DNA from: an uncultured archaeon
GTDB taxonomy: Archaea; Thermoproteota; Bathyarchaeia; Bathyarchaeales; Bathycorpusculaceae
DNA length: 64,000 bases
Reading direction: 5' to 3'
Assembly (NCBI GenBank): GCA_963810275.1
Contig: CAWENF010000002.1
Coordinates: forward strand, 1 to 64,000
The notes beneath the pieces are model-generated. The model made no database searches. It worked only from the letters and a program-made list of their open reading frames with translations, and was not told where the DNA came from. Numbering within the stretch: the first letter of the stretch is position 1; each line of letters begins with the position of its first letter. Positions 1-64,000 of the stretch are shown here, in pieces. A program made the translations under genes and the position numbers.

Positions 1-482
1 ACATTAATTTACAGCTACACCCTACCAAGACCAGCGACATAACCGTAAATTTTGTTATCAGGACTTTTTAGAGCTTTAACATGATGCGTAGGTGAATCCT
101 TCGTTTGCGGAGATTAAATTTACCCCAACCAACCTTGACGGTTAGTGATTGGTTTGCCTAGAAAAACATATGGTTACTTAGTGGTTATGGATGGTTGGAT
201 ATAGATAGATATGAGAGGCAAAAAATATAAGAAAAATACCCCTTCAAAATTCCGCATTGATAGATTAATTGATTGATTTTTTGTCCCTGCTGTTTTTAAC
301 TTAGTCTTTCCTGGTATACACCTTGCTTGACTTGGGCTAAAATTGTTTTGTAGTTGAAATGGAAAGGATTTCTCCAAATATCTTCACTTTCTGAACAACC
401 TTTTCTCGTTACCTTTTGATACGATGATAATCAGAAGTATAGGTTTGTGATGGAGTATTATGAACCTAAGTAATAATAGATG

Positions 483-1194
483 TTACGGTAGTAGTTTCTC
501 TCTTTGAATCAAGCGTCCAGTAGAAAGCAGAAGTGTGAATGAAATTATTAGTGTAATAGCAGCTATGATTAAGTCAACTATTATGGCGTAGGTGGGAAAT
601 ACAAGGGGTAGATATTAGGGCTGGAAACATTGGTATGATGCCTATGAGTACGCCTAAGGGTTGGTTTGCGCCCGTAGAGGTTTTCTGAAGTGAACTAAAA
701 GCCACCATGCAAACAGTTACGAGAAAGACTTCTGAGAAACCGATCGCAAGCGTGAGAACCGCTATGGTAACAAGCATGGTAAAGCTGGTTCCTAACAGTA
801 ACCCCACTGCTGTGTTTAGGCTAACTGCAAAAACCATCAAGTAAGTTGCCATAACCAGTGAGGCTTTGACGTAGCCTTTGAAAACGTCAAGTTGGTCAAG
901 ACCCGTAGCAAGCAGGTACTCTAAGACTCCGTTGTTTTTATCATAAACATACAGCATTATGACTGGCAACGCGAAAAGAACTGCTGACATGGATAGAAGG
1001 GCTATGGAGAGCAGCGGAAAATTGCTTGCTAAATCAATCGGGATAGGTGTGTTGATGTCAGCTGGAATTACTGAGGGAATTATTGTCATGAGGTTTGAGA
1101 GAACAACACCATACAACGCTACAATTATTCCAATGATTATGTAGCTTCGACTCAGACGAATACTGCGTTTCATAGTGACTTGCCAAAAACCCAC
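483..1194 (-). CDS. ABC transporter permease (frameshifted near 612)
   Basis: Multi-TM ORF 574..1194 containing 'YDKNNGVLEYLLATG' (ABC-2 permease-like). A further TM helix (LPLVFPTYAIIVDLIIAAITLIISFTLLLSTGRLIQREKLLP*) continues in another frame to TAA at 483. Lies directly downstream of the ABC ATPase. Confidence 0.7.
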
Positions 1195-1196
1195 AG

Positions 1197-2045
1197 TTAT
1201 GCCTCCTCAAAGAACTCTTGCAAGGGATTATCCAACTCGCGAAGTTCAACTATTTTTGCGCCCTCACCAACTATTCTCTCCACAATCTCTGCTACTTCCT
1301 CGGGGCTCTGGACAGTAACCACAAAATATCCACCCTCAAATCGGGACTTCGGAAGCATCTTGGATAGATCATTTAGAGCCTTAAAACCAACACGATACTG
1401 CCTTGTCTTCACATTCTCTATTTTATCAAAAAAGGTCAAATCGCCCTTCTTTATCACAATCAGGTAGGTGCCGATTTCTCTGGCTTCATAGAGATTATGA
1501 GATGAGTAGAGCACAAACTTGTCTTTGCTTAACTCAGATAGTATCTGCCTTATTTCTTTGGATATCTTTGGATCAACATTAGAAGTAGGCTCGTCTAACA
1601 AGTAGAGCTCTCGTTCTCGCAGAAAGATCTTACCCACAGAAACTCGTTTCTTCTGTCCCTGTGAGAGAGAAACAAATTTCTTATCACGCAAACCCTCAAG
1701 ATTCAAGAGTTTGATAACCCTTTCAACATCGCCAACTTCTATGTCAGCATAGTACTTCAGAGATTCATAAACGGTCATTTCTTCTGGAAGGGCGTTTAAA
1801 TGAGAAAGATAAGCCACTTTGCGCCTTGCCTCTTTAGAAATAAATAAATCCAAATCATCTAGCAGGGCATGACCCGAGAAGGGCTTTAAAATACCGCAGA
1901 TAGATCTAAAAAGTGTAGTCTTTCCGGCACCGTTGGGGCCCAAAACAACATATATGGAAGGCTCCGTAAGCTTTAGGTTTATTTTGTGAATTATCTCTTC
2001 TGCTCCGTAACCTGCACTAAGGTCCTCTATCGTTAGTTGTTTCAA
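1197..2045 (-). CDS. ABC transporter ATP-binding protein
   Basis: Walker A GPNGAGKTT, signature LSQGQ, Walker B LLDEP, H-loop SSH. Confidence 0.95.
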   Translation of the reverse strand: MKQLTIEDLSAGYGAEEIIHKINLKLTEPSIYVVLGPNGAGKTTLFRSICGILKPFSGHALLDDLDLFISKEARRKVAYLSHLNALPEEMTVYESLKYYADIEVGDVERVIKLLNLEGLRDKKFVSLSQGQKKRVSVGKIFLRERELYLLDEPTSNVDPKISKEIRQILSELSKDKFVLYSSHNLYEAREIGTYLIVIKKGDLTFFDKIENVKTRQYRVGFKALNDLSKMLPKSRFEGGYFVVTVQSPEEVAEIVERIVGEGAKIVELRELDNPLQEFFEEA

Positions 2046-2522
2046 CCCAAATTACCCAGCTCGCTATTTTGCTGTCAAGAGCTTTTAAAACTTGCCAAGA
2101 CCAAAACGCGATTTATTCTAGAAAAACATGCTTGTTCAAAGTTTAAGAAATTAAATAAAAAAGTTCACAATCTATCTTTTTGTTCAATGACAAAGAACGA
2201 CGCAACTACAAAGGCAAAGACAATCATCAATACAACGCTTCCTCCTGCTCTATCCCAGTGCTGACTCTTTTCTTAAACTCGACAAAGTAGACAGCATTAC
2301 AGCAATCACTGCGACATATAAGATGACAGCGTAAAGAGTTGCAATTGTTTGCAACTAAAAATGGCATCCGGTTGCAACAACTAAAGAATTCCAAATCGCT
2401 GTCAATCTTGCGATGAATTCCGGCACTGACGGTCTATGCATTGTCTGAGCATATATGGGTTTAATTGCGAATAACTAACCCATTGGATGTAAATGCCTCA
2501 TAGTGGTCTCGTCTTTATTGCA

Positions 2523-2984
2523 TTAGGTCTGCTTCTTGGCTTTTTTGACTCGAAACATCACAAAGCCAAACGAAGCAGCTACTATAACAATCACAGCGAC
2601 CACTATTGGAGTCATTACAGTTAAGGTCGGAGTATCTTGGAAATTGCGTGTTACCACAAGCATTGCGCTGCTGCCTGAGGAGTCGTATGCTAATCCTTTT
2701 AGGGCATGTGAGCCGGAGGGAAAGTTGAGTGTGTCAAATTGCCAGATAAACGGTGCTGCTGTGTCGTTTTGTTGAAGCTGGTCATCGAGGTAGAATTCTA
2801 CGTATTGCACGTCTGTTGATACTTTGGCGGTTATGGTCCAAACGCCACCTATGTCATCGCCTATGCCGTATCCGTTATTTTTGTAGAACTCGAAATCTAT
2901 TGAAGGCTTAGCCTCAGCCACAGAGCCGAACAGAAAAACAACAATACAAATTAAAGCCACACCCAAGAGGAGTTTTGACCGCAT
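2523..2984 (-). CDS. Secreted Ig-like domain protein with C-terminal membrane anchor
   Basis: Signal peptide MRSKLLLGVALIC, Ig-like 'VEFYLDDQLQQNDTAAPFIWQFDT...GSHALKGLAYD', C-terminal TM followed by a basic tail. Confidence 0.75.
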   Translation of the reverse strand: MRSKLLLGVALICIVVFLFGSVAEAKPSIDFEFYKNNGYGIGDDIGGVWTITAKVSTDVQYVEFYLDDQLQQNDTAAPFIWQFDTLNFPSGSHALKGLAYDSSGSSAMLVVTRNFQDTPTLTVMTPIVVAVIVIVAASFGFVMFRVKKAKKQT

Positions 2985-3967
2985 GCTAAACACCCGTCGA
3001 TTGTTATGCCAAAATGATGCATAATAAACTTGCGTAAGCTGCACATAGAAGCGGAAGAACAACAACAGAGAAAAAATTTAGATTGTTGTTGTTCTTTTGA
3101 ACCTTTGCGAGAAGAAAAATTGGCCATTGCACAGGGCGTTTTTTGCTTCTCCCAAAATACATTCCTCTTTAAGAAGGCAAGTTGAAAGAAGAAGATGCAT
3201 TTTTAGATCTTCTTCTAATGTTCTTGAGATTATTGCTGCATGGATAATTTTATTTCAAAAAACTTCTAATGAAGCATTCTCCTCGAATCATCATTTCGAC
3301 GTTTGAGTATAGGAAATTTGTAAGCAATCAAATGCAAAGATCCAATCATCAAACACATTTACTTTGGAAACGGTCATATCGCAGAAAAATAAACAGTAAA
3401 CCAGAGTTGATTACTGCTGGATCAGTTGCCCTGTTACCATGGGCGCTCAACTTTGGCATTATCCCACAGGGCACATCACATGCGTGCAGTAACGAACATG
3501 TTATCTTTTGGGTGATGACAGTGACGTTTATCTTGGGCGTCAGATTTGAGCCCCCGTGCAGAGTGATTAAATCAGTGGTTTCGGCAAGGTACATTTCAAA
3601 ATGGTCTTTTGGGTCGATTCCTCCGGCGCTGGTTATTTCCTCTTTGTAGATTGCTTCTCGTTTATCGGAGATGTATTTGCAGTTGTAGTTGTTTGTTTCT
3701 GGAATTTTCTCTTGGGAATTGGTTTTTTTCCATAAAAACCACATGAAAACGGGTGAAGAACTGAAAATATTAATTTTATTTGTAGGCACCTTAAACCAAC
3801 AATTCTAACAAACGGTGTAGCTGTCAACTCTACTATTCTATGAGAAAATGGATTTCCAAAGAAACAAGATACGTGAATTCAAATGAAAAATTTACGCCGC
3901 CTAAACCGCTATTGTTTGGGCAAACTAAAAAAACATCCATGAAGACCACAAAATAGGTCAGGTTTAG

Positions 3968-5890
3968 GTGAATTTCACATTTTTATACCTAAACGGCAAG
4001 TTATGGGCGATAGATTTGCCAAGAAACGCAGGCACAGCAGCTAGCCATTCTACTTCAAAGAGCAAAAAGAGGCACACTCTTGCAATAGAGGAACTTGAGT
4101 TCCAAAAAGAACAGGAGCCAGCCACAGCTATCTTTACCTGCGCATTCTCCGACCCGTACAATATAGCCAAACGAGTAAAGACAAGTAAATACAACAGCTT
4201 CCAAAAGTTCAAACTAAACATAGAAGCAAAAAATCTTAGACAAACCGCCAAAATCGACACCCTCATATCCGTGGACGCCGTCCGCGCCAAGCTCGTGCCC
4301 TACAATTTCCAGCTTGAAACCGCCTTACAAGTCATAAACGAAATGAACGGCAACGCAATCTTAGCCGATGAGGTGGGGTTGGGCAAAACAATCGAAGCAG
4401 GGCTTATTATGAAGGAGATGTTGCTGCGCGGCGAAGTTGACTCGGTGCTTGTGATTTCACCGAAAAGCTTGCTTTCTCAGTGGCGTAGCGAAATGGCGGA
4501 GAAATTCTGTGAATCCTTCGAAATCGCCACAGGCAACCGTATAACTCCACTGAAAAAAGGCAACAGAGTAATCTGCTCCCACAACCTCCTTGCACGCAAA
4601 TACGATTTACTCTCCAAAAGAGCATGGGATCTCGTGGTTGTGGACGAGGCGCATGCATTTCGAAACACGCACAGCAAAAGCCGCGCCTGCCTATCAAATC
4701 TTAGAAAAAACCACCTACTACTGTTAACTGCGACGCCGTTGTGTAACAGGCTAACCGACCTCTACAGCATCGTTGATTTAATTCAGCCAGGAATGCTGGA
4801 CAGCGAACGTGCATTTATCTCGCGCTACGCCCAAGATGCACGCAGCCGAGTGATCAGAGAAACAGAAGCCAACCAACTAAGGCATATCCTGCAAGAAATT
4901 ATGTGCCGCACAAGACGCGAACAAACAGGCATTCCATTCACCCGCCGCTACGTCGAATCCCGCACGCTTGATCCAACTGTAGAGGAGCGGGAATTTATCG
5001 ATAAAGCCACTGAGTACTTGCAGATGGTAAGCCAAAACCACTTCCGAACGATCGAAGCACTAATCGCCGAGAACCCTAACCGCAAATTCTCCGAGTCACA
5101 AAGCAACGCCATCCTGGTGTTCCAAGCCATCACGTTGCAGCAGTCGTTTAGCAGCTCCCCAGCAGCGTCCGTGCAGTCGCTTCTCAAAAGGCAGCAGCGG
5201 TTCCCAGCAGAAGCACAGGCAACCAGCCAACTTATCGAGATGGCACAGAAAATAAAAAGCGCAAAAATAGAACTGCTACGAAGCATCCTGCGCGAGGTAC
5301 CCGAAGAGCAGGCGCTGATATTCTGCCTGCGCAAAATCACGGCGCACCAAATCAAACAGATGCTTGATAGCGAATTCGGAGCCTCCAACGTTTTCTTAGG
5401 TGACATGAACCAGCAGGAGCGAGACTCCGTGATTGAACAATTCCGCAAAGGGCAAACAAAATACATTGTCGCCACCGACGCCGCCGCGGAAGGTCTTAAC
5501 CTGCAGAACTGCTGCATCATGTTCAACTATGACCTTCACTGGAACCCCATGAAAATTGAGCAGCGCATTGGCCGCATTCACCGCTTCAAACAAGACCGCG
5601 ACGTCACAGTGTTTAACTTGGCGGTGAAGGACACCATTGACGACTACGTACTGCATGTATTGTATCAGAAAATCGATTTGTTCACCATGACAGTGGGCAA
5701 GATGGAGACCGTGCTGGCGGAGCTTAAAGAGGGCAGCCAAGACATCCAGAAAACCATCGGCGAAATCATGCTGAGAAGCCACTCACGCCTAGACCTCAAA
5801 AAGGAACTTGAAAAGCTGGCAAATGACGTGGTGACGTCGCAAATGCAGCAGGAGTTGGCAGAGCAGTTTACAAGGGGAGTCATCGATTGA
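3968..5890 (+). CDS. SNF2/SWI2-family helicase/translocase (YqhH-like)
   Basis: ADEVGLGKT, DEAH, TATP, AAEGLNLQ and YDLHWNPMKIEQRIGRIHR motifs. Exact start is uncertain (possibly ~4080). Confidence 0.93.
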   Translation: MNFTFLYLNGKLWAIDLPRNAGTAASHSTSKSKKRHTLAIEELEFQKEQEPATAIFTCAFSDPYNIAKRVKTSKYNSFQKFKLNIEAKNLRQTAKIDTLISVDAVRAKLVPYNFQLETALQVINEMNGNAILADEVGLGKTIEAGLIMKEMLLRGEVDSVLVISPKSLLSQWRSEMAEKFCESFEIATGNRITPLKKGNRVICSHNLLARKYDLLSKRAWDLVVVDEAHAFRNTHSKSRACLSNLRKNHLLLLTATPLCNRLTDLYSIVDLIQPGMLDSERAFISRYAQDARSRVIRETEANQLRHILQEIMCRTRREQTGIPFTRRYVESRTLDPTVEEREFIDKATEYLQMVSQNHFRTIEALIAENPNRKFSESQSNAILVFQAITLQQSFSSSPAASVQSLLKRQQRFPAEAQATSQLIEMAQKIKSAKIELLRSILREVPEEQALIFCLRKITAHQIKQMLDSEFGASNVFLGDMNQQERDSVIEQFRKGQTKYIVATDAAAEGLNLQNCCIMFNYDLHWNPMKIEQRIGRIHRFKQDRDVTVFNLAVKDTIDDYVLHVLYQKIDLFTMTVGKMETVLAELKEGSQDIQKTIGEIMLRSHSRLDLKKELEKLANDVVTSQMQQELAEQFTRGVID

Positions 5891-7242
5891 GCGGAACCGC
5901 AGACTTTGACCGCTTCATCCGGGCGTATTATAGCGATAAGGGCTGCCAAGTCAACGGCAAGCCAGACGAGGTTTTCGCTGTTGTCTGCGCAGACCAGTCA
6001 GTGGAAGAATACACCTACGAAGCTGCAGTGGCGAGGGAACGCAAGGTGCCTCTTCTGGCGCCTGGAACCGCAGCTTTTCAGCAGATACTCAAAGACTGCC
6101 AAGAAGACGGCGTATTATGCCAAATAGCTCTCAAACCCAAAGGCAGCTTCGAAGAGGCTCTGCAACGCTTTTTTAGAAACACACCAGCCGACTGCATAAA
6201 CTGCGAGATGCACAGTAAAGAGGCAAAATTGTGCTTAAAACCCAATCCCTGCCACCACATGATAAATAACGGCAAAATCGACACTTTTAAAATAACAAAA
6301 AATGAGCCTTTAAGGTTTTTGCAGTTCTATTTTTCGGTGACTTTCCATAACAGGTTGAGGGCAAAAAGTGAGGAAACAGTCACTGTTTTGGTTGAGGAAA
6401 AGACTGGCAAAATCTACTGGGACAGCTTTGACTTAGAGGGTTTGGAGCAGTTTGGGGTTGAAGCTTTGGATTACAAGTCTAAAGTCAAAACAGACATCTT
6501 TGAAACCGCCAAAGCATCGGCGGAAGAGAAAATCAAAGAGGCCGTCGCTGGGAAGCTGGCGCTTTTTGATTTGCCCCTCTGCAGAAGCAGAAAAGCCAAA
6601 CTCAAAGCTTTCAAGAGACGCCTAAGAAAAGAACGTAAAGAACAAGTCATCTCCAAAAAGCATGACTTTGACTATTTGAAATGGCAAAACGACTATGAAA
6701 CGCTTCTCAAAAGAGAAGAAGAATCCTATCAAACCAACGTTTCAGCAAAATTCACCAATCTACTAGTTGTTAACACCCAGAAAGTCAAGTGTCAGCTGAC
6801 GCTTAGCAACAACGCAACAATGGACGTTCAGCTTGCGCTTGGGTTGGAGCCAAACCTTGAAGTCACCTGCCCCACATGCAAAAAACAGTTCATTGAAGGC
6901 TACGCCACACAAGACGGCTTATACGTCTGCGGGGACTGCACTCGCCAATCCATAGACACAGGCAAAATCTACTCCAAAAAAGCACGCCTAACACAAGATG
7001 AAAAACTAAACGAATACTTTGAATCCGACACAGGCTTCGTATGCGCTGTCTGTGCCAAAAAATTCAGCCGACTACAAGAATTCAAATGCAACCACGATGG
7101 CTCAAGCGTCTGCATAAGCCACTTTGATCTCTGCGATGACTGCGGCAAAGGCTTCTCCAAAAACAATCTCACCTACACTGATGAATTCAAACATCAACTT
7201 TGCCCTAAACACGATTCAAATAAGGGGAGGAAGCTCAGGTGA
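5887..7242 (+). CDS. YqhG-like protein with multiple Cys/His zinc-finger motifs
   Basis: TTGA overlap with the SNF2 stop. The N-terminal 'LAPGTAAFQQIL' segment resembles the YqhG family (from memory). Many CxxC/CxxH motifs and a central charged coiled coil. Confidence 0.65.
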   Translation: MSGTADFDRFIRAYYSDKGCQVNGKPDEVFAVVCADQSVEEYTYEAAVARERKVPLLAPGTAAFQQILKDCQEDGVLCQIALKPKGSFEEALQRFFRNTPADCINCEMHSKEAKLCLKPNPCHHMINNGKIDTFKITKNEPLRFLQFYFSVTFHNRLRAKSEETVTVLVEEKTGKIYWDSFDLEGLEQFGVEALDYKSKVKTDIFETAKASAEEKIKEAVAGKLALFDLPLCRSRKAKLKAFKRRLRKERKEQVISKKHDFDYLKWQNDYETLLKREEESYQTNVSAKFTNLLVVNTQKVKCQLTLSNNATMDVQLALGLEPNLEVTCPTCKKQFIEGYATQDGLYVCGDCTRQSIDTGKIYSKKARLTQDEKLNEYFESDTGFVCAVCAKKFSRLQEFKCNHDGSSVCISHFDLCDDCGKGFSKNNLTYTDEFKHQLCPKHDSNKGRKLR

Positions 7243-8162
7243 ATACGCAAAAGTTCAACGGATTGCTAAAAGAAATTGCTGCACGCTACCCAGACATCGA
7301 CGTCGCGGACCACTTAGAGTTTGAGTTGGGTATTCCACGGTTCAAAGCAGAGGCGTTGGCGAAACGGATTGAGGAGAAGTGCCTGCGCAACCTGCCACAA
7401 AAAATCGCAAAGCCGATGCAACGACTTTTTGAGCCTCAAATTGAGGAAATGCAAAAAACTGGGGGTTTCTGTGTTGGTTGCCTCTCGGATAAAGAATTCA
7501 AGACTGTTATCTGCTGGCTACTAGAAGAGATAGGTTTCATACTGCAGCAAGAGAAAATCACTACTGGATGGGGCTTTGAAGCGGTAGCAGAGAAAGACAA
7601 TGAAAAAACGCTTGTCCAAGCCGTTAAAGTGCCCCGCAAATGCGCCGTCTCTGAATGTTTAGTATCGATCGCGGAGCAATCAAAGCAGAAGCATGATTGC
7701 AACAGAGTAATCGTGATCGCTTCGGATGACTTCACTCAGGAAGCCGTCGAGGAAGCACAGAAGGCAGACATTGAACTCTGGAATCACGAGGTGCTAAAAC
7801 AAAAAATTATGCAAGCAAACAAAAACTGCGAAGTGCAAGCTAATTCGCGTTTTCCACCTTACCAAGACAGCCTCTTTGATAGCTTGATAAAGTTAGAGGA
7901 GGGCAAGGAGTTTTTAATTGAACTCAAAGCTGAGTGGCGCTATGAACTGTTGCTTCCAGGCGTCAAGTACCCGCTTTTGACGTTCCAAGTGCAAAACGGA
8001 GCAGTTACGCGGTGCGTGTTTAGGATAAAATACAACGAACCCGTCTCCGAAGCAGAAGGCGAAGTACTCATTGGTGTTGACGAGGAAAACAACCGTGTTG
8101 GACCCGACGAGGCAGAGGCGTATGTGCAGGTCAAGCAGTACCTTGAGCAGTTCTTAGAGTAG
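7239..8162 (+). CDS. Mrr-like restriction-endonuclease-fold protein
   Basis: GTGA overlap with the previous stop. Mrr_cat pattern 'EFKTVICWLLEEIGF...GFEAVAEK..LVQAVK...VIVIASDDFTQEAVEEA..ADIELWN'. Confidence 0.75.
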   Translation: MNTQKFNGLLKEIAARYPDIDVADHLEFELGIPRFKAEALAKRIEEKCLRNLPQKIAKPMQRLFEPQIEEMQKTGGFCVGCLSDKEFKTVICWLLEEIGFILQQEKITTGWGFEAVAEKDNEKTLVQAVKVPRKCAVSECLVSIAEQSKQKHDCNRVIVIASDDFTQEAVEEAQKADIELWNHEVLKQKIMQANKNCEVQANSRFPPYQDSLFDSLIKLEEGKEFLIELKAEWRYELLLPGVKYPLLTFQVQNGAVTRCVFRIKYNEPVSEAEGEVLIGVDEENNRVGPDEAEAYVQVKQYLEQFLE

Positions 8163-8166
8163 ACTG

Positions 8167-8466
8167 TTATTCGTCGGTGGCGTCAAGTGCTTCCGCGATA
8201 AGTTCAACATCTCGAACTGTTAATGGACGGTTTGTGACTTTCACTACGGTTTTTCCTGTCCAGCCGCAATCGGGGCATTCGTGCTTGGGTGGAACTATTG
8301 CCATGTGACCAAACAAGTCGCCTTCTTGGGTGCCTGTGCGCTTCACTTTTGGGCTTTTGCATTTGGGGCAAACCTGCACGTCCAAGTAGGTTTTTTCCTC
8401 TTCGAGCTTTTCTAAAAACTCAACCAGTTCCTGTCCTGACGTCGCTAATTTCCTCTGTTTGAACAA
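8167..8466 (-). CDS. Small zinc-ribbon protein
   Basis: CPKC...CPDCGW pair. Confidence 0.7.
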   Translation of the reverse strand: MFKQRKLATSGQELVEFLEKLEEEKTYLDVQVCPKCKSPKVKRTGTQEGDLFGHMAIVPPKHECPDCGWTGKTVVKVTNRPLTVRDVELIAEALDATDE

Positions 8467-8704
8467 CCGTTACTTGCTGCTGTTTTTTCTTTTTCTTTCG
8501 AGTTTCCTGCATCGTTTGCATCTTCTGTATAAAAGGGTAATTGTTTTTCTTAAATTAGGTGTTATGGTTACAACTATTTACAGATGCCGATGAATACCCT
8601 AATAAACAAAATAGGCAGTTGACAGTGAATCAAGCAATTGAGCTCTTGGAGCAGCCGTAAGGGTTTCCAAAACATAGAAATTGCCGATTCAACCCCAATA
8701 GGTT

Positions 8705-9454
8705 ATGCCATCCACTAAAAAACCCAGCCACCTATGGCTTGAAGAGTTAAGCACAGTCGAAGCTGCTGAAGCAGCTAAAAACGGCACAGTCGTAATTTTT
8801 CCGCTTGGCAGCATGGAAGAACACGGCAGCCACCTGCCACTTGGGACCGACTGCATCCAACCCGAATACGTCGCAGAAGAGGTCGCTAAAAAAACGGGTT
8901 GCCTTATTGCTCCGCCGTTCCGCTACGGCATTTGTAATGCTACACGAAACTTCCCCGGAACATTAACAATCAAATTTGATACACTCTACCGAGTTGCAAC
9001 GGACATACTTTCGGAGTTGGTTAGAAGCGGGTTTTACAAAATCATAGTCATGAGCGGACACGCAGGAAGTTCACATATGGTGGCGCTTCGGTTGGCGGCA
9101 CAGGAGATCGTGAACCAAAACGACGGCAAAGTCCGAATCATGGTGCTCTCCGACTTTGACTTCGCTGAGGAAGTCGAGGAAAAGTATGCTACACCCGGAG
9201 ACGGACACGCAGGAACACTGGAGACATCGCGGGTTATGGCGATCAACCCCGAACTTATCAAGGGCAAGGGGAAAGAGGAGAAATGGCACATGCCCCGATT
9301 CGAAGTGTTAGCTCACCCTGAAGCGGCGTTTCCCGGAGGCGTCAACGGAGACCCCACAGCAGCATCAGCTGAGAAGGGACAAAAAATTAACGAATACATA
9401 ATTGAGCAGGTTATTAAGCTGGTTAGGGAATTAGAGAGAAAAATAGAAAAATAG
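8705..9454 (+). CDS. Creatininase/creatinine amidohydrolase family protein
   Basis: PLGSMEEHGSHLPLGTD, SGHAG and DGHAGTLETS motifs. Confidence 0.92.
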   Translation: MPSTKKPSHLWLEELSTVEAAEAAKNGTVVIFPLGSMEEHGSHLPLGTDCIQPEYVAEEVAKKTGCLIAPPFRYGICNATRNFPGTLTIKFDTLYRVATDILSELVRSGFYKIIVMSGHAGSSHMVALRLAAQEIVNQNDGKVRIMVLSDFDFAEEVEEKYATPGDGHAGTLETSRVMAINPELIKGKGKEEKWHMPRFEVLAHPEAAFPGGVNGDPTAASAEKGQKINEYIIEQVIKLVRELERKIEK

Positions 9455-9473
9455 AGAAAAAGCAGTTTTGCGG

Positions 9474-9644
9474 TTACTTTTCTGTTTCTTTTGAAGCCTT
9501 TGTTTCTTCTCCTTCCATAGGTGTCATGGGTTCGCCACAGCAAACTAACTCGCAAGTGTCCTCCTCGCATCCACATGGGTCCTCGACGATAACAACTAAA
9601 CCGCAGTTGTCACATTTGTATTGGTCACCTTTTTTTCTAGCCAA
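9474..9644 (-). CDS. Desulforedoxin-like Fe/Zn-binding microprotein (56 aa; below the ORF-track cutoff)
   Basis: TTG start after a GGTGA RBS. Translation MARKKGDQYKCDNCGLVVIVEDPCGCEEDTCELVCCGEPMTPMEGEETKASKETEK matches the YKCxxCG...LxCCGxPM pattern. Confidence 0.8.
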   Translation of the reverse strand: MARKKGDQYKCDNCGLVVIVEDPCGCEEDTCELVCCGEPMTPMEGEETKASKETEK

Positions 9645-9724
9645 AAAATCACCTTCTAAAAAGCTGATAAAACTTCTATACTGGAAAATTGTATTTAGAA
9701 AATATAAGAATTTGTTAGAAGCGC

Positions 9725-10264
9725 TCAGTTGGCACCTATGGCCTTTCTGTAGAGTGCTTTGTCGATGATTCTGGCGTCGAGGTTGTGTTTAGCTGAGGTT
9801 TTACGCAAAGAACTTAGGAGTCGGACGTAATTTTGGGCCGTGAAAAGTCCCGGCGGCGGGTTTCCGAGCAGCCCCTTCCAGACAGATTGTTCGAAGATAC
9901 CGTAGTTGTGAGGATCAAAAAAGGTAAGGATGACACTAGCAAGTACTGGGCTGACGCCTTCAAGCGTTGTTAGGCAGCTGACTCGGTAGGCATCGTCTGC
10001 GTTTGGCAAGCTTAGAGTTTGGCTGGTTATGCGCTGAACCTTTTCTTCGGGATTTCGGGCTACAAGTTCTTGGGCACGTTGAAGTTTCTGGGCGTCGCCC
10101 TTGAACTTCCACTCCACGACAGCAGTGAGGTCTTGTAGTGTAAGCGCTTTATTTTTGCGGATTTTTGCGCCCAACTCGCGTTCACGCTGCGCCTGCCAGC
10201 CAAATGATTTGTCGTATTTACGGCTCCATAGGAGGTAGTCGGGCTTGTCCAAACAGGTCACCAA
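9725..10264 (-). CDS. Hypothetical protein with helix-hairpin-helix (DNA glycosylase-like) fold
   Basis: 'LTTLEGVSPVLASVILTFFDP' HhH-like motif; 'VVEWK' and 'IIDKALY' segments. Confidence 0.6.
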   Translation of the reverse strand: MVTCLDKPDYLLWSRKYDKSFGWQAQRERELGAKIRKNKALTLQDLTAVVEWKFKGDAQKLQRAQELVARNPEEKVQRITSQTLSLPNADDAYRVSCLTTLEGVSPVLASVILTFFDPHNYGIFEQSVWKGLLGNPPPGLFTAQNYVRLLSSLRKTSAKHNLDARIIDKALYRKAIGAN

Positions 10265-10505
10265 TACTCAGGAAATGACGGGGTTGGATTTCTGTTTTTG
10301 GGTTTATTTTTCGTTTTTATGAGTTCCGAATGTACCACAAGACGGGCTGCGTTTCTTTTTGTTTAAGCTTGCGCTTCTTTGTCTGACACAGTGTGGTAAT
10401 GAATTTCTCTTACACACTGCAATGAAAAATTGATTGTGCTGTTGGCTACATCATTAAACCTGTAAGTTTTCAAACTCAAAATAAATTAGAGGGGGAGGGG
10501 GAAAT

Positions 10506-10631
10506 CTAGTTCTGATCCACCAGATGTGCTGTTCCGTCTGGGCAGTAAACTTTCTCGTCTTTGCCCACTTTACGGTACCGTTCGCTGCACATGTGGAGCA
10601 TTTCGCATCCGTCGCAGTCTCGACTCAACAT
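10506..10631 (-). CDS. Cys-rich microprotein (41 aa)
   Basis: AGGAGG RBS before the ATG; MLSRDCDGCEMLHMCSERYRKVGKDEKVYCPDGTAHLVDQN. Confidence 0.7.
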   Translation of the reverse strand: MLSRDCDGCEMLHMCSERYRKVGKDEKVYCPDGTAHLVDQN

Positions 10632-10714
10632 TTGGTTTTTTCGCCTCCTTAGGGGATAGCTCGATTTGTCGATATAACTTATAAGCATATGTAATATGGA
10701 CGTATATACAGAGA

Positions 10715-10864
10715 GATAGCGGGAGCATGTAGAGGCTGTTTTGGATTAACCAACCATCAGCCAACATTGACCCGACTGCATTGCCCAAAGACTCTTACGC
10801 ATGCCGAACGCGAGAACGGACATACCCCATGAACATGAAGGGTAAAACAGCAGATCCCGCTGTC
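10715..10864 (+). ncRNA. Candidate structured non-coding RNA, family unknown
   Basis: Terminal helix GATAGCGGGA/TCCCGCTGTC, inner helix GCTGTTTT/AAAACAGC and internal hairpins. TTATAA lies ~30 nt upstream and a T-rich tract downstream. Strand is not certain. Confidence 0.5.
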
Positions 10865-11059
10865 AAGAGGTGGCTAACTCCAACATATCATCTTCCAGGT
10901 TTTTGTTTTGCTCTAAAAAATATTTCTGGTTTGTGATGATAAACCGTTTTGGGGAATGTTCATAATTGTTAAGAATCAGCATTCAAACATCGAAAAACTT
11001 AACATAGTGCTTTGATCTGTCAGAAGTTAGCCTAAAAAAGCAAACAAATGAAAAAAAGG

Positions 11060-11377
11060 TTAAAGGGGTGGTCTGCTGCGGATAAGTGCGCCCTCAATGC
11101 TTCGAAGCAACTGATAACCAAACAAAATCGCCGCGAAGTAAGTTGGCCACAAGATCACAGGCCAGTTTCCTGGAGTGTAATCCCAAAGCCCCGTTGAGAC
11201 TGCAAAGAACTCCATCATAGCTAAAGAACACATGCCACCCACGGCCAAGAAAAGCTGCTCTTTAACTTCATGCTTGTTTAATCGACTTCGTCTAACAACG
11301 GTAAGTAACGCCCATGCACCTAAAAAGGCGAACAGGAGCACATACCAGCTTGAGTTAAAATCTAAGAATACATTCAT
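11060..11377 (-). CDS. Small membrane protein
   Basis: Three hydrophobic segments; 2 nt downstream of the upstream gene on the same strand. Confidence 0.75.
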   Translation of the reverse strand: MNVFLDFNSSWYVLLFAFLGAWALLTVVRRSRLNKHEVKEQLFLAVGGMCSLAMMEFFAVSTGLWDYTPGNWPVILWPTYFAAILFGYQLLRSIEGALIRSRPPL

Positions 11378-11379
11378 TT

Positions 11380-12066
11380 TTACATACCATTATTTGTTTT
11401 ATTTTTGTTTTTGCCGCGGCCACGCCGAGGTCTTGGATGAGAGGGTTTGTGGTTAGACCAACATTTCTGACAAAACACGGGTTTGTCAACTTTAGGCTGG
11501 AAAGGTACTTCACATTCACCTCCGCATTCACTGCATATCGCCTTGTAGGTGGGCGATACATGGAAAGCTTTGAATAGTTGGTACTTTTTGAGTTTGGGCC
11601 AGCCCGTTTTAGCGTACTTTAGCATTTCAGGGTTGTCTTTTAGCCAACGCAACATGTGAAAGAAGCTTTTGCCACGTTTCTCATCACGCTCCGCCAGCGG
11701 CTCGTAGCCTAGGTTGCGGATTTCGTCAAGGTAAGCGATCTCCACAAGACGCTGCGTTTCACCTTCCACATGGATACGCTTTATGCGGTCTTCGCCGTAA
11801 ACTTTTTGCAGTTCTTCGGCGGCTACATCAAAAATGCAGCCTTGGCAAATTTGAATCTGCTCAGCGTCTTCTAAGTCAAATTTGGCTACAAGATCAGAGA
11901 CAACTCGTGAGGACTCTTGCAGGTACTCTTTTTCGCGGAAAATATCTTGATAAAACCTTACGTCAATCAAGTCATACTTGAATACACCGGTCTCTTCATG
12001 ATACGCTCCAACTACAACGCCGAAAAGTAAATCGCCGCTGCCTGCGTCGTCAACAATAAGAGTCAA
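11380..12066 (-). CDS. RNase HII-like-fold protein fused to a CxxC-x17-CxxC zinc domain
   Basis: N-terminal 'IVDDAGSGDLLFGVVVG' resembles the RNase HII DEAGRG strand. C-terminal CSECGGECEVPFQPKVDKPVFCQKC. Confidence 0.6.
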   Translation of the reverse strand: MTLIVDDAGSGDLLFGVVVGAYHEETGVFKYDLIDVRFYQDIFREKEYLQESSRVVSDLVAKFDLEDAEQIQICQGCIFDVAAEELQKVYGEDRIKRIHVEGETQRLVEIAYLDEIRNLGYEPLAERDEKRGKSFFHMLRWLKDNPEMLKYAKTGWPKLKKYQLFKAFHVSPTYKAICSECGGECEVPFQPKVDKPVFCQKCWSNHKPSHPRPRRGRGKNKNKTNNGM

Positions 12067-12159
12067 CTGGTCGCTTCACGCCTCTATCTTCTTTCACCCA
12101 AATAATTCGGCGTCGTATAAAAACTAAACTACTAAGAGATAAAGAAAAACAGGAAAAAA

Positions 12160-12303
12160 CTACGATTTTAATCGCTTGAACATCATTTTTAGATGTTCCG
12201 AGTCAGATAGACAGCCTTCTAAACGCAAAATTGTTACCCCATACAGTTTACGGTGTATTGTTTGTTTACCTAAAATGCGGTTAATCATCTGTTTCTGCAG
12301 CAA
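12160..12303 (-). CDS. Possible 47-aa ORF
   Basis: TTG..TAG ORF (MLQKQMINRILGKQTIHRKLYGVTILRLEGCLSDSEHLKMMFKRLKS) about 25 nt downstream of TTTATATA. No homology recognised. Confidence 0.3.
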   Translation of the reverse strand: MLQKQMINRILGKQTIHRKLYGVTILRLEGCLSDSEHLKMMFKRLKS

Positions 12304-12457
12304 ATAACGTTTAACCGAAGCTTTTGAGCTATATAAAGAAGCTGTATATGACTTAGCAAAATGCTTCCAGGAATTTCACCCATCAAATCCATCCGCAAAA
12401 AGGAAGCAGAGGCTAATTAGGATCAAAACAGTCTACGTTCCAAGTTCCCTTTTTTGG

Positions 12458-13096
12458 TTAAACAATTATTTCTGGCTTCACACGAACACTCTTAAGCACA
12501 GTTAAAGACCCGTTTTTACCCAGCCGTAACTGCTTCTCGCCACGGAAAACACAAACCTGCGCATGCTTAAGCTCAATCTGGTCACCCACACTGATGCTGC
12601 CTATTTGTCCTTCCCATAGGCACAATTTTACCTTGCCCGTTTCATCACCGACAACTGCATTAACAACCATGACGGTGTTGCCAAATTGGGTATGCACCTG
12701 TGCAGGTTTAGGAATCTCCAAAACGTCGGCTTTTATGTTAACTCGCTTCATGCCTGCACGCAAATCTTTGATCAGAATGTAACTAGAGTCAGTGTTTTGT
12801 TTCGCAAGCTTCTTTTTTATTTTATCAGAATTCATCCAACTCTCAAACGGAGCATCTTTCCTGAGCAGAAACTCGTCCTCGACGCGGAACTGAGCTACTA
12901 CATCACTTTTTTTAGTTATAAGAAAAATAGTTTCACCCTTCATTTTGCCCCGAAACTCAATTGTTAAGTTCCCACAAGTAGCTTTTTCATTCCTACGAGC
13001 CAAAACTAGTGCTTGGAAAACCTCATTCGGATATACGCCATATTTGACTGATAGTAAAGCGAGATGCTCGCCCAAAGTTGATTTTTTCTGTCTCAA
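12458..13096 (-). CDS. OB-fold single-stranded DNA-binding (RPA/SSB-like) protein with N-terminal extension
   Basis: 'IKDLRAGMKRVNIKADVLEI...VGDETGKVKLCLWE...VGDQIEL' is a typical archaeal SSB OB fold. Confidence 0.85.
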   Translation of the reverse strand: MRQKKSTLGEHLALLSVKYGVYPNEVFQALVLARRNEKATCGNLTIEFRGKMKGETIFLITKKSDVVAQFRVEDEFLLRKDAPFESWMNSDKIKKKLAKQNTDSSYILIKDLRAGMKRVNIKADVLEIPKPAQVHTQFGNTVMVVNAVVGDETGKVKLCLWEGQIGSISVGDQIELKHAQVCVFRGEKQLRLGKNGSLTVLKSVRVKPEIIV

Positions 13097-13401
13097 AGTA
13101 CTTCACTCAATAGTTCATGCGTTGAGAAAAAGACTTGCCCCATACTAATCTAGACATGTTTGTTCTTTTCCCCAAGTTGATTATCGAATCTTTCAACTAT
13201 ATGGGCGTATTACCTATATATGGTTGACTATGCAGCCATTTTCAAAGAGCCTCACAGCCAACCTAAACTGAAAATCCACTTGAATTAAGAAGTGACTTTG
13301 AAGTAAAAAGCACTCTGTTTATAAGTGGGGAGGTTGTCTATGTGGGTAATGTGCAGAAAAGAGTTTTGCACACAAATATAGTAGGAGTTGAAATAGCAAA
13401 A

Positions 13402-13545
13402 ATGTCATACGGTAACAGAGAGATGCACAAAGCGACTTGCGCTGACTGTGGAAAAGAATGTGATGTTCCTTTCAAACCAGACGGCACAAGACCAGTTTAT
13501 TGCCGCGAGTGCTACAGCAAAAGACGCCCACCGAGAAGATACTAA
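13402..13545 (+). CDS. CxxC-x17-CxxC domain microprotein
   Basis: MSYGNREMHKATCADCGKECDVPFKPDGTRPVYCRECYSKRRPPRRY; upstream AGGAG; followed by a hairpin and T-tract. Confidence 0.9.
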   Translation: MSYGNREMHKATCADCGKECDVPFKPDGTRPVYCRECYSKRRPPRRY

Positions 13546-13955
13546 GCGTAAGCTTCGGCATCTTTCTTAATCAGTAAATTTTCTTTTTTATTTTTTCATT
13601 TTAACGATGGTCACAAGATTCTTCTGATCACATTCTAACTCGGAAGTTAAACCTAATTAGACAATGTGCAATCTCAAAAACAAGATAATCAACACACAAA
13701 AAGTGACTCTCAGAGGTTTGACTCTGCAAAACAATCGTCTTAAAACATACAAACACTCCCTTAAAAGCACCTGATGTGAAACATTGTGCAAGCTCTTTTT
13801 GCGGCTTTAGCGTTTGGACCGGTTTTTTAGTTCAGAGGTTTTCAATGTCGGACTCCAACTGTTAAAGTGCACATACAATTCACACCTAAATGTAGCATAG
13901 CTAAATTATTAAAAGCAACAGAACCACCAATAGGGTAAGAAAGGAAGCCTCAACC

Positions 13956-14732
13956 ATGAAGCAGTTTCTAATAACACCCGCAATGGGAAAACGTTTAATC
14001 GCTAAAACCATCGCAGCCCACCCAGCCATCAAAAAAGCCCTTAAAACCGGCACCATAGTCATAATCGCCGGCACAACCAACGGCTATGTAGCCGAAGAAA
14101 TCCTAAAAACCTACAACATAGCGGACGAGTTTTCACGCAAACATTTTTTCCGTGGCATCAACCTCCCCCATAAGCTGCCAGTCACCAAAGAAGGCCGACT
14201 ACACGACGAAAGCGGCTTCCAAGGAGACGTCGTCATAGTCAAAGGCGTCTGGATGAAAGACAGAACCATAACGGAAATAGTCGACTTACTTCAAGAGGGG
14301 GACGTGATTTTGAAGGGCGCCAACGCACTCGACTTCCAAAACAAGCGGGCAGCGTTATTAATTGGGCACCCAAGAGCTGGAACCGTAGGCTTAACCCTTC
14401 CAGCAGTTGTAGGCCGACGAGTAAGACTAATCATCCCTGTAGGTTTAGAGAAACGCATATACGGCAACCTAGATCAGTTAGCTAACAAAATGAATACACC
14501 TGGCACAGAAGGATACAGACTTATGCCAGTTCCAGGAGAGGTCTTCACCGAAATCGAAGCGCTCAAAGCATTAACAGCGGCGGAAGTCGAAATGGTTGCG
14601 GCAGGAGGCGTATGCGGAGCCGAAGGCGCAGTCTGGATAGCAGTGTCAGGTGAGCCTGAACAGGAAGAATTCGCAGCGCAGATCATCGCATCAGTTGCGG
14701 ACGAAGAGTCATTTAGCCCCGATTTGCTCTAA
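13956..14732 (+). CDS. Conserved hypothetical protein
   Basis: Long clean ORF with '[11 protein letters not shown]', 'LKGANA' and 'GGVCGAEG' motifs; function not recognised. Confidence 0.75.
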
Positions 14733-14778
14733 AACACTATTCTGAGCTTTTTTGCATCATGCCCATACCACAGTGGCC

Positions 14779-14931
14779 TTAGCCCATTTTTTCTTTACCG
14801 CCAGGTTTCCAACCCAACTGAGAAGCCATATTCATCATATTCTCCATATTTGCTTTGATTAGATCCATAGCAGCCTCGTTTATTTCAAGTTCTACAGTTA
14901 GTTTTGCTTTTCCACTTTTATCTGACTCCAT
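14779..14931 (-). CDS. 50-aa microprotein (paralogue of 40337..40486)
   Basis: GGAGGTGA RBS; MESDKSGKAKLTVELEINEAAMDLIKANMENMMNMASQLGWKPGGKEKMG. Confidence 0.75.
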   Translation of the reverse strand: MESDKSGKAKLTVELEINEAAMDLIKANMENMMNMASQLGWKPGGKEKMG

Positions 14932-15033
14932 AAAAATTCACCTCCAAAAAACACTCGCCTTTGCTGTTGTTATTGGTAAATGAATACTGTTAAAACCTAA
15001 GTGACTGCGGTGGCGCTACAACAAAAGAGGACC

Positions 15034-15855
15034 TTAAGTTGCCCAGTATTTAGAAAGGGCATCTAAGGCTTTGTCGAAAAGATAGTCTTCTGGAACAACA
15101 TCCACATCCACTTCGAGTTCTCGGAGGGCTTCAGCAGTAGTAGGTCCAATAGCGACAACTGTGACTTTTTCTTTGAAGAATCGGCGTAACCGCTCCATTG
15201 AAGTTTTCTCAGTAAGCATCTTGAAGATGTTTTTTGCACTAAGCCCACTACCGAAAAGCAACGCATCAATGCGTCCACCCACTAAATCCTCGTAGAATCT
15301 GGTTTTCAACACTTCATCCACTGGCAGCCCTGAATCGTAAACATATATTTCCGCCACATCTGCATCCCGGGCTTTGAGGGCTTGACTTAGCATCGGTGGT
15401 GCATTGCTTGTTCTGGCCATGCGGATGCGTTTGCCCGCTAAGTCTATGTCTTTTAATGCTTCAAGTAAGCCTTCCCCACTATACTTCTGTGGCACCAAAT
15501 CCACATTAACCTTGAATTCTTGCAAGGCTTCAGCCGTTTTAGGACCCACAGCTATGACATGAGACTTCGCTAAGCCAGAATATAACAGGTGAGTTTGGTT
15601 GACTTCGTGAGCAGCGGCAAAGAGGTATTTGACGCCGTTGGTACTCATTAGAATCATGTAGTCCACCGTACCGGATTGGAGTTCTGAGATTAATTTCTTT
15701 ACGGGTTCAGGGTTGCTTAGAGGCTTGATTTCTATTGCAGGAATATAGTAGGGTACGCCGCCTTTTTGCCGGATTAGTTCACCTGCTTCTTCTGCCTGCC
15801 CTGTGGGGCGGGTGACGGCGACAACTCGGCCTTTCAGAGGGGTTGCTTGAACCAT
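15034..15855 (-). CDS. hemD: Uroporphyrinogen-III synthase
   Basis: VAVTRP, STNGV, AVGPKTA and AIGPTTAEAL motifs; located in the hem operon. Confidence 0.92.
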   Translation of the reverse strand: MVQATPLKGRVVAVTRPTGQAEEAGELIRQKGGVPYYIPAIEIKPLSNPEPVKKLISELQSGTVDYMILMSTNGVKYLFAAAHEVNQTHLLYSGLAKSHVIAVGPKTAEALQEFKVNVDLVPQKYSGEGLLEALKDIDLAGKRIRMARTSNAPPMLSQALKARDADVAEIYVYDSGLPVDEVLKTRFYEDLVGGRIDALLFGSGLSAKNIFKMLTEKTSMERLRRFFKEKVTVVAIGPTTAEALRELEVDVDVVPEDYLFDKALDALSKYWAT

Positions 15856-16589
15856 GCCAGTTTCCTCCCCAAAGTTGCAACTTCACCAATTAGGATAACT
15901 GAGGGCGGCTTGATACCTTTGGCTTTTGCTTCCTCTACCACAGTGCCTAAAGTGGCTATCAGTGTGCGCTGCTGGGGCAAAGTGCCAGATTCAACCATAG
16001 CAACAGGCTTTACTGGGCTGATGCCACCAGCCAAAAGCTTGCCCACAATGCCCTCCAAGGACTCAACGCCCATGAGGATAACCATTGTATCTACAGCATT
16101 GGCGATTTTAACCCAGTCTACAGGTTTTTCGGCGTCGCCTGCCCTATGCCCAGTAATAATAGCAACTGAAGCCGCAAAGTCTCTATGCGTTAAGGGGATA
16201 CCTGCGTACATTGGAGCAGACACGGATGAACTTATGCCTGGCACTACCTCGAACACGATGCCTTCCGCTACCAGTACCTCGGCTTCTTCTCCGCCCCGTC
16301 CGAATATGAATGGGTCTCCGCCTTTGAGTCGCACCACAACGCCACCTTCCTTGGCTTTTTCAACGATTAGTTCGGTTATTTTTTCCTGCGGAACCTCATG
16401 AAGACCAGCTCGTTTGCCTACAAAAATCCGCTCCGCTCCCTCAGATGCCATAGCTAAAACTTGGTCACTTACACCAAGACGGTCGTAGATGAGAACATCC
16501 GCCTGCTTGATAACCTCAACCGCCTTCACAGTAAGCAGCTTAGGATCCCCGGGACCTGCACCGACAAGATACACTTTACCATACGCCAT
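15834..16589 (-). CDS. cobA: Uroporphyrinogen-III C-methyltransferase
   Basis: VYLVGAGPGDP, RLKGGDPFIFGRGGEE, GIPLTHR. Confidence 0.95.
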   Translation of the reverse strand: MAYGKVYLVGAGPGDPKLLTVKAVEVIKQADVLIYDRLGVSDQVLAMASEGAERIFVGKRAGLHEVPQEKITELIVEKAKEGGVVVRLKGGDPFIFGRGGEEAEVLVAEGIVFEVVPGISSSVSAPMYAGIPLTHRDFAASVAIITGHRAGDAEKPVDWVKIANAVDTMVILMGVESLEGIVGKLLAGGISPVKPVAMVESGTLPQQRTLIATLGTVVEEAKAKGIKPPSVILIGEVATLGRKLAWFKQPL

Positions 16590-17512
16590 ACTTTTCCCTC
16601 CATTCCTTCTCGAGGTCTTTAGCACCCTGCGCTATTAGGTCTTCGCCGACTTTAGCACCCAACTCAGAGGCGTCCTTTAGGGTGCCTTTTGCGGAGGAGC
16701 TGATTTTTTTGCGATCATTTAAAGAAAATATGCTACCGTATACGCTTAGGTTGTCACCGTCTGCTTTGGCTACTGCACCTATTGGGACACGGCATCCGCC
16801 TTGCAATTTGAGAACTAGGCTGCGTTCAGCGGTGATTTCGGCTCGGGCTGCTTTGTCTTCGACGGATTGCAAGATGTTAATGACTTCAGTGTTGCCTTCT
16901 TTGGCAACTATCGCTATTGCACCCTGCCCTGCAGCCGAAGGAAACAGCGCCATAGGCAACCGCTCGGCCAGCTCACCCTCAATAGCCATGCGTTCTAAGC
17001 CTGCCTCAGCGAGCACTATGCCTGCAAGTTCGCCTTTGTGAACTTTACCAATACGGGTGTCCACGTTTCCGCGGATAGGTTCGACTTCAAGGTCGGGTCG
17101 CAGGTACTTAATTTCTGCAAGCCGCCTGAGGCTGCCTGTACCTACCACAGAGCCTTTGGGCAAATCCATGAGTGTTACGCCATTTTTGGAAATAAACACG
17201 TCATAAGGGCGAGTCGCGTTTTGGAATAGCAGCCAACACCGTGCCTGCCTGTTGCTCCACAATTGGAACGTCTTTTAAGCTGTGAACAGCAAAATCGATG
17301 TCGCCAGCGACGACTTCTTGATCGATTTCACGCTCAAAAATGCCTTTACAGTCGATGCTGAAAAGAGGTTTGCCGAGTTCTTTGTCGCCCATAGTGTGTA
17401 TGATTTTTAGCTCAAACTCTAAGTTTGAGTTTTTGGCTCTTATCCAGTCCAACGTGCGGTTGGTTTGGGCTAAGGCCAGTTTGCTACCGCGGGTGCCAAC
17501 TTTGAGCTTCAT
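16576..17512 (-). CDS. hemC: Porphobilinogen deaminase (frameshift ~17205)
   Basis: GTRGSKLALAQ and AVHSLKDVP in the 5' part; GTGSLRR, IRGNVDTR and GGCRVP in the 3' part. Confidence 0.93.
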
Positions 17513-17517
17513 GTGTA

Positions 17518-18814
17518 CTACCTCGTTTTAGCTGCTGCTGCCGCCAATGCTTTATCGAATGCTGCTTCTGTGAACTTGAGGTCTTCCTCAGTGTGCGCTG
17601 CGGAGACGAAGCAGGTTTCGAACTGTGCTGGCGGAATGAAAACGCCTTGCTTTAGCAGCTCGTGGAAGTAGGCGTCGAATTTTTGGATGTCGGAAGTTTT
17701 GGCGCATGCACAGTCGACTACTGGTTGGCTTGTGAAAAAGATTTGATAAAGAGAGGCAAGATTGTAGACTTGGGCGTCTATTTTATATGCTTGTGCTAAG
17801 TCGGTTAAGGCTTTTTTGAGTTCTGCAGCGTTTTTTTCGAGGCGTGGGTAGAGTTCGTTCCGTTTTTGGTTGAGGATTTCAAGGATAGTGCAACCTGCAG
17901 TCACAGATACGGGGTTGCCGCTAAAAGTTCCAGCTTGATAGATTTTGCCGATTGGAGAGATGTTTTGCATGATTTCTTTTTTACCGCCAAACGCCGCCAA
18001 CGGAAAGCCGCCACCTAGCACCTTGCCGAGTGTTGCCATGTCGGGTTTAACACCGAAGTATTCCTGTGCGCCGCCCAAGGCAAGGCGGAAACCTGTTATG
18101 ATTTCATCAAAAATCAAAACTGGTGCCGTTTGCTTGTGTTATTTTGCGGAGAGTTTGCAGATAATCTTTTTTGGGCAAAATCAGGCCAACGTTTGCCATT
18201 ATTGGCTCAGTTATAACCGCCGCTATCTGGTTGCCCTGCTCTGCGAACACCGTCTCAAGTGCTTCAATGTCGTTGTAGGGCAGCACAATTGTGTTTTTGG
18301 TTGTCTCTTCAGGAACTCCAAGCGATGTCGGCGCGCCAAATGTGGTTGCGCCTGAACCGGCTTTTACAAGCACATTGTCGTGGCTGCCGTGGAAGCAGCC
18401 TTCGAATTTTATTATTTTGTTACGTCCTGTGTAGCCTCTTGCTGCTCGGACTGCGCTCATGGTGGCTTCGGTGCCACTGTTGACAAGTCGCAGCATCTCC
18501 ATGCAGGGTGATGCTTTGCTGATTTCCTCAGCAAACTGCACCTCCAACTCTGTTGGAACACCGTAAAGTGTGCCTTTTGGCAATTGGGCTTTGACGGCTT
18601 GGAGAATTTCGGGGTTGGCATGCCCCAGAAGCATCGCGCCGTAAGCGTTGCAGTAGTCTACATAGGATTTGCCGTCGGCGTCGTAGAGTTTGCTGCCTTG
18701 TGAGCATTCAACAAAGAATGGGTATGGCTCAAAGGCGCGAACTGGGCTATTTACGCCGCCTGGCAGGGTTTTTTTGGCTCTCTCAAAGAGGGTTTTGGAT
18801 TTGGAGTCGGTCAG
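17518..18814 (-). CDS. hemL: Glutamate-1-semialdehyde 2,1-aminomutase (frameshift ~18120; apparent CTG start)
   Basis: PGGVNSPVRAF, NSGTEAT, FEGCFHG, IFDEIITGFR, TLGKVLGGG, QAGTFSGNP. Confidence 0.93.
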
Positions 18815-19785
<971 letters not shown>

Positions 19786-19789
<4 letters not shown>

Positions 19790-20439
19790 TGCTGGTTATT
19801 CTCCTGTTTGTTGATTAATATCATTTGCCAAGTTTTCTGCCTCGGCAAGGTTGCCTTGAGATAACGCCTGTTTGATTTCTACACAGTTAAGGATGTCATA
19901 TAACGTTTTGCTTCGGAGTTTCGGGTCCGCAATTTTGGTTTTTAGCGTGATCTGGCTTTTTCTTGCAGCTGAATTTCAAGCAGGTCTTGGGGTGTGATCA
20001 TTTTTTCGATGCGTTCGCGTAGCACATGTGCCATGGCCGGGCTTTTTCCGCCTGTGCTTACTGCGATTTTTACGTCGCTCACATGTGCCACCGCTGGAAG
20101 TATAAAGTCACTTTGTTGAGGGTTGTCAACGGAATAAACTATGCAGTTGTAGTATTTTGCTGCTTTAACTAGTTCAGCGTTAAGATTGCTGTCGTTAGTG
20201 GCTGCGAATAGAATGTAGGGTTTAGGGCTGAGGCTGTCTACAAATACTTGAGCGTCTTTGATGCCTGTTTTGAGAAGCGCCACTTGTTTCTCTTCGCCCA
20301 GTTTTTGGATTTCTGGTGTGAAGTCGCGGCTAATCACCCAGATTTTAGCACCTGAATCCAGCATGCTCTGTAGCTTGCGGTGGGCTTCTGCGCCGCCGCC
20401 TACCACCATAACGGTTTTGCCGTCCAACTTGAGGTCCAT
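19786..20439 (-). CDS. sirC: Precorrin-2 dehydrogenase / siroheme synthase N-terminal type (frameshift ~19945)
   Basis: VVGGGAEAHRK Rossmann motif, VDNP..SDF, AVSTGGKSP. Confidence 0.88.
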
Positions 20440-22005
20440 CAGCACTGGTTTTGTTCTCCGTCTTGTGCGTTAAGCGAGCCATTGGTTAATAGCTTTTTGA
20501 ATTTCTCCGAAACCGCATCGTAATCTACATTTACAAATTTGGGTGGTTGGGCAACGTCGAGGAGCATGTCGAGGTTTAGACTTTTCTCCACTGCGTCTAC
20601 GGCTTGGGCACCAAAATCTTCGTAGCGAATTTCGATTTCGGGAATCATACCACGGTGCTGTAGATTTAACCGAGGAACCATACCAAGCAGTTGAACGCCG
20701 ACACGTGAAAAAGCCTTACGCATTAGGGCAACGGTTTCCTCGGTCATGTAACTCACGTGCAGTTTGTTTAGTATTACGCCCGTTGTGTTAATACTTAGAC
20801 TTTTTAATTTGACAATGTTGTTGAGAGTATCTATCAAAGCGCCTTCCAAGCCTTCTTGATCACATGCCACCACCAGAACCGTTGATGCACCCAAAGCGGC
20901 AGCTACCTCCACAGTGGACATGGGACGCTTATACTTGCTGTTAAGCAAACCAGTAAAGGCGCTCATGGCACCCTCTACTATTAGAGAAATTGTAGTCTTT
21001 GCTTGCGGCTTCGACTGCCTGTTTTGGAGTCACCCAGCCGCTTCGGCCAACCTGAATAGAGGAATATTCCCGCATAGGCTCTTTTGTTAGGTAAAGCGAG
21101 GGCACAGCATCGCGGATGTCACCGCCTACTTTGATTACGCCGACATTGTATCCGCGTTTTTTCAGTGCACCGGAGATGCCTGTGACGACGAAAGTTTTTC
21201 CTGAGCCACTGCCTAACGCCGTAACTAAAACGAGTTTAGAGGACTTTGAAAGCCCAGTCGATGCTTTTTGGTGCACACCTGTGGAGATTCCAACTTCGCT
21301 CTTTATTCCCTTGAGAAGTTCGGTATTTGCGATCTTTATGGAAGCAAGCTCAGCATGGTCAATTCCAAGCGATTTCATCACGCCATCAGTGATCACGGGG
21401 TTGTTATCCATCAAGCCATGAATAAAGACTCCCACCACGTTGCCTTCCTTGTTTGACACTCCCGAAACTATGTCTTGGGCCTTGCCAAAGTAGTTCACAT
21501 GCTTGGCATGTGTTACCAAAATGGGTTTGGCATCTTTGTGGAGCTCGATTTGCCCATAAGTGTGACAGTGGAAGCCCGAAACTATTTTGCCGACTTCGCT
21601 TGTAAGGAAGCTTTTGTCCACTACGTCGGCGACAACGCGGTCGGTGCATATGAGAGGTGAAAACTCGGCGTCCAGCAGCCCCATGCCTTCCCGCTTAATC
21701 GGTATGGTGGAGAGGCGTCCTACGTCGGTTGTTTTTGCCAGCACTTGAAAGCCGGAGCAAACGCCTAAAACGTACTTTCCGTTATCAGCCATCTTAATGA
21801 TTTCACGGGTCATTTGCTTGGTAACGCTTCTTGACTCGATGAGGCTGCCGCCTGGAATGATTAGCATGTCGAGGGCTTCACTGGCGGGTTTACCAGCTAC
21901 CATTGCGGTTTCGGTGACTATGTGGGTAGGTAGGTTTCCGAAGTCTTCGAAGCATGGTAATGCGCCTGGAAGGTAAACCAAGCCTATTTTGTGGCGTAAA
22001 ATCAT
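20439..22005 (-). CDS. CobB/CobQ-like amidotransferase with N-terminal glutaminase and C-terminal P-loop domain (frameshift ~20980)
   Basis: IIPGGS, GVCSGFQ, GFHCHTY and FIHG (GATase), then ALGSGSGKTF, KVGGD and GVILNK. Confidence 0.8.
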
Positions 22006-22069
22006 CCGAGAGCAACCAGTGGGGTATTTACCGTAAACGTTATATTTAAGCCGGTCGGTTTATCCAACC

Positions 22070-23362
22070 ATGCATAGCACTTTGAAGGTAGACCACGTAA
22101 TCAACCTCCGAGTCACGTATAAAACTGCACGCGTGATGCTACTGGAAGCATTCGCCTTCAAAGACAAAACACAGGCGCTTCAAGAACTTAAATCCATGGA
22201 GGGTGTTGAGGAATGCCTGTGTTTGCAGACTTGTAACAGAATTGAAGTTTATATAGTCGCGGAAGAAACAGAAAATATCATCAATGCAGCCAAAGTTTGG
22301 ATGCTTGAAGGAGCAGGCGAACGCGAACATGCAGACGATATAGCCAAAGCGTTGGAGATCAGCGTAGACAACGACGCTTTCAGCCACCTGCTCCAAGTCA
22401 CCTCAGGCATGGAGTCTATGGTGATAGGCGAAGACCAAATCCTAAACCAAGTCTGGGGAGCCTACCTCGAAGCCGACAAACAAAAAACCTTGGGTCCAAT
22501 CCTTAAGCATCTTTTCAACCGAGCCATGACCGTGGGTCGCCGAGTTAGAAAACAGACAGGCATCAACAAAGGGGCAGTCTCCATCGGCTCAGCCGCCGTT
22601 GAACTTGCTGTTACTCTTTTGGGAAACTTGGAGTCAAAAAAAATACTTGTTATGGGCGCAGGTGAAATTGGCACCTTAGTCTCCAAAGCTTTGGCGCATC
22701 GCTGTCTCAGCCCGATTTTTATTGCTAATCGCACCTACGACCGAGCAGTTAAACTTGCAGCAGACCTCAAAGGAGAAGCTGTACGGTGGGACAAATTTGA
22801 TGAAGTCATGATGAATGCTGATGTAATCATCTGTGCGACTTCAGCCCCACATTATTTGTTAACTAAACCTATCGTTATAAGATTAATGGGAGAACGCACT
22901 AACCCTGCCGATATGACCATCATTGACATCTCCAACCCTCGAAACGTAGAAAAACCAGTCTCAGAAGTCGAGGGGGCAAAGCTGTACTGCATTGACGACT
23001 TGCAAATGATTGCGGACCGGAACAAAGCCCAGCGGCAAAAAGCAATCGAAAGTGCACAGAAACTGCTTGACAATGAACTGTTCATTTTGGAAGATGACAT
23101 GAAAAGCTTTAGTGTACGATTAATCGTCTCTGAAATCCTCACACACACCGAAAAGGTCAGACAAAAGGAACTGGAAACAGCCCTATCCATGATGGGCAAC
23201 TTAGATGACCACCAAAAGCGCGTGCTAAACGATTTGACCGCGGTTTTGCTTAAGCAAACCTTTATTCCAGTAGTTAAGAATCTCAGAGCAGCAGCTAAAA
23301 ATGGGGATAAACAAGCCATTGAAACCGCTACCAAGCTATTTGATAAAACGGGGAAAAACTAA
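22070..23362 (+). CDS. hemA: Glutamyl-tRNA reductase
   Basis: LQTCNRIE, SMVIGEDQIL, GAGEIG, DISNPRNV. Confidence 0.96.
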   Translation: MHSTLKVDHVINLRVTYKTARVMLLEAFAFKDKTQALQELKSMEGVEECLCLQTCNRIEVYIVAEETENIINAAKVWMLEGAGEREHADDIAKALEISVDNDAFSHLLQVTSGMESMVIGEDQILNQVWGAYLEADKQKTLGPILKHLFNRAMTVGRRVRKQTGINKGAVSIGSAAVELAVTLLGNLESKKILVMGAGEIGTLVSKALAHRCLSPIFIANRTYDRAVKLAADLKGEAVRWDKFDEVMMNADVIICATSAPHYLLTKPIVIRLMGERTNPADMTIIDISNPRNVEKPVSEVEGAKLYCIDDLQMIADRNKAQRQKAIESAQKLLDNELFILEDDMKSFSVRLIVSEILTHTEKVRQKELETALSMMGNLDDHQKRVLNDLTAVLLKQTFIPVVKNLRAAAKNGDKQAIETATKLFDKTGKN

Positions 23363-23363
23363 A

Positions 23364-24434
23364 TTGACGAATTCAATAGACAATGTCGGTTTAATTTTGA
23401 TTGGACACGGAAGCAAACTACCCCATAATCGAGAAACCCTCGAAAGACTCGGAGACATAATCCGTAGCCGAGGAAAATTCAAAACTGTAGAAATCGCTTT
23501 TATGATACGCGACACACCCACCGTTAATGAAGCCATCGACATAGCTGTGGACAAGGGGGCGGATAGGATTGTTCTGGTTCCAGCCTTCCTCGCCCCCGGC
23601 GTCCATACAAATGAGGACATTCCTGGCTTAATCGGCGTTAAAGAAAAAGAACCGCAACTCAAAGCCAAAGGCATCCATCTTGTTTATGGCGACCCCATAG
23701 GCAGCGACGAACGCATAGCTGATATACTTGAGGAGAAAGCTGAAAAAGCGCTCGGCTTGACAGTTAAAAAAGATGGCGAAATCGTGGATGCTTACAGCGT
23801 CGAAAAAGCTGGCAAAATAGTGGATAAAAGCATGATGCTTATAAGGGAAGCCATCGGCGACCAACTCGTCCAGTTGTCATCGGACAAAATGGCGGTTGTG
23901 GAACGTGTGGTACATACCACGGCCGACCCCGAATTCGCCAAAATAATCGAAATCAGCGACGATGCGGTAGCAGCAGGTGTGGCGGCCATCAAGGCAGGCG
24001 CAAAAGTGGTAACCGACGTGAAAATGGTTAAAGCAGGCATAAACGATGCGCGCCTCAAGAAATTTGGCAGCAAGATAGCTACCTACATGAATGATGAACG
24101 CGCGATGGAGCTTGCAAAGAAAGAGGGATTAACGCGTTCGGCAGCTGCTATGCGATTAGCTATCAAAGACGGCTTAGACGGAGCTATAGTTTTAATCGGA
24201 AACGCCCCAACCGCAGCCTTTGAGTTGGCAGACCAGATTAAAGCGGGAAAAGTCAAACCTGCACTCATAGTTGCAGTACCCGTTGGTTTTGTGGGAGCAG
24301 CAGAATCCAAAGAAGTTGTCGCAAAACTACCGGTTCCATACGTTATCGTGAAAGGACGCAAAGGCGGCAGCACCATCGCAGCAGCAGTTTTTAATGCACT
24401 TTTAACAAAGGCAGAAGGCAAACAATACGGTTAA
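23364..24434 (+). CDS. cbiX/cbiC: CbiX(S) cobaltochelatase - CbiC methylmutase fusion
   Basis: IGHGSK...PAFLAPGVH (CbiX), then RVVHTTAD, TRSAAA, IGNAPTA, PVGFVGAAESK and GRKGGS (CbiC). Confidence 0.92.
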   Translation: MTNSIDNVGLILIGHGSKLPHNRETLERLGDIIRSRGKFKTVEIAFMIRDTPTVNEAIDIAVDKGADRIVLVPAFLAPGVHTNEDIPGLIGVKEKEPQLKAKGIHLVYGDPIGSDERIADILEEKAEKALGLTVKKDGEIVDAYSVEKAGKIVDKSMMLIREAIGDQLVQLSSDKMAVVERVVHTTADPEFAKIIEISDDAVAAGVAAIKAGAKVVTDVKMVKAGINDARLKKFGSKIATYMNDERAMELAKKEGLTRSAAAMRLAIKDGLDGAIVLIGNAPTAAFELADQIKAGKVKPALIVAVPVGFVGAAESKEVVAKLPVPYVIVKGRKGGSTIAAAVFNALLTKAEGKQYG

Positions 24435-24437
24435 CGG

Positions 24438-25547
24438 GTGAATTGTTTGGCGCGGTTTCTGAAGTATGGCATAACCACGGGGGCAACGGCGGCGGCAGCT
24501 GCTAAAGCCGCAACATTAGCAATTATAAAGGAGCCTGTGGACCGCGTCGTTATCCCAACCCCCATCGGATTGCGTTTTGAGATCCCTGTTAAAAACACCA
24601 AAAAACTCGACGCACACTCAGCGTCAGCAGTCACTGTAAAAGACGCAGGACAAGACATAGACGCAACCGACAAAATGGAGATAACTGCCACAGTCAAACT
24701 CACACACGACGGCAAAATCACAATCAGAAGCGGCGCAGGCATAGGCGTCGTCACCAAAGCAGGCTTGCAGGTTCCCATAGGCGAAGGCGCAATCAACCCC
24801 ACGCCCAAAGCCATGATAACTGAAGCCGTCAAAGAAGCACTCCCCGAAGGTATGGGTGCAGACATCCTGATTGAAGCACCCGAAGGAGCAAAAATCACCA
24901 AAAAAACCACCAACGACAAACTGGGCATCAAAGGCGGAATCTCGATCCTCGGAACTACTGGAGTGGTGAAGCCCTACTCGTCCGAGGCATGCAGACGCTC
25001 AATGCTGCCACAAATTGATGTTGCACTTGCTGGAGGTTACAAACGCATACTTGTGGTGCCCGGCAACATCGGCGAACGCATCGCTAAGGTGAAATTCGGC
25101 GTGCCCGAAGATGCGATCGTGCAGACAGGTGACTTCGTGGGTTACATGCTGGATAAAGCCGTCGAGAAAGGCGTCAAAGAAATCATCGTTCTGGGTCACT
25201 CTGGAAAAATCGTCAAGTTAGCTGCCAGACTGTTTAACACTCACCATAAAGTCGGCGACGCACGAAACGAAGTCATCGCAGCCTACGCAGGTGGAGCAGG
25301 AGCCGACCAGCAAACCATAAAAGCGCTGCTAGAAGCAAACACCACTGATGAAGCAACCGAAATTCTACGTCAAGTTAACCTTGTTGAGGCAACCTACGAC
25401 TTAATCGCGGAGCGGGTGCACAATCAGGTTAGTGATAGGGTGGGAAATAAGATAACGATAAGCGTTATAATTGTTGCTATGGACGGAAGAGTCCTTGGGA
25501 TGGATAAAAACACACGGTGTAATAAGCCTTGGCAAAACTTGAAATAG
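24438..25547 (+). CDS. cbiD: Cobalt-precorrin-5B C1-methyltransferase
   Basis: GITTGATAAAAA, KDAG, AINP, LGIKGGISILGTTG. Confidence 0.95.
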   Translation: MNCLARFLKYGITTGATAAAAAKAATLAIIKEPVDRVVIPTPIGLRFEIPVKNTKKLDAHSASAVTVKDAGQDIDATDKMEITATVKLTHDGKITIRSGAGIGVVTKAGLQVPIGEGAINPTPKAMITEAVKEALPEGMGADILIEAPEGAKITKKTTNDKLGIKGGISILGTTGVVKPYSSEACRRSMLPQIDVALAGGYKRILVVPGNIGERIAKVKFGVPEDAIVQTGDFVGYMLDKAVEKGVKEIIVLGHSGKIVKLAARLFNTHHKVGDARNEVIAAYAGGAGADQQTIKALLEANTTDEATEILRQVNLVEATYDLIAERVHNQVSDRVGNKITISVIIVAMDGRVLGMDKNTRCNKPWQNLK

Positions 25548-26182
25548 TCGGCGTCGGGCCAGGTTCACCGGATTACGTTACCTTAGCTGCGAAAAAGGCT
25601 GTTGAGAAAGCAGATTTAGTTGTTGGCGCTCAGAGAAGTCTCGAACTTTTCGACGAAATCAAAGCTGAACAAGTGGTTTTAACCTCTAGAAACCTCAAAG
25701 ACACACTGCAAAAAGCAGCAGACTCGGCTAAAGCTGGAAAAAATGTGGTTTTTCTCTCTACAGGAGACCCAGGCTTTTCAGGTTTACTTCATACGGTACT
25801 GGAAAGCGAATTATTCACCCCAGAAGACGTCAACGTAGTTCCTGGTATCAGTTCTATCCAAGCCGCAGCCGCCTGCTTAGCTATAAGTTGGGGCGGCGCA
25901 CGTCTGTTCACGTTCCACGACGGCAACGTATCCGACGAGGAAAAAGGCAAACTAATATCTGCATACCAATGCGGACAAACCATTCTGCTTCTGCCAGGGT
26001 CCAAAGGCTTTGTCCCAAAAGACGTCGCAGCCCTGCTTTTGGAGACAGGTGCAAACCCGGAAACAGAAGTATACATCTGCGAAAACTTAACCTTAGAAGA
26101 TGAGAAAATCACTCAAACTACCCTTGCGGGTGCAGCGCCCCAGATTTTTGGGCCGCTATGTGTCATGGTTATCAAGCAGTAG
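25529..26182 (+). CDS. cbiE: Cobalt-precorrin-7 C5-methyltransferase
   Basis: VGVGPG, STGDPGFSG, PGISS, ENLTLEDE. Confidence 0.9.
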   Translation: MAKLEIVGVGPGSPDYVTLAAKKAVEKADLVVGAQRSLELFDEIKAEQVVLTSRNLKDTLQKAADSAKAGKNVVFLSTGDPGFSGLLHTVLESELFTPEDVNVVPGISSIQAAAACLAISWGGARLFTFHDGNVSDEEKGKLISAYQCGQTILLLPGSKGFVPKDVAALLLETGANPETEVYICENLTLEDEKITQTTLAGAAPQIFGPLCVMVIKQ

Positions 26183-26212
26183 CTTAGTTAACAGAAAAGA
26201 TGAGAAAATACA

Positions 26213-26819
26213 ATGGCGAAAATGTGGGCTTTCAAAACCCCGGGCATTCCAGACGACAGCTTCAATCAGAGCGACAAAGTTCCCGGACCAACCAAAGAAG
26301 AAACTCGAGCAGTAACAATATCCAAAGCGCGACTCATAGAGGGACAAGTGGTTATTGACGTTGGCTGCGGTACAGGTGGCTTAACCGTTGAAGCAGCCCT
26401 GCAAGTGGGCAGCAAGGGCAGAGTATTTGCTTTTGACGAAGATGAAGAGGCAGTTGCATTAACGAAGAGTAATGTGCAGAAATTCGGCGTGGAAAGCATT
26501 GTATCCATTTCAAGAGGCAGAGCTCCCGAAGCACTCATAGCTTTGCCCAATGCTGACGCCATTTTTATAGGGGGAGGGGGCGCCACACTCAGAACAATCA
26601 TCCAGACGGCGCATTACAAGCTCAGGCCTATGGGCAGAATTGTCGTAAACGCTATACTTCTGGAGACTGCAACCACTGCAATCGCTGAGTTGAAGGCATT
26701 AGGCTACCAGAGACATCGACATAGCACAAGTTTCTGTGTCTAAAGGAAAACAAATTAACAGTGGGACTATGATGTTGGCGAGAAATCCAATAACAATAGT
26801 TTCAGCTACTAAACATTAG
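26213..26819 (+). CDS. cbiT: Cobalt-precorrin-6B C15-methyltransferase (frameshift ~26705)
   Basis: TPGIPD, GPTKEE, DVGCGTGG, FIGGG, VNAILLET; the C-terminal 'ARNPITIVSA' is in a shifted frame. Confidence 0.92.
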
Positions 26820-26829
26820 GCGAAGACTT

Positions 26830-27591
26830 ATGGTTGGCGTATTCATCGGCATCGGTGTAGGTCCAGGCGACCCCGAACTCATCACGTTAAAGGCGGCAAA
26901 AGCCCTCAAAGCAGCAGACACCATCTGCGTGCCCAAACCTCACGTTAAAAAACCCAGTATGGCACTGAGCATGATTAAACCCATCTTAGCAGAAAGAGAA
27001 AAACAGCCTGAAATTCTCGAGATGGTTTTCCCAATGACCAGAGACGACCTTAACTGCCGCAAACTCTGGGCGGAAAACGCATCAATAGTTGCCGACAAAG
27101 CCCGCAAAGGCAATGTAGTTTTCATCACACTGGGAGACCCCATGCTCTACAGCACCTTCCTATACCTCTATGAATACGTGAAAGAAACCTACCCAGAAAT
27201 CGAGCTGGAAATTATCCCAGGAGTCACTTCAGTCACGGCGGTCGCAGCCAGCAGCAAACTCCCACTGGCAGAAAAAGACGAAGTCGTAACAATCATCCCA
27301 GCAGACTTAAACCCTACCCACCTCGAAGACGCAGCTAAACACGCCGAAAACCTCGTTTTCATGAAATGTGCTTTTCACATCAAAGAGTTCATCCCGATTC
27401 TACTCAAATCAGGATTTACCCAAAACTCCACCATCGCCCTAGTCAAACGCTGCACTCTGCCCGAAGAAAAAGTTATGGTGGGCAAACTGGGCGACGTAGA
27501 GAAATGGGACGTTAATGAGGACTATTTCTCGGTTGCTATCGTGAAGAAGAGTCAGGTTCCTATTCACTGGAAACAAAACGGAAATCACTAA
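26830..27591 (+). CDS. cbiL: Cobalt-factor II / precorrin-2 C20-methyltransferase
   Basis: [30 protein letters not shown]. Confidence 0.93.
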
Positions 27592-27614
27592 AACAAAAGG
27601 ATGCGATTGCAAGA

Positions 27615-28380
27615 TTGAATAAAGTTGTATTTATAGGCGCAGGCCCAGGCGACCCTGAACTAATTACCCTCAAAGGCAAACGCTGGCTAGAGCAAGCCGA
27701 CGTAGTCATCTATCGCAGGCAGCCTGCTAAATCCCGAATACCTCAAATACTGCAAGCCAGGCGTCGAGCTATATGACAGCGCCAAGATGGGCTTGCCCGA
27801 AATGCTCAAAGTTATGATTGCAGGCGTCAAAGCTGACAAACTCGTGGTCCGACTTCATGACGGTGACCCAAGCTTCTATGGGGCAATACAAGAAGTCATG
27901 ACCGCACTCGACAAAGAAGGCATAGATTACTTCCGCATTCCAGGCATCAGTTGTCTTCTTGGTGGCGCAGCAGCACTCAACCGTGAACTTACATTGCCAA
28001 ACGTTTCTCAGACGGTTATCATCACCCGACCCGAAGGACGCACGCCTGTCCCCGAAGCGGAAAGCCTCAGAAAACTCGCAGTCCACCAATCCACCATGGT
28101 CATCTTCCTTGGGACACCACACATTGCACGAGTGATTGATGAATTACAAAAGGGCGGGTACCCAGAAGATACACCCTGCCAAGTCGTTTACAAAGCCACT
28201 TGGCCAGAGCAGAAAATCGTAAAAGGCACCCTAGCCGACATCGTGGGCAAAGTCAAAGCAGAAGGCATAACTGAAACCGCTTTGATTTTTGTGGGAAAAG
28301 TTTTAGATCCCAAAACTTACGAATACTCTAAGCTCTACGACCCCAAATTCACCACAGGTTTCCGTAAAGGCGAAGAATAG
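27615..28380 (+). CDS. cbiF: Cobalt-precorrin-4 C11-methyltransferase (frameshift ~27714)
   Basis: [47 protein letters not shown]. Confidence 0.93.
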
Positions 28381-28381
28381 A

Positions 28382-29464
28382 ATGTTTGAACGAGGCATAG
28401 CCATTGTGGCGATTACCCACCAAGGCGTCGAAACCGCACTAAAAATACAGCGGGGACTCGACATCTCAGGGTACTCATGCACGGTTTATGCCCCCAAAAA
28501 ATTCAGCCAAAACGGCGTCGTATCCTTTGACACGAAGCTGGCGGACTTCATATCAGGTATCTACAGTAAGGCAGATGGAATAGTTGCGGTTATGGCGTCA
28601 GGGGTCATCATCCGTAGCGTTGCGCCACTTCTGGAGAGCAAACTCACAGATCCTGCCGTCGTCGGCGTTGACGCCATGGGGAAATTTGCCGTAAGCCTTC
28701 TCTCGGGGCACTTAGGCGGCGCAAACGATTTAGCTAACACAGTCGCTAAAATCATTAACGCAATCCCAGTCGTAACAACCGCCACCGAAGTTATGGGCAA
28801 ACAAAGCGTGGAAGAACTATCCAAAAACTTGCATTTAGTCATAGAGAATTCTGACAGTCTCGTAGCTGTTAACTCAGCGATAGTAAACGGAGACCGAGTT
28901 GTGCTTGTGGTTGTTGGAGACGCAAAAATCCCACCCAACGCCATAGGAGCTTTTGAGGTACGAACTGTAAAGGGCGGCGCCGAAGCACTCGAAGTAATCG
29001 ACAGATACGATGCAGGCATAGTTATCACTCACGAACCGCTCTCAGTAACCAACTTCACCAAGCCATTCACCATCCTTAAAACAAGACATGTTGTGGTGGG
29101 GTTAGGGGCAACCAAAGAAGCGCCCGCAGATAACATAATCACAGCAGTAGATGCTGCCTTGGAGAAGGTACATGTACCGCTTTCTCGGGTTTACCGCTTT
29201 GCAACGGTGGATATCAAGCGTGATTCTCAGCCTATGCTGGAAGCTGTTGAAAAGTTAGGGGCGCCGCTTGAGTTTTTAAGTGTCGAAGCGCTTCGTAGTG
29301 TAAATTACGAGGATTTGTCGCCTGATTCAGCGATGGTTCAAGAAAAAATAGGTATTGGAGGAGTATGTGAACGAGCAGCATTACTTGTAGCGGGAAAAGA
29401 CTCAAAGTTGATACTGAAAAAGATGAAACTAAACGGAGTCACGGTAGCAGTAGCCGAGGGCTAA
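28382..29464 (+). CDS. cbiG: Cobalt-precorrin-5A hydrolase
   Basis: MASGVIIR, DPAVV, LLSGHLGGAN, VTTAT, GVCERAAL, VTVAVA. Confidence 0.93.
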   Translation: MFERGIAIVAITHQGVETALKIQRGLDISGYSCTVYAPKKFSQNGVVSFDTKLADFISGIYSKADGIVAVMASGVIIRSVAPLLESKLTDPAVVGVDAMGKFAVSLLSGHLGGANDLANTVAKIINAIPVVTTATEVMGKQSVEELSKNLHLVIENSDSLVAVNSAIVNGDRVVLVVVGDAKIPPNAIGAFEVRTVKGGAEALEVIDRYDAGIVITHEPLSVTNFTKPFTILKTRHVVVGLGATKEAPADNIITAVDAALEKVHVPLSRVYRFATVDIKRDSQPMLEAVEKLGAPLEFLSVEALRSVNYEDLSPDSAMVQEKIGIGGVCERAALLVAGKDSKLILKKMKLNGVTVAVAEG

Positions 29465-30195
29465 TAAGCGTAGTTGGCATTGGACCTGGCTGCCCAGAGC
29501 ACCTTACACCTAAAGCGAAAGTACTAATCGAAGCCGCCGACGTAGTAGTGGGGTATGGCACCTACATCAAACTAATCAAAGACATAATCAGAAAAGACGC
29601 CGAGGTTACCTCAGGCACCATGGGCAAAGAGGTTGAACGTGCAGAAATCTCCGTAACAAAAGCTAAGGAAGGAAAAGCAGTGGTTATGGTTTCTAGTGGC
29701 GACCCAGGAGTCTACGGTATGGCAGGCATCGTTTTGGAAGTCGCCGAAAGAGACAATGCGGACGTGCCTGTGGAAATAGTGCCGGGCGTAACCGCAGCAA
29801 CCGCAGCTTCAGCCATCCTGGGAGCACCGCTAGTGAGCGACTTTGCAGTCATTAGCCTAAGCGACTTGCTAACGCCTTGGGAGAAAATAGAGCAACGCCT
29901 CGAACTGGTCACGCAGTGTGACATGTCGATTGTGTTCTATAACCCTCAGAGTCAGGGCCGTATTGAGCCGTTGATGAAGGCTTATGAAATCATGATGAAG
30001 CACCTGAACCCTAAAACCTTAGTGGGCATCGTGCGCCAAGCAGGCAGGGAAGGACAAACCTACACCATCACGACACTCAAAGATATGCTCAACTGCGAAA
30101 TCGATATGGTGACCACAATAGTTGTGGGTAACTCTGCGACGAAAATGGTGGGCGACAAGATGGTGACTGCTAGAGGCTACGACCTCTCAGCTTAA
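29461..30195 (+). CDS. cbiH: Cobalt-factor III C17-methyltransferase (no canonical start; probably fused to cbiG)
   Basis: ISVVGIGPG, SSGDPGVYGMA, DFAVISLSDLLTPW, YNP, IDM.T.IVVGN, TARGY. Confidence 0.92.
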   Translation, partial: LISVVGIGPGCPEHLTPKAKVLIEAADVVVGYGTYIKLIKDIIRKDAEVTSGTMGKEVERAEISVTKAKEGKAVVMVSSGDPGVYGMAGIVLEVAERDNADVPVEIVPGVTAATAASAILGAPLVSDFAVISLSDLLTPWEKIEQRLELVTQCDMSIVFYNPQSQGRIEPLMKAYEIMMKHLNPKTLVGIVRQAGREGQTYTITTLKDMLNCEIDMVTTIVVGNSATKMVGDKMVTARGYDLSA

Positions 30196-30227
30196 CCTTC
30201 CTTTTTAGCAGCATCAGCACATTTTGT

Positions 30228-31073
30228 TTACGGTTGCCTGTTTAAGAGTCTCAGGATTTCTTTTCTGGCTTCACTAATGGTCAGCGGCAGCTGGTCTGAG
30301 ATGGGCAGTTTGTCCTCAGTTTTAAGTACCTCGAAAAGGTGGGTTAAGCGGGGTGATCGGAGGTTTACGCTTCGGATTAACTCAGCGTTTGAGAAACTCT
30401 CCTTTGGGGTACCCTCAGAGACAAGTTTACCTTTATCAAGCACATACATTTTACTGGCGAAGAGTGGCACCAAATCCACATCATGCGTAGCCAAAAGCAG
30501 CGTTATCCCTTTTTCACGATTAAGTTGTAGCAGCAAATGCAAGATTTCGCTTGTAGCACGAGGGTCAAGGCTTGATGTGGGCTCGTCCATGATGATGACT
30601 TCAGGCTGCATAGCAAGTACACCCGCCAATGCCACCCGTTTCTTTTGGCCACCGCTTAGGAAGTGGGGTGGTTTATCGGTATATTCGGTCATCCCAACGG
30701 TTGTGAGTGCTTCATCAACTAGCTCCTTAACATGCTCGGGGGTATAGCCTAAGTTTAGGGGTCCGAATGCCACGTCTTGTTTGACTGTGGGGGCGAAGAG
30801 TTGGTCGTTTGGGTCTTGGAAGACAAAACCAACGCGTTTGCGGATGTCTAAGAGGAATTTGTCATTATATTGAAGAGGTTTCTCATCGAATAAGATTCTG
30901 CCGTGAGTAGGTTTTAGAAGTCCGTTTAGGTGATTTAGCAGAGTGGTTTTTCCTGAGCCATTTGTGCCCAGCAACGCAATACGTTCAGCTCGGTCAAAGC
31001 TTACTGATACATCGTCAAGGGCCAGTGTACCATCGGAGTATTCATGAACCAAATTTTCTATTCTAAACAACAT
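30228..31073 (-). CDS. cbiO: Cobalt ECF transporter ATPase
   Basis: GTNGSGKTT, FQDPNDQLFAPTV, LSGGQKKR, MDEPT. Confidence 0.93.
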   Translation of the reverse strand: MLFRIENLVHEYSDGTLALDDVSVSFDRAERIALLGTNGSGKTTLLNHLNGLLKPTHGRILFDEKPLQYNDKFLLDIRKRVGFVFQDPNDQLFAPTVKQDVAFGPLNLGYTPEHVKELVDEALTTVGMTEYTDKPPHFLSGGQKKRVALAGVLAMQPEVIIMDEPTSSLDPRATSEILHLLLQLNREKGITLLLATHDVDLVPLFASKMYVLDKGKLVSEGTPKESFSNAELIRSVNLRSPRLTHLFEVLKTEDKLPISDQLPLTISEARKEILRLLNRQP

Positions 31074-31074
31074 T

Positions 31075-32870
31075 TTACCAGAAACTCCAAATTTGAATTA
31101 TGTTTAGCGCTATTGTAGCAAGCATAAAATCGAGTACGATTATGCCTGCGATTGTTACCCAATTAGGTTTGGGTTGGTCTTCAAGAACACGGATGTTGCC
31201 ATCGTAACCCCGTGCATTCATGGCTGTGAAAGTGCGTTCCCCCTGTTCCAGCGTTCGGACAAAGAGGTTTGCTACAAGTAGAGAGGTTTGGCGGATGCGT
31301 TTTAGGTAGCCTGTTTGTCCCAGCCGTAACTTTTGTGCGGTGGTCATTTTGGCAGCGACTTCCATGAACACGAATATGTAGCGGTAGATAAGCAAGCTGA
31401 TTTCTATTAGGACTTTAGGCACATGAATTTTTCTTAGGCTGATGAAGAGATCATTCATAGTTGTGGTTAACACTAAGAAAAACAGTGCTGAGACTGCGCC
31501 TAGCACTCTGAAGAATGTGGCTAAGGAGATGGTTATGCCATTCGTGTAGATTGTCCATGTGAACCATGGGAACGGAACTTCAACGAGTGGAGCCGAGTTA
31601 CCGAAAAATAGTGCAATAAATAGGCAGCTTATAGCGGCAAACGCAATGGGGTAGATGAATAGGTCAAAGTAGAAGCGTATTGGAATCTGCGCAACTGCCA
31701 AAATTAAGATTAAGGATATAACAAAGACTGTTATCGGCACCACAGGGTTAGGTGAGAGGACGCTGAGCAACAGCAAGGATGAGGCCAAAAAGATTTTGGT
31801 GGCTGGACTGGTTTTTGCCAAGTTGATTGATGTAGGCGTAGCGGTCGATTTGGGCTGAGAGGTTTGCATGGCTTTCGTTGTGGATGTGGTGGTGCTTATG
31901 TCCACGGTGGGCGTTGGGTTGGTGTGCAATTTTACGTCTTGTTTTTACGACTATATATGCTATTATGGAGGCTCCTATAAGGGCTTGTACTCCGAAAAGT
32001 ATCTGTATAGCCTCTTCGGGAAGTTCCAGAACGGGAGTGAACCATGGCGTGTAGCCTTGGCGGGTTATTATGTTTGCTGCTGCGTCGTCAGTTCCCGCCA
32101 TGTTTGTGGAAACAAAGACGAGGGGCAAAATAAACAGCGCTAGCAGTATGGTAATTAGGATTACGTAGTGCTGTTTTTTGAGATGGAACTCTTTTTCGCT
32201 AAGCCCAGTGATCGGGGAACGCAGCACTTTAAGTGAGGTGAGGATTTGGCCTTTATATCTGGTTAAGAATTCAAAGATGAATATGGCCAAGATTCCTTCG
32301 CCTATGGCAAGCGGGATTTGGGTGACGGCGAATATACCGACGAATGTTAGGAAAGATTCTGCGAACCCTACGCCGGGGAAAGCCAACGCTAGCTGGAAGG
32401 AGGTTGTGACGTAGGTGAAGAGGTCGCTTAGGGCTACTGCGAGAAATACTGCTGCTTGAGTGGGGGCCCGCATTTTTTTGCATATAATCCAAATTACCCA
32501 TGCGATAATTGGACCCATGATGCCCATTGAAAAGACGTTTGCTCCCAAAGTTGTGAATCCGCCGTGGGCAAGTAACGAGGCTTGGAAGGTTAGTGCTATC
32601 ATGGAGAGTACTGAGGCTACTGCGGGTCCGAAAACGATAGAGGCTAGACCTGAGCCTGTGGGGTGGCTGCTGCTACCAAAAACTGAAGGAAGTTTTAAGG
32701 GCTGAGACAACAAAAATGAATGCGCCCATTAGTGCGAGGAGGGGTTTGGCTTCGGGGTTGTTTTTTGCGATTTTTGCCATGCGATAGATTCCGTAGGCGA
32801 TTATGGGTATTGTTATTGCCCACCAGAATTCCCACCATGGATGGGGAAGGAAGCCTTCCATTATGTGCGT
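31075..32870 (-). CDS. cbiMNQ: Cobalt ECF transporter CbiM-CbiN-CbiQ region, apparently one fused gene with two frameshifts (~32700, ~31820)
   Basis: HIMEGFLP, LKLPS..GSSSHPTG and AHGG.TTLGAN (CbiM); GTDDAA..I...GYTPWF (CbiN); IDRYAY, YRYIF and AMNARGYDG (CbiQ). Confidence 0.85.
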
Positions 32871-32922
32871 TTGTGTATCCTCTTTGCCGTGGGTTTACTA
32901 ACCGAAACCTTATAAATTTATG

Positions 32923-32938
32923 TTTAACTATGGTTAAA
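32923..32938. promoter_or_regulatory. Palindromic operator candidate TTTAAC-N4-GTTAAA
   Basis: Perfect 6-bp arms next to the TTATAAAT box between divergent cbiM and the regulator gene. Confidence 0.5.
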
Positions 32939-32952
32939 GTAAGGTTGATTAA

Positions 32953-33789
32953 GTGGCTAAGCAGCAGCAACCCGTCCTACTACTTAAAGACAAAGGTGAA
33001 TTCACAAGATTCCAAATCCTTTTAGAAATAATGCGGCACCAACCCCACATTAAACAGAAAGACATCAGCGACAAAATAGGCATAACTATACAAGCCATAT
33101 CTAAATACTTCAAAAAACTCCAAAGAGAAGGTTACCTTGAAGCAGGCAGCGAACGCGCCGATTACCACCTCACCCCCAAAGCAGTAGTTAAACTCCGAGA
33201 AGATATGCGCAACTTAGAGGCATTTGTCAGCGAAATTAAACACGACTTAAAAGTGGAGCATGCTTGGCCAGCCATAGCCACCCAACCCGTCAAAGCCGGA
33301 GAGGAAGTGGGGTTAATGATGAAGGAAGGAATCATCTACACCGTTCCCACCAACAGCCCCATGACCCAGGCGCGTGGAGTTGCACTTTCCGACGCTCAAG
33401 AAGGCGAAGACCTCGGCTTAAAGGACCTACACGGCAAAATGCATGTTAAGCAGGGTAAGATTCTCATAGTTAAGTTGCCCAGCATTCGCAGAGGCGGCTC
33501 CCACAAAACCGACATGGATAAGGTGAAAGCCTTCTATGGTGAATTCAACCCTGACCGTATCGGCGTTATGGGAGCGGTTGGCAGGGCTGTATTGGCTAAG
33601 TTGGATAAAAAGGCAGACATAGAGTTCGGAATCAGTCGCTCCGCAGCCATCGCGGCTTCAAGAGGGTTGAACGTGTTTGTTTTGGTTGTAGGCAGGATGG
33701 TTAATCGTATGATTCAGGAAATTGACCAGATCAACATGAAAAGCGGTGGCAACGTCATTTACGAAGTAAAAGATGCTCAGTTAATCTAA
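32953..33789 (+). CDS. Winged-HTH transcriptional regulator (archaeal MarR-like)
   Basis: N-terminal HTH 'KQKDISDKIGITIQAISKYFKKL..EGY'; divergent from cbiMNQO. Confidence 0.85.
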   Translation: MAKQQQPVLLLKDKGEFTRFQILLEIMRHQPHIKQKDISDKIGITIQAISKYFKKLQREGYLEAGSERADYHLTPKAVVKLREDMRNLEAFVSEIKHDLKVEHAWPAIATQPVKAGEEVGLMMKEGIIYTVPTNSPMTQARGVALSDAQEGEDLGLKDLHGKMHVKQGKILIVKLPSIRRGGSHKTDMDKVKAFYGEFNPDRIGVMGAVGRAVLAKLDKKADIEFGISRSAAIAASRGLNVFVLVVGRMVNRMIQEIDQINMKSGGNVIYEVKDAQLI

Positions 33790-33846
33790 AAGGAAAAAAT
33801 TTTTAAAAAGAGGAGAAAGTTGGTTAGGTAACCAACTGTTGTTTTC

Positions 33847-34375
33847 TTAACTTACTGTGAAGTCAGAATCGGGGATTGTTTCATTGACTGCGACACAGTA
33901 AATAGTTATGGAGGTTGTGTCGGTTGTATATGTTAGGTCATTGGTGTTGCCTTGGTCAATAAGCCTCTGTGCGAAGTCATTAAATAGTGATCCATAGTTG
34001 GTCCAGTCTGCAGCGAAGTCACTTTCAGTCCATGTCATTCCGTTATCCATGCTTACCCAGGATTTTTCTTGCCCTGCATCAAGGATATAAGAATATGTTT
34101 GCGTCTGCAATGCAGAGGTCTACTCTAACTTTTTCAGTTGCAGTGTTATAGTTAACGCATTCGAAGGTGTAACCGACCAGGTCGCCTGTTGCAGTGGTAG
34201 TTTCGTTAACACTGAAGATTACACTGCTTGCTCCTGTTAGGCTAGGTGGGAGGGTTGGGGTTGGGTTAGTGTCGTCTGTGTCGCCACCGTTATTCATCAA
34301 CATAATGCCTGCTGCTGCACCGACAATTACTATAACCAGAACAGCAACAACTATGTAGATTATATTTTTGTTCAT
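33847..34375 (-). CDS. Membrane-anchored surface protein (frameshift ~34100)
   Basis: N-terminal TM and PTPT linker; two overlapping ORFs join into one acidic Thr-rich domain. Confidence 0.65.
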
Positions 34376-34619
34376 CGTATCACCAATTATGGTACCTGTT
34401 TTGGTTCTAAGTTAATATAAGCTTTTCCAAACGTGATGTGTCAAGACAAAAAAAATAAAATATTTAGATTCTGAACAAAAGACAGGGATGGGAACTTTAG
34501 AAAGATCATAGAAACAGCAAAAAATCACTTCCAGTCACCTCTCCCCTGTTCCAACAATACCTTTCAGCAGTTTGTTTTAAATATTGCCGGCAACACATGC
34601 ATTGAAAGCTGTGAAAACC

Positions 34620-35687
34620 ATGTCAGAAGACATCGATGTCCAACCAGAAGAACCCCAAGAGGAACCTGTAGAAGAAAAAAGCGAACAAATGAAGCAAATG
34701 GAAGAAAACAGAAAAAAATACGAGTTCATAGAAGACCTCCCAGGAGTCGGTCCAGCAACAGCGGGAAAACTTCGGGAACTCGGCTATCACACCGTCGAAT
34801 CAGTAGCGATGGCTACCAGCCGCGAACTAGAACCCGTCGGTGTAAGCGAAAAGAAAGCGTTCCAAATAATTGAAGCCGCACGCTCATCCGTAGGCATCGC
34901 ATTCATCCGGGCAGACGAACTGTTCAAAATGCGCAAAACCGTCAAAAGATTAACCACCGGCAGTAAGGTGCTGGACAAAATGCTTGACGGCGGCTTAGAA
35001 ACACAAACGATAGCAGAATTCTACGGCGAATTCGGCAGCGGTAAAAGCCAAATCTGCCATCAACTCTGTGTAAACGTTCAGCTCCCCCACGAACGAGGCG
35101 GCTTAAACGGCGGTGTACTCTACGTGGACACAGAAAACACCTTCCGACTTGAACGCATCGTTCAGATGGCTAAATTCGTCGGCTTAGACCCAGAACAGGT
35201 AGTCAAAAACATTATTTATGCAGAAGCCTACACAAGTGATCATCAAATGTTTCTGCTGGAAAACGCTGATGAAATCATAAAAGCAAACAACATCAAACTC
35301 ATCATCATTGACTCACTCACAGCGCACTTTAGAAGCGAATATATAGGCAGAGAAATGCTTGCCAGTCGCCAGCAGAGACTCAACAAACACATGCACAAAC
35401 TTACCGCTCTCGCAAGAGCATTTAACGCCGTGGCAGTTGTAACCAACCAGGTTATGTCTAAGCCTGACCAGTTCTTCGGAGACGCCACCCACCCCATCGG
35501 CGGCAACATCGTAGGACATACAAGCCACACCAGAATGTATCTGCGTCGCGCTTCGCATGGTCCAATCCGCATCGTAAGACTGGTTTCAAGCGCGTATTTG
35601 CCTGAGGGAGAGGAAATCCTTAAAGTCACCGAAAACGGAATAGAAGATGTCTCTGAAGAAGAGAAAGCAACCAAACGTGGACGCTAA
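34620..35687 (+). CDS. radA: DNA repair and recombination protein RadA
   Basis: EDLPGVGP HhH, GEFGSGKSQ, DTENTFR, IIDSLTAHFRSEY, GGNIVGH. Confidence 0.98.
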   Translation: MSEDIDVQPEEPQEEPVEEKSEQMKQMEENRKKYEFIEDLPGVGPATAGKLRELGYHTVESVAMATSRELEPVGVSEKKAFQIIEAARSSVGIAFIRADELFKMRKTVKRLTTGSKVLDKMLDGGLETQTIAEFYGEFGSGKSQICHQLCVNVQLPHERGGLNGGVLYVDTENTFRLERIVQMAKFVGLDPEQVVKNIIYAEAYTSDHQMFLLENADEIIKANNIKLIIIDSLTAHFRSEYIGREMLASRQQRLNKHMHKLTALARAFNAVAVVTNQVMSKPDQFFGDATHPIGGNIVGHTSHTRMYLRRASHGPIRIVRLVSSAYLPEGEEILKVTENGIEDVSEEEKATKRGR

Positions 35688-35689
35688 AA

Positions 35690-36142
35690 ATGCCTATAGC
35701 TCAAGCCCTCGTAACTCGGTACTTCCAACTCATCGTCGGCAGACAATTCGCCGAAGCCGAACGCGAGTTGGAGCGCGTTAAACAGAAAATGCAGAAAACT
35801 GAGTGGAACCGCGGATATTTCCGCGCCCTTTTTGGCATGTACCTTTCCCGGAAAAGCAATTCTGATATCTACGCGTTTTTCTCCAAATTGGATTTAACTG
35901 ACAAGGTTGCACTTAACATCTACCGAAAAGAGTTCCTAACCCATATGGGTAACGGATTACACGGGGACTTTGACCGCGGTTACTTCTCAGCTTGGGCGGA
36001 CTGCATGCGCATCGTTTCACGTATGGATATTCCCTCGCCAAGTGGCAAAGCATCTGCAGAAGAAAAAATTGAGACAACCCGCAGTGACAAAAGCCAAGCG
36101 ACTATTGCTAATTTTTTAAAAGAAGGCGAAGCTAAAAAATAG
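35690..36142 (+). CDS. Hypothetical protein co-transcribed with radA
   Basis: 2-nt gap after radA; internal repeat 'WNRGYF.AL' / 'FDRGYF.AW'. Confidence 0.75.
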   Translation: MPIAQALVTRYFQLIVGRQFAEAERELERVKQKMQKTEWNRGYFRALFGMYLSRKSNSDIYAFFSKLDLTDKVALNIYRKEFLTHMGNGLHGDFDRGYFSAWADCMRIVSRMDIPSPSGKASAEEKIETTRSDKSQATIANFLKEGEAKK

Positions 36143-36632
36143 CAATTTTAGGATTTGCGGAGTTATCTTTCGCTGCTTGAAGTAGTCGAGAAAACAGTGC
36201 ATCAGCCAATTTAGATGGAATAATCTCGTGGATATCCTCTGTTAAGAGGAAATTGCGTTCAGCGGCTTCTAAGAGGAGTTTTTCTCTGCAAGCGTTGAGA
36301 TGGCGGCATTTGGTGCAGTTTCCGTAATGTTTGAACCAGATTTGGATGCCGTTTTTAGCGGTGAAGGTGACAAATGCTTCTGTTTTGAAGTGGCTACTGT
36401 AACCTGAGAGGAAGCCTTTTTGGACGTCAATCGTTAGGATTTCTATTTTATTGAGTTCTGCGGCTTCTTTTAGTGAGTCTTCGACTCGTGTGTTTGCTAT
36501 GTCGATTATTTTGTGGACGGTTTGTCTGGTTATGTCGAGTTGGCGTGCTATGTGAGCTTCTCGTATGCCTCTGTGTTTTAGTCCCCAGATTAGGCGTTGT
36601 TTGGTTGTTAGGTAACCTGTGCTAAGTGTCAA
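36132..36632 (-). CDS. HTH transcriptional regulator with CxxC-x4-C metal site
   Basis: 'REAHIARQLDITRQTVHK' HTH; 'HYGNCTKCRHLNAC'. Confidence 0.8.
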   Translation of the reverse strand: MTLSTGYLTTKQRLIWGLKHRGIREAHIARQLDITRQTVHKIIDIANTRVEDSLKEAAELNKIEILTIDVQKGFLSGYSSHFKTEAFVTFTAKNGIQIWFKHYGNCTKCRHLNACREKLLLEAAERNFLLTEDIHEIIPSKLADALFSRLLQAAKDNSANPKIAIF

Positions 36633-36645
36633 ACGAAAATACTCC

Positions 36646-36665
36646 GTAAGTATATTTTGACTTAC
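36646..36665. promoter_or_regulatory. Inverted repeat GTAAGT-N8-ACTTAC, possible autoregulatory operator
   Basis: Lies between a CTTAAA box and the start of the HTH gene. Confidence 0.4.
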
Positions 36666-36757
36666 CGTTTAAGGGTGAGTTGCTATGTTTTATAAGTTTA
36701 ACTCAAATAAAGGAATAAACGAAAAATTCTACAAACAGAAAGAGAAAAACATGCATT

Positions 36758-37054
36758 TTATGCAAGTAAAACCTCAATCGCAGTGAAGGACAGGACAAAA
36801 AAGGCTATCCAACTAAAAAAGTACATGCCTATGCCTGTACTCAGTATTTTGGATTGCTTCTCAATCTTGTCCTTGTAGGAGACTTTGAGGATATAGTAGG
36901 TTATGAAGTAAATTAGCAAAGCCACTGTTATACTGTTAACTAAAGTGGTTATGTCTGTGAGTATGTAGAAATACGCGGCTATAACGGCGGTGATTACGCC
37001 TGCAACGATGCCCAACAGGACACGTATCCAGTACAGCTGAGTGATAGGAGTCAT
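36758..37054 (-). CDS. EMC6/Rab5ip-like three-TM membrane protein
   Basis: 98 aa; 'YWIRVLLGIVAGV' TM1 and 'GIGMYFFSWI..F' TM3 fit the EMC6 pattern. Confidence 0.6.
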   Translation of the reverse strand: MTPITQLYWIRVLLGIVAGVITAVIAAYFYILTDITTLVNSITVALLIYFITYYILKVSYKDKIEKQSKILSTGIGMYFFSWIAFFVLSFTAIEVLLA

Positions 37055-37168
37055 CTATATCGATCCTTGGCTTTGTAATATTTTGTTCCTACTTAAAAAA
37101 GATGCCCAAGTATTAACGGTTTCTACGGACAATAACAGTCAGCCTGGAGGGTGTTTTTTGGGTTTTGA

Positions 37169-39287
37169 GTGCAAACGGTTATTTTACAGCTATCAGATGA
37201 TATAGAGGCAAAGGACCAGTGTGACAGTTTGGTTAAAAAAGAGTTCAGTAGCTTCGACATCGCCGCTGCAACCCGAGAGTTGCAGCCCACAGTAGCAAAC
37301 AGCAGAGTGAATAACATCTATCAATTCGGCGAAAAAACATTCATATTCAAACTACACAAAACCGACTCGCCCATGCTGCGCCTCGTCATTGAAGCTGGGC
37401 GCAGACTACACGGCACCTCCTACACAGAGGAAAGCCCTTCTGAGCCGCCGCCGTTTTGCATGACGCTACGCAGATACTTACGCGACTCATGGCTACGATC
37501 CGTCGAGCAGGTGGAGTTTGAACGCATTGTTACAATCACGTTTGAAACCAAAACTGGGTTGCTTAAGCTATTGGTGGAGCTGTTTGGCGAAGGCAACCTT
37601 ATCTTGACCAACGAGCAGGGCATAATCATTCAGGCGTTGGCATTTAAGAAGATGAGGGACCGCGATGTAGTGCGAGGCGTTGAGCTGGTTTATCCGCCGG
37701 CAAGCGGCAGAAACCCTTTCAGAGTCACCGAGGGTGAACTCCAAGATATTATCAAAGCCGGTGGCGACTCGGAGGTTGTTAGAGTTTTGGCAAGAGGACT
37801 TGGTTTTGGAGGCACCTACGCCGAAGAAACCCTGCTCCGTGCGGGTATGGAGAAGAGAAGACCATGCAAAAACATATCAGAAGATGATGTTCATTCAGTT
37901 TTTTGTGCTTTGCAAACGGTTTTGGCGCCTGTTTTGGAGGGCAAATTTGAACCCGAAATAGTACTAGATGAAGAAGGGGGCTACCAAGATGTTGTGCCTT
38001 TTAAGTTAAAACGCTATGCAAACGCCCAAACCAAGAGCTTTGAGACGTTTAACGCTGCTCTCGACGAATTTTTCCTCCACGTAACCGCAGTGGAGAAAGC
38101 CGCGGGCAGCATTGAAGTTACCAGACTTAAAAATGAAGCAAAACGGCTAAAACGCATAATAGACGAACAGCAAAAATCCATTGAGGAAGACGAGCAACGT
38201 ATTGTTCGGGACAAGCAAATCGGCGACACGATATATGCCCACTTCCAAGAACTCCGAACTTTCCAGGAGCAGCTACTAAAAGCCAACCAGCAGGGCTACG
38301 AGTGGAGTGCCATAATAGGGCAGGTTATGGCCGCGAAAAAGTTGGGGAAACCGCCGATGGCGTATGTAGAGGGGTTTGATGGTAAAAATCTCGCTTTAAA
38401 CTTAGCCATGGATGGCTTTCATTTCAGTTTGGCGCTTAGGATGTCGCTGTTTGACAATGCCAACGAGTATTATGAGAAGGGAAAGAGTGCTAAAGAAAAA
38501 GCACAGGGAGCTTTAGTAGCGCTCAACGATTCAAAGAAAAAGATAGCCAAAATTGAGCGTGAGTTGTCGGAAGCAGAGGAGCTTAAAAGCCTCAAACCCG
38601 CCCAAATTGTAGAGGCACTGGCAAAACGCAAAGAGGAGATGGCGAATAAGCAGTGGTTCGAGAAGTTTCGTTGGTTCACTACCTCCGACGACTTCCTTGT
38701 TGTGGCAGGCAAGGATACTGTAAGCAACGAGGTATTAATCAAAAAGTACACAAAACAAGAGGACATTGTATTCCACGCTGAAATCACTGGCTCGCCGTTT
38801 GTCGTCATAAAAACCGAAGGCAAAGAACCCAATGAGCAGACCCTAAAAGAGGCGGCGGAGGCAGCGGCTTCGTACTCGCGTGCTTGGCGAGAAAATGCTG
38901 GCACAGCCGACGTCTACTGGGTACGGGTAGACCAACTAAGCAAAAGCGGTCCAAGTGGCGAATCCGTCCCGCACGGAGCATTTTTTGTGGTTGGCAAACG
39001 CAACTGGTACAGGAACACACCCTTGACGCATAGCTGTGGGGATAACTTTGGACGAGGAATCAGTATTTGTCGGGGGACCCATTGATTCTGTTAAGGCGAA
39101 AACCAAGAATTACGTGGTTGTTCAGCCTGGCTGCTACCAGGGCAAAGAGTTATTGCAGCTTGTTTTGCGGGCGTTAACGGTGAAGTTTTCAAAAGAACAG
39201 CGTGAGAAAATAGGTAAAACCAGTATTGAGCAGGTGCGTGAGTTTATTCCATACACTAAGGGCGCCGTAAACGTGAAAGCTACTTAG
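37169..39287 (+). CDS. rqcH: Ribosome rescue factor RqcH / NFACT protein (frameshift ~39030)
   Basis: SSFDI, FCMTLRRYL, FERIV, ELFGEGNLIL, WFEKFRWF, AGKD..SNE, FHAEI.GSP, SGE..PHGAF. Start may be ~37220. Confidence 0.93.
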
Positions 39288-39437
39288 CACCGCTTTGCCT
39301 GGGTTTCACAATTAAGAAGTATCCTTATTCTTCAACTCTCTTAGTAGACCTTTTCTGATGCTCTCCCAGTAGACCTTCCCTTATAAAGGCGAATTCCAGT
39401 TTTTTCTTCACTATAATGGGCAGGGTTTGGTGTGTTA

Positions 39438-39941
39438 TTAAATTTTGCCAAACCGCTCTGTTAGCTCGGCGATTTGCCCCCTAAACCTTTCCCGCATTTT
39501 AGTAAACCGCATCGCAGCCGACGGATGAACAACCTCAAAGTATTCTACACCCGCGACTCTTGGCGTATCCTTTGCTGAAGCACCCAGCAGCACCACAATT
39601 TTGGGTTTGATGATGCCAATCTGCTCAGTAAGGTACGGCAGGCACGCCTCAACCTCGTCAGGGTAAGGTTTGCGGTTCTGCGGCGACGTATGCTTAACAA
39701 TGTTTGTAATATAGACATCTTCACGCTTTATGCCAAACTCGGCAAGCGTTTTTGTTAAGAACTTGCCTGCTCTACCAACAAACGGCCTGCCAGTTTGGTC
39801 TTCTTCGGAACCGGGGTTTTGCCCCACAAACATCACCGCCGCGTCCATTGGACCTTCGCCGACTACACCGTTCTTGGCGGTTTCCCAAAGCCGACATTTT
39901 CGGCAGTTTTGCACCTGACGTTTGATTTCTTCCATGCTCAA
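39438..39941 (-). CDS. udg: Uracil-DNA glycosylase family 4
   Basis: CRKCRL, VGQNPG, GRPFVGRAG, TNIVK, HPSA. Confidence 0.92.
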   Translation of the reverse strand: MSMEEIKRQVQNCRKCRLWETAKNGVVGEGPMDAAVMFVGQNPGSEEDQTGRPFVGRAGKFLTKTLAEFGIKREDVYITNIVKHTSPQNRKPYPDEVEACLPYLTEQIGIIKPKIVVLLGASAKDTPRVAGVEYFEVVHPSAAMRFTKMRERFRGQIAELTERFGKI

Positions 39942-40044
39942 AGTCTTCGCCTTGTTGTAACGAGTATACAGTCACACAACATTAAAACCCCTCCGAAAGA
40001 TTATAGATACCTGTTTCTTGTCTGCCAATTTTTTTGGGGTTTTT

Positions 40045-40344
40045 ATGGCTAAAGAATCTATTTCTGGATCGCTGCTAAGTAGCGCTACACGTGTGCTGAT
40101 GCGGATTGCCTTTCGCTTCGAGCCGCTGGCGCCCACAGCCATAACATTATACTTAAACCAACAGCTGAGCCGCTGCAGAGAAGAAGGCGCCATCTGCGAC
40201 TACAAAACCCATACCAGACGCCTCGGCAAATACCACTACCGCATCGAAGTGGACCTTGCCCTTAACGGCGGACAAGCAAAGTACCTGATGCAAAACGTTT
40301 TTCCGAAACAGATAGACGGTTTGAGGAGGTGGTTTTATGGCTGA
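40045..40344 (+). CDS. Hypothetical protein
   Basis: ORF MAKESISG...; overlaps the next microprotein gene. Confidence 0.65.
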   Translation: MAKESISGSLLSSATRVLMRIAFRFEPLAPTAITLYLNQQLSRCREEGAICDYKTHTRRLGKYHYRIEVDLALNGGQAKYLMQNVFPKQIDGLRRWFYG

Positions 40345-40486
40345 AATGGCTGATAAAAAAGGAAAGCTAAAGCTCACCTTGGAAGTGGAAGTCAACGAGG
40401 AGCTTATGGATTTGGCAAAAGAAGCCATGTCAAAAGCTTCCAGCAAACTTCCAGAGATGATACGTCACAGCGGCGAAAACAAGTAG
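40337..40486 (+). CDS. 49-aa microprotein (paralogue of 14779..14931)
   Basis: GGAGGTG RBS; MAEMADKKGKLKLTLEVEVNEELMDLAKEAMSKASSKLPEMIRHSGENK. Confidence 0.75.
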   Translation: MAEMADKKGKLKLTLEVEVNEELMDLAKEAMSKASSKLPEMIRHSGENK

Positions 40487-40790
40487 CAATAGGCGTTGCA
40501 GACTTTAACGTGAACATTGGCGACTAAATCGTCATAGACACGTTCAACTTCCGCTTCTTTACTGGCATATTCTTCTACGGTGCACCAATTTATTTGGCGT
40601 TTGTGAACCAGAAGAATTGTTTGCTCAGTAGGAGCATTCAATCACTGACGCGGATTTACCCCTTTGTTTCTTGTTTTCTACTGCACTGTTTTGTATATTC
40701 AATGTTCTTGGTATATTGAATAGCAAGCAATAGATAACTTGACAAAAGAAAGACTTTAAACTCCCACAACTAACATGTAAAGTGATAATT

Positions 40791-41096
40791 ATGAAGTTCT
40801 TAATAATCCAAAAAGTCAAACGTGAAGTGCCCCTTGAACGTTGGGCTAAACTTCTGCCTCTGCAGTTTAAATATTTTGAGCGGCTTGAAAAAGAAAAAAT
40901 TATCGAAGTAAGCTACCACCTTATCGGGCAACAAGGCAGTATGCTAATCATAAACGCAGATTCGGACGAGAAACTCAGCAAAATCGTCGGTCAAGACCCC
41001 CTCTTCTTCGAGTTAGAACGTCAAATCTACCCGTTGACTACCCGGGAAACCCACTACAAACAAATCCTCGAAATACTCAAAGGCGCGGCACAGTAG
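40791..41096 (+). CDS. Muconolactone-isomerase-like / dimeric alpha-beta barrel protein
   Basis: MKFL...YHLIGQQGSMLIINADSDEKL....DPLF pattern. Confidence 0.55.
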   Translation: MKFLIIQKVKREVPLERWAKLLPLQFKYFERLEKEKIIEVSYHLIGQQGSMLIINADSDEKLSKIVGQDPLFFELERQIYPLTTRETHYKQILEILKGAAQ

Positions 41097-41097
41097 A

Positions 41098-41655
41098 ATG
41101 GCATGCCACGGCGGATTTAGCTTAGACGAAGAGCGACGGCGCAGCTGGTACAACCCCGAAACAGTTCTATCAGAACTCAAAGAGGGTATGACCTTCGTTG
41201 ACGTAGGTAGCGGAGAAGGCTACTTCAGCCTGCTGGCAGCAAAAAAAGTCGGCGCAACCGGAAAAGTCTACGCCGTTGACGTTGATGCATCTGGAGTTGA
41301 GAAACTAAATCGAAAGGCGGAAGAAGAAAAACTAAAAAACATCGTCGCAGCAATCGGGCGGGCGGAGGACACAGTTTTCTGTCAGGGCTGTGTAGACATG
41401 GTGTTATACAGCATGGACCTACATGACTTTGAAGAACCTGCTAAAGTGTTAGGAAACGCACATGAGATGCTAAAACCCTCGGGTATACTGGTGGATTTGG
41501 ATTGGAAAAAGATGCAAATGGACTTCGGTCCGCCTGAACGCATACGGTTTAGCGAAGAAAAAGTCTCTCAACTCTTAGCCGAGGCAGGCTTTAAAGTTGA
41601 ATCCAAAAAGGAAGCTGGACCCTACCACTACATCGTCATAGCGAAACCCATCTAG
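41098..41655 (+). CDS. Class I SAM-dependent methyltransferase
   Basis: VDVGSGEGYF, VYAVDVD, LKPSG, GPP. Confidence 0.9.
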   Translation: MACHGGFSLDEERRRSWYNPETVLSELKEGMTFVDVGSGEGYFSLLAAKKVGATGKVYAVDVDASGVEKLNRKAEEEKLKNIVAAIGRAEDTVFCQGCVDMVLYSMDLHDFEEPAKVLGNAHEMLKPSGILVDLDWKKMQMDFGPPERIRFSEEKVSQLLAEAGFKVESKKEAGPYHYIVIAKPI

Positions 41656-42285
41656 GTTGTTGCATGCGCATAAAGTTCAAGCAAGTCACGTTGGAACCGC
41701 TTCGGGTCGTCTTTGTAGGCGGAGTGTGCGGCGCCTGCGTACACCAGCATTTTTGCGTTTGGCAATTGATCGGATAGCGAGCGCATTTCTTCGCCTGAGA
41801 TGATGGTATCCATATTGCCCCATACCACACGGACTGGGAAATGGAAATGTTTGTATGAGGAGACTAAATCGTCGTTTGAAAGCGTGAGCGGGGGATATTA
41901 GAAGTAAGGCTTTGACTGGATGAATTTTGGAGTATTGGAGGGCTATGTAGCCGCCTATGCTTGCACCGACCACCAGTGGCGGTTGGTCGCCGAAGACGGA
42001 CCGGTAAGCTTCCATAGCGTAGTTCACGTTGGCTTTGGAGTCTCGGTTCTTTGGGTGACAGTTACTTTTCAAACCATAGGGCATGTCCAAAGCCAGAAAG
42101 GGCACCTTTTTCTCTTCTAAGATTTCGGTTGCACCGATGCGTTGCCAAACGCCAATGGTGTAGGATAAGCCATGTAGAAACAGTACAGGGGAACCTTTTG
42201 CTTGGTACAATAGGGCTTGACCTTTGAAGCCGCCGAACTTTAGGGTTTTCTCTTCCACCAAACTCACCAGCCACACATACAACAT
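41636..42285 (-). CDS. Alpha/beta hydrolase (frameshift ~41850)
   Basis: FLHGL, DMPYG and GASIGG nucleophile elbow. The C-terminal 'GAAHSAYKDDP' is in another frame. Ends are approximate. Confidence 0.8.
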
Positions 42286-42360
42286 AGCCGCTTATAACAA
42301 TTAAGAAACGTGGGAAAGACATAATAGCAAAACGCAGCCATAGTTTGATGGTGACTTTTT

Positions 42361-42835
42361 TTGACTGTTAAGGTTGGCGACAAAGCCCCAGACTTTACGT
42401 TACCCTCACAGATGGGCGACGACGTAACACTAAGCGAGTATATAGGAAAAAAGAACATCGTACTCTACTTCTACCCCAAAGACGAAACGCCCGGCTGCGT
42501 AAAAGAAGCCTGCACCTTCCGCGATGCCTACCAGCAACTTAACAGACTTAGGCGCCGAAGTGCTGGGCATAAGCGGACAAAGCGTGGAGTCCCATGTGGC
42601 GTTTGCATCGCATTATGGGCTGCCGTTTATTTTGCTTGCAGACGTGGATAACAGGGTACGGGAACTCTACGATGTCCCAAAGAGCATGGGGTTGATGCCG
42701 GGACGAGTCACTTACATAATCGATAAGAAGGGTGTTGTTCAGCACATTTTCAATTCACAGACTCACGCGGAGCGACACGCTGAGGAAGCCAAGCAGGCAC
42801 TGGAGGCAATCCAGAAAGAAGAAGTGAAACAATAG
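42361..42835 (+). CDS. bcp: Peroxiredoxin Bcp/PrxQ (frameshift ~42541)
   Basis: GDKAPDF, YFYPKDETPGCVKEAC.FRD, GRVTYIIDK. Confidence 0.93.
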
Positions 42836-42844
42836 GGCTCTGGG

Positions 42845-44068
42845 ATGCTTAAGCTCTTCAACACCTTAAGCGGCAAACTGGAACCCTTCAAACCCGCCGA
42901 GCCTCAAAACGTCAAAATGTACACATGCGGCCCCTCCACCTACCAAAGAGCACACATTGGCAACTACCGCACCTTCCTCTACGAAGACGTGCTCCAACGC
43001 TACTTGGAATACCTCGGCTTCAACGTTACACGTGCCATGCCGCTAACCGACGTGGAGGACAAAGCGGTTTTGCAAGCAAAAAAAGAGGGCATATCACTTG
43101 AAGAGTTAACTCAGAAGAACTTGGTGGTGTTCTTTGGCGACTTGAAGCTTTTGCATATCAAGAAGCCCGATTATCCTGTGGCGGCGTCGCAGGCAGTGGA
43201 CCAAGCGGTTATGTTGGTTGAGAGGCTTGTTGAGTCTGGTTATGCTTACTGGCACACGTATCATGGCGTCAGAAACGCATACTTTGCACCTTTGAAATTC
43301 AAAGGCTTTGGCAAACTCTCGCATTTGGATATGAGTAAATGGCCCAAGAAGCCCCGACGGTTCCATAAAGACACATATCCGGGTACACCGTGGAATATAG
43401 GCGACTTCATACTTTGGCACGGCTGTGGCTTAGAGGACACCTGTTTTGAAACCGCTATCGGAAGGGGGCGTCCATCTTGGAACATCCAGGACCCCGCAAT
43501 TGTCACCAAAACGCTGGGTTTTGAAATCGACTTGGCCTGCGGGGGCATCGACAACTTGGTTCGACACCACGACTACAACATAGCCGTAGCCGAAGCGGTT
43601 TCTGGCAAACAGTTTTCTCGGTTTTGGCTGCACGGTGGGCACCTCCTTGTAGATGGAGAAAAGATGAGTAAAAGCAAGGGCAACGTGCTGTACACTGATG
43701 ACGTGCTGAAGCGAGGGTTTAGTGGGGAAGACCTGCGGTTTTTCCTGATTTACGGTTTGTATAGTGAAGAACGCAATTTTACTTTTGAGCGGTTGGCTGA
43801 TGCGAAGCAGCTGCTGGATGAAGTTCGGGGGTTAGTGTCGGATTTAGCAGAAACTAGACCTGTAGGACAAGGGGCTTTTGGGAAAAGCTCGATTGCAGCT
43901 GCCTTCGAGGAGTGCATGAATAATAATTTAGATGTTAAGGACGCTTTTGATACAATAGCTCAAAAAGTCAAAGAAGCCCATCACAAACGTAAGGACATGT
44001 CGGGGCCTGAACTAAAAAATGTGTTAGATGATTTGCGCAGAGTAAACTCTGTGCTACAATGCATTTAA
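42845..44068 (+). CDS. Cysteinyl-tRNA synthetase-like paralogue (short, divergent Zn site)
   Basis: MYTCGP, HIGN, TDVEDK and KMSKS present; GRPSWNIQD replaces the canonical GRPGWHIEC; lacks the distal C-terminal anticodon domain. Confidence 0.8.
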   Translation: MLKLFNTLSGKLEPFKPAEPQNVKMYTCGPSTYQRAHIGNYRTFLYEDVLQRYLEYLGFNVTRAMPLTDVEDKAVLQAKKEGISLEELTQKNLVVFFGDLKLLHIKKPDYPVAASQAVDQAVMLVERLVESGYAYWHTYHGVRNAYFAPLKFKGFGKLSHLDMSKWPKKPRRFHKDTYPGTPWNIGDFILWHGCGLEDTCFETAIGRGRPSWNIQDPAIVTKTLGFEIDLACGGIDNLVRHHDYNIAVAEAVSGKQFSRFWLHGGHLLVDGEKMSKSKGNVLYTDDVLKRGFSGEDLRFFLIYGLYSEERNFTFERLADAKQLLDEVRGLVSDLAETRPVGQGAFGKSSIAAAFEECMNNNLDVKDAFDTIAQKVKEAHHKRKDMSGPELKNVLDDLRRVNSVLQCI

Positions 44069-44319
44069 GATAGGTCACCGATGAGTTTGAGGTCAACGAA
44101 TTTCTCGTTGCCATGCGGGGCCATCTCAAGCTCATCAGTGAGGTCTTTACCTGAGCTATGCATGCCCATGTGTTCCCCTTCCATCCAGAAGCTGCTGTCC
44201 GTGACCTCATAGACTTTGCCCTGATATGCAATCCAAGCGGGTTTACCGTCTTGCCCGTTGTTTTTTTCTAGTTCTTCTTTGGTTACCTTTTTTGTTTCTG
44301 CCAAAAACTTCACTTCCAA
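44065..44319 (-). CDS. Cytochrome b5-like heme/steroid-binding protein
   Basis: EELEKNNGQDGKPAWIAYQGKVYEVT...W.EGEH..H..G.DLT..L..APHG. Confidence 0.92.
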   Translation of the reverse strand: MEVKFLAETKKVTKEELEKNNGQDGKPAWIAYQGKVYEVTDSSFWMEGEHMGMHSSGKDLTDELEMAPHGNEKFVDLKLIGDLS

Positions 44320-44383
44320 CTAAAAGTAACTGAGGACTGGCGGAAAATAAATGTTTAGTGATAAAGCGGTTGCTAACCAAGCC

Positions 44384-45481
44384 TTAAGAGTAGATCAGTG
44401 TGGTTAGGTATGTGGCTTGGATGTTGACACTGCCGACGCCATGAACATGGCTGTCGATATGGATGTTGCTTTGTGCAGGGTAGTTTACGGAGTGGATATC
44501 GTCGTTGCTGCCGACAAAGTTGTTTTTATCCACTGATACATCACCTATCCCACTGACTTGGGAAGTGACTTGAGCAGAGACACCACCGTCTATGGTTAAT
44601 CCCACGTTTATGCTTCCTGTTGAGGTGTCGGCTGCTACATCGAGATTGCCGTCAATCGTCTTAGTCTGAGTTATGTCAAGGTTAACTGAGCCTGTGATGG
44701 AATGAAGTGTGATCGTACTGTTTGAAACGATTTTGGTTTGACTCATGCGGTAGTTGACTTCGCCGGTGACGGCGCTGATTGAGATGTTGCCTGCGATAGT
44801 GGTGCCTGGCTCCAGGTTGGCTTGCACTGTGCCTGTTGTGGTTTGCAGATGCAACGACTGGATAGTGGCGGCATTGACCCCTGAAAAGCTGACTTCGCCG
44901 GTAGCGGATGAAATATTGAGGTTTAACTCCAACGCTGGATCCACGTATATCATGCATTGCACCCGAGCACCAGTTATGAAGGGGGCAGCGACTCTAATGG
45001 TTGAATCCACATTTAAAACGTCACCAACAGTGTTATTGGAGAACTCTAAACTAACTGGCCCCGTGTCTTCTGATAGGAGCCCCCGCGTTCCGTTAGCTTG
45101 CAGGTAGATACCGACATTGTTGTCACCTATTTTCTGCGTGAACATGATTACTTTGCCGATGTTTGTGTGGAAGTTAAGGTTGAGGGTTTTAACACCCACA
45201 GTTTTGTCCTCTAATGATTGGTTGGTGTTCCATGAGCCGAAGGGTGCGGCTAAGAACGCCACTGCGACTACTGCTACAACTAAGACTACTACCAAAGCAA
45301 CAGTTACAACCACTATAGGGTCGTTATGCGAAGGTTTGAGGGGTTCATGTTTGGGTTGCGTTGGGTAGTAGACGGGTTGAGCAGGTTGAGAAGCGGCGTA
45401 TGGTGTGACGGGGGTTCCGCATCTATGACAGAACTTGGCGTCGTCTTCTAGTTGGGTTCCACATCGTCGGCAGTATGGCAT
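44384..45481 (-). CDS. Zinc-ribbon membrane protein with adhesin-like beta-repeat ectodomain
   Basis: CRRCG...CHRCG, a TM segment, and repeated 'TTGxV' strands. Confidence 0.8.
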   Translation of the reverse strand: MPYCRRCGTQLEDDAKFCHRCGTPVTPYAASQPAQPVYYPTQPKHEPLKPSHNDPIVVVTVALVVVLVVAVVAVAFLAAPFGSWNTNQSLEDKTVGVKTLNLNFHTNIGKVIMFTQKIGDNNVGIYLQANGTRGLLSEDTGPVSLEFSNNTVGDVLNVDSTIRVAAPFITGARVQCMIYVDPALELNLNISSATGEVSFSGVNAATIQSLHLQTTTGTVQANLEPGTTIAGNISISAVTGEVNYRMSQTKIVSNSTITLHSITGSVNLDITQTKTIDGNLDVAADTSTGSINVGLTIDGGVSAQVTSQVSGIGDVSVDKNNFVGSNDDIHSVNYPAQSNIHIDSHVHGVGSVNIQATYLTTLIYS

Positions 45482-45662
45482 AGGTTAATCCTCATTTATG
45501 GGTTAGGCGAGATGTGGATTTAAGCATTACCGACGAAGCTACTGATCAATTGCAACCCTTTGAATTAAACCAAACCAAGAATTCTTGAGTTATCGTAGCA
45601 GCAAGTTTTATACCCTAAACCCAACTACTATTAATTACCAACTTTTCTAGAGGAAAATTGTT

Positions 45663-46325
45663 ATGACATATTTTTTTGACCGCAAAGACGCGGGAAAACA
45701 GTTAGCAAAAGCCCTAATTGATTTCCCCACAGAAAATGGGCTGGTCTTGGCAATTCCCCGCGGCGGCGTAGTCGTGGGCTATCAAATCGCAGAAGCCCTA
45801 AACCTCCCCCTCGACGTTATCGTACCGCGCAAACTTGGAGCGCCTGACAACCCCGAACTCGCCATCGGCGCAGTGACAGAGGACGGCACACAGGTCATCG
45901 ATGAAGGCATAATCGCGTATCTAAACGTCAGCAACAGCTTCATTCAAGAGGAGAGCAGGAGGCAAATAGAAGAGATTGGACGCAGACTTCAAGTTTATCG
46001 AAAAGGAATGACGTCGCTGGATTTGAAAGAAAAAGACGTCATCATCGTGGACGACGGCATCGCTACAGGTTCAACTATGAAGGCGGCTTTGGCATCGGTT
46101 CGCAACAGAGGCGCCGCTTCGGTAATCGTGGCCGTCCCCGTCGGTCCACCTTCAACTATCAAAGAGCTCCAAGAGTTAGCTGATCGAGTTGTGTGTCCCT
46201 ACAAGCCCGATTACTTCCAAGCTATAGGGCAATTCTACGAGGACTTCAACCAGACAAGCGACGAAGAAGTTATAGCTCTGTTAAATGCTCGCAGAGTGGA
46301 AATGGGAGGGGTAGCAGCTACATGA
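45663..46325 (+). CDS. Phosphoribosyltransferase family protein
   Basis: FDRKDAG, IPRGG, RKLGAP.NPE, VDDGIATGST, AIGQFYEDF. Confidence 0.92.
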   Translation: MTYFFDRKDAGKQLAKALIDFPTENGLVLAIPRGGVVVGYQIAEALNLPLDVIVPRKLGAPDNPELAIGAVTEDGTQVIDEGIIAYLNVSNSFIQEESRRQIEEIGRRLQVYRKGMTSLDLKEKDVIIVDDGIATGSTMKAALASVRNRGAASVIVAVPVGPPSTIKELQELADRVVCPYKPDYFQAIGQFYEDFNQTSDEEVIALLNARRVEMGGVAAT

Positions 46326-46975
46326 GTACCTCTGAGGTTGAGTTGAGGATTCCTGCGGGAGGCGTCGAGGTTTTTGGTAATCTGTTTTTGCCAGAAGGCT
46401 CTATTGGGCTGGTGGTTTTTGTGCATGGAAGCGGCAGCAGCCGGTTTAGCCCACGCAACCAATACGTGGCTAAGGAGTTTAACAAGGCGGGTTTGGGCAC
46501 GCTGCTTTTTGATTTGCTAACCCAAAAGGAGGAAGAGGTGGATGTAGCAACAGCAGAGTACCGCTTCAACATTCCCCTCTTGGCAGAGCGTTTAATTGGC
46601 GTAACGGAGTGGCTGCGACTGGACCAACAAACTCAGAATTTTAAGCTGGGTTACTTTGGTGCCAGCACGGGAGCTGCCGCGGCTTTAATTGCCGCTGCGA
46701 AGTTGCCCGGCGAGGTTTCTGCGGTGGTTTCTCGCGGGGGACGAGGCGACTTGGCAGGTGAATATCTCTCGCGGGTGGAGGCTCCGACGCTTCTGCTGGT
46801 GGGCGGATGGGATGAAGACGTTATAGAGTTAAACCGCCAAGCCCAGTCGCAAATGAATAGCCAGACCAAGTTGGTGGTGGTTGAGGGCGCAACTCATCTT
46901 TTTGAGGAGCCTGGCAAACTTGAAGAGGTCGCACGATTAAGCATAGAATGGTTCCAAAAATATCTAAAGCAATAA
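46322..46975 (+). CDS. Dienelactone hydrolase-family alpha/beta hydrolase
   Basis: HGSGSSRFSPRN, GYFGASTG, VSRGGR, GATHLFEE; ATGA overlap with the PRTase gene. Confidence 0.92.
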   Translation: MSTSEVELRIPAGGVEVFGNLFLPEGSIGLVVFVHGSGSSRFSPRNQYVAKEFNKAGLGTLLFDLLTQKEEEVDVATAEYRFNIPLLAERLIGVTEWLRLDQQTQNFKLGYFGASTGAAAALIAAAKLPGEVSAVVSRGGRGDLAGEYLSRVEAPTLLLVGGWDEDVIELNRQAQSQMNSQTKLVVVEGATHLFEEPGKLEEVARLSIEWFQKYLKQ

Positions 46976-47002
46976 ACGGGAAAAAGGGAACTGCACGGGC
47001 AG

Positions 47003-47857
47003 TTAGAACTTGATGTTTACTGATTTTGAAAAGTGACCAAAAGGCATGCGCACTCGGTCGCCATAAACGCGTTTCAGGATATCGGTGAAGTCGCTGTTTT
47101 CATCCATATTATACTTGAAGGTGCCGTTTGAGGTTTTGATTTCTGCTTCGAACTCGCGGTGTTGGTTGTCGTTATAGTCGTTTTTCAGGTGAATTTTAAT
47201 TTCGTGTACTGTGTTGTTGAGTATGGCAAAGTTTCCGGGGGTCTCAGATAGGATTGTTTCAGGCGGCATATCGAGGTAGCGGTTAATATAGCCAAGGGTG
47301 CCTCTAAGTTGTTCTCCCCATTGTCCAAAGAAGCCTTTACCTTCTGCTTTGGCTTTTTCCTTGGCTTGCATAGCTGCGTCGTTGAGCATTTGAGGAGTCA
47401 TCTGCGCAAAAATCAGGCGCTCCAAGGTCACCACGCCGGTGTAGGTGTCATATCTGCCAAACGATTTTGGTTTTCGAAACAAGATAACGCCAACAGTTGT
47501 TTCTGTGCTATTTCGTGGTTGTGCGATGTAAGATGGGGGGATCTGTGATTGCGGTTGTGACTTGGCTGGAGGCTGATAAGTAGGTGCCGCTACGGCTGGT
47601 GTGTGGCTGGACTGGGCGGTTTGGGTTTGTGAAGAGATTATTGGGAAAGGTGCTTGTGGAATTGTTCTGCCAGTGGGTGGCGAGTAGTAATTTAGGCGAT
47701 CCCGCTCAGGCTGCTGCTCTGAGACTTTTTTGGAGGTGAATTTAGTTTCTTTAAATTTCTCGGGTGCTGGGGTGTCTTTTTTAGCGGTTGTGCCACAGTT
47801 GCCGCAGAATTTAGCGTCGGAATTAAGAGGTGAACCGCAGTTTTCGCAGTAAGACAT
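47003..47857 (-). CDS. Zinc-ribbon domain protein
   Basis: CENCG...CGNCG, a Pro/Gln-rich linker, and a C-terminal globular domain. Confidence 0.8.
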   Translation of the reverse strand: MSYCENCGSPLNSDAKFCGNCGTTAKKDTPAPEKFKETKFTSKKVSEQQPERDRLNYYSPPTGRTIPQAPFPIISSQTQTAQSSHTPAVAAPTYQPPAKSQPQSQIPPSYIAQPRNSTETTVGVILFRKPKSFGRYDTYTGVVTLERLIFAQMTPQMLNDAAMQAKEKAKAEGKGFFGQWGEQLRGTLGYINRYLDMPPETILSETPGNFAILNNTVHEIKIHLKNDYNDNQHREFEAEIKTSNGTFKYNMDENSDFTDILKRVYGDRVRMPFGHFSKSVNIKF

Positions 47858-48284
47858 ATTTAATCAGCAAGTACAGCGCTGAATAGACTAATAAATCATC
47901 ACAAGAGAATGCGAGATTTTAGGGTTTGCCGTCTGCTTTTATAAAAGAGCAAAACAGCTGCTAAACAAGCCATAGACTATGAAGGGTATCACAGACGTTA
48001 AGATGTTTGAGTTGTTGTCAATGCCGTAAACAGATGCACTCTTTGCGGTGGCGGCTAAATCCACTGTGACGATGTGACTACTGTGATAGTAACTAAACGT
48101 TAACACCCAATGGATCCCATGTCAGTTATGCAGAACTGAAGTTGTTTACTGTCAAGTACCACTGAAAAAGATGTGGTCTCATCTACTATGTTTTTGGATA
48201 TAGTGACTTAGGTTTGCCCTGTGCTACCTTTGGGTCCGCTGACAGCGAAGGCGAGGATATTTTTGCAAACGCCGCTATTCTGTT

Positions 48285-50301
48285 TTACGGTTTGGTTTGT
48301 TTTTTGGGTAAGGTTATTAGGAATTTTGTGCCTTTGTTAAGTGTGGATTCAAAACAAATAGAGCCACCCTGCGCTTCAACTAGCCGCTTCACCACCGCCA
48401 ACCCTAAGCCTTGACCTTTGGATTTGGTTGTAAACAGCGGAGTAAAGAGGCGGTCTTTAACTTCTTCGGGAATGCCTTTGCCTGTGTCGGCTACGGAAAG
48501 GCAGATAGCACCGTTTTTTTGTGTGCCGGCGATTTCGAGTGCACCGCCGTCTGGCATTGCTTGGATGGAGTTATTGATGAGGTTAGTGAGTGCTCTACGT
48601 GTGAAGGTTGGGTCTACGTAGACTTTTTTGGAGGTATCAACACGAAAAGATAGATGGATTGATCGAGGAACTGTTATGCTTTTAATAACTTCTACAATGA
48701 GGTCTTCTAAATCAACTTGTTGGTATTCTGGGTTGAGTTGGCGGGAGTAGTCCTGCAGGTCTGCAACTATCTTGTTGATGTATGTAATGTTATCTTCTAT
48801 ACTCACTAGGCTTTCGGAGATGTCAATTGTTTCTGTGGTTTGTGGCAGTTTCTGGATGTCGGATTGGATAAGGTATACTTCGCTTATCAGGGCCTGAAGT
48901 GGGTTTCGGATGTCATGTCCTACCATGCCGGCGACTTGACCTATGGCTGCGAGGCGTTCATATTTAAGAAGCTGCTTTGTGCGTTCCTCCACCAATTCTT
49001 CTAGATGCTTGCTGTACTGTTTTAGCATTTCCCGGTTTTGTTTACGCTGGGTGATATCGCGTACACCGCCGATGAATTGTATGGTTTTGCCTGAGTTGTC
49101 TTTGATGGCTTTGGCGGTGTCTTTCACGGTTATGTAGTTACCGTTTTTGTGCAGTATGCGGTATTCAAGGGAGTAGCGGTCTATGTTGGGATCGTTTTTG
49201 GTTTTGGTCCAAGTATCAACCAGCTGCTGGATGTCTTCGGGGTGAATTTTGGTTTGAACCCACGCTGTTGTTGAGCCAACTTCGTCTGGTTCGTATCCTG
49301 CGAGCTGTTTGACGCCGCTTATAAACTTCATGTGATCAGTTGGGATGTCGATTTCGTAAACCATGACGCTGGCGGCTTCCGCGACCAGTCGGAACCGTTC
49401 TTCACTTTTCCTTAGTGCTTCTTCGGCTTGTCTTCGCTCGGTTACGTCTTGGTCTACACCCACTACGGTTTTTGCTTTACCCATAGCATCTTCTTCTCTT
49501 ACCTGACGTTGAGCGTTAAGAATCCGAACTGAACCGTCGGGGCGGATTATGCGATAGTCAAAGTTTTCCAGATGGTTTAACGGTGAATTTAGCATTAACT
49601 GGGCGTTTTTTAATGCGGCATTCGCGGTCGTTTGGGTGAATGAAGCTTAGATATTCTGCCCAAGTGAAGCCTAGGCGCCGAGGTTGTAGACCAAAGATTC
49701 GAAACATCCCAGGAGACCATTTGGCAACAGTCTCTGAAGTTTCAAGTTCCCAGCTTCCAAAATGCGCCACCTCCTCAGCTAACTCAAGAAGTTTAATGGT
49801 TTCAGCGGATATCTGTGTAGCTTGTCTTTGTTCGGTGATGTCTTGGTCTACCCCTACGATTACTTTGAGTTTGCCTTCAGGTGTGAGTTCTTTGATTTGG
49901 CGCTGAGAATGGATTGTTCGAACTGAGCCGTCGTGGCGAACGATGCGGTAATCATGTTCATTTTTCTGGTTTAATTTGGGATTTGCCATGGATGCTGTAA
50001 TTCTTCTAGTAGTGTCGAGCAAGTCGTCAGGGTGAATAAAACTCTTGTATTCCTCTAAAGTTAAGCCTTCGGTTTTGGGTTCTATGTCGAAAATATGAAA
50101 CATCTCTTTTGACCAAATAGCACGAAGCTGTGTGACATCCCACTCCCAGCTTCCAAAATGCGCCACTGCCTCAGCCATCTCCAAAAGCTTTTTACTTTTG
50201 TCTTCCTGCGCAGGTTTGGGGATTGGTATAGTTTTTCGGGAACGAGATCGCTTTTTTGTGGAGAAAACTTTTGTTTGAGAAGTTTTTTCTGGGGCAGTCA
50301 A
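48285..50301 (-). CDS. Multi-PAS sensor histidine kinase (frameshift ~49600)
   Basis: Three PAS/PAC domains (IHP.D), HDIRNPL H-box, NLINNS, DTGKGI, GQGLGL. Confidence 0.92.
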
Positions 50302-50734
50302 CAGTTTTGCCGCATATATAGATGAAACCTGAATAACTAAATAAGACTTTTCAATGCCAGTATGGACCCGTTGACGGATTTTTAAGTTTGCAGGTGTTGA
50401 TTACTTTTTCCGCCTCACTTGCTAAGTAGAATTCTTCAAGTTTTCCATTTTCCAGCAACTGAGGATCCGTTGTTTGATACTTTCTGCATGGAATTGGCGC
50501 GGCGTGAACTAAGCATTTCTAAGCGGCTCTTTGAACAACGGAAAATTTCTGGGCATAACTATCTTTAGGGTCGTCGTAGTCGCCAGCGTTCCTTGACATG
50601 TGAACCAACAAAACCGAACTTTCGCCGTTAGTCTTCGAACACATAACATCAGTCATCAGGCGCATGATAAAAGTAGAAACAACCCAGACAGCAACATGTA
50701 CACTAAAAAACCGATTTTTTCCTAAAATTTAGTA

Positions 50735-51053
50735 GCGATGGACCGCGGCAGTTCGTCGCCTAGACTCCGCCTGGGAACCTCAAACCCTACGCTCTTACCC
50801 GCACCCCCTTGAGCGCGTAACGTCCAAACTTAGGTTGCTCTCTCCCGAGCCTAGCCGGGTTCGCCTGCTAAACAACGAAGATGCTTCCCTACGGAAACAA
50901 CTCGTTGACCGCCAGCCCCAAGGGACGGATAGTCACTGGTTCGGAAATGAAACCCCAAGCGGCCTTTGACGCCTCTGCTGCCGATGTCAGCCCGTCATGT
51001 AGAGGATTTACGGTTGAAATGGACCCCTAACCCACCGCCTAAGATCCATCGCC
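50735..51053 (-). ncRNA. ffs: Archaeal signal recognition particle (7S) RNA
   Basis: ~319 nt GC-rich. Ends pair (GCGATGGA/TCCATCGC); Alu-domain GGGTTAGGGG; helix 8 CTAGGCTC-GGGA-GAGAGCAACCTAAG; TTTATA upstream. Confidence 0.92.
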
Positions 51054-51108
51054 GAACATAGAGAGATATTTCCAACTATAAAACTTATGCTAAAAAAGTA
51101 GGGTGAAG

Positions 51109-51909
51109 TTAGGGTTTTGTAGCCAACTTCAAGGCTAATGCGGCGGCTTGCAGGTCACTTAGCATGCTAGGCTGGTTTTGGGAAATGATATTTATGAATG
51201 CGGAGCCGACGATGGCGGCGTCAGCCCCTGCCTCAATAACGCGCTTGACATGTTCGGGCTTAGAGATGCCAAAACCCACTGCCAACGGAACCTTGCTCGC
51301 TGTAATTGGTTTTACACGCCTGATTAGCTGCACGGTGGAATCCGCAACGCTACTTTGGGCGCCTGTGACGCCAAAACGCGAAACCAGGTATAAGAAGCCT
51401 GAGGAGGCATTCACGATTTTTTGGAGACGCTCTTCCGAGGTGGCGGGGGACGCAAGAAAAACCGTATCCAAACCAGCCATTTCTGCGGCTTTTCGGTACT
51501 CATCGGCTTCCTCCACAGGCAAGTCGGGTACAATGAATCCGTCTACGCCTGCTGCTTTGGCTTTCTTTAGAAAAGTTAGGACGCCATGGTGGAATACTGG
51601 ATTATAGTATGTCATGACCACAAGTGGGGTATCATGCTGTGCTTTGATTTCTTTTGCGATTTCCAGCACTTTCAGAGGAGTAGTGCCTGCGTTTAGCGCT
51701 CGCAAACTGGCTTCCTGGATGGTTGGTCCATCAGCGATTGGATCAGAGAACGGCAGTCCAAGCTCTAAGATGTCCACGCCACCCCTGATCAATACGTCTG
51801 CCAGTTTGGGTGTGGCTTCGGGTGTGGGGTCGCCTGCGGTTAAGTAACCAATCAACAAACCTTCGCCTTTTGCTTTGGAATTTTGAAATTTCTCTTTAAT
51901 GATGCTCAT
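51109..51909 (-). CDS. trpA: Tryptophan synthase alpha chain
   Basis: [36 protein letters not shown]. Confidence 0.97.
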
Positions 51910-53102
51910 ATCTTTGCCCCTATGTATTTGGCTATTGTCTCCACGTCTTTGTCTCCTCTGCCTGAAAGGTTGACTACTATTGATTGGTCTTTTCGCATCT
52001 GCGGCGCAAGCTTGATGGCGAAAGCTACTGCATGTGATGACTCCAATGCAGGCAAAATGCCCTCCGTTTTGCATAGCGTAAGGAATGCGTCTACGGCTTC
52101 TTTGTCGTCTGCGTAGGTGTACTCCGCGCGCTTGATACTTCTGAGGAATGAGTGTTCGGGTCCGACGCCGGGGTAGTCTAAGCCGGCGGAGATGCTGGTG
52201 GTATTTTCGATTTGTCCGTTGCTGTCTTGGAGGATGTAAGTGAACATACCGTGAAAAATGCCTTCCTCGCCTGCCGCTAAAGTGGCTGCATGATGACCGC
52301 TCTGGATGCCTTCGCCTGCCGCTTCCACGCCGTACAGCTTGACGGATGCGTCATCTTCGAATGGGTAGAATGTGCCCATGGCATTGCTGCCGCCTCCCAC
52401 ACAAGCGACGAGTGCGTCGGGTAAGCAGCCGGTTTTCTGTTGGAATTGTTGCTTGATTTCTCGGCCAATCACACTTTGGAAGTCCCGCACCATCATCGGA
52501 TAGGGATGTGGCCCCATCGTTGATCCAATAAGGTAGTAGGTGGACTCTAAATTTGTCACCCAGTCTCGGAATGCCTCGTTAATGCTGTCCTTGAGCGTTT
52601 TTGAGCCGGACTCAACGGAGTGCACTTCAGCGTCCATAAGCTTCATGCGGAAAACGTTTAGACGTTGCCTCTCACAGTCTTCAGTGCCCATAAACACAAT
52701 TGCCTTCAAACCCAACGCAGCACATGCGATAGCTGTGGCGACTCCATGTTGTCCCGCGCCAGTTTCGGCAATTACGCGGCTCTTACCCATTCGCTTCGCT
52801 AGGAGTGCCTGTCCGATGGTGTTGTTGATTTTGTGTGCGCCACCGTGTGCTAGGTCTTCGCGTTTTAGGTAGATTTTTGCACCTCCCAACTTTTTGGTTA
52901 GGTTCTCAGCGTAATATAGCGGAGTGGGTCTGCCGACAAAGTCGGCAAGGTAATAGTCCAGCTTACGCTGAAACTCGGGGTCAGCTTTCGCCTCTGCATA
53001 CGCTTTTTCAAGCTGGGTGATTGCTTCCATCAAAATCTCAGGTACAAAGCGCCCGCCGTACTTGCCGTATTTGCCGTCTAATGGGTAGGCTTTTAGGTTC
53101 AT
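51906..53102 (-). CDS. trpB: Tryptophan synthase beta chain
   Basis: [50 protein letters not shown]. Confidence 0.98.
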
Positions 53103-53875
53103 GCTTCCACATACTCCTTAACTTTAGATTCGATATCTTGTGTTAACATTATGCTTGAGCCAATCAGGAAAGCGTCTGCACCGCAGCCCCGCAGAAATTG
53201 CAGATCCGAAACGCTATTGATGCCGCTTTCGGAGACCACGGTTTTGCCGTTTTTGCCGTGCCGCTGCAGAATAGTTTTAGTAGTGTTTAAGTCGATTTTG
53301 AGCGTTGCCAAGTTGCGGTTGTTAATCCCTACCAAGTCCGCTTTGGTCTGGACTGCTTTTAGGTACTCGTTTTCGGTGTGTGCTTCCAAAAGAACTTCTA
53401 ACCCGTAGCCGTGTGCGTTAGCGATTGCGTGGTCAACGTCAACATCGCAGTAGCCTCTGTCAAAAAGCGCTTCAATCAGTAGCACCGCATTAGCGCCTAT
53501 CTTGGAGGCTACCTCTATTTGCTTTTGCACCATAATAATGTCTTTCATAAGGATTGGTAAATTTACGGCTACTCTGGCTTGGCTAAGTGCCTGCAGGGAG
53601 CCGTTGAAGTGCTTGGGTTCGGTGAGCACCGATAAGCTTGCTGCGCCGCCTCTCTGCATCGCCTGCGCTGTGGCCACCACATCCACGGTGTTGCGTATGG
53701 TTCCAGCGGAGGGAGATGCTGCTTTGATTTCCGCAATGATGGCGTTGGCTTTGGCGGTTAGTATCGCTGCTTTTAGGCTGGCTTGGACTTGTTTAACTGT
53801 TCTGTAGTGCCTATAGTATCCGCTCTCAATATTGTCCAAGGCATCCTTTGCGAGTGTATCAAGAAAATCAATCAT
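53099..53875 (-). CDS. trpC: Indole-3-glycerol phosphate synthase
   Basis: [27 protein letters not shown]. Confidence 0.96.
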
Positions 53876-54921
53876 GTTTGCTCAAACTCCTCAAGTTTCT
53901 GCATGTTGCCACCTGACAATTTCACTAAACTTCTTAACTTACTGTAAGCTGCACCGCTGGTGATAGATTTTTGGGCTAATTCTATACCCTCAGCAAACGA
54001 GGAGGCTTTTCCACCGACCAAGATACCAGCAGCGGCGTTAACGAGCACAATGTCAGCTTTTGCATCCGCCTCTATATTGTTTAGAATATTGAATATAGTT
54101 CGGGCGCTCTGCTCAGCAGATGAACACTGCAAATCTGCAATGGTTGCCTTTTTGATGCCGAAATCTTTGGGCGTCATCTCTGAAATTATTACTTCTCCGA
54201 CCTTGAGGTGGGCGACAAACGTTTTTCCTATCGTAGACAATTCATCCAGTCCGTCCTGCCCGTGCACCACCAATGCTTCCTCCGAACCCATCTTCTGTAG
54301 CGTGTGAGCCAGTGGCTCAACTAACTTTGCGTCGTAGACTCCTATAACCTGCGCGGTGGCACCAGCTGGATTTGTGAGAGGACCCAAAACGTTGAAGACT
54401 GTGCGAATACTGATTTCTCTGCGTGTTTCACCCACGTACTTCATGGCAGGGTGAAACGCTGGTGCAAACATGAAGCCAATGCCAACTTGCTCAATGACAC
54501 CTTCAACCGCTAATGAGTCTAAGGCGAGATTGACCCCGAGTTTTTCAAGTACATCTGCACTTCCGCTACTGCTTGTAACTGCCCTGTTACCGTGTTTGGC
54601 GACGGCAACGCCTGCGCCAGCTGTGACGAATGCGGCTGCGGTACTGACATTGAAAGTTTTTAGTCTGTCTCCGCCTGTTCCGCAGGTGTCGATTAGGCGG
54701 CCTTGGATTTTGGGATGAATTTGTTTGCAGTGACTCCTCATAACTTGGGCGAATGCGGCTAATTCTTCCACGGTTTCGCCCTCCATGCGCAAGGCGGTTA
54801 GGAACGCCGCCATCTGTGCATTGGAGGTTTTCCCAGTAATGATTTCCGTCATTATTGTGGTAGATTCAGAGGCGGTTAGGTCGTAGCCTTCCACAAGTTT
54901 CTGGATGCCTTCGCGTATCAA
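53872..54921 (-). CDS. trpD: Anthranilate phosphoribosyltransferase
   Basis: DTCGTGGD, FNVST, KHGNR, GSADVLE, LGPLTNP. Confidence 0.97.
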   Translation of the reverse strand: MIREGIQKLVEGYDLTASESTTIMTEIITGKTSNAQMAAFLTALRMEGETVEELAAFAQVMRSHCKQIHPKIQGRLIDTCGTGGDRLKTFNVSTAAAFVTAGAGVAVAKHGNRAVTSSSGSADVLEKLGVNLALDSLAVEGVIEQVGIGFMFAPAFHPAMKYVGETRREISIRTVFNVLGPLTNPAGATAQVIGVYDAKLVEPLAHTLQKMGSEEALVVHGQDGLDELSTIGKTFVAHLKVGEVIISEMTPKDFGIKKATIADLQCSSAEQSARTIFNILNNIEADAKADIVLVNAAAGILVGGKASSFAEGIELAQKSITSGAAYSKLRSLVKLSGGNMQKLEEFEQT

Positions 54922-55502
54922 GGTTTATCCTCCAAAAAGTTTCTGATTATCACTTTGCCATCTTCACATAAGATAGATTCAGGGTGAAACTGTACACCGT
55001 AAATTGGGTATTTCTTGTGTCGCACACCCATGATTTCACCGTCGTCAGCCGCTTCAGCCACTACTTGGAGGCAGTCGGGTATTGAGGCTTTTTCGCCTGC
55101 CAAAGAGTGGTAGCGTGTAGCATTGAAGGGTTCACGTACACCTTTGAATAAGCCTTCTTTATTGTGGCGAATCGTGCAGGTTTTACCGTGCATCAGTTTT
55201 TTAGCGTGAACAACTTTGCCCCCATAGCAGTAGATTATACCCTGATGCCCCAGACAGACACCCAACGTGGGAATCGATGGGCTCAACTTTTGAAGTATGG
55301 CTTTGCAGACACCGAAAAACTTGTCGTCTTCGGGGTTTCCCGGTCCGGGGGAGATGACGATGCGATCAGGTTTGAGTTTAGCGGCTTCCTGCAGGGTGAT
55401 TTGGTCGTTTCGGTACACCACCACTTCTGCGCCTTGCTCGCCGATATACTGAACGAGGTTGTAGACGAAGCTATCATAGTTGTCGATTACCAAGACTTTC
55501 AC
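54918..55502 (-). CDS. trpG: Anthranilate synthase component II
   Basis: IDNYDSF, SPGPG, GVCLGHQ, RYHSL, QFHPES; GTG start overlaps the trpE stop. Confidence 0.96.
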   Translation of the reverse strand: MKVLVIDNYDSFVYNLVQYIGEQGAEVVVYRNDQITLQEAAKLKPDRIVISPGPGNPEDDKFFGVCKAILQKLSPSIPTLGVCLGHQGIIYCYGGKVVHAKKLMHGKTCTIRHNKEGLFKGVREPFNATRYHSLAGEKASIPDCLQVVAEAADDGEIMGVRHKKYPIYGVQFHPESILCEDGKVIIRNFLEDKP

Positions 55503-56903
55503 TGTGTTTTGCCTCCTGCAGCGTGTTCGAGAGCTTTCATGAGTGCTTTTGCTTTGAACTCTGTTTCTATCCACTCCTTAGCTGGGTCAGAATCCGCGAC
55601 TATGCCTGCGCCTGCCTGAATGTAGGCTTGATTGCCCTCAGCAAAAAGTGTGCGGATTGTGATGGCGAAGTCTGCGTTTCCGTTGCAGCTGAAGTAGCCC
55701 ACGGCGCCAGCGTAAGGCCCTCGCCTTGATGGTTCGAGTTCGTCGATGATTTCCATTGCCCGCACTTTGGGTGCGCCTGAGACTGTTCCTGCTGGGAAGA
55801 CCGCTTGGAGGGCGTCGAAGCTTTCCAAACCGTCATATAAGTCGCCTACGACTTGCGAGACGATGTGCTGGACGTGGCTGAACTGGTGAATCTGCATAAA
55901 CTCAGGCACACAGACGCTGCCGTACTTGCTGATTCGCCCGATGTCGTTTCGGGCCAAATCAACCAACATTACATGTTCAGCACGCTCTTTTGTGTCGGCT
56001 AAGAGCTGTTTGCCTAAACGGGCGTTCTCTTCGTCGTCAGCAGTGTAGGGTACTGTGCCGGCGATTGGAAAAGTGATAACTTTGCGTTTATCAACTCTAA
56101 CCAGCATCTCGGGGCTGGCGCCCACGATTTGTCGGTTTCCCGACTTGTAGTAGAACATGTATGGTGAAGGGTTAATTTGGCGAAGGGATTGGTAGAATTT
56201 TAGCAAACTGCCACCGTATTTAAACTCGAAGCGTTTGGAGAGGACAACTTGGAAGATGTCACCTGAAGTTACGTACTGTTTGGCTTTTTCAACGGCTGCC
56301 TTAAACTGTTCTTTGGGTGTGTTGCTTAAGGGTTCGGTGTAAGAGAATTCTTGTTGTTCCTTTGCGGGTTCTGATAGCAACGCTTCGATTTCGTCTAAAC
56401 GGTTATTGCCCCTGAAATAGTAGTATGCAAGGTCGTTTTTGCTGTCAAAAATTATACCATCTTCAAAAATGCCCATCTCCAGGTCTGGAAACCCCAGTGG
56501 GTCAGGTTTTTGGTTAGGCAACTTTTCGATGTAGTGGATAGTGTCGTAGCTTATGTATCCCAAGGCGCCTCCGACGAAGCGGAAATCAACCATGTCGTTG
56601 TTGTATGGTTTGAGAAGTTGCTGTATAACTTTGAAGGGGTTGTCGGTTTGCTGTGTTGTGGCTTTATCGGTTTGGTTGTCGGTGATTGTGACGGAGCCGT
56701 TTTTGGCGGTTATGGTAATCTTTGGGTCAAAGCCTAAAAAGCTGTATTGTGCGAGTTTTTGGGGTCCTTCGATGGATTCAAGGAGGTACGCTGTTTGATA
56801 TTTTTGATGGATTTTACTGAATACTTGTATTGGGTGGTTGGCTTGTGTGAATTTGACGTAGTTGAGTTTGGCTACGTTTATGTTTTGCTGTTGGCTGCTG
56901 CCA
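55499..56903 (-). CDS. trpE: Anthranilate synthase component I (start uncertain)
   Basis: LLES, GDIFQVVLS, NPSPY, SPE, EHVMLVDLARND, PAGTVSGAPK. Confidence 0.95.
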
Positions 56904-56977
56904 AAGGCGATTCCCCATTTAAATTGTGCTCCTGTATGGTTCAGATCCATACAGCAAAGCATTATTTAAGGCTTATT

Positions 56978-56993
56978 TGTACATAAATGTACA
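56978..56993. promoter_or_regulatory. Tandem TRP boxes TGTACA-N4-TGTACA (TrpY-type operator)
   Basis: Exact TGTACA hexamers just upstream of the trpE TATA box (CTTAAATA, - strand, ~56963-56970). Confidence 0.7.
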
Positions 56994-57006
56994 TGAGTTG
57001 AGTTAT

Positions 57007-58056
57007 TTAACCGCAGCCTAGCCGTTCTGGTTCAAAACGGCGAACAAACCGCGCCATTAAAAACTGGACACTTGATTGTGGAATCTCCCGCCGATGCCGC
57101 CAAACATAATACCCCAGAACCACAACCATTGCAACACCCGAAGCAGTCACAAGCCCCAAAACAGTCAAATCATTTACGGTGCCAGAGCCAGTTCCTCCCT
57201 GAACTGGAGCAAAATTGGGGTAGCCTCGGCTCTCCCAGTAGCCCTGATAAGTGGTGTCGTTGGAAACGTTGATTTCTGTTATCCACTCCACCCACTTGTA
57301 TCCATATTGGTTTGTGGCAACCAAAAAGAAGGGCCAGCCAAGCTGTGGGGTGAGGGTGATGTTGTTCATTTTGTAAGCAATCATCAAGTTATTGTCTTTT
57401 ATGTATTCAAGCGGCAGTGAAGATGAGTAGCCGTCAGCGGCTATGAAGATGATTGTGTTAGCTTCGGAGCTAATGCCATAGTGATTAAGCAAGTCAACGA
57501 TGGGAACGCCTTCCCACAGCATAGTCACGCTCCAGCCCTCCACGCAGGGCAATGTCGCTACCTCCAACTTTGAAGGGAACCCATCCACGACTTCACTGTA
57601 GGTAACAGGTTGGGGTAAATCAACCATACCTGTGATGTCTAAACGATAATTGGATTGGTCAATGTTTTGGACACCCTTAATGGCTACATCAGGATGAGTG
57701 TATAGATACTGAATATAAACTGATATTGGAGTTAAAATCATACCCGAATACTCACTTATTTCATTTGTCATATAATCGCCCGAAGGTGGAGAAGTTGGGC
57801 TCACAAAGCCACCAGATGAAGGCGTTGGGGTAGGCGAAACAGGCATCGGTAGAGTGGGAGTTGGAGTTGTCTGATCTGGCGAGGGCGACGCTGTAGCTGT
57901 CGGGGACGACATAGGTGTAGGTGATGTAAGGTTGTCTCCAGAATCAGCAGGTGAGCTCGGGAAGAAAACAAAAATCACTGCTAAAACGATTAAAAACGCC
58001 ACGATCAAAATGGATATCAAAGCTAAAGCTTTGTGTTGCTTAATTGGTTGCATCAA
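57007..58056 (-). CDS. Membrane-anchored molybdopterin-dependent oxidoreductase (sulfite oxidase/MsrP-like)
   Basis: LPCVEGWS..WEGV, DGYSSSLP, GWPF.LV..YGYKWV.W, GYWESRGY; Pro/Thr linker; TMs at both ends. Confidence 0.88.
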   Translation of the reverse strand: MMQPIKQHKALALISILIVAFLIVLAVIFVFFPSSPADSGDNLTSPTPMSSPTATASPSPDQTTPTPTLPMPVSPTPTPSSGGFVSPTSPPSGDYMTNEISEYSGMILTPISVYIQYLYTHPDVAIKGVQNIDQSNYRLDITGMVDLPQPVTYSEVVDGFPSKLEVATLPCVEGWSVTMLWEGVPIVDLLNHYGISSEANTIIFIAADGYSSSLPLEYIKDNNLMIAYKMNNITLTPQLGWPFFLVATNQYGYKWVEWITEINVSNDTTYQGYWESRGYPNFAPVQGGTGSGTVNDLTVLGLVTASGVAMVVVLGYYVWRHRREIPQSSVQFLMARFVRRFEPERLGCG

Positions 58057-58132
58057 GTCTAGCTAGATAATACTGGTATTTATGATTGCCGAAAAACACC
58101 ATCAAAAAAAGAGCAGCCCAACTTTTGAAGAT

Positions 58133-58453
58133 TTATGGTAGGTTATCTGTCAGCCAAGTTAAGTATTCCTTTGAGATCTCCACGATGGGTAAAGCTATGA
58201 TTTCGGGCACCTCGTAGCTGTGCAACTCCTTCACCTTCTGTGAAATCTCGCCAAAAAGGCTACGCCGCGTCTTCATCAGAACTAAGCTTTCGTTAGCGGT
58301 TTCGATTTTGCTCTGCCAGACAAAACATGACGCCACCCCACGTATAATGTTAGCACACGCAATCAAACGCATCTCCAACAGGGTTTGGCTGATTTTTTCT
58401 GCTTCCGCATTATCTTTAGTAGTGACTAATACCACGATAAAATCTTCAGGCAC
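58133..58453 (-). CDS. cutA: Divalent cation tolerance protein
   Basis: LIACANI, W..KIE, HSYEVPEI. Confidence 0.92.
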   Translation of the reverse strand: MPEDFIVVLVTTKDNAEAEKISQTLLEMRLIACANIIRGVASCFVWQSKIETANESLVLMKTRRSLFGEISQKVKELHSYEVPEIIALPIVEISKEYLTWLTDNLP

Positions 58454-58558
58454 ATGAACCACAGATCTAGTTTTAGGAGTTAGAGGGCTAAATAACTTCC
58501 CATTAATCAGGAAACAGGCATTAACACATTTAAATCCCAAACCACCTATGTATGTGCG

Positions 58559-59074
58559 GTGAGGCGACTCTACTTGAAGGAGACACAAATTAAAGTCTTA
58601 AAAACAATGCATGAAGCCACAGGGCGCATGGACATAAACGTTTTTTCGCAGGCAGTAGGTTTAACTCCAGAGCAGGCGGTTGAGCAGGTGCATTGGCTGG
58701 CAGATTTGGGTTTTCTAAAAAAGGTAGGGTCAGGGTACTGCTTAACTGACAAGGGCAAAAACGCCTTTAAAATCGAAGTACAAGCGCCACCTGAAAAAAC
58801 ATTCACCTTCTACGAAGGACTCGACCAACCATTAGGAGTAAGCGCTCGCTCCATCGAAGAGTTTTACCTCGGAATAAAAACGGTTTCATGGGACGCCCTT
58901 GACTTTCACTTATACCGAGGCGACTTCGAGAAGTGGATTGAGGAAGTCTGGCAAGATAAAGAATTAGCCTCCGAAATAGACGAGTTAGAAGGCTACGGCT
59001 TGAACGAAGAGGACCTACGCAAAGCGCTCCTAAAAGCCATCGACAACCGCTACGGCGTTGGCGACCTACTTTAA
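58559..59074 (+). CDS. wHTH + DUF5752-like domain protein
   Basis: N-terminal winged helix; 'FTFY...ARSIEEF......LDFHLYRGDFEKWI'. Confidence 0.7.
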   Translation: MRRLYLKETQIKVLKTMHEATGRMDINVFSQAVGLTPEQAVEQVHWLADLGFLKKVGSGYCLTDKGKNAFKIEVQAPPEKTFTFYEGLDQPLGVSARSIEEFYLGIKTVSWDALDFHLYRGDFEKWIEEVWQDKELASEIDELEGYGLNEEDLRKALLKAIDNRYGVGDLL

Positions 59075-59523
59075 GGCTCGTAGAGGTTTTTCCACCATAC
59101 AGGCGTTTTAGCGTCGGGCGCAGCATCCCAAGGGTCATAAGGCTTAATATCCAAAACAGGCGTGCCATCGTAAGCGTCTAAACCTCGCACAGTCAACACG
59201 TTACCTTCGACTTTTAATAATTCGACAAGGGTTAATCCGATGGGGTTGGGGCGGTAAGGCGTTCTGGTTCCAAAGATGCCGGTGAGTGGCAAGTCGGTTC
59301 TGCTTCGGGGGTGCACTTTGGGCGGCAGGGTTTCGGTTTTTATTAAGTTTAGGTGGAAGAGCACGAATATGTGGCTGAATTCTGAGACGCCACTTAGAGC
59401 TTCGGCGAGTTCAGGTTTTAGGACGAGTTGTGAGATGACATTTTCATCTCTCACTTTGTTGCCGACGGCCTCTGTTTTGACGGCGCCGATAGGGGTGAAG
59501 CAGATTTTTCCATCAGAATCCAT
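59071..59523 (-). CDS. trmO: tRNA (m6t6A37) methyltransferase
   Basis: PIG, GIFGTRTPYRPNPIGLT, GLDAYDGTPVLDIKPY. Confidence 0.93.
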   Translation of the reverse strand: MDSDGKICFTPIGAVKTEAVGNKVRDENVISQLVLKPELAEALSGVSEFSHIFVLFHLNLIKTETLPPKVHPRSRTDLPLTGIFGTRTPYRPNPIGLTLVELLKVEGNVLTVRGLDAYDGTPVLDIKPYDPWDAAPDAKTPVWWKNLYEP

Positions 59524-60064
59524 GGTGGTTCAACATGAAGGGGAAGGTCTGTGAGGGTATTTAAGGCTTCAATAGCCTGAGAATTACAGTTGTTTACAAA
59601 TACAGTTAAGCATTCAGCATCCAAGTATACTAAGTAATGGTCCTTGGCCCATAAGTGCATCACATACATATGCTCCGCCGCGGGTTTAGCCAGTTGTTTT
59701 AGGTTACTTTTTGGTGCAGGTTCATGAGAAACAAAACTTTAACTACATTATAGGCATCAGGGCTGCGTGCCAATAGCGTTTTAGGCTTAAAAGTAATAAT
59801 CATCAACCAGTTCACTCTCTTAGACGACATGAAATATTTCACACAAAAAAGAGATTTCTCACTGCCGCTTAGCTGAGCAAATAGAAATTACCTTCTAAGC
59901 CATCACATAGCAAATGAAACTCGTGAAACCTCCAATTACACCTAAACGTCAAAAGCGGAGCAAAAACCTGCTATAGCCTCAACCCAACAAACACCGAAAG
60001 CTTCAAAGATGCCTTGCCTCCATACAGCAGTAGCTCTATAAACACGGCCTAACCCTTCTTAACT

Positions 60065-60712
60065 ATGCCCAAAGTCTACCTTTTAGGCGGAGAAAACGTG
60101 ACCCTCAGAAGCGCCAGAGAAATCAACCTCACCGCCTTAGAAGACGCCGCCCCCCATCCAAGGTTGCTGGTTTTCACTTGGGCACGCCCATCCTTTGACA
60201 GACGGTTTGACAAGCGCAGGCTCTTTTCGGACTACATGAGGAACCTTGGAGCAAGAGAAGTGAGGTTTGTGGAGTATGGGGAAGAGGAGGATTTGGCGAA
60301 GCGACTTTTGGGGGCTGATCTGATTTACTTCACGGGCGGTCAGGCGAGCGTGTTAGTTGAGCGGGCAGAAAATGCTGGTTTGGGTAAGCTGCTTGATAGT
60401 TTCTGTGGCGTCATAGTTGGGAGGAGCGCTGGGGCACTTGCTTTGTGCAACCGCTGTGTCACGACAATTCGCGAGAACAAGCAGGTGCGGGTGGTGAAAG
60501 GCTTAGGCTTGGTAAATATCACGTTAAAAGCTCATTATACCTCCGAGAAGGACACGGCGTTGGAACAATTCTCGCGGAAGGAACCGATTTTTGCGGTGCC
60601 AAAAGACTCCGCACTCGTATGCGGCAGCGGCGAGTTAAAGGCTATCGGAAAAGTCTACCTTTTCCAAAATGGGCAACGCAGAGGCTTCACGCAGGGTGTC
60701 TATGAGAAGTAG
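60065..60712 (+). CDS. Peptidase S51 / peptidase E-like protein
   Basis: ADLIYFTGG, GRSAGA, GLGLV....HY. Confidence 0.85.
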   Translation: MPKVYLLGGENVTLRSAREINLTALEDAAPHPRLLVFTWARPSFDRRFDKRRLFSDYMRNLGAREVRFVEYGEEEDLAKRLLGADLIYFTGGQASVLVERAENAGLGKLLDSFCGVIVGRSAGALALCNRCVTTIRENKQVRVVKGLGLVNITLKAHYTSEKDTALEQFSRKEPIFAVPKDSALVCGSGELKAIGKVYLFQNGQRRGFTQGVYEK

Positions 60713-60863
60713 CTTCGAACATAAATTTTGGATTTAGCAATGTATGGACTGGACTCAGTGCAACAGTGAGCACGGTGCCCAGTGTGGCGAGCACTATAAT
60801 GTCACCGAATACCCAACCAAAAAATTCTGTGACAAAAAAGCCTCTAAATCAAGAAAAAATGAA

Positions 60864-61088
60864 TTAGCCGTGTTTAGCGATGGCTGCTGTAATCGCCGCT
60901 CCAATTATGAGCATGATTAGAGCTGCACCCAATACAAGAAGCGGAATCTTAAAGACAGCTTCGGAGTGCAACACCGCCGTTGTTGGCAAACCGCCAAGGT
61001 AAGCTACAAGAAAAAACGCTGTGAAAACTGCGCCAACTGCTTCAATTACGTAGAGAAACGTGGTTAAGCGATTTTTGGCCATCTCCAA
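60864..61088 (-). CDS. Small two-TM membrane protein
   Basis: Two hydrophobic helices. Confidence 0.65.
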   Translation of the reverse strand: MEMAKNRLTTFLYVIEAVGAVFTAFFLVAYLGGLPTTAVLHSEAVFKIPLLVLGAALIMLIIGAAITAAIAKHG

Positions 61089-61227
61089 ACTTTGTAACCC
61101 TTCTGCATTATTGGATTTGCAGGTTTTAGTATTTAATATTAACCGTCAAAATAGATCAGGGTACAGTCTGGTTACCACAAGCATAATATACAGTTTACCT
61201 CAAAGTAATTTTGTCGGCGGCGTAACT

Positions 61228-62151
61228 TTGGAGCAAAAAAGTCTTACCCCACTAAAAGTAGGCGTAGCCACAGCAGCAACTGCATATTTCCTTTTCACGC
61301 TTCACGCAATGTTCACGTTAGGCTGGATAGGAGAATGGGAAGGTTTACCGCCACCAATGGACTTCTGGATTTTCATAACTGATATCTCAGCAGGCATTTT
61401 TCTTGTTTTCCGCTTCATTGCAGGCATACTCGCCTTCACAGCCGTAGCTCTATACTTCACAAAAGGCTTATCTCAAAACACACTATACAAGTGGATAAGG
61501 GCAATTCTGGTTTTGGAAGCGCTCTACTGGATTGGCCTTTTACCGTCTGGAATCTGGGGTATCCTTTTTGGGGTAATGCCATACGGAACTTCGTTGCTTA
61601 TAACAACTGGAATACCATGTATGTTCTGCTCAGTAGCCATCCCTATATCCCTCTTCATGATAGCAGCTAAACTTAAACCCGAAAGGCCAGCACCGACAAA
61701 GTTGGTTTGGATTGCAGGCTTATTCTATATAATTGACTTTTGGTTAGTCAACATGGGCACATGGATCAACGTTGCATTCTTTTCAGGTAAAAGCGCAGAT
61801 TACCTTATCATCAACCCAGAGTATCTTTTCAGCTTCATCCTAACCATAGCAGGTTTGCTGTCACTTGCAATCTACACAGGTTATGCTGCAGTAAAATCGA
61901 AATGGCAACTAAAAACATGGCCAGCAGGAGTAATCCTTACCTCGCTTGGATTATATTACCTTTGGAACTATATGGCGTGGATTTTCTTTGGCGGTTGGAA
62001 CGACTGGTACGCATGGTTCCTTGGGCATAACCTTGACCTGTGGTTGCTGACACTTCCGCTGATTGGGTTGCCGCTGCTGTTCCAAAGCCAAAAGCAGCCT
62101 GCCCCAGAAGAACCTCCTTCGCCATTCGGCTCATTTGTAGCCACCGCCTAA
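61228..62151 (+). CDS. Polytopic membrane protein
   Basis: About 8 hydrophobic segments; likely TTG start at 61228. Confidence 0.75.
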   Translation: MEQKSLTPLKVGVATAATAYFLFTLHAMFTLGWIGEWEGLPPPMDFWIFITDISAGIFLVFRFIAGILAFTAVALYFTKGLSQNTLYKWIRAILVLEALYWIGLLPSGIWGILFGVMPYGTSLLITTGIPCMFCSVAIPISLFMIAAKLKPERPAPTKLVWIAGLFYIIDFWLVNMGTWINVAFFSGKSADYLIINPEYLFSFILTIAGLLSLAIYTGYAAVKSKWQLKTWPAGVILTSLGLYYLWNYMAWIFFGGWNDWYAWFLGHNLDLWLLTLPLIGLPLLFQSQKQPAPEEPPSPFGSFVATA

Positions 62152-62240
62152 CCGCACAGTTGTTGTACACGTATGCCTCCGCATGTGATGACCACAAACA
62201 TAAAATTGTCAAACAGGCAAAGATGAAGGCGGTAAACACT

Positions 62241-62738
62241 ATGCCACAGTTTGCATTAAACTCAAACAGGATTGACCCTTACAAGAATTTTAGGTTTCGA
62301 GTGAAATGGGATGGAAAAGTGGTTGCGGGAGTCTCCAAGATGAGTCCACTTAAACGCACCACTGAAGTTATCACACACCGGGAAGGCGGCGATATAAATG
62401 TAGACCGCAAATCCCCCGGCAGAACCACGTTTGCACCTATCGTATTTGAGCGCGGCGTGACGCACGATCCCGAGTTTGAAGCTTGGGCAAACCTCGCTTT
62501 CAACAAAAGCTCGGAGTCGATGTCGCTTAGGAACTTCCGCAAAAATATAATCATCGAGTTGCTAAACGAAGCGGGCGCGGTTGCTATCGTCTATAAGGTT
62601 TACCGATGCTGGGTTAGCGAGTATAGTGCCCTGCCCGAGTTGAATGCAGGCGCAAACGCTGTAGCTATTCAGAGTATAACGATTGAGAATGAGGGTTGGG
62701 AGCGAGATACCTCTGTGGCTGAACCCCAAGAGACTTAG
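62241..62738 (+). CDS. Phage-tail tube protein (T4 gp19 / eCIS Afp1/5-like)
   Basis: DPYKNFRFRVKWDG, REGGD...RKSPGRT, ERGVTHD.EFE.WA, RKNIIIEL.NEAG, YRCWVSEY..LP.L.A.ANAVAI, ENEGWERD. Confidence 0.92.
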   Translation: MPQFALNSNRIDPYKNFRFRVKWDGKVVAGVSKMSPLKRTTEVITHREGGDINVDRKSPGRTTFAPIVFERGVTHDPEFEAWANLAFNKSSESMSLRNFRKNIIIELLNEAGAVAIVYKVYRCWVSEYSALPELNAGANAVAIQSITIENEGWERDTSVAEPQET

Positions 62739-62749
62739 GGGAGACCTAA

Positions 62750-63451
62750 TTGTCGAATCAACCAAACAGCCATAAAGGAACTCTCGTACTTCTATCGACA
62801 ACCGCCAGCAACGCTAACGCCTTAGGCTCCAATACGTACTTTGTGTTCCAGTACAACCCAGAAAAACTCGTGCATACATTCAATCAAAACACGACTGTCC
62901 AAAATGAGCTGCAGGGGGAGTTTTTCAGCTTAAAATTTGACCTTGATAGTGTAGACTTTGACGAAGCAACACAAACCCAAATTACATCGCAGTTTGGGAT
63001 ACACCCTGCACTTGCTTTGCTGGAAGCAATGACGCAACAACAAAAGACAGGCAACCAAACACTTGAGCCCATCATTGTCTTCAACTGGGGCACAAAACGC
63101 TCCGTACCAGTCCACGTTGTAAATATGAACATTGAAGAGCAAAGTTTTGATACTGCGCTCAACCCGACAAGAGCAACAGTTAATCTAACACTAAAAGTTC
63201 TTGAGACTACAGAAGTAAGCGGCAACCCAGAAGCGAAAAAACTTTGTCAAGCGCACCAAACCACCCGAGCATCGCTGGTGGATGTTTACAAGTTGCAGAC
63301 TGGGCAAGGCAGATCCACAGTGGGAGTATCCCAAGGAGTTCCAGGCACTGCTGTTACCTCAGTAGGGAACTTGGCAAGTGTGTCGAACCTAAAAAGCACC
63401 GTATCCAAGGTCGAAACAGTCAAAACTATTAGATCCATTAAACGCCGTTAA
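62750..63451 (+). CDS. CIS tube-initiator-like protein (Afp7/gp48-type)
   Basis: FQYNPEKL, GIHPALALLE, F.WG..R..PV....I.E..FD.ALNP.RA.V.L.L.VL pattern; 11 nt after the tube gene. Confidence 0.75.
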   Translation: MSNQPNSHKGTLVLLSTTASNANALGSNTYFVFQYNPEKLVHTFNQNTTVQNELQGEFFSLKFDLDSVDFDEATQTQITSQFGIHPALALLEAMTQQQKTGNQTLEPIIVFNWGTKRSVPVHVVNMNIEEQSFDTALNPTRATVNLTLKVLETTEVSGNPEAKKLCQAHQTTRASLVDVYKLQTGQGRSTVGVSQGVPGTAVTSVGNLASVSNLKSTVSKVETVKTIRSIKRR

Positions 63452-63539
63452 CCGGCGCTTCTTTTTTGTAGGCACAGTGTGTAGCAACACAGCTTCATTA
63501 TTCTTGTCGGTATTATGTAGCTTAAGGAAGCTAAATTTT

Positions 63540-63662
63540 ATGATTCTAACTGAAGAGCCGCCCCCGAATCCGCCTCCAAACCCAGAGCCAGAACCTCAAC
63601 CGCAGCCTGAACCGCCAAATCCTACCCCAGTAGAGAATAACGAACAAAAGCACCTGGGATAG
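63540..63662 (+). CDS. Possible Pro-rich microprotein
   Basis: MILTEEPPPNPPPNPEPEPQPQPEPPNPTPVENNEQKHLG; low complexity. Confidence 0.35.
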   Translation: MILTEEPPPNPPPNPEPEPQPQPEPPNPTPVENNEQKHLG

Positions 63663-63786
63663 TAGTCTCAAAACGCCGGATTGTTCTCAACAGCTGAACA
63701 TTTTAAGTTAAAAAAACAAAATCTAAACCAATCCCTAACTTTTGAAACTCTTATATACGTCGCCTGATAATCTGATTGTGAGATTC

Positions 63787-64000
63787 ATGGCTGAAGTTTG
63801 TTCAACATGCGGACTCCCAAAAGACCTATGCGTTTGTGGAGAAATCGAAAAAGAGCAACAGCGCATTCGCATACGCCTTGAAACCCGTAAATTCGGAAAA
63901 GCAACCACTATCATAGACGGAATGGACGACAAAAACCAGAACCTGCAAAGCGTCGCCCAGAAACTTAAAACCTATTGTGCATGTGGCGGAACCCATAAAA
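63787..64000 (+). CDS. sui1: Translation initiation factor aIF1/SUI1 (truncated by window end)
   Basis: MAEVCSTCGLPKDLCVCGEIEKEQQRIRIRLETRKFGK.TTIIDG...LKTYCACGGT. Confidence 0.95.
   Translation, partial: MAEVCSTCGLPKDLCVCGEIEKEQQRIRIRLETRKFGKATTIIDGMDDKNQNLQSVAQKLKTYCACGGTHK

What the first reader, a model, noticed from the sequence alone, without database searches (positions are those of the whole stretch)
62241..63451. Orphan two-gene contractile-injection tube module in an archaeal housekeeping region
Seen: an intact gp19/Afp-type tube gene and a tube-initiator-like gene, closed by a hairpin/T-tract (~63440-63468) and lying between a membrane protein gene and aIF1. No sheath, baseplate, spike, AAA ATPase, capsid or integrase appears in the preceding 62 kb. 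Known: eCIS loci normally cluster these parts. Inference: either a domesticated sheath-less tube (nucleator plus polymer, e.g. an intracellular filament or conduit) or one piece of a dispersed archaeal eCIS. The initiator has a Ser/Thr/Val-rich basic tail instead of LysM.
Basis: partly seen in the sequence, partly recalled or inferred. Interest (0 to 1): 0.75.

Follow-up and report, generated by a model that had tools for sequence, protein, structure and literature searches.

The report
Orphan injection-tube gene pair in archaeon
Two neighbouring genes in a Bathyarchaeota-type archaeon encode the inner tube and the tube-starting ring of a phage-tail-like injection machine, but every other part of the machine is missing from the genome, and the pair has nevertheless been kept intact across more than twenty related species, so it probably has a new, still unknown use.

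Summary
Gene A (62241-62738) is a gp19/Cis1-type inner tube protein. Gene B (62750-63451) is an Afp7/Cis7-type tube initiator whose LysM domain is replaced by a disordered, basic Ser/Thr/Val-rich tail. They form one operon between a membrane-protein gene and aIF1.

In this genome (92.6% complete) I found no sheath, gp25, baseplate J, VgrG, cap, eCIS-core or T4-baseplate gene.

The pair is not strain-specific or decaying:
- It is intact in 22 of 120 species genomes of the genus and in a sister genus.
- It always travels as a unit, through at least four different neighbourhoods.
- It is under purifying selection (A ω 0.03-0.19; B mostly 0.12-0.25).

Reduced gene sets are the rule in the genus. 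Of 53 genomes with a tube gene, 41 lack all three baseplate/spike markers. Sixteen of the 22 pair-bearing genomes have a sheath hit, usually a lone one-domain sheath far away. That sheath is absent in six of them, including this one, and is a pseudogene in two that keep A and B intact.

Best reading: an exapted, baseplate-less tube module that does not depend on a sheath. Its function is unknown. This is a new variant of a known kind, of moderately high interest.

The parts
62200..62207 (+). AT-rich ATAAAATT, 34-41 nt upstream of A's ATG; possible archaeal TATA box for the A-B operon (inferred)
   Evidence: Read directly from the sequence. Not tested. The promoter scan available is for sigma-70 type promoters only.
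62241..62738 (+). Gene A, 165 aa: gp19/Cis1-type inner tube protein of contractile injection systems
   Evidence: PF06841 E 1.4e-41, full length. TIGR02241 above its cut-off. PDB sequence matches All3324 2.9e-13 and the AlgoCIS tube 3.4e-11. Foldseek top matches are eCIS tubes. 74-85% identical in 21 other species genomes.
62738..62743 (+). GGGGAG, 6-11 nt upstream of B's TTG start, inside the 11-nt A-B spacer; ribosome-binding-like motif, consistent with co-translation (inferred)
   Evidence: Read directly from the sequence. A and B are adjacent and co-directional in every pair-bearing locus examined.
62750..63304 (+). Gene B core, residues 1-185: Afp7/Cis7-type tube-initiator fold
   Evidence: Profile against PDB sequences. 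AF2 model and Foldseek. Invariant FQ.NPE motif and 16 invariant columns in 48 sequences.
63305..63451 (+). Gene B tail, residues 186-233 plus the stop codon: disordered Ser/Thr/Val/Gly-rich linker ending in a basic patch (net +7), in the place where Afp7-type proteins carry LysM
   Evidence: pLDDT below 50 for residues 191-231. Composition and charge. No LysM. Tails of relatives vary in sequence but most end in Lys-rich patches. In four genomes the tail is replaced by an AAA domain.
63443..63467 (+). 5-bp GC hairpin overlapping B's stop codon, followed by CTTCTTTTTT; likely end of the transcript
   Evidence: Sites of this kind are not enriched over shuffled sequence, so its position is the only argument.
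61060..62151 (+). Left flank, not part of the module: multi-pass membrane protein of no known family (the true start is probably downstream, since homologues are 305-311 aa)
   Evidence: It lies beside A in only 5 of 21 pair-bearing loci.
63742..64000 (+). Right flank, not part of the module: aIF1/SUI1 translation initiation factor (runs to 64095 on the contig)
   Evidence: PF01253 E 1.2e-11. Full ORF shown.

Best explanation
Positions 62241-63451 are a two-gene operon. It is the inner-tube module of a phage-tail-like contractile injection system (tube subunit A plus hexameric tube initiator B). It has outlived the rest of the machine and is kept by selection in one family of Bathyarchaeota-type archaea.

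Most likely mechanism:
- B assembles into a six-fold ring and nucleates stacking of A hexamers into a hollow, non-contractile tube.
- No baseplate, spike, cap or (in this genome) sheath takes part.
- B's flexible basic tail takes the place of the LysM/baseplate contact. It tethers or plugs the starting end of the tube, for example on an acidic surface such as membrane or nucleic acid, or on an ATPase.

Shown here: the identity of both proteins, the operon's conservation and mobility as a unit, purifying selection, and the absence of the other parts here and in most relatives.

Inferred: ring and tube formation, the role of the tail, and any cellular function.
For: Identity.

Orphan status in this genome.

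Conservation:
- A-type tubes (74-85% identical) occur in 22 of 120 species genomes of the genus, always with B directly downstream.
- They form one clade with 100/100 support and short branches.
- Only A and B are shared by all 21 loci compared. The flanks fall into at least four different contexts.
- A sister genus has the same tube-then-Cis7 pair with Lys-rich tails in 4 of 6 sampled genomes.

Selection:
- In the 36 genome pairs where dS is below 1 for A or B, A has ω 0.03-0.19. B has ω 0.06-0.25 in 33 pairs, 0.415 in one pair at dS 0.04, and is undefined in two because dS is saturated.
- This genome against its nearest relative G014: A has dN 0.087, dS 1.02.

Independence from the sheath:
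- 6 of the 22 pair-bearing genomes have no sheath match, even with a genus sheath protein as query. Four of the six are 90-96% complete.
- In G106 and G012 the lone sheath is broken into pieces with stop codons, while A and B are intact.
- The sheath-less pair G082-G128 still shows ω 0.078 for A and 0.133 for B.
- In this genome the NUDIX gene that sits beside the sheath in G014 and G096 lies in the interior of a contig with unrelated genes next to it.

No hidden baseplate in relatives: 20 of the 22 pair-bearing genomes lack gp25, baseplate J and VgrG. This includes the single-contig genomes G014 and G084, which also lack eCIS_core and T4_baseplate.
Against: - No expression or protein data exist.
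- The tube-initiator interaction was not demonstrated.
- In canonical systems tube assembly needs the baseplate hub. A 2025 survey (PMC12210884; passages read) cites work showing that single deletions of Pvc baseplate, tube or sheath-initiator genes prevent particle production.
- Sheath and tube genes co-occur strongly in the genus: 40 of 53 tube genomes have a sheath hit, against 7 of 67 without a tube. This would fit a sheath-dependent function, although related genomes are not independent.
- The assembly is 92.58% complete, so a sheath in the missing part cannot be excluded.
- Six-frame Pfam searches can miss very divergent baseplate proteins.
- B's terminal branch is the longest of the 20 compared. 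This could mean relaxed constraint here, or only sparse sampling.
Confidence: 0.45

Rival explanations
1. The pair is one half of a minimal, dispersed three-gene contractile device (lone one-domain sheath + tube A + initiator B). It works without a classical baseplate. In this genome the sheath has been lost recently or lies in the unassembled 7%, so the pair here is a remnant that cannot work alone.
For: - 16 of the 22 pair-bearing genomes have a sheath hit. Fourteen of these carry an intact lone-type sheath, in one clade, at a syntenic chromosomal site.
- Tube and sheath co-occur in 40 of 53 tube genomes against 7 of 67 genomes without a tube.
- In four genomes a related tube-then-Cis7 pair exists, and in two of them (G121, G105) it sits back to back with a sheath gene.
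- A Gemmatimonadota contig has sheath, then tube, then a 380-aa Cis7 protein in a row.
Against: - The same orthologous sheath goes with two unrelated tube modules: the alpha tube with Cis7, or the beta tube with a Pvc16-like cap. The two types are interleaved on the sheath tree.
- The sheath persists without any tube in 5 genomes outside full loci, and the pair persists without a sheath in 6.
- Sheath pseudogenes sit in genomes that keep intact A and B.
- Selection on A and B is not visibly relaxed in a sheath-less genome pair.
- No gp25-type sheath initiator is present.
Confidence: 0.25
2. The pair is a functionless relic of a decayed eCIS or provirus that has not yet accumulated stop codons.
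For: - Full eCIS loci exist in the genus and do decay. In G105 contig C9 the tube has 3 stops, gp25 is split and VgrG has 1 TAG.
- Sheath pseudogenes are present.
- A sister-genus genome has a broken B-like gene.
Against: - A and B are intact in all 22 genomes.
- ω is far below 1 at dS up to saturation.
- The pair is kept together through at least four genomic contexts and in two genera.
Confidence: 0.08
3. The pair is a domesticated structural decoy. The host makes a tube subunit and initiator that co-assemble with, and poison, the tails of invading myovirus-like viruses or the eCIS particles of competitors.
For: Indirect only. Contractile elements circulate in the genus: 17 of 120 genomes have a baseplate or spike marker. 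A's nearest relatives on the tree are the tubes of those full loci. Orphan status and purifying selection fit a stand-alone protective role.
Against: - Neither A nor B matches any PADLOC defence model.
- There are no defence-island neighbours; the flanks are housekeeping genes.
- A evolves slowly, which is not what an arms race predicts.
Confidence: 0.1
4. The pair supplies tube parts in trans to another element in the same genome, either a full eCIS or the virus-like cluster 80 kb downstream.
For: A caudovirus-like cluster (cement protein, HK97 capsid, tail tube) lies at contig C2 about 142-154 kb.
Against: - That cluster carries its own tube of a different family (PF18906) and no sheath or baseplate family.
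- No other CIS gene is in the assembly.
Confidence: 0.03

Closest known systems
Afp/PVC-type extracellular contractile injection systems (Afp1/Afp5 tube, Afp7 tube initiator; PDB 6rao, 6j0n, 9qgl)
   Same: A has the Afp1/Afp5 tube fold and B the Afp7/Pvc7 initiator fold. A's closest relatives on the tree are tubes of full eCIS loci in the same genus.
   Different: There is no sheath, gp25, baseplate J, VgrG, ATPase or cap in the genome. B has a disordered basic tail where Afp7 has LysM. In bacterial eCIS loci Cis7 usually sits next to the spike genes, not next to the tube.
Thylakoid-anchored CIS of Anabaena (7b5h) and AlgoCIS (7adz, 7aeb)
   Same: These give the best sequence and fold matches for A (All3324 2.9e-13; 7adz_1a), and All3321 and Alg7 match B.
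   Different: Both are complete machines with sheath, baseplate and spike. Here only two parts remain.
Haloarchaeal contractile injection system / archaeal T6SS (PMC11566945; abstract and the passages returned by a term search)
   Same: It is an archaeal use of the phage-tail-like machinery.
   Different: It is a full contractile system with a shown antagonistic function. A search of its text for Bathyarchaeota or orphan modules returned nothing relevant.
Orphan hcp/vgrG/PAAR islands of bacterial T6SS (PMC13098142; search listing and start of abstract only)
   Same: Tube-family genes sit away from any main cluster.
   Different: As I recall, such islands feed a complete T6SS encoded elsewhere in the cell. 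Here no main system exists in the genome.
One-domain sheath homologues noted in Bathyarchaeota (PMC9230969; passages read)
   Same: The paper models a 321-aa one-domain sheath from a Bathyarchaeota MAG. The lone sheaths in this genus are of that short kind (357-365 aa).
   Different: In the passages I read, the paper gives no gene context and mentions neither orphan tube-initiator pairs nor missing baseplates.

Membership tests
gp19 / TIGR02241 contractile-system inner tube proteins | Full-length match to PF06841 and TIGR02241 above the curated cut-offs | tested here: met
   PF06841 141.9 bits (cut-off 28.2), positions 1-134 of 134. TIGR02241 142.4 bits (cut-off 62.4).
gp19 / TIGR02241 contractile-system inner tube proteins | Tube-protein fold (beta-sandwich with long hairpin) most similar to solved CIS tubes | tested here: met
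   AF2 pLDDT 74.3. The top 10 Foldseek matches are all eCIS, tCIS, AFP or PVC tube chains, E 6e-9 to 3e-7.
NCBIfam CIS1_fam / CIS5_fam equivalogs (main tube versus adaptor tube) | Score above the equivalog cut-off | tested here: not met
   CIS1_fam 58 bits against 220; CIS5_fam 56.2 bits against 260. A is about equally distant from both, so it cannot be assigned to either role.
gp19 / TIGR02241 contractile-system inner tube proteins | Polymerises into a stacked-hexamer tube | not testable with these tools
   Needs expression and electron microscopy, or large multimer modelling.
Afp7/Cis7 tube initiator | Tube-like N-terminal domain homologous to solved initiators | tested here: met
   Profile against PDB: 9rce_H 8e-6, All3321 0.044, Afp7 0.051. 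The nine best Foldseek matches are initiator chains, prob 1.00. Own Pfam score for PF19266 is 24.9, below the cut-off of 27, but 32 of 42 homologue clusters carry PF19266.
Afp7/Cis7 tube initiator | C-terminal LysM (peptidoglycan-binding type) domain | tested here: not met
   No LysM family at E up to 0.01. Residues 191-231 are disordered.
Afp7/Cis7 tube initiator | Encoded beside spike and baseplate genes (Cis8 and the following genes) | tested here: not met
   The neighbours are A, a membrane protein and aIF1. In most bacterial loci fetched, Cis7 is followed by genes of about 95 aa and about 380 aa.
Extracellular contractile injection system (eCIS) locus | Sheath gene | tested here: not met
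   0 matches with PF04984, with a relative's sheath protein and with a genus-built sheath HMM.
Extracellular contractile injection system (eCIS) locus | Baseplate wedge (gp25, baseplate J) and spike (VgrG OB domain) | tested here: not met
   0 matches at E up to 0.1.
Extracellular contractile injection system (eCIS) locus | Cap (Pvc16_N) and a dedicated AAA ATPase next to the structural genes | tested here: not met
   Pvc16_N gave 0 matches. The 12 AAA matches in the genome all lie outside the window, and none is near A and B.

The most novel reading that the evidence does not exclude
A family of Bathyarchaeota-type archaea has taken contractile injection systems apart and kept single modules as cellular genes:
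- a tube-plus-initiator operon (this finding);
- a tube-plus-cap operon;
- a lone sheath at a fixed chromosomal site;
- stand-alone cap-domain proteins.

On this reading, the A-B operon builds a baseplate-less, non-contractile protein tube. Its starting ring carries six flexible basic tails. In four sister genomes the ring is instead fused to an AAA+ ATPase domain. That would make it a motor-coupled or surface-anchored intracellular conduit or filament, of a kind not described for any phage-tail-like system.
Probability: 0.3. Interest if true: 0.85.

Novelty: new variant of a known kind. Interest (0 to 1): 0.66.

Why it matters
All characterised phage-tail-like machines (myovirus tails, pyocins, eCIS, T6SS) need a baseplate to start the tube and the sheath.

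In this genus, 79 of 120 species genomes carry at least one CIS-family gene, but only 17 carry any baseplate or spike marker. The tube-initiator pair is conserved under purifying selection without them. If the pair assembles, it would show two things:
- the smallest self-sufficient unit of the tube machinery;
- an example of structural virus-like genes being re-used by archaea.

The natural fusion of the initiator to an AAA+ domain in sister genomes also points to a testable link between the tube base and an ATPase.

Surveys that require complete clusters would not report such reduced sets. PMC12210884, for example, applies filters on cluster composition (passages read).

Tried and rejected
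- Complex prediction of A with B residues 1-190, using alignments A2 and A1: no verdict (score 0.10, mark 0.32). It is evidence neither way.
- Search for sequencing runs with window 62100-63500: 12 DNA-type rows, none holding half of the sampled words, and no RNA holder listed.
- Terminal-branch comparison of genomes with and without a sheath. For A the medians were 0.052 and 0.058. For B they were 0.334 and 0.156, with this genome's B the longest at 0.55. I judged this inconclusive because terminal branch length depends on how close the nearest sampled relative is. G084 and G081 were left out of that comparison.
- PADLOC: no hit for A, B, the lone sheath or the membrane protein. Only the AAA part of the fused form resembles IetA.
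- The upstream membrane protein as a third partner: rejected. It is beside A in only 5 of 21 loci.
- The unknown 181-aa gene beside the lone sheath in relatives: no Pfam or NCBIfam family. It is absent from this genome and from the sheath loci of G014 and G096. Not pursued.
- Literature. Searches were 'Bathyarchaeota' + 'contractile injection' (3 papers), archaea/CIS/sheath/orphan (10), tail tube/tail sheath/domesticated/archaea (4), 'Bathyarchaeia' + 'tail sheath' (0), tube initiator/AAA/CIS/fusion (1) and eCIS/archaea/core genes/partial (3). None of the listings or the passages I read describes orphan tube-initiator pairs or lone sheaths in these archaea.
- The classes of tube loci (I-V) are my own grouping, made from the feature itself. 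Counts across related genomes are not independent.
Full report
**What is there**

The + strand holds two adjacent genes.
- Gene A runs from 62241 to 62738 and encodes 165 aa.
- Gene B runs from 62750 to 63451, starts with TTG and encodes 233 aa.
- They are separated by 11 nt containing GGGGAG.
- An AT-rich ATAAAATT lies 34-41 nt upstream of A.
- B's stop codon sits in a 5-bp GC hairpin followed by CTTCTTTTTT.
- Upstream is a multi-pass membrane protein of no known family. Downstream are aIF1, a Zn-ribbon protein and TFB.
- The window is the first 64 kb of a 222,653-bp contig of a 2.26-Mb archaeal assembly that is 92.58% complete with 4.45% contamination.
- Relatives found by a pattern scan are titled Candidatus Bathyarchaeota or Bathyarchaeia archaeon.

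**Identity of the two proteins**

Gene A is a contractile-system inner tube protein.
- PF06841, E 1.4e-41, full length.
- phrog_4542 tail tube protein.
- TIGR02241 above its cut-off.
- Sequence matches to the solved tubes All3324, AlgoCIS and Afp5.
- An AF2 model whose ten best Foldseek matches are all eCIS-type tube chains.
- It does not reach the NCBIfam equivalog cut-offs for either the main tube (CIS1) or the adaptor tube (CIS5).

Gene B is weak in Pfam (PF19266, 24.9 bits, below the cut-off of 27), but other evidence places it clearly.
- Its family profile matches solved tube initiators.
- The nine best Foldseek matches of its model are Pvc7, Afp7, Cis7, Alg7, All3321 and the cyanophage A-1(L) initiators.
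- It has no LysM domain. Residues 186-233 are Ser/Thr/Val/Gly-rich with net charge +7, and residues 191-231 are disordered.

**Orphan status**

The assembly has no match to any of these families:
- sheath
- gp25
- baseplate J
- Pvc16_N cap
- VgrG OB domain
- eCIS_core
- T4_baseplate

Two further checks agree.
- tblastn with all ORFs of a relative's eCIS contig found only A and B.
- HMMs that I built from the genus's own tubes, sheaths, Cis7 proteins and caps found only A and B in 24,923 six-frame segments, apart from one CIS7 match at E 0.16 that I take for noise.

No integrase or AAA match lies in the window.

The one virus-like region I found is about 80 kb downstream on the same contig.
- It has a cement protein, an HK97 capsid (26.9 bits, just above the cut-off) and a Phage_tube_2 tail tube.
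- It has no sheath or baseplate family.
- It has its own tube of a different family, so it is not a customer for A and B.

**Conservation**

The genus holds 120 species genomes. Tubes 74-85% identical to A occur in 22 of them, this genome included.
- They form one clade with 100/100 support and short branches. One long-branch row (G023) falls inside it and is unreliable.
- B follows A directly in every case. My ORF filter showed this in 20 loci. For G084, tblastn showed it. In G081 the pair is cut by contig ends.
- Among the 21 loci compared, only A and B are shared by all.
- The flanks fall into at least four contexts. The window's own context (S51 peptidase, membrane protein, A, B, aIF1, TFB) is repeated in full only in G096.
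- A sample of 301 genomes from 107 genera of the class found B-type proteins in two genera only: this one (5 of 14 sampled, plus this genome itself) and a sister genus of the same family (4 of 6). In the sister genus the tube again precedes a Cis7-like gene, three of whose four tails are Lys-rich.
- In the protein collections the B subfamily is small. There are 42 clusters at 90% identity. Among 1.84 billion representatives, 5 score E ≤ 1e-30, 62 score ≤ 1e-10 and 532 score ≤ 1e-3.

**Selection**

Nei-Gojobori estimates were made for the 36 genome pairs with dS below 1 for A or B.
- A has ω 0.03-0.19.
- B has ω 0.06-0.25 in 33 pairs, 0.415 in one very close pair, and is undefined in two because dS is saturated.
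- Against its nearest relative G014, this genome's A has dN 0.087 and dS 1.02. B has dN 0.368 with dS saturated.

Both genes are under purifying selection. B evolves several times faster than A.

**The wider picture in the genus**

Counts of species genomes out of 120 with a match to each family:

| Family | Genomes |
|---|---|
| Tube (gp19) | 53 |
| Sheath | 47 |
| Cap domain (Pvc16_N) | 42 |
| VgrG OB domain | 15 |
| gp25 | 13 |
| Baseplate J | 8 |

- 79 genomes have at least one of these families.
- Only 17 have any baseplate or spike marker.
- 41 of the 53 tube genomes and 35 of the 47 sheath genomes have none of those markers.

Full loci do exist. G016, for example, has Cis7-like, VgrG, eCIS_core, sheath, tube and T4_baseplate-like genes on one contig.

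Most sheaths are lone 357-365-aa genes.
- They form one clade (SH-aLRT 96).
- They sit at a syntenic housekeeping site. A NUDIX gene lies within 6 kb in 24 of the 36 sheath loci examined, together with ABC-transporter, HerA/NurA-like, fasciclin and HIT genes.
- In the single-contig genome G014 the sheath lies 0.5 Mb from A and B.

Three other reduced arrangements turned up.
- A second reduced module, a beta-clade tube with a Pvc16-like cap, occurs in 12 other genomes.
- In four genomes the Cis7-like protein is fused to an AAA domain.
- On the sheath tree, genomes with the A-B module and genomes with the tube-cap module are interleaved.

**Does the pair need the sheath?**

Of the 22 pair-bearing genomes:
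- 16 have a sheath hit. Of these, 14 carry an intact lone-type sheath.
- G106 has the lone sheath only as pieces with a stop codon.
- G012 has an intact sheath of another type beside a second tube, plus a broken lone-type copy.
- 6 have none, even with a genus sheath protein as query: this genome, G007, G054, G082, G120 and G128. G082 is only 61% complete.

In this genome the NUDIX gene that neighbours the sheath in the two closest relatives lies inside contig C10, followed by unrelated genes. The sheath is therefore missing from its usual place, not merely unassembled there.

The sheath-less pair G082-G128 still shows ω 0.078 for A and 0.133 for B.

Against independence:
- Tube and sheath co-occur far more often than they occur apart (40 of 53 against 7 of 67), although related genomes are not independent.
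- This genome's B has the longest terminal branch of the 20 compared.

**Mechanism**

I take the pair to be an exapted inner-tube module.
- A B hexamer nucleates a tube made of A, without a baseplate.
- B's basic flexible tail replaces the baseplate-facing LysM domain.
- The natural fusion of the same position to an AAA domain in four genomes suggests that the starting end of the tube works with, or is anchored to, another factor.

All of this is inference from homology. The one complex prediction gave no verdict, and no RNA data were found (see Tried and rejected).

My estimates for the readings are:
- 0.45 that the pair is a functional module that does not depend on a sheath;
- 0.25 that it needs the lone sheath and is a stranded remnant here;
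- about 0.1 that it is a decoy against contractile viruses or particles;
- about 0.1 (0.08) that it is a functionless relic;
- 0.03 that it serves another element in this genome.

**Comparison with the known, and novelty**

Both proteins belong to known families. The nearest systems are Afp/PVC-type eCIS, the Anabaena tCIS and AlgoCIS.

What differs is the loss of every other part, the tube-initiator adjacency, the tail in place of LysM, and vertical retention in housekeeping regions.

The papers I could search mention short Bathyarchaeota sheath homologues (PMC9230969; passages) and full haloarchaeal systems (PMC11566945; abstract and passages). None mentions orphan tube-initiator pairs. Supplements could not be read.

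I rate it a new variant of a known kind, with interest 0.66. It would be surprising to a specialist if the pair assembles, but there is no functional evidence yet.

Noticed in passing
Own contig C2 about 142,200-154,300 (outside the window; L187 6222-18303): A caudovirus-like structural cluster: cement protein, HK97-type capsid (PF05065, 26.9 bits), Phage_tube_2 tail tube (1e-11) and a weak tail-assembly-chaperone match. No sheath, baseplate, portal or terminase family was recognised. Possibly a provirus remnant.
   Followed up: partly
L035 6508-7656, L037 6508-7662, L046 4762-5937, L067 4761-5936 (genomes G121, G105, G092, G114): A Cis7-like tube-initiator domain fused to a single AAA ATPase domain (PF00004, 5e-23; IetA-like in PADLOC), 382-391 aa. 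In two of these genomes it lies back to back with a sheath gene. A Gemmatimonadota contig (L161) has sheath, then tube, then a 380-aa Cis7 protein in a row.
   Followed up: partly
L029 11721-12797 (G014) and 28 further sheath loci among L033, L088-L119: A lone one-domain sheath gene (357-365 aa) sits at a syntenic housekeeping site, with NUDIX, ABC transporter, HerA/NurA-like, fasciclin and HIT genes. It forms one clade across species that carry different tube modules, or no tube at all.
   Followed up: yes
Genomes G106 (C14:220248-221312), G012 (C5:34860-35476), G051 (C166), G103 (C11), G101 (C12): Copies of the lone sheath are broken into pieces or carry stop codons. In G106 and G012, A and B remain intact.
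   Followed up: partly
L073 5968-7002, L076 5391-6441 and ten further loci (class V): A second reduced module in 12 other species of the genus: a 144-153-aa beta-clade gp19 tube followed by a protein of 187-200 aa, which is a Pvc16_N cap protein in the two tested (E about 1e-37). No baseplate genes are nearby.
   Followed up: partly
Genus-wide, for example G094:C2:49815-50303, G015:C5:505243-505704, G123:C5:711412-711894: Proteins with a Pvc16_N cap domain, 288-320 aa, occur in 15 of the 18 cap-positive genomes that have no gp19 tube. This is another stand-alone CIS-derived gene.
   Followed up: no
G105 contig C9 about 40-65 kb: A full eCIS locus in decay: tube with 3 stops, gp25 in two pieces, VgrG with 1 TAG, Cis7 in two pieces.
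   Followed up: no
Window 63477-63662 (+): A 61-aa ORF between B and aIF1 with a hydrophobic start and a Pro-rich repeat (PPPNPPPNPEPEPQPQPEPPNP). No ORF of 60 aa or more lies at this place in the syntenic locus of G096. Probably not a gene.
   Followed up: partly
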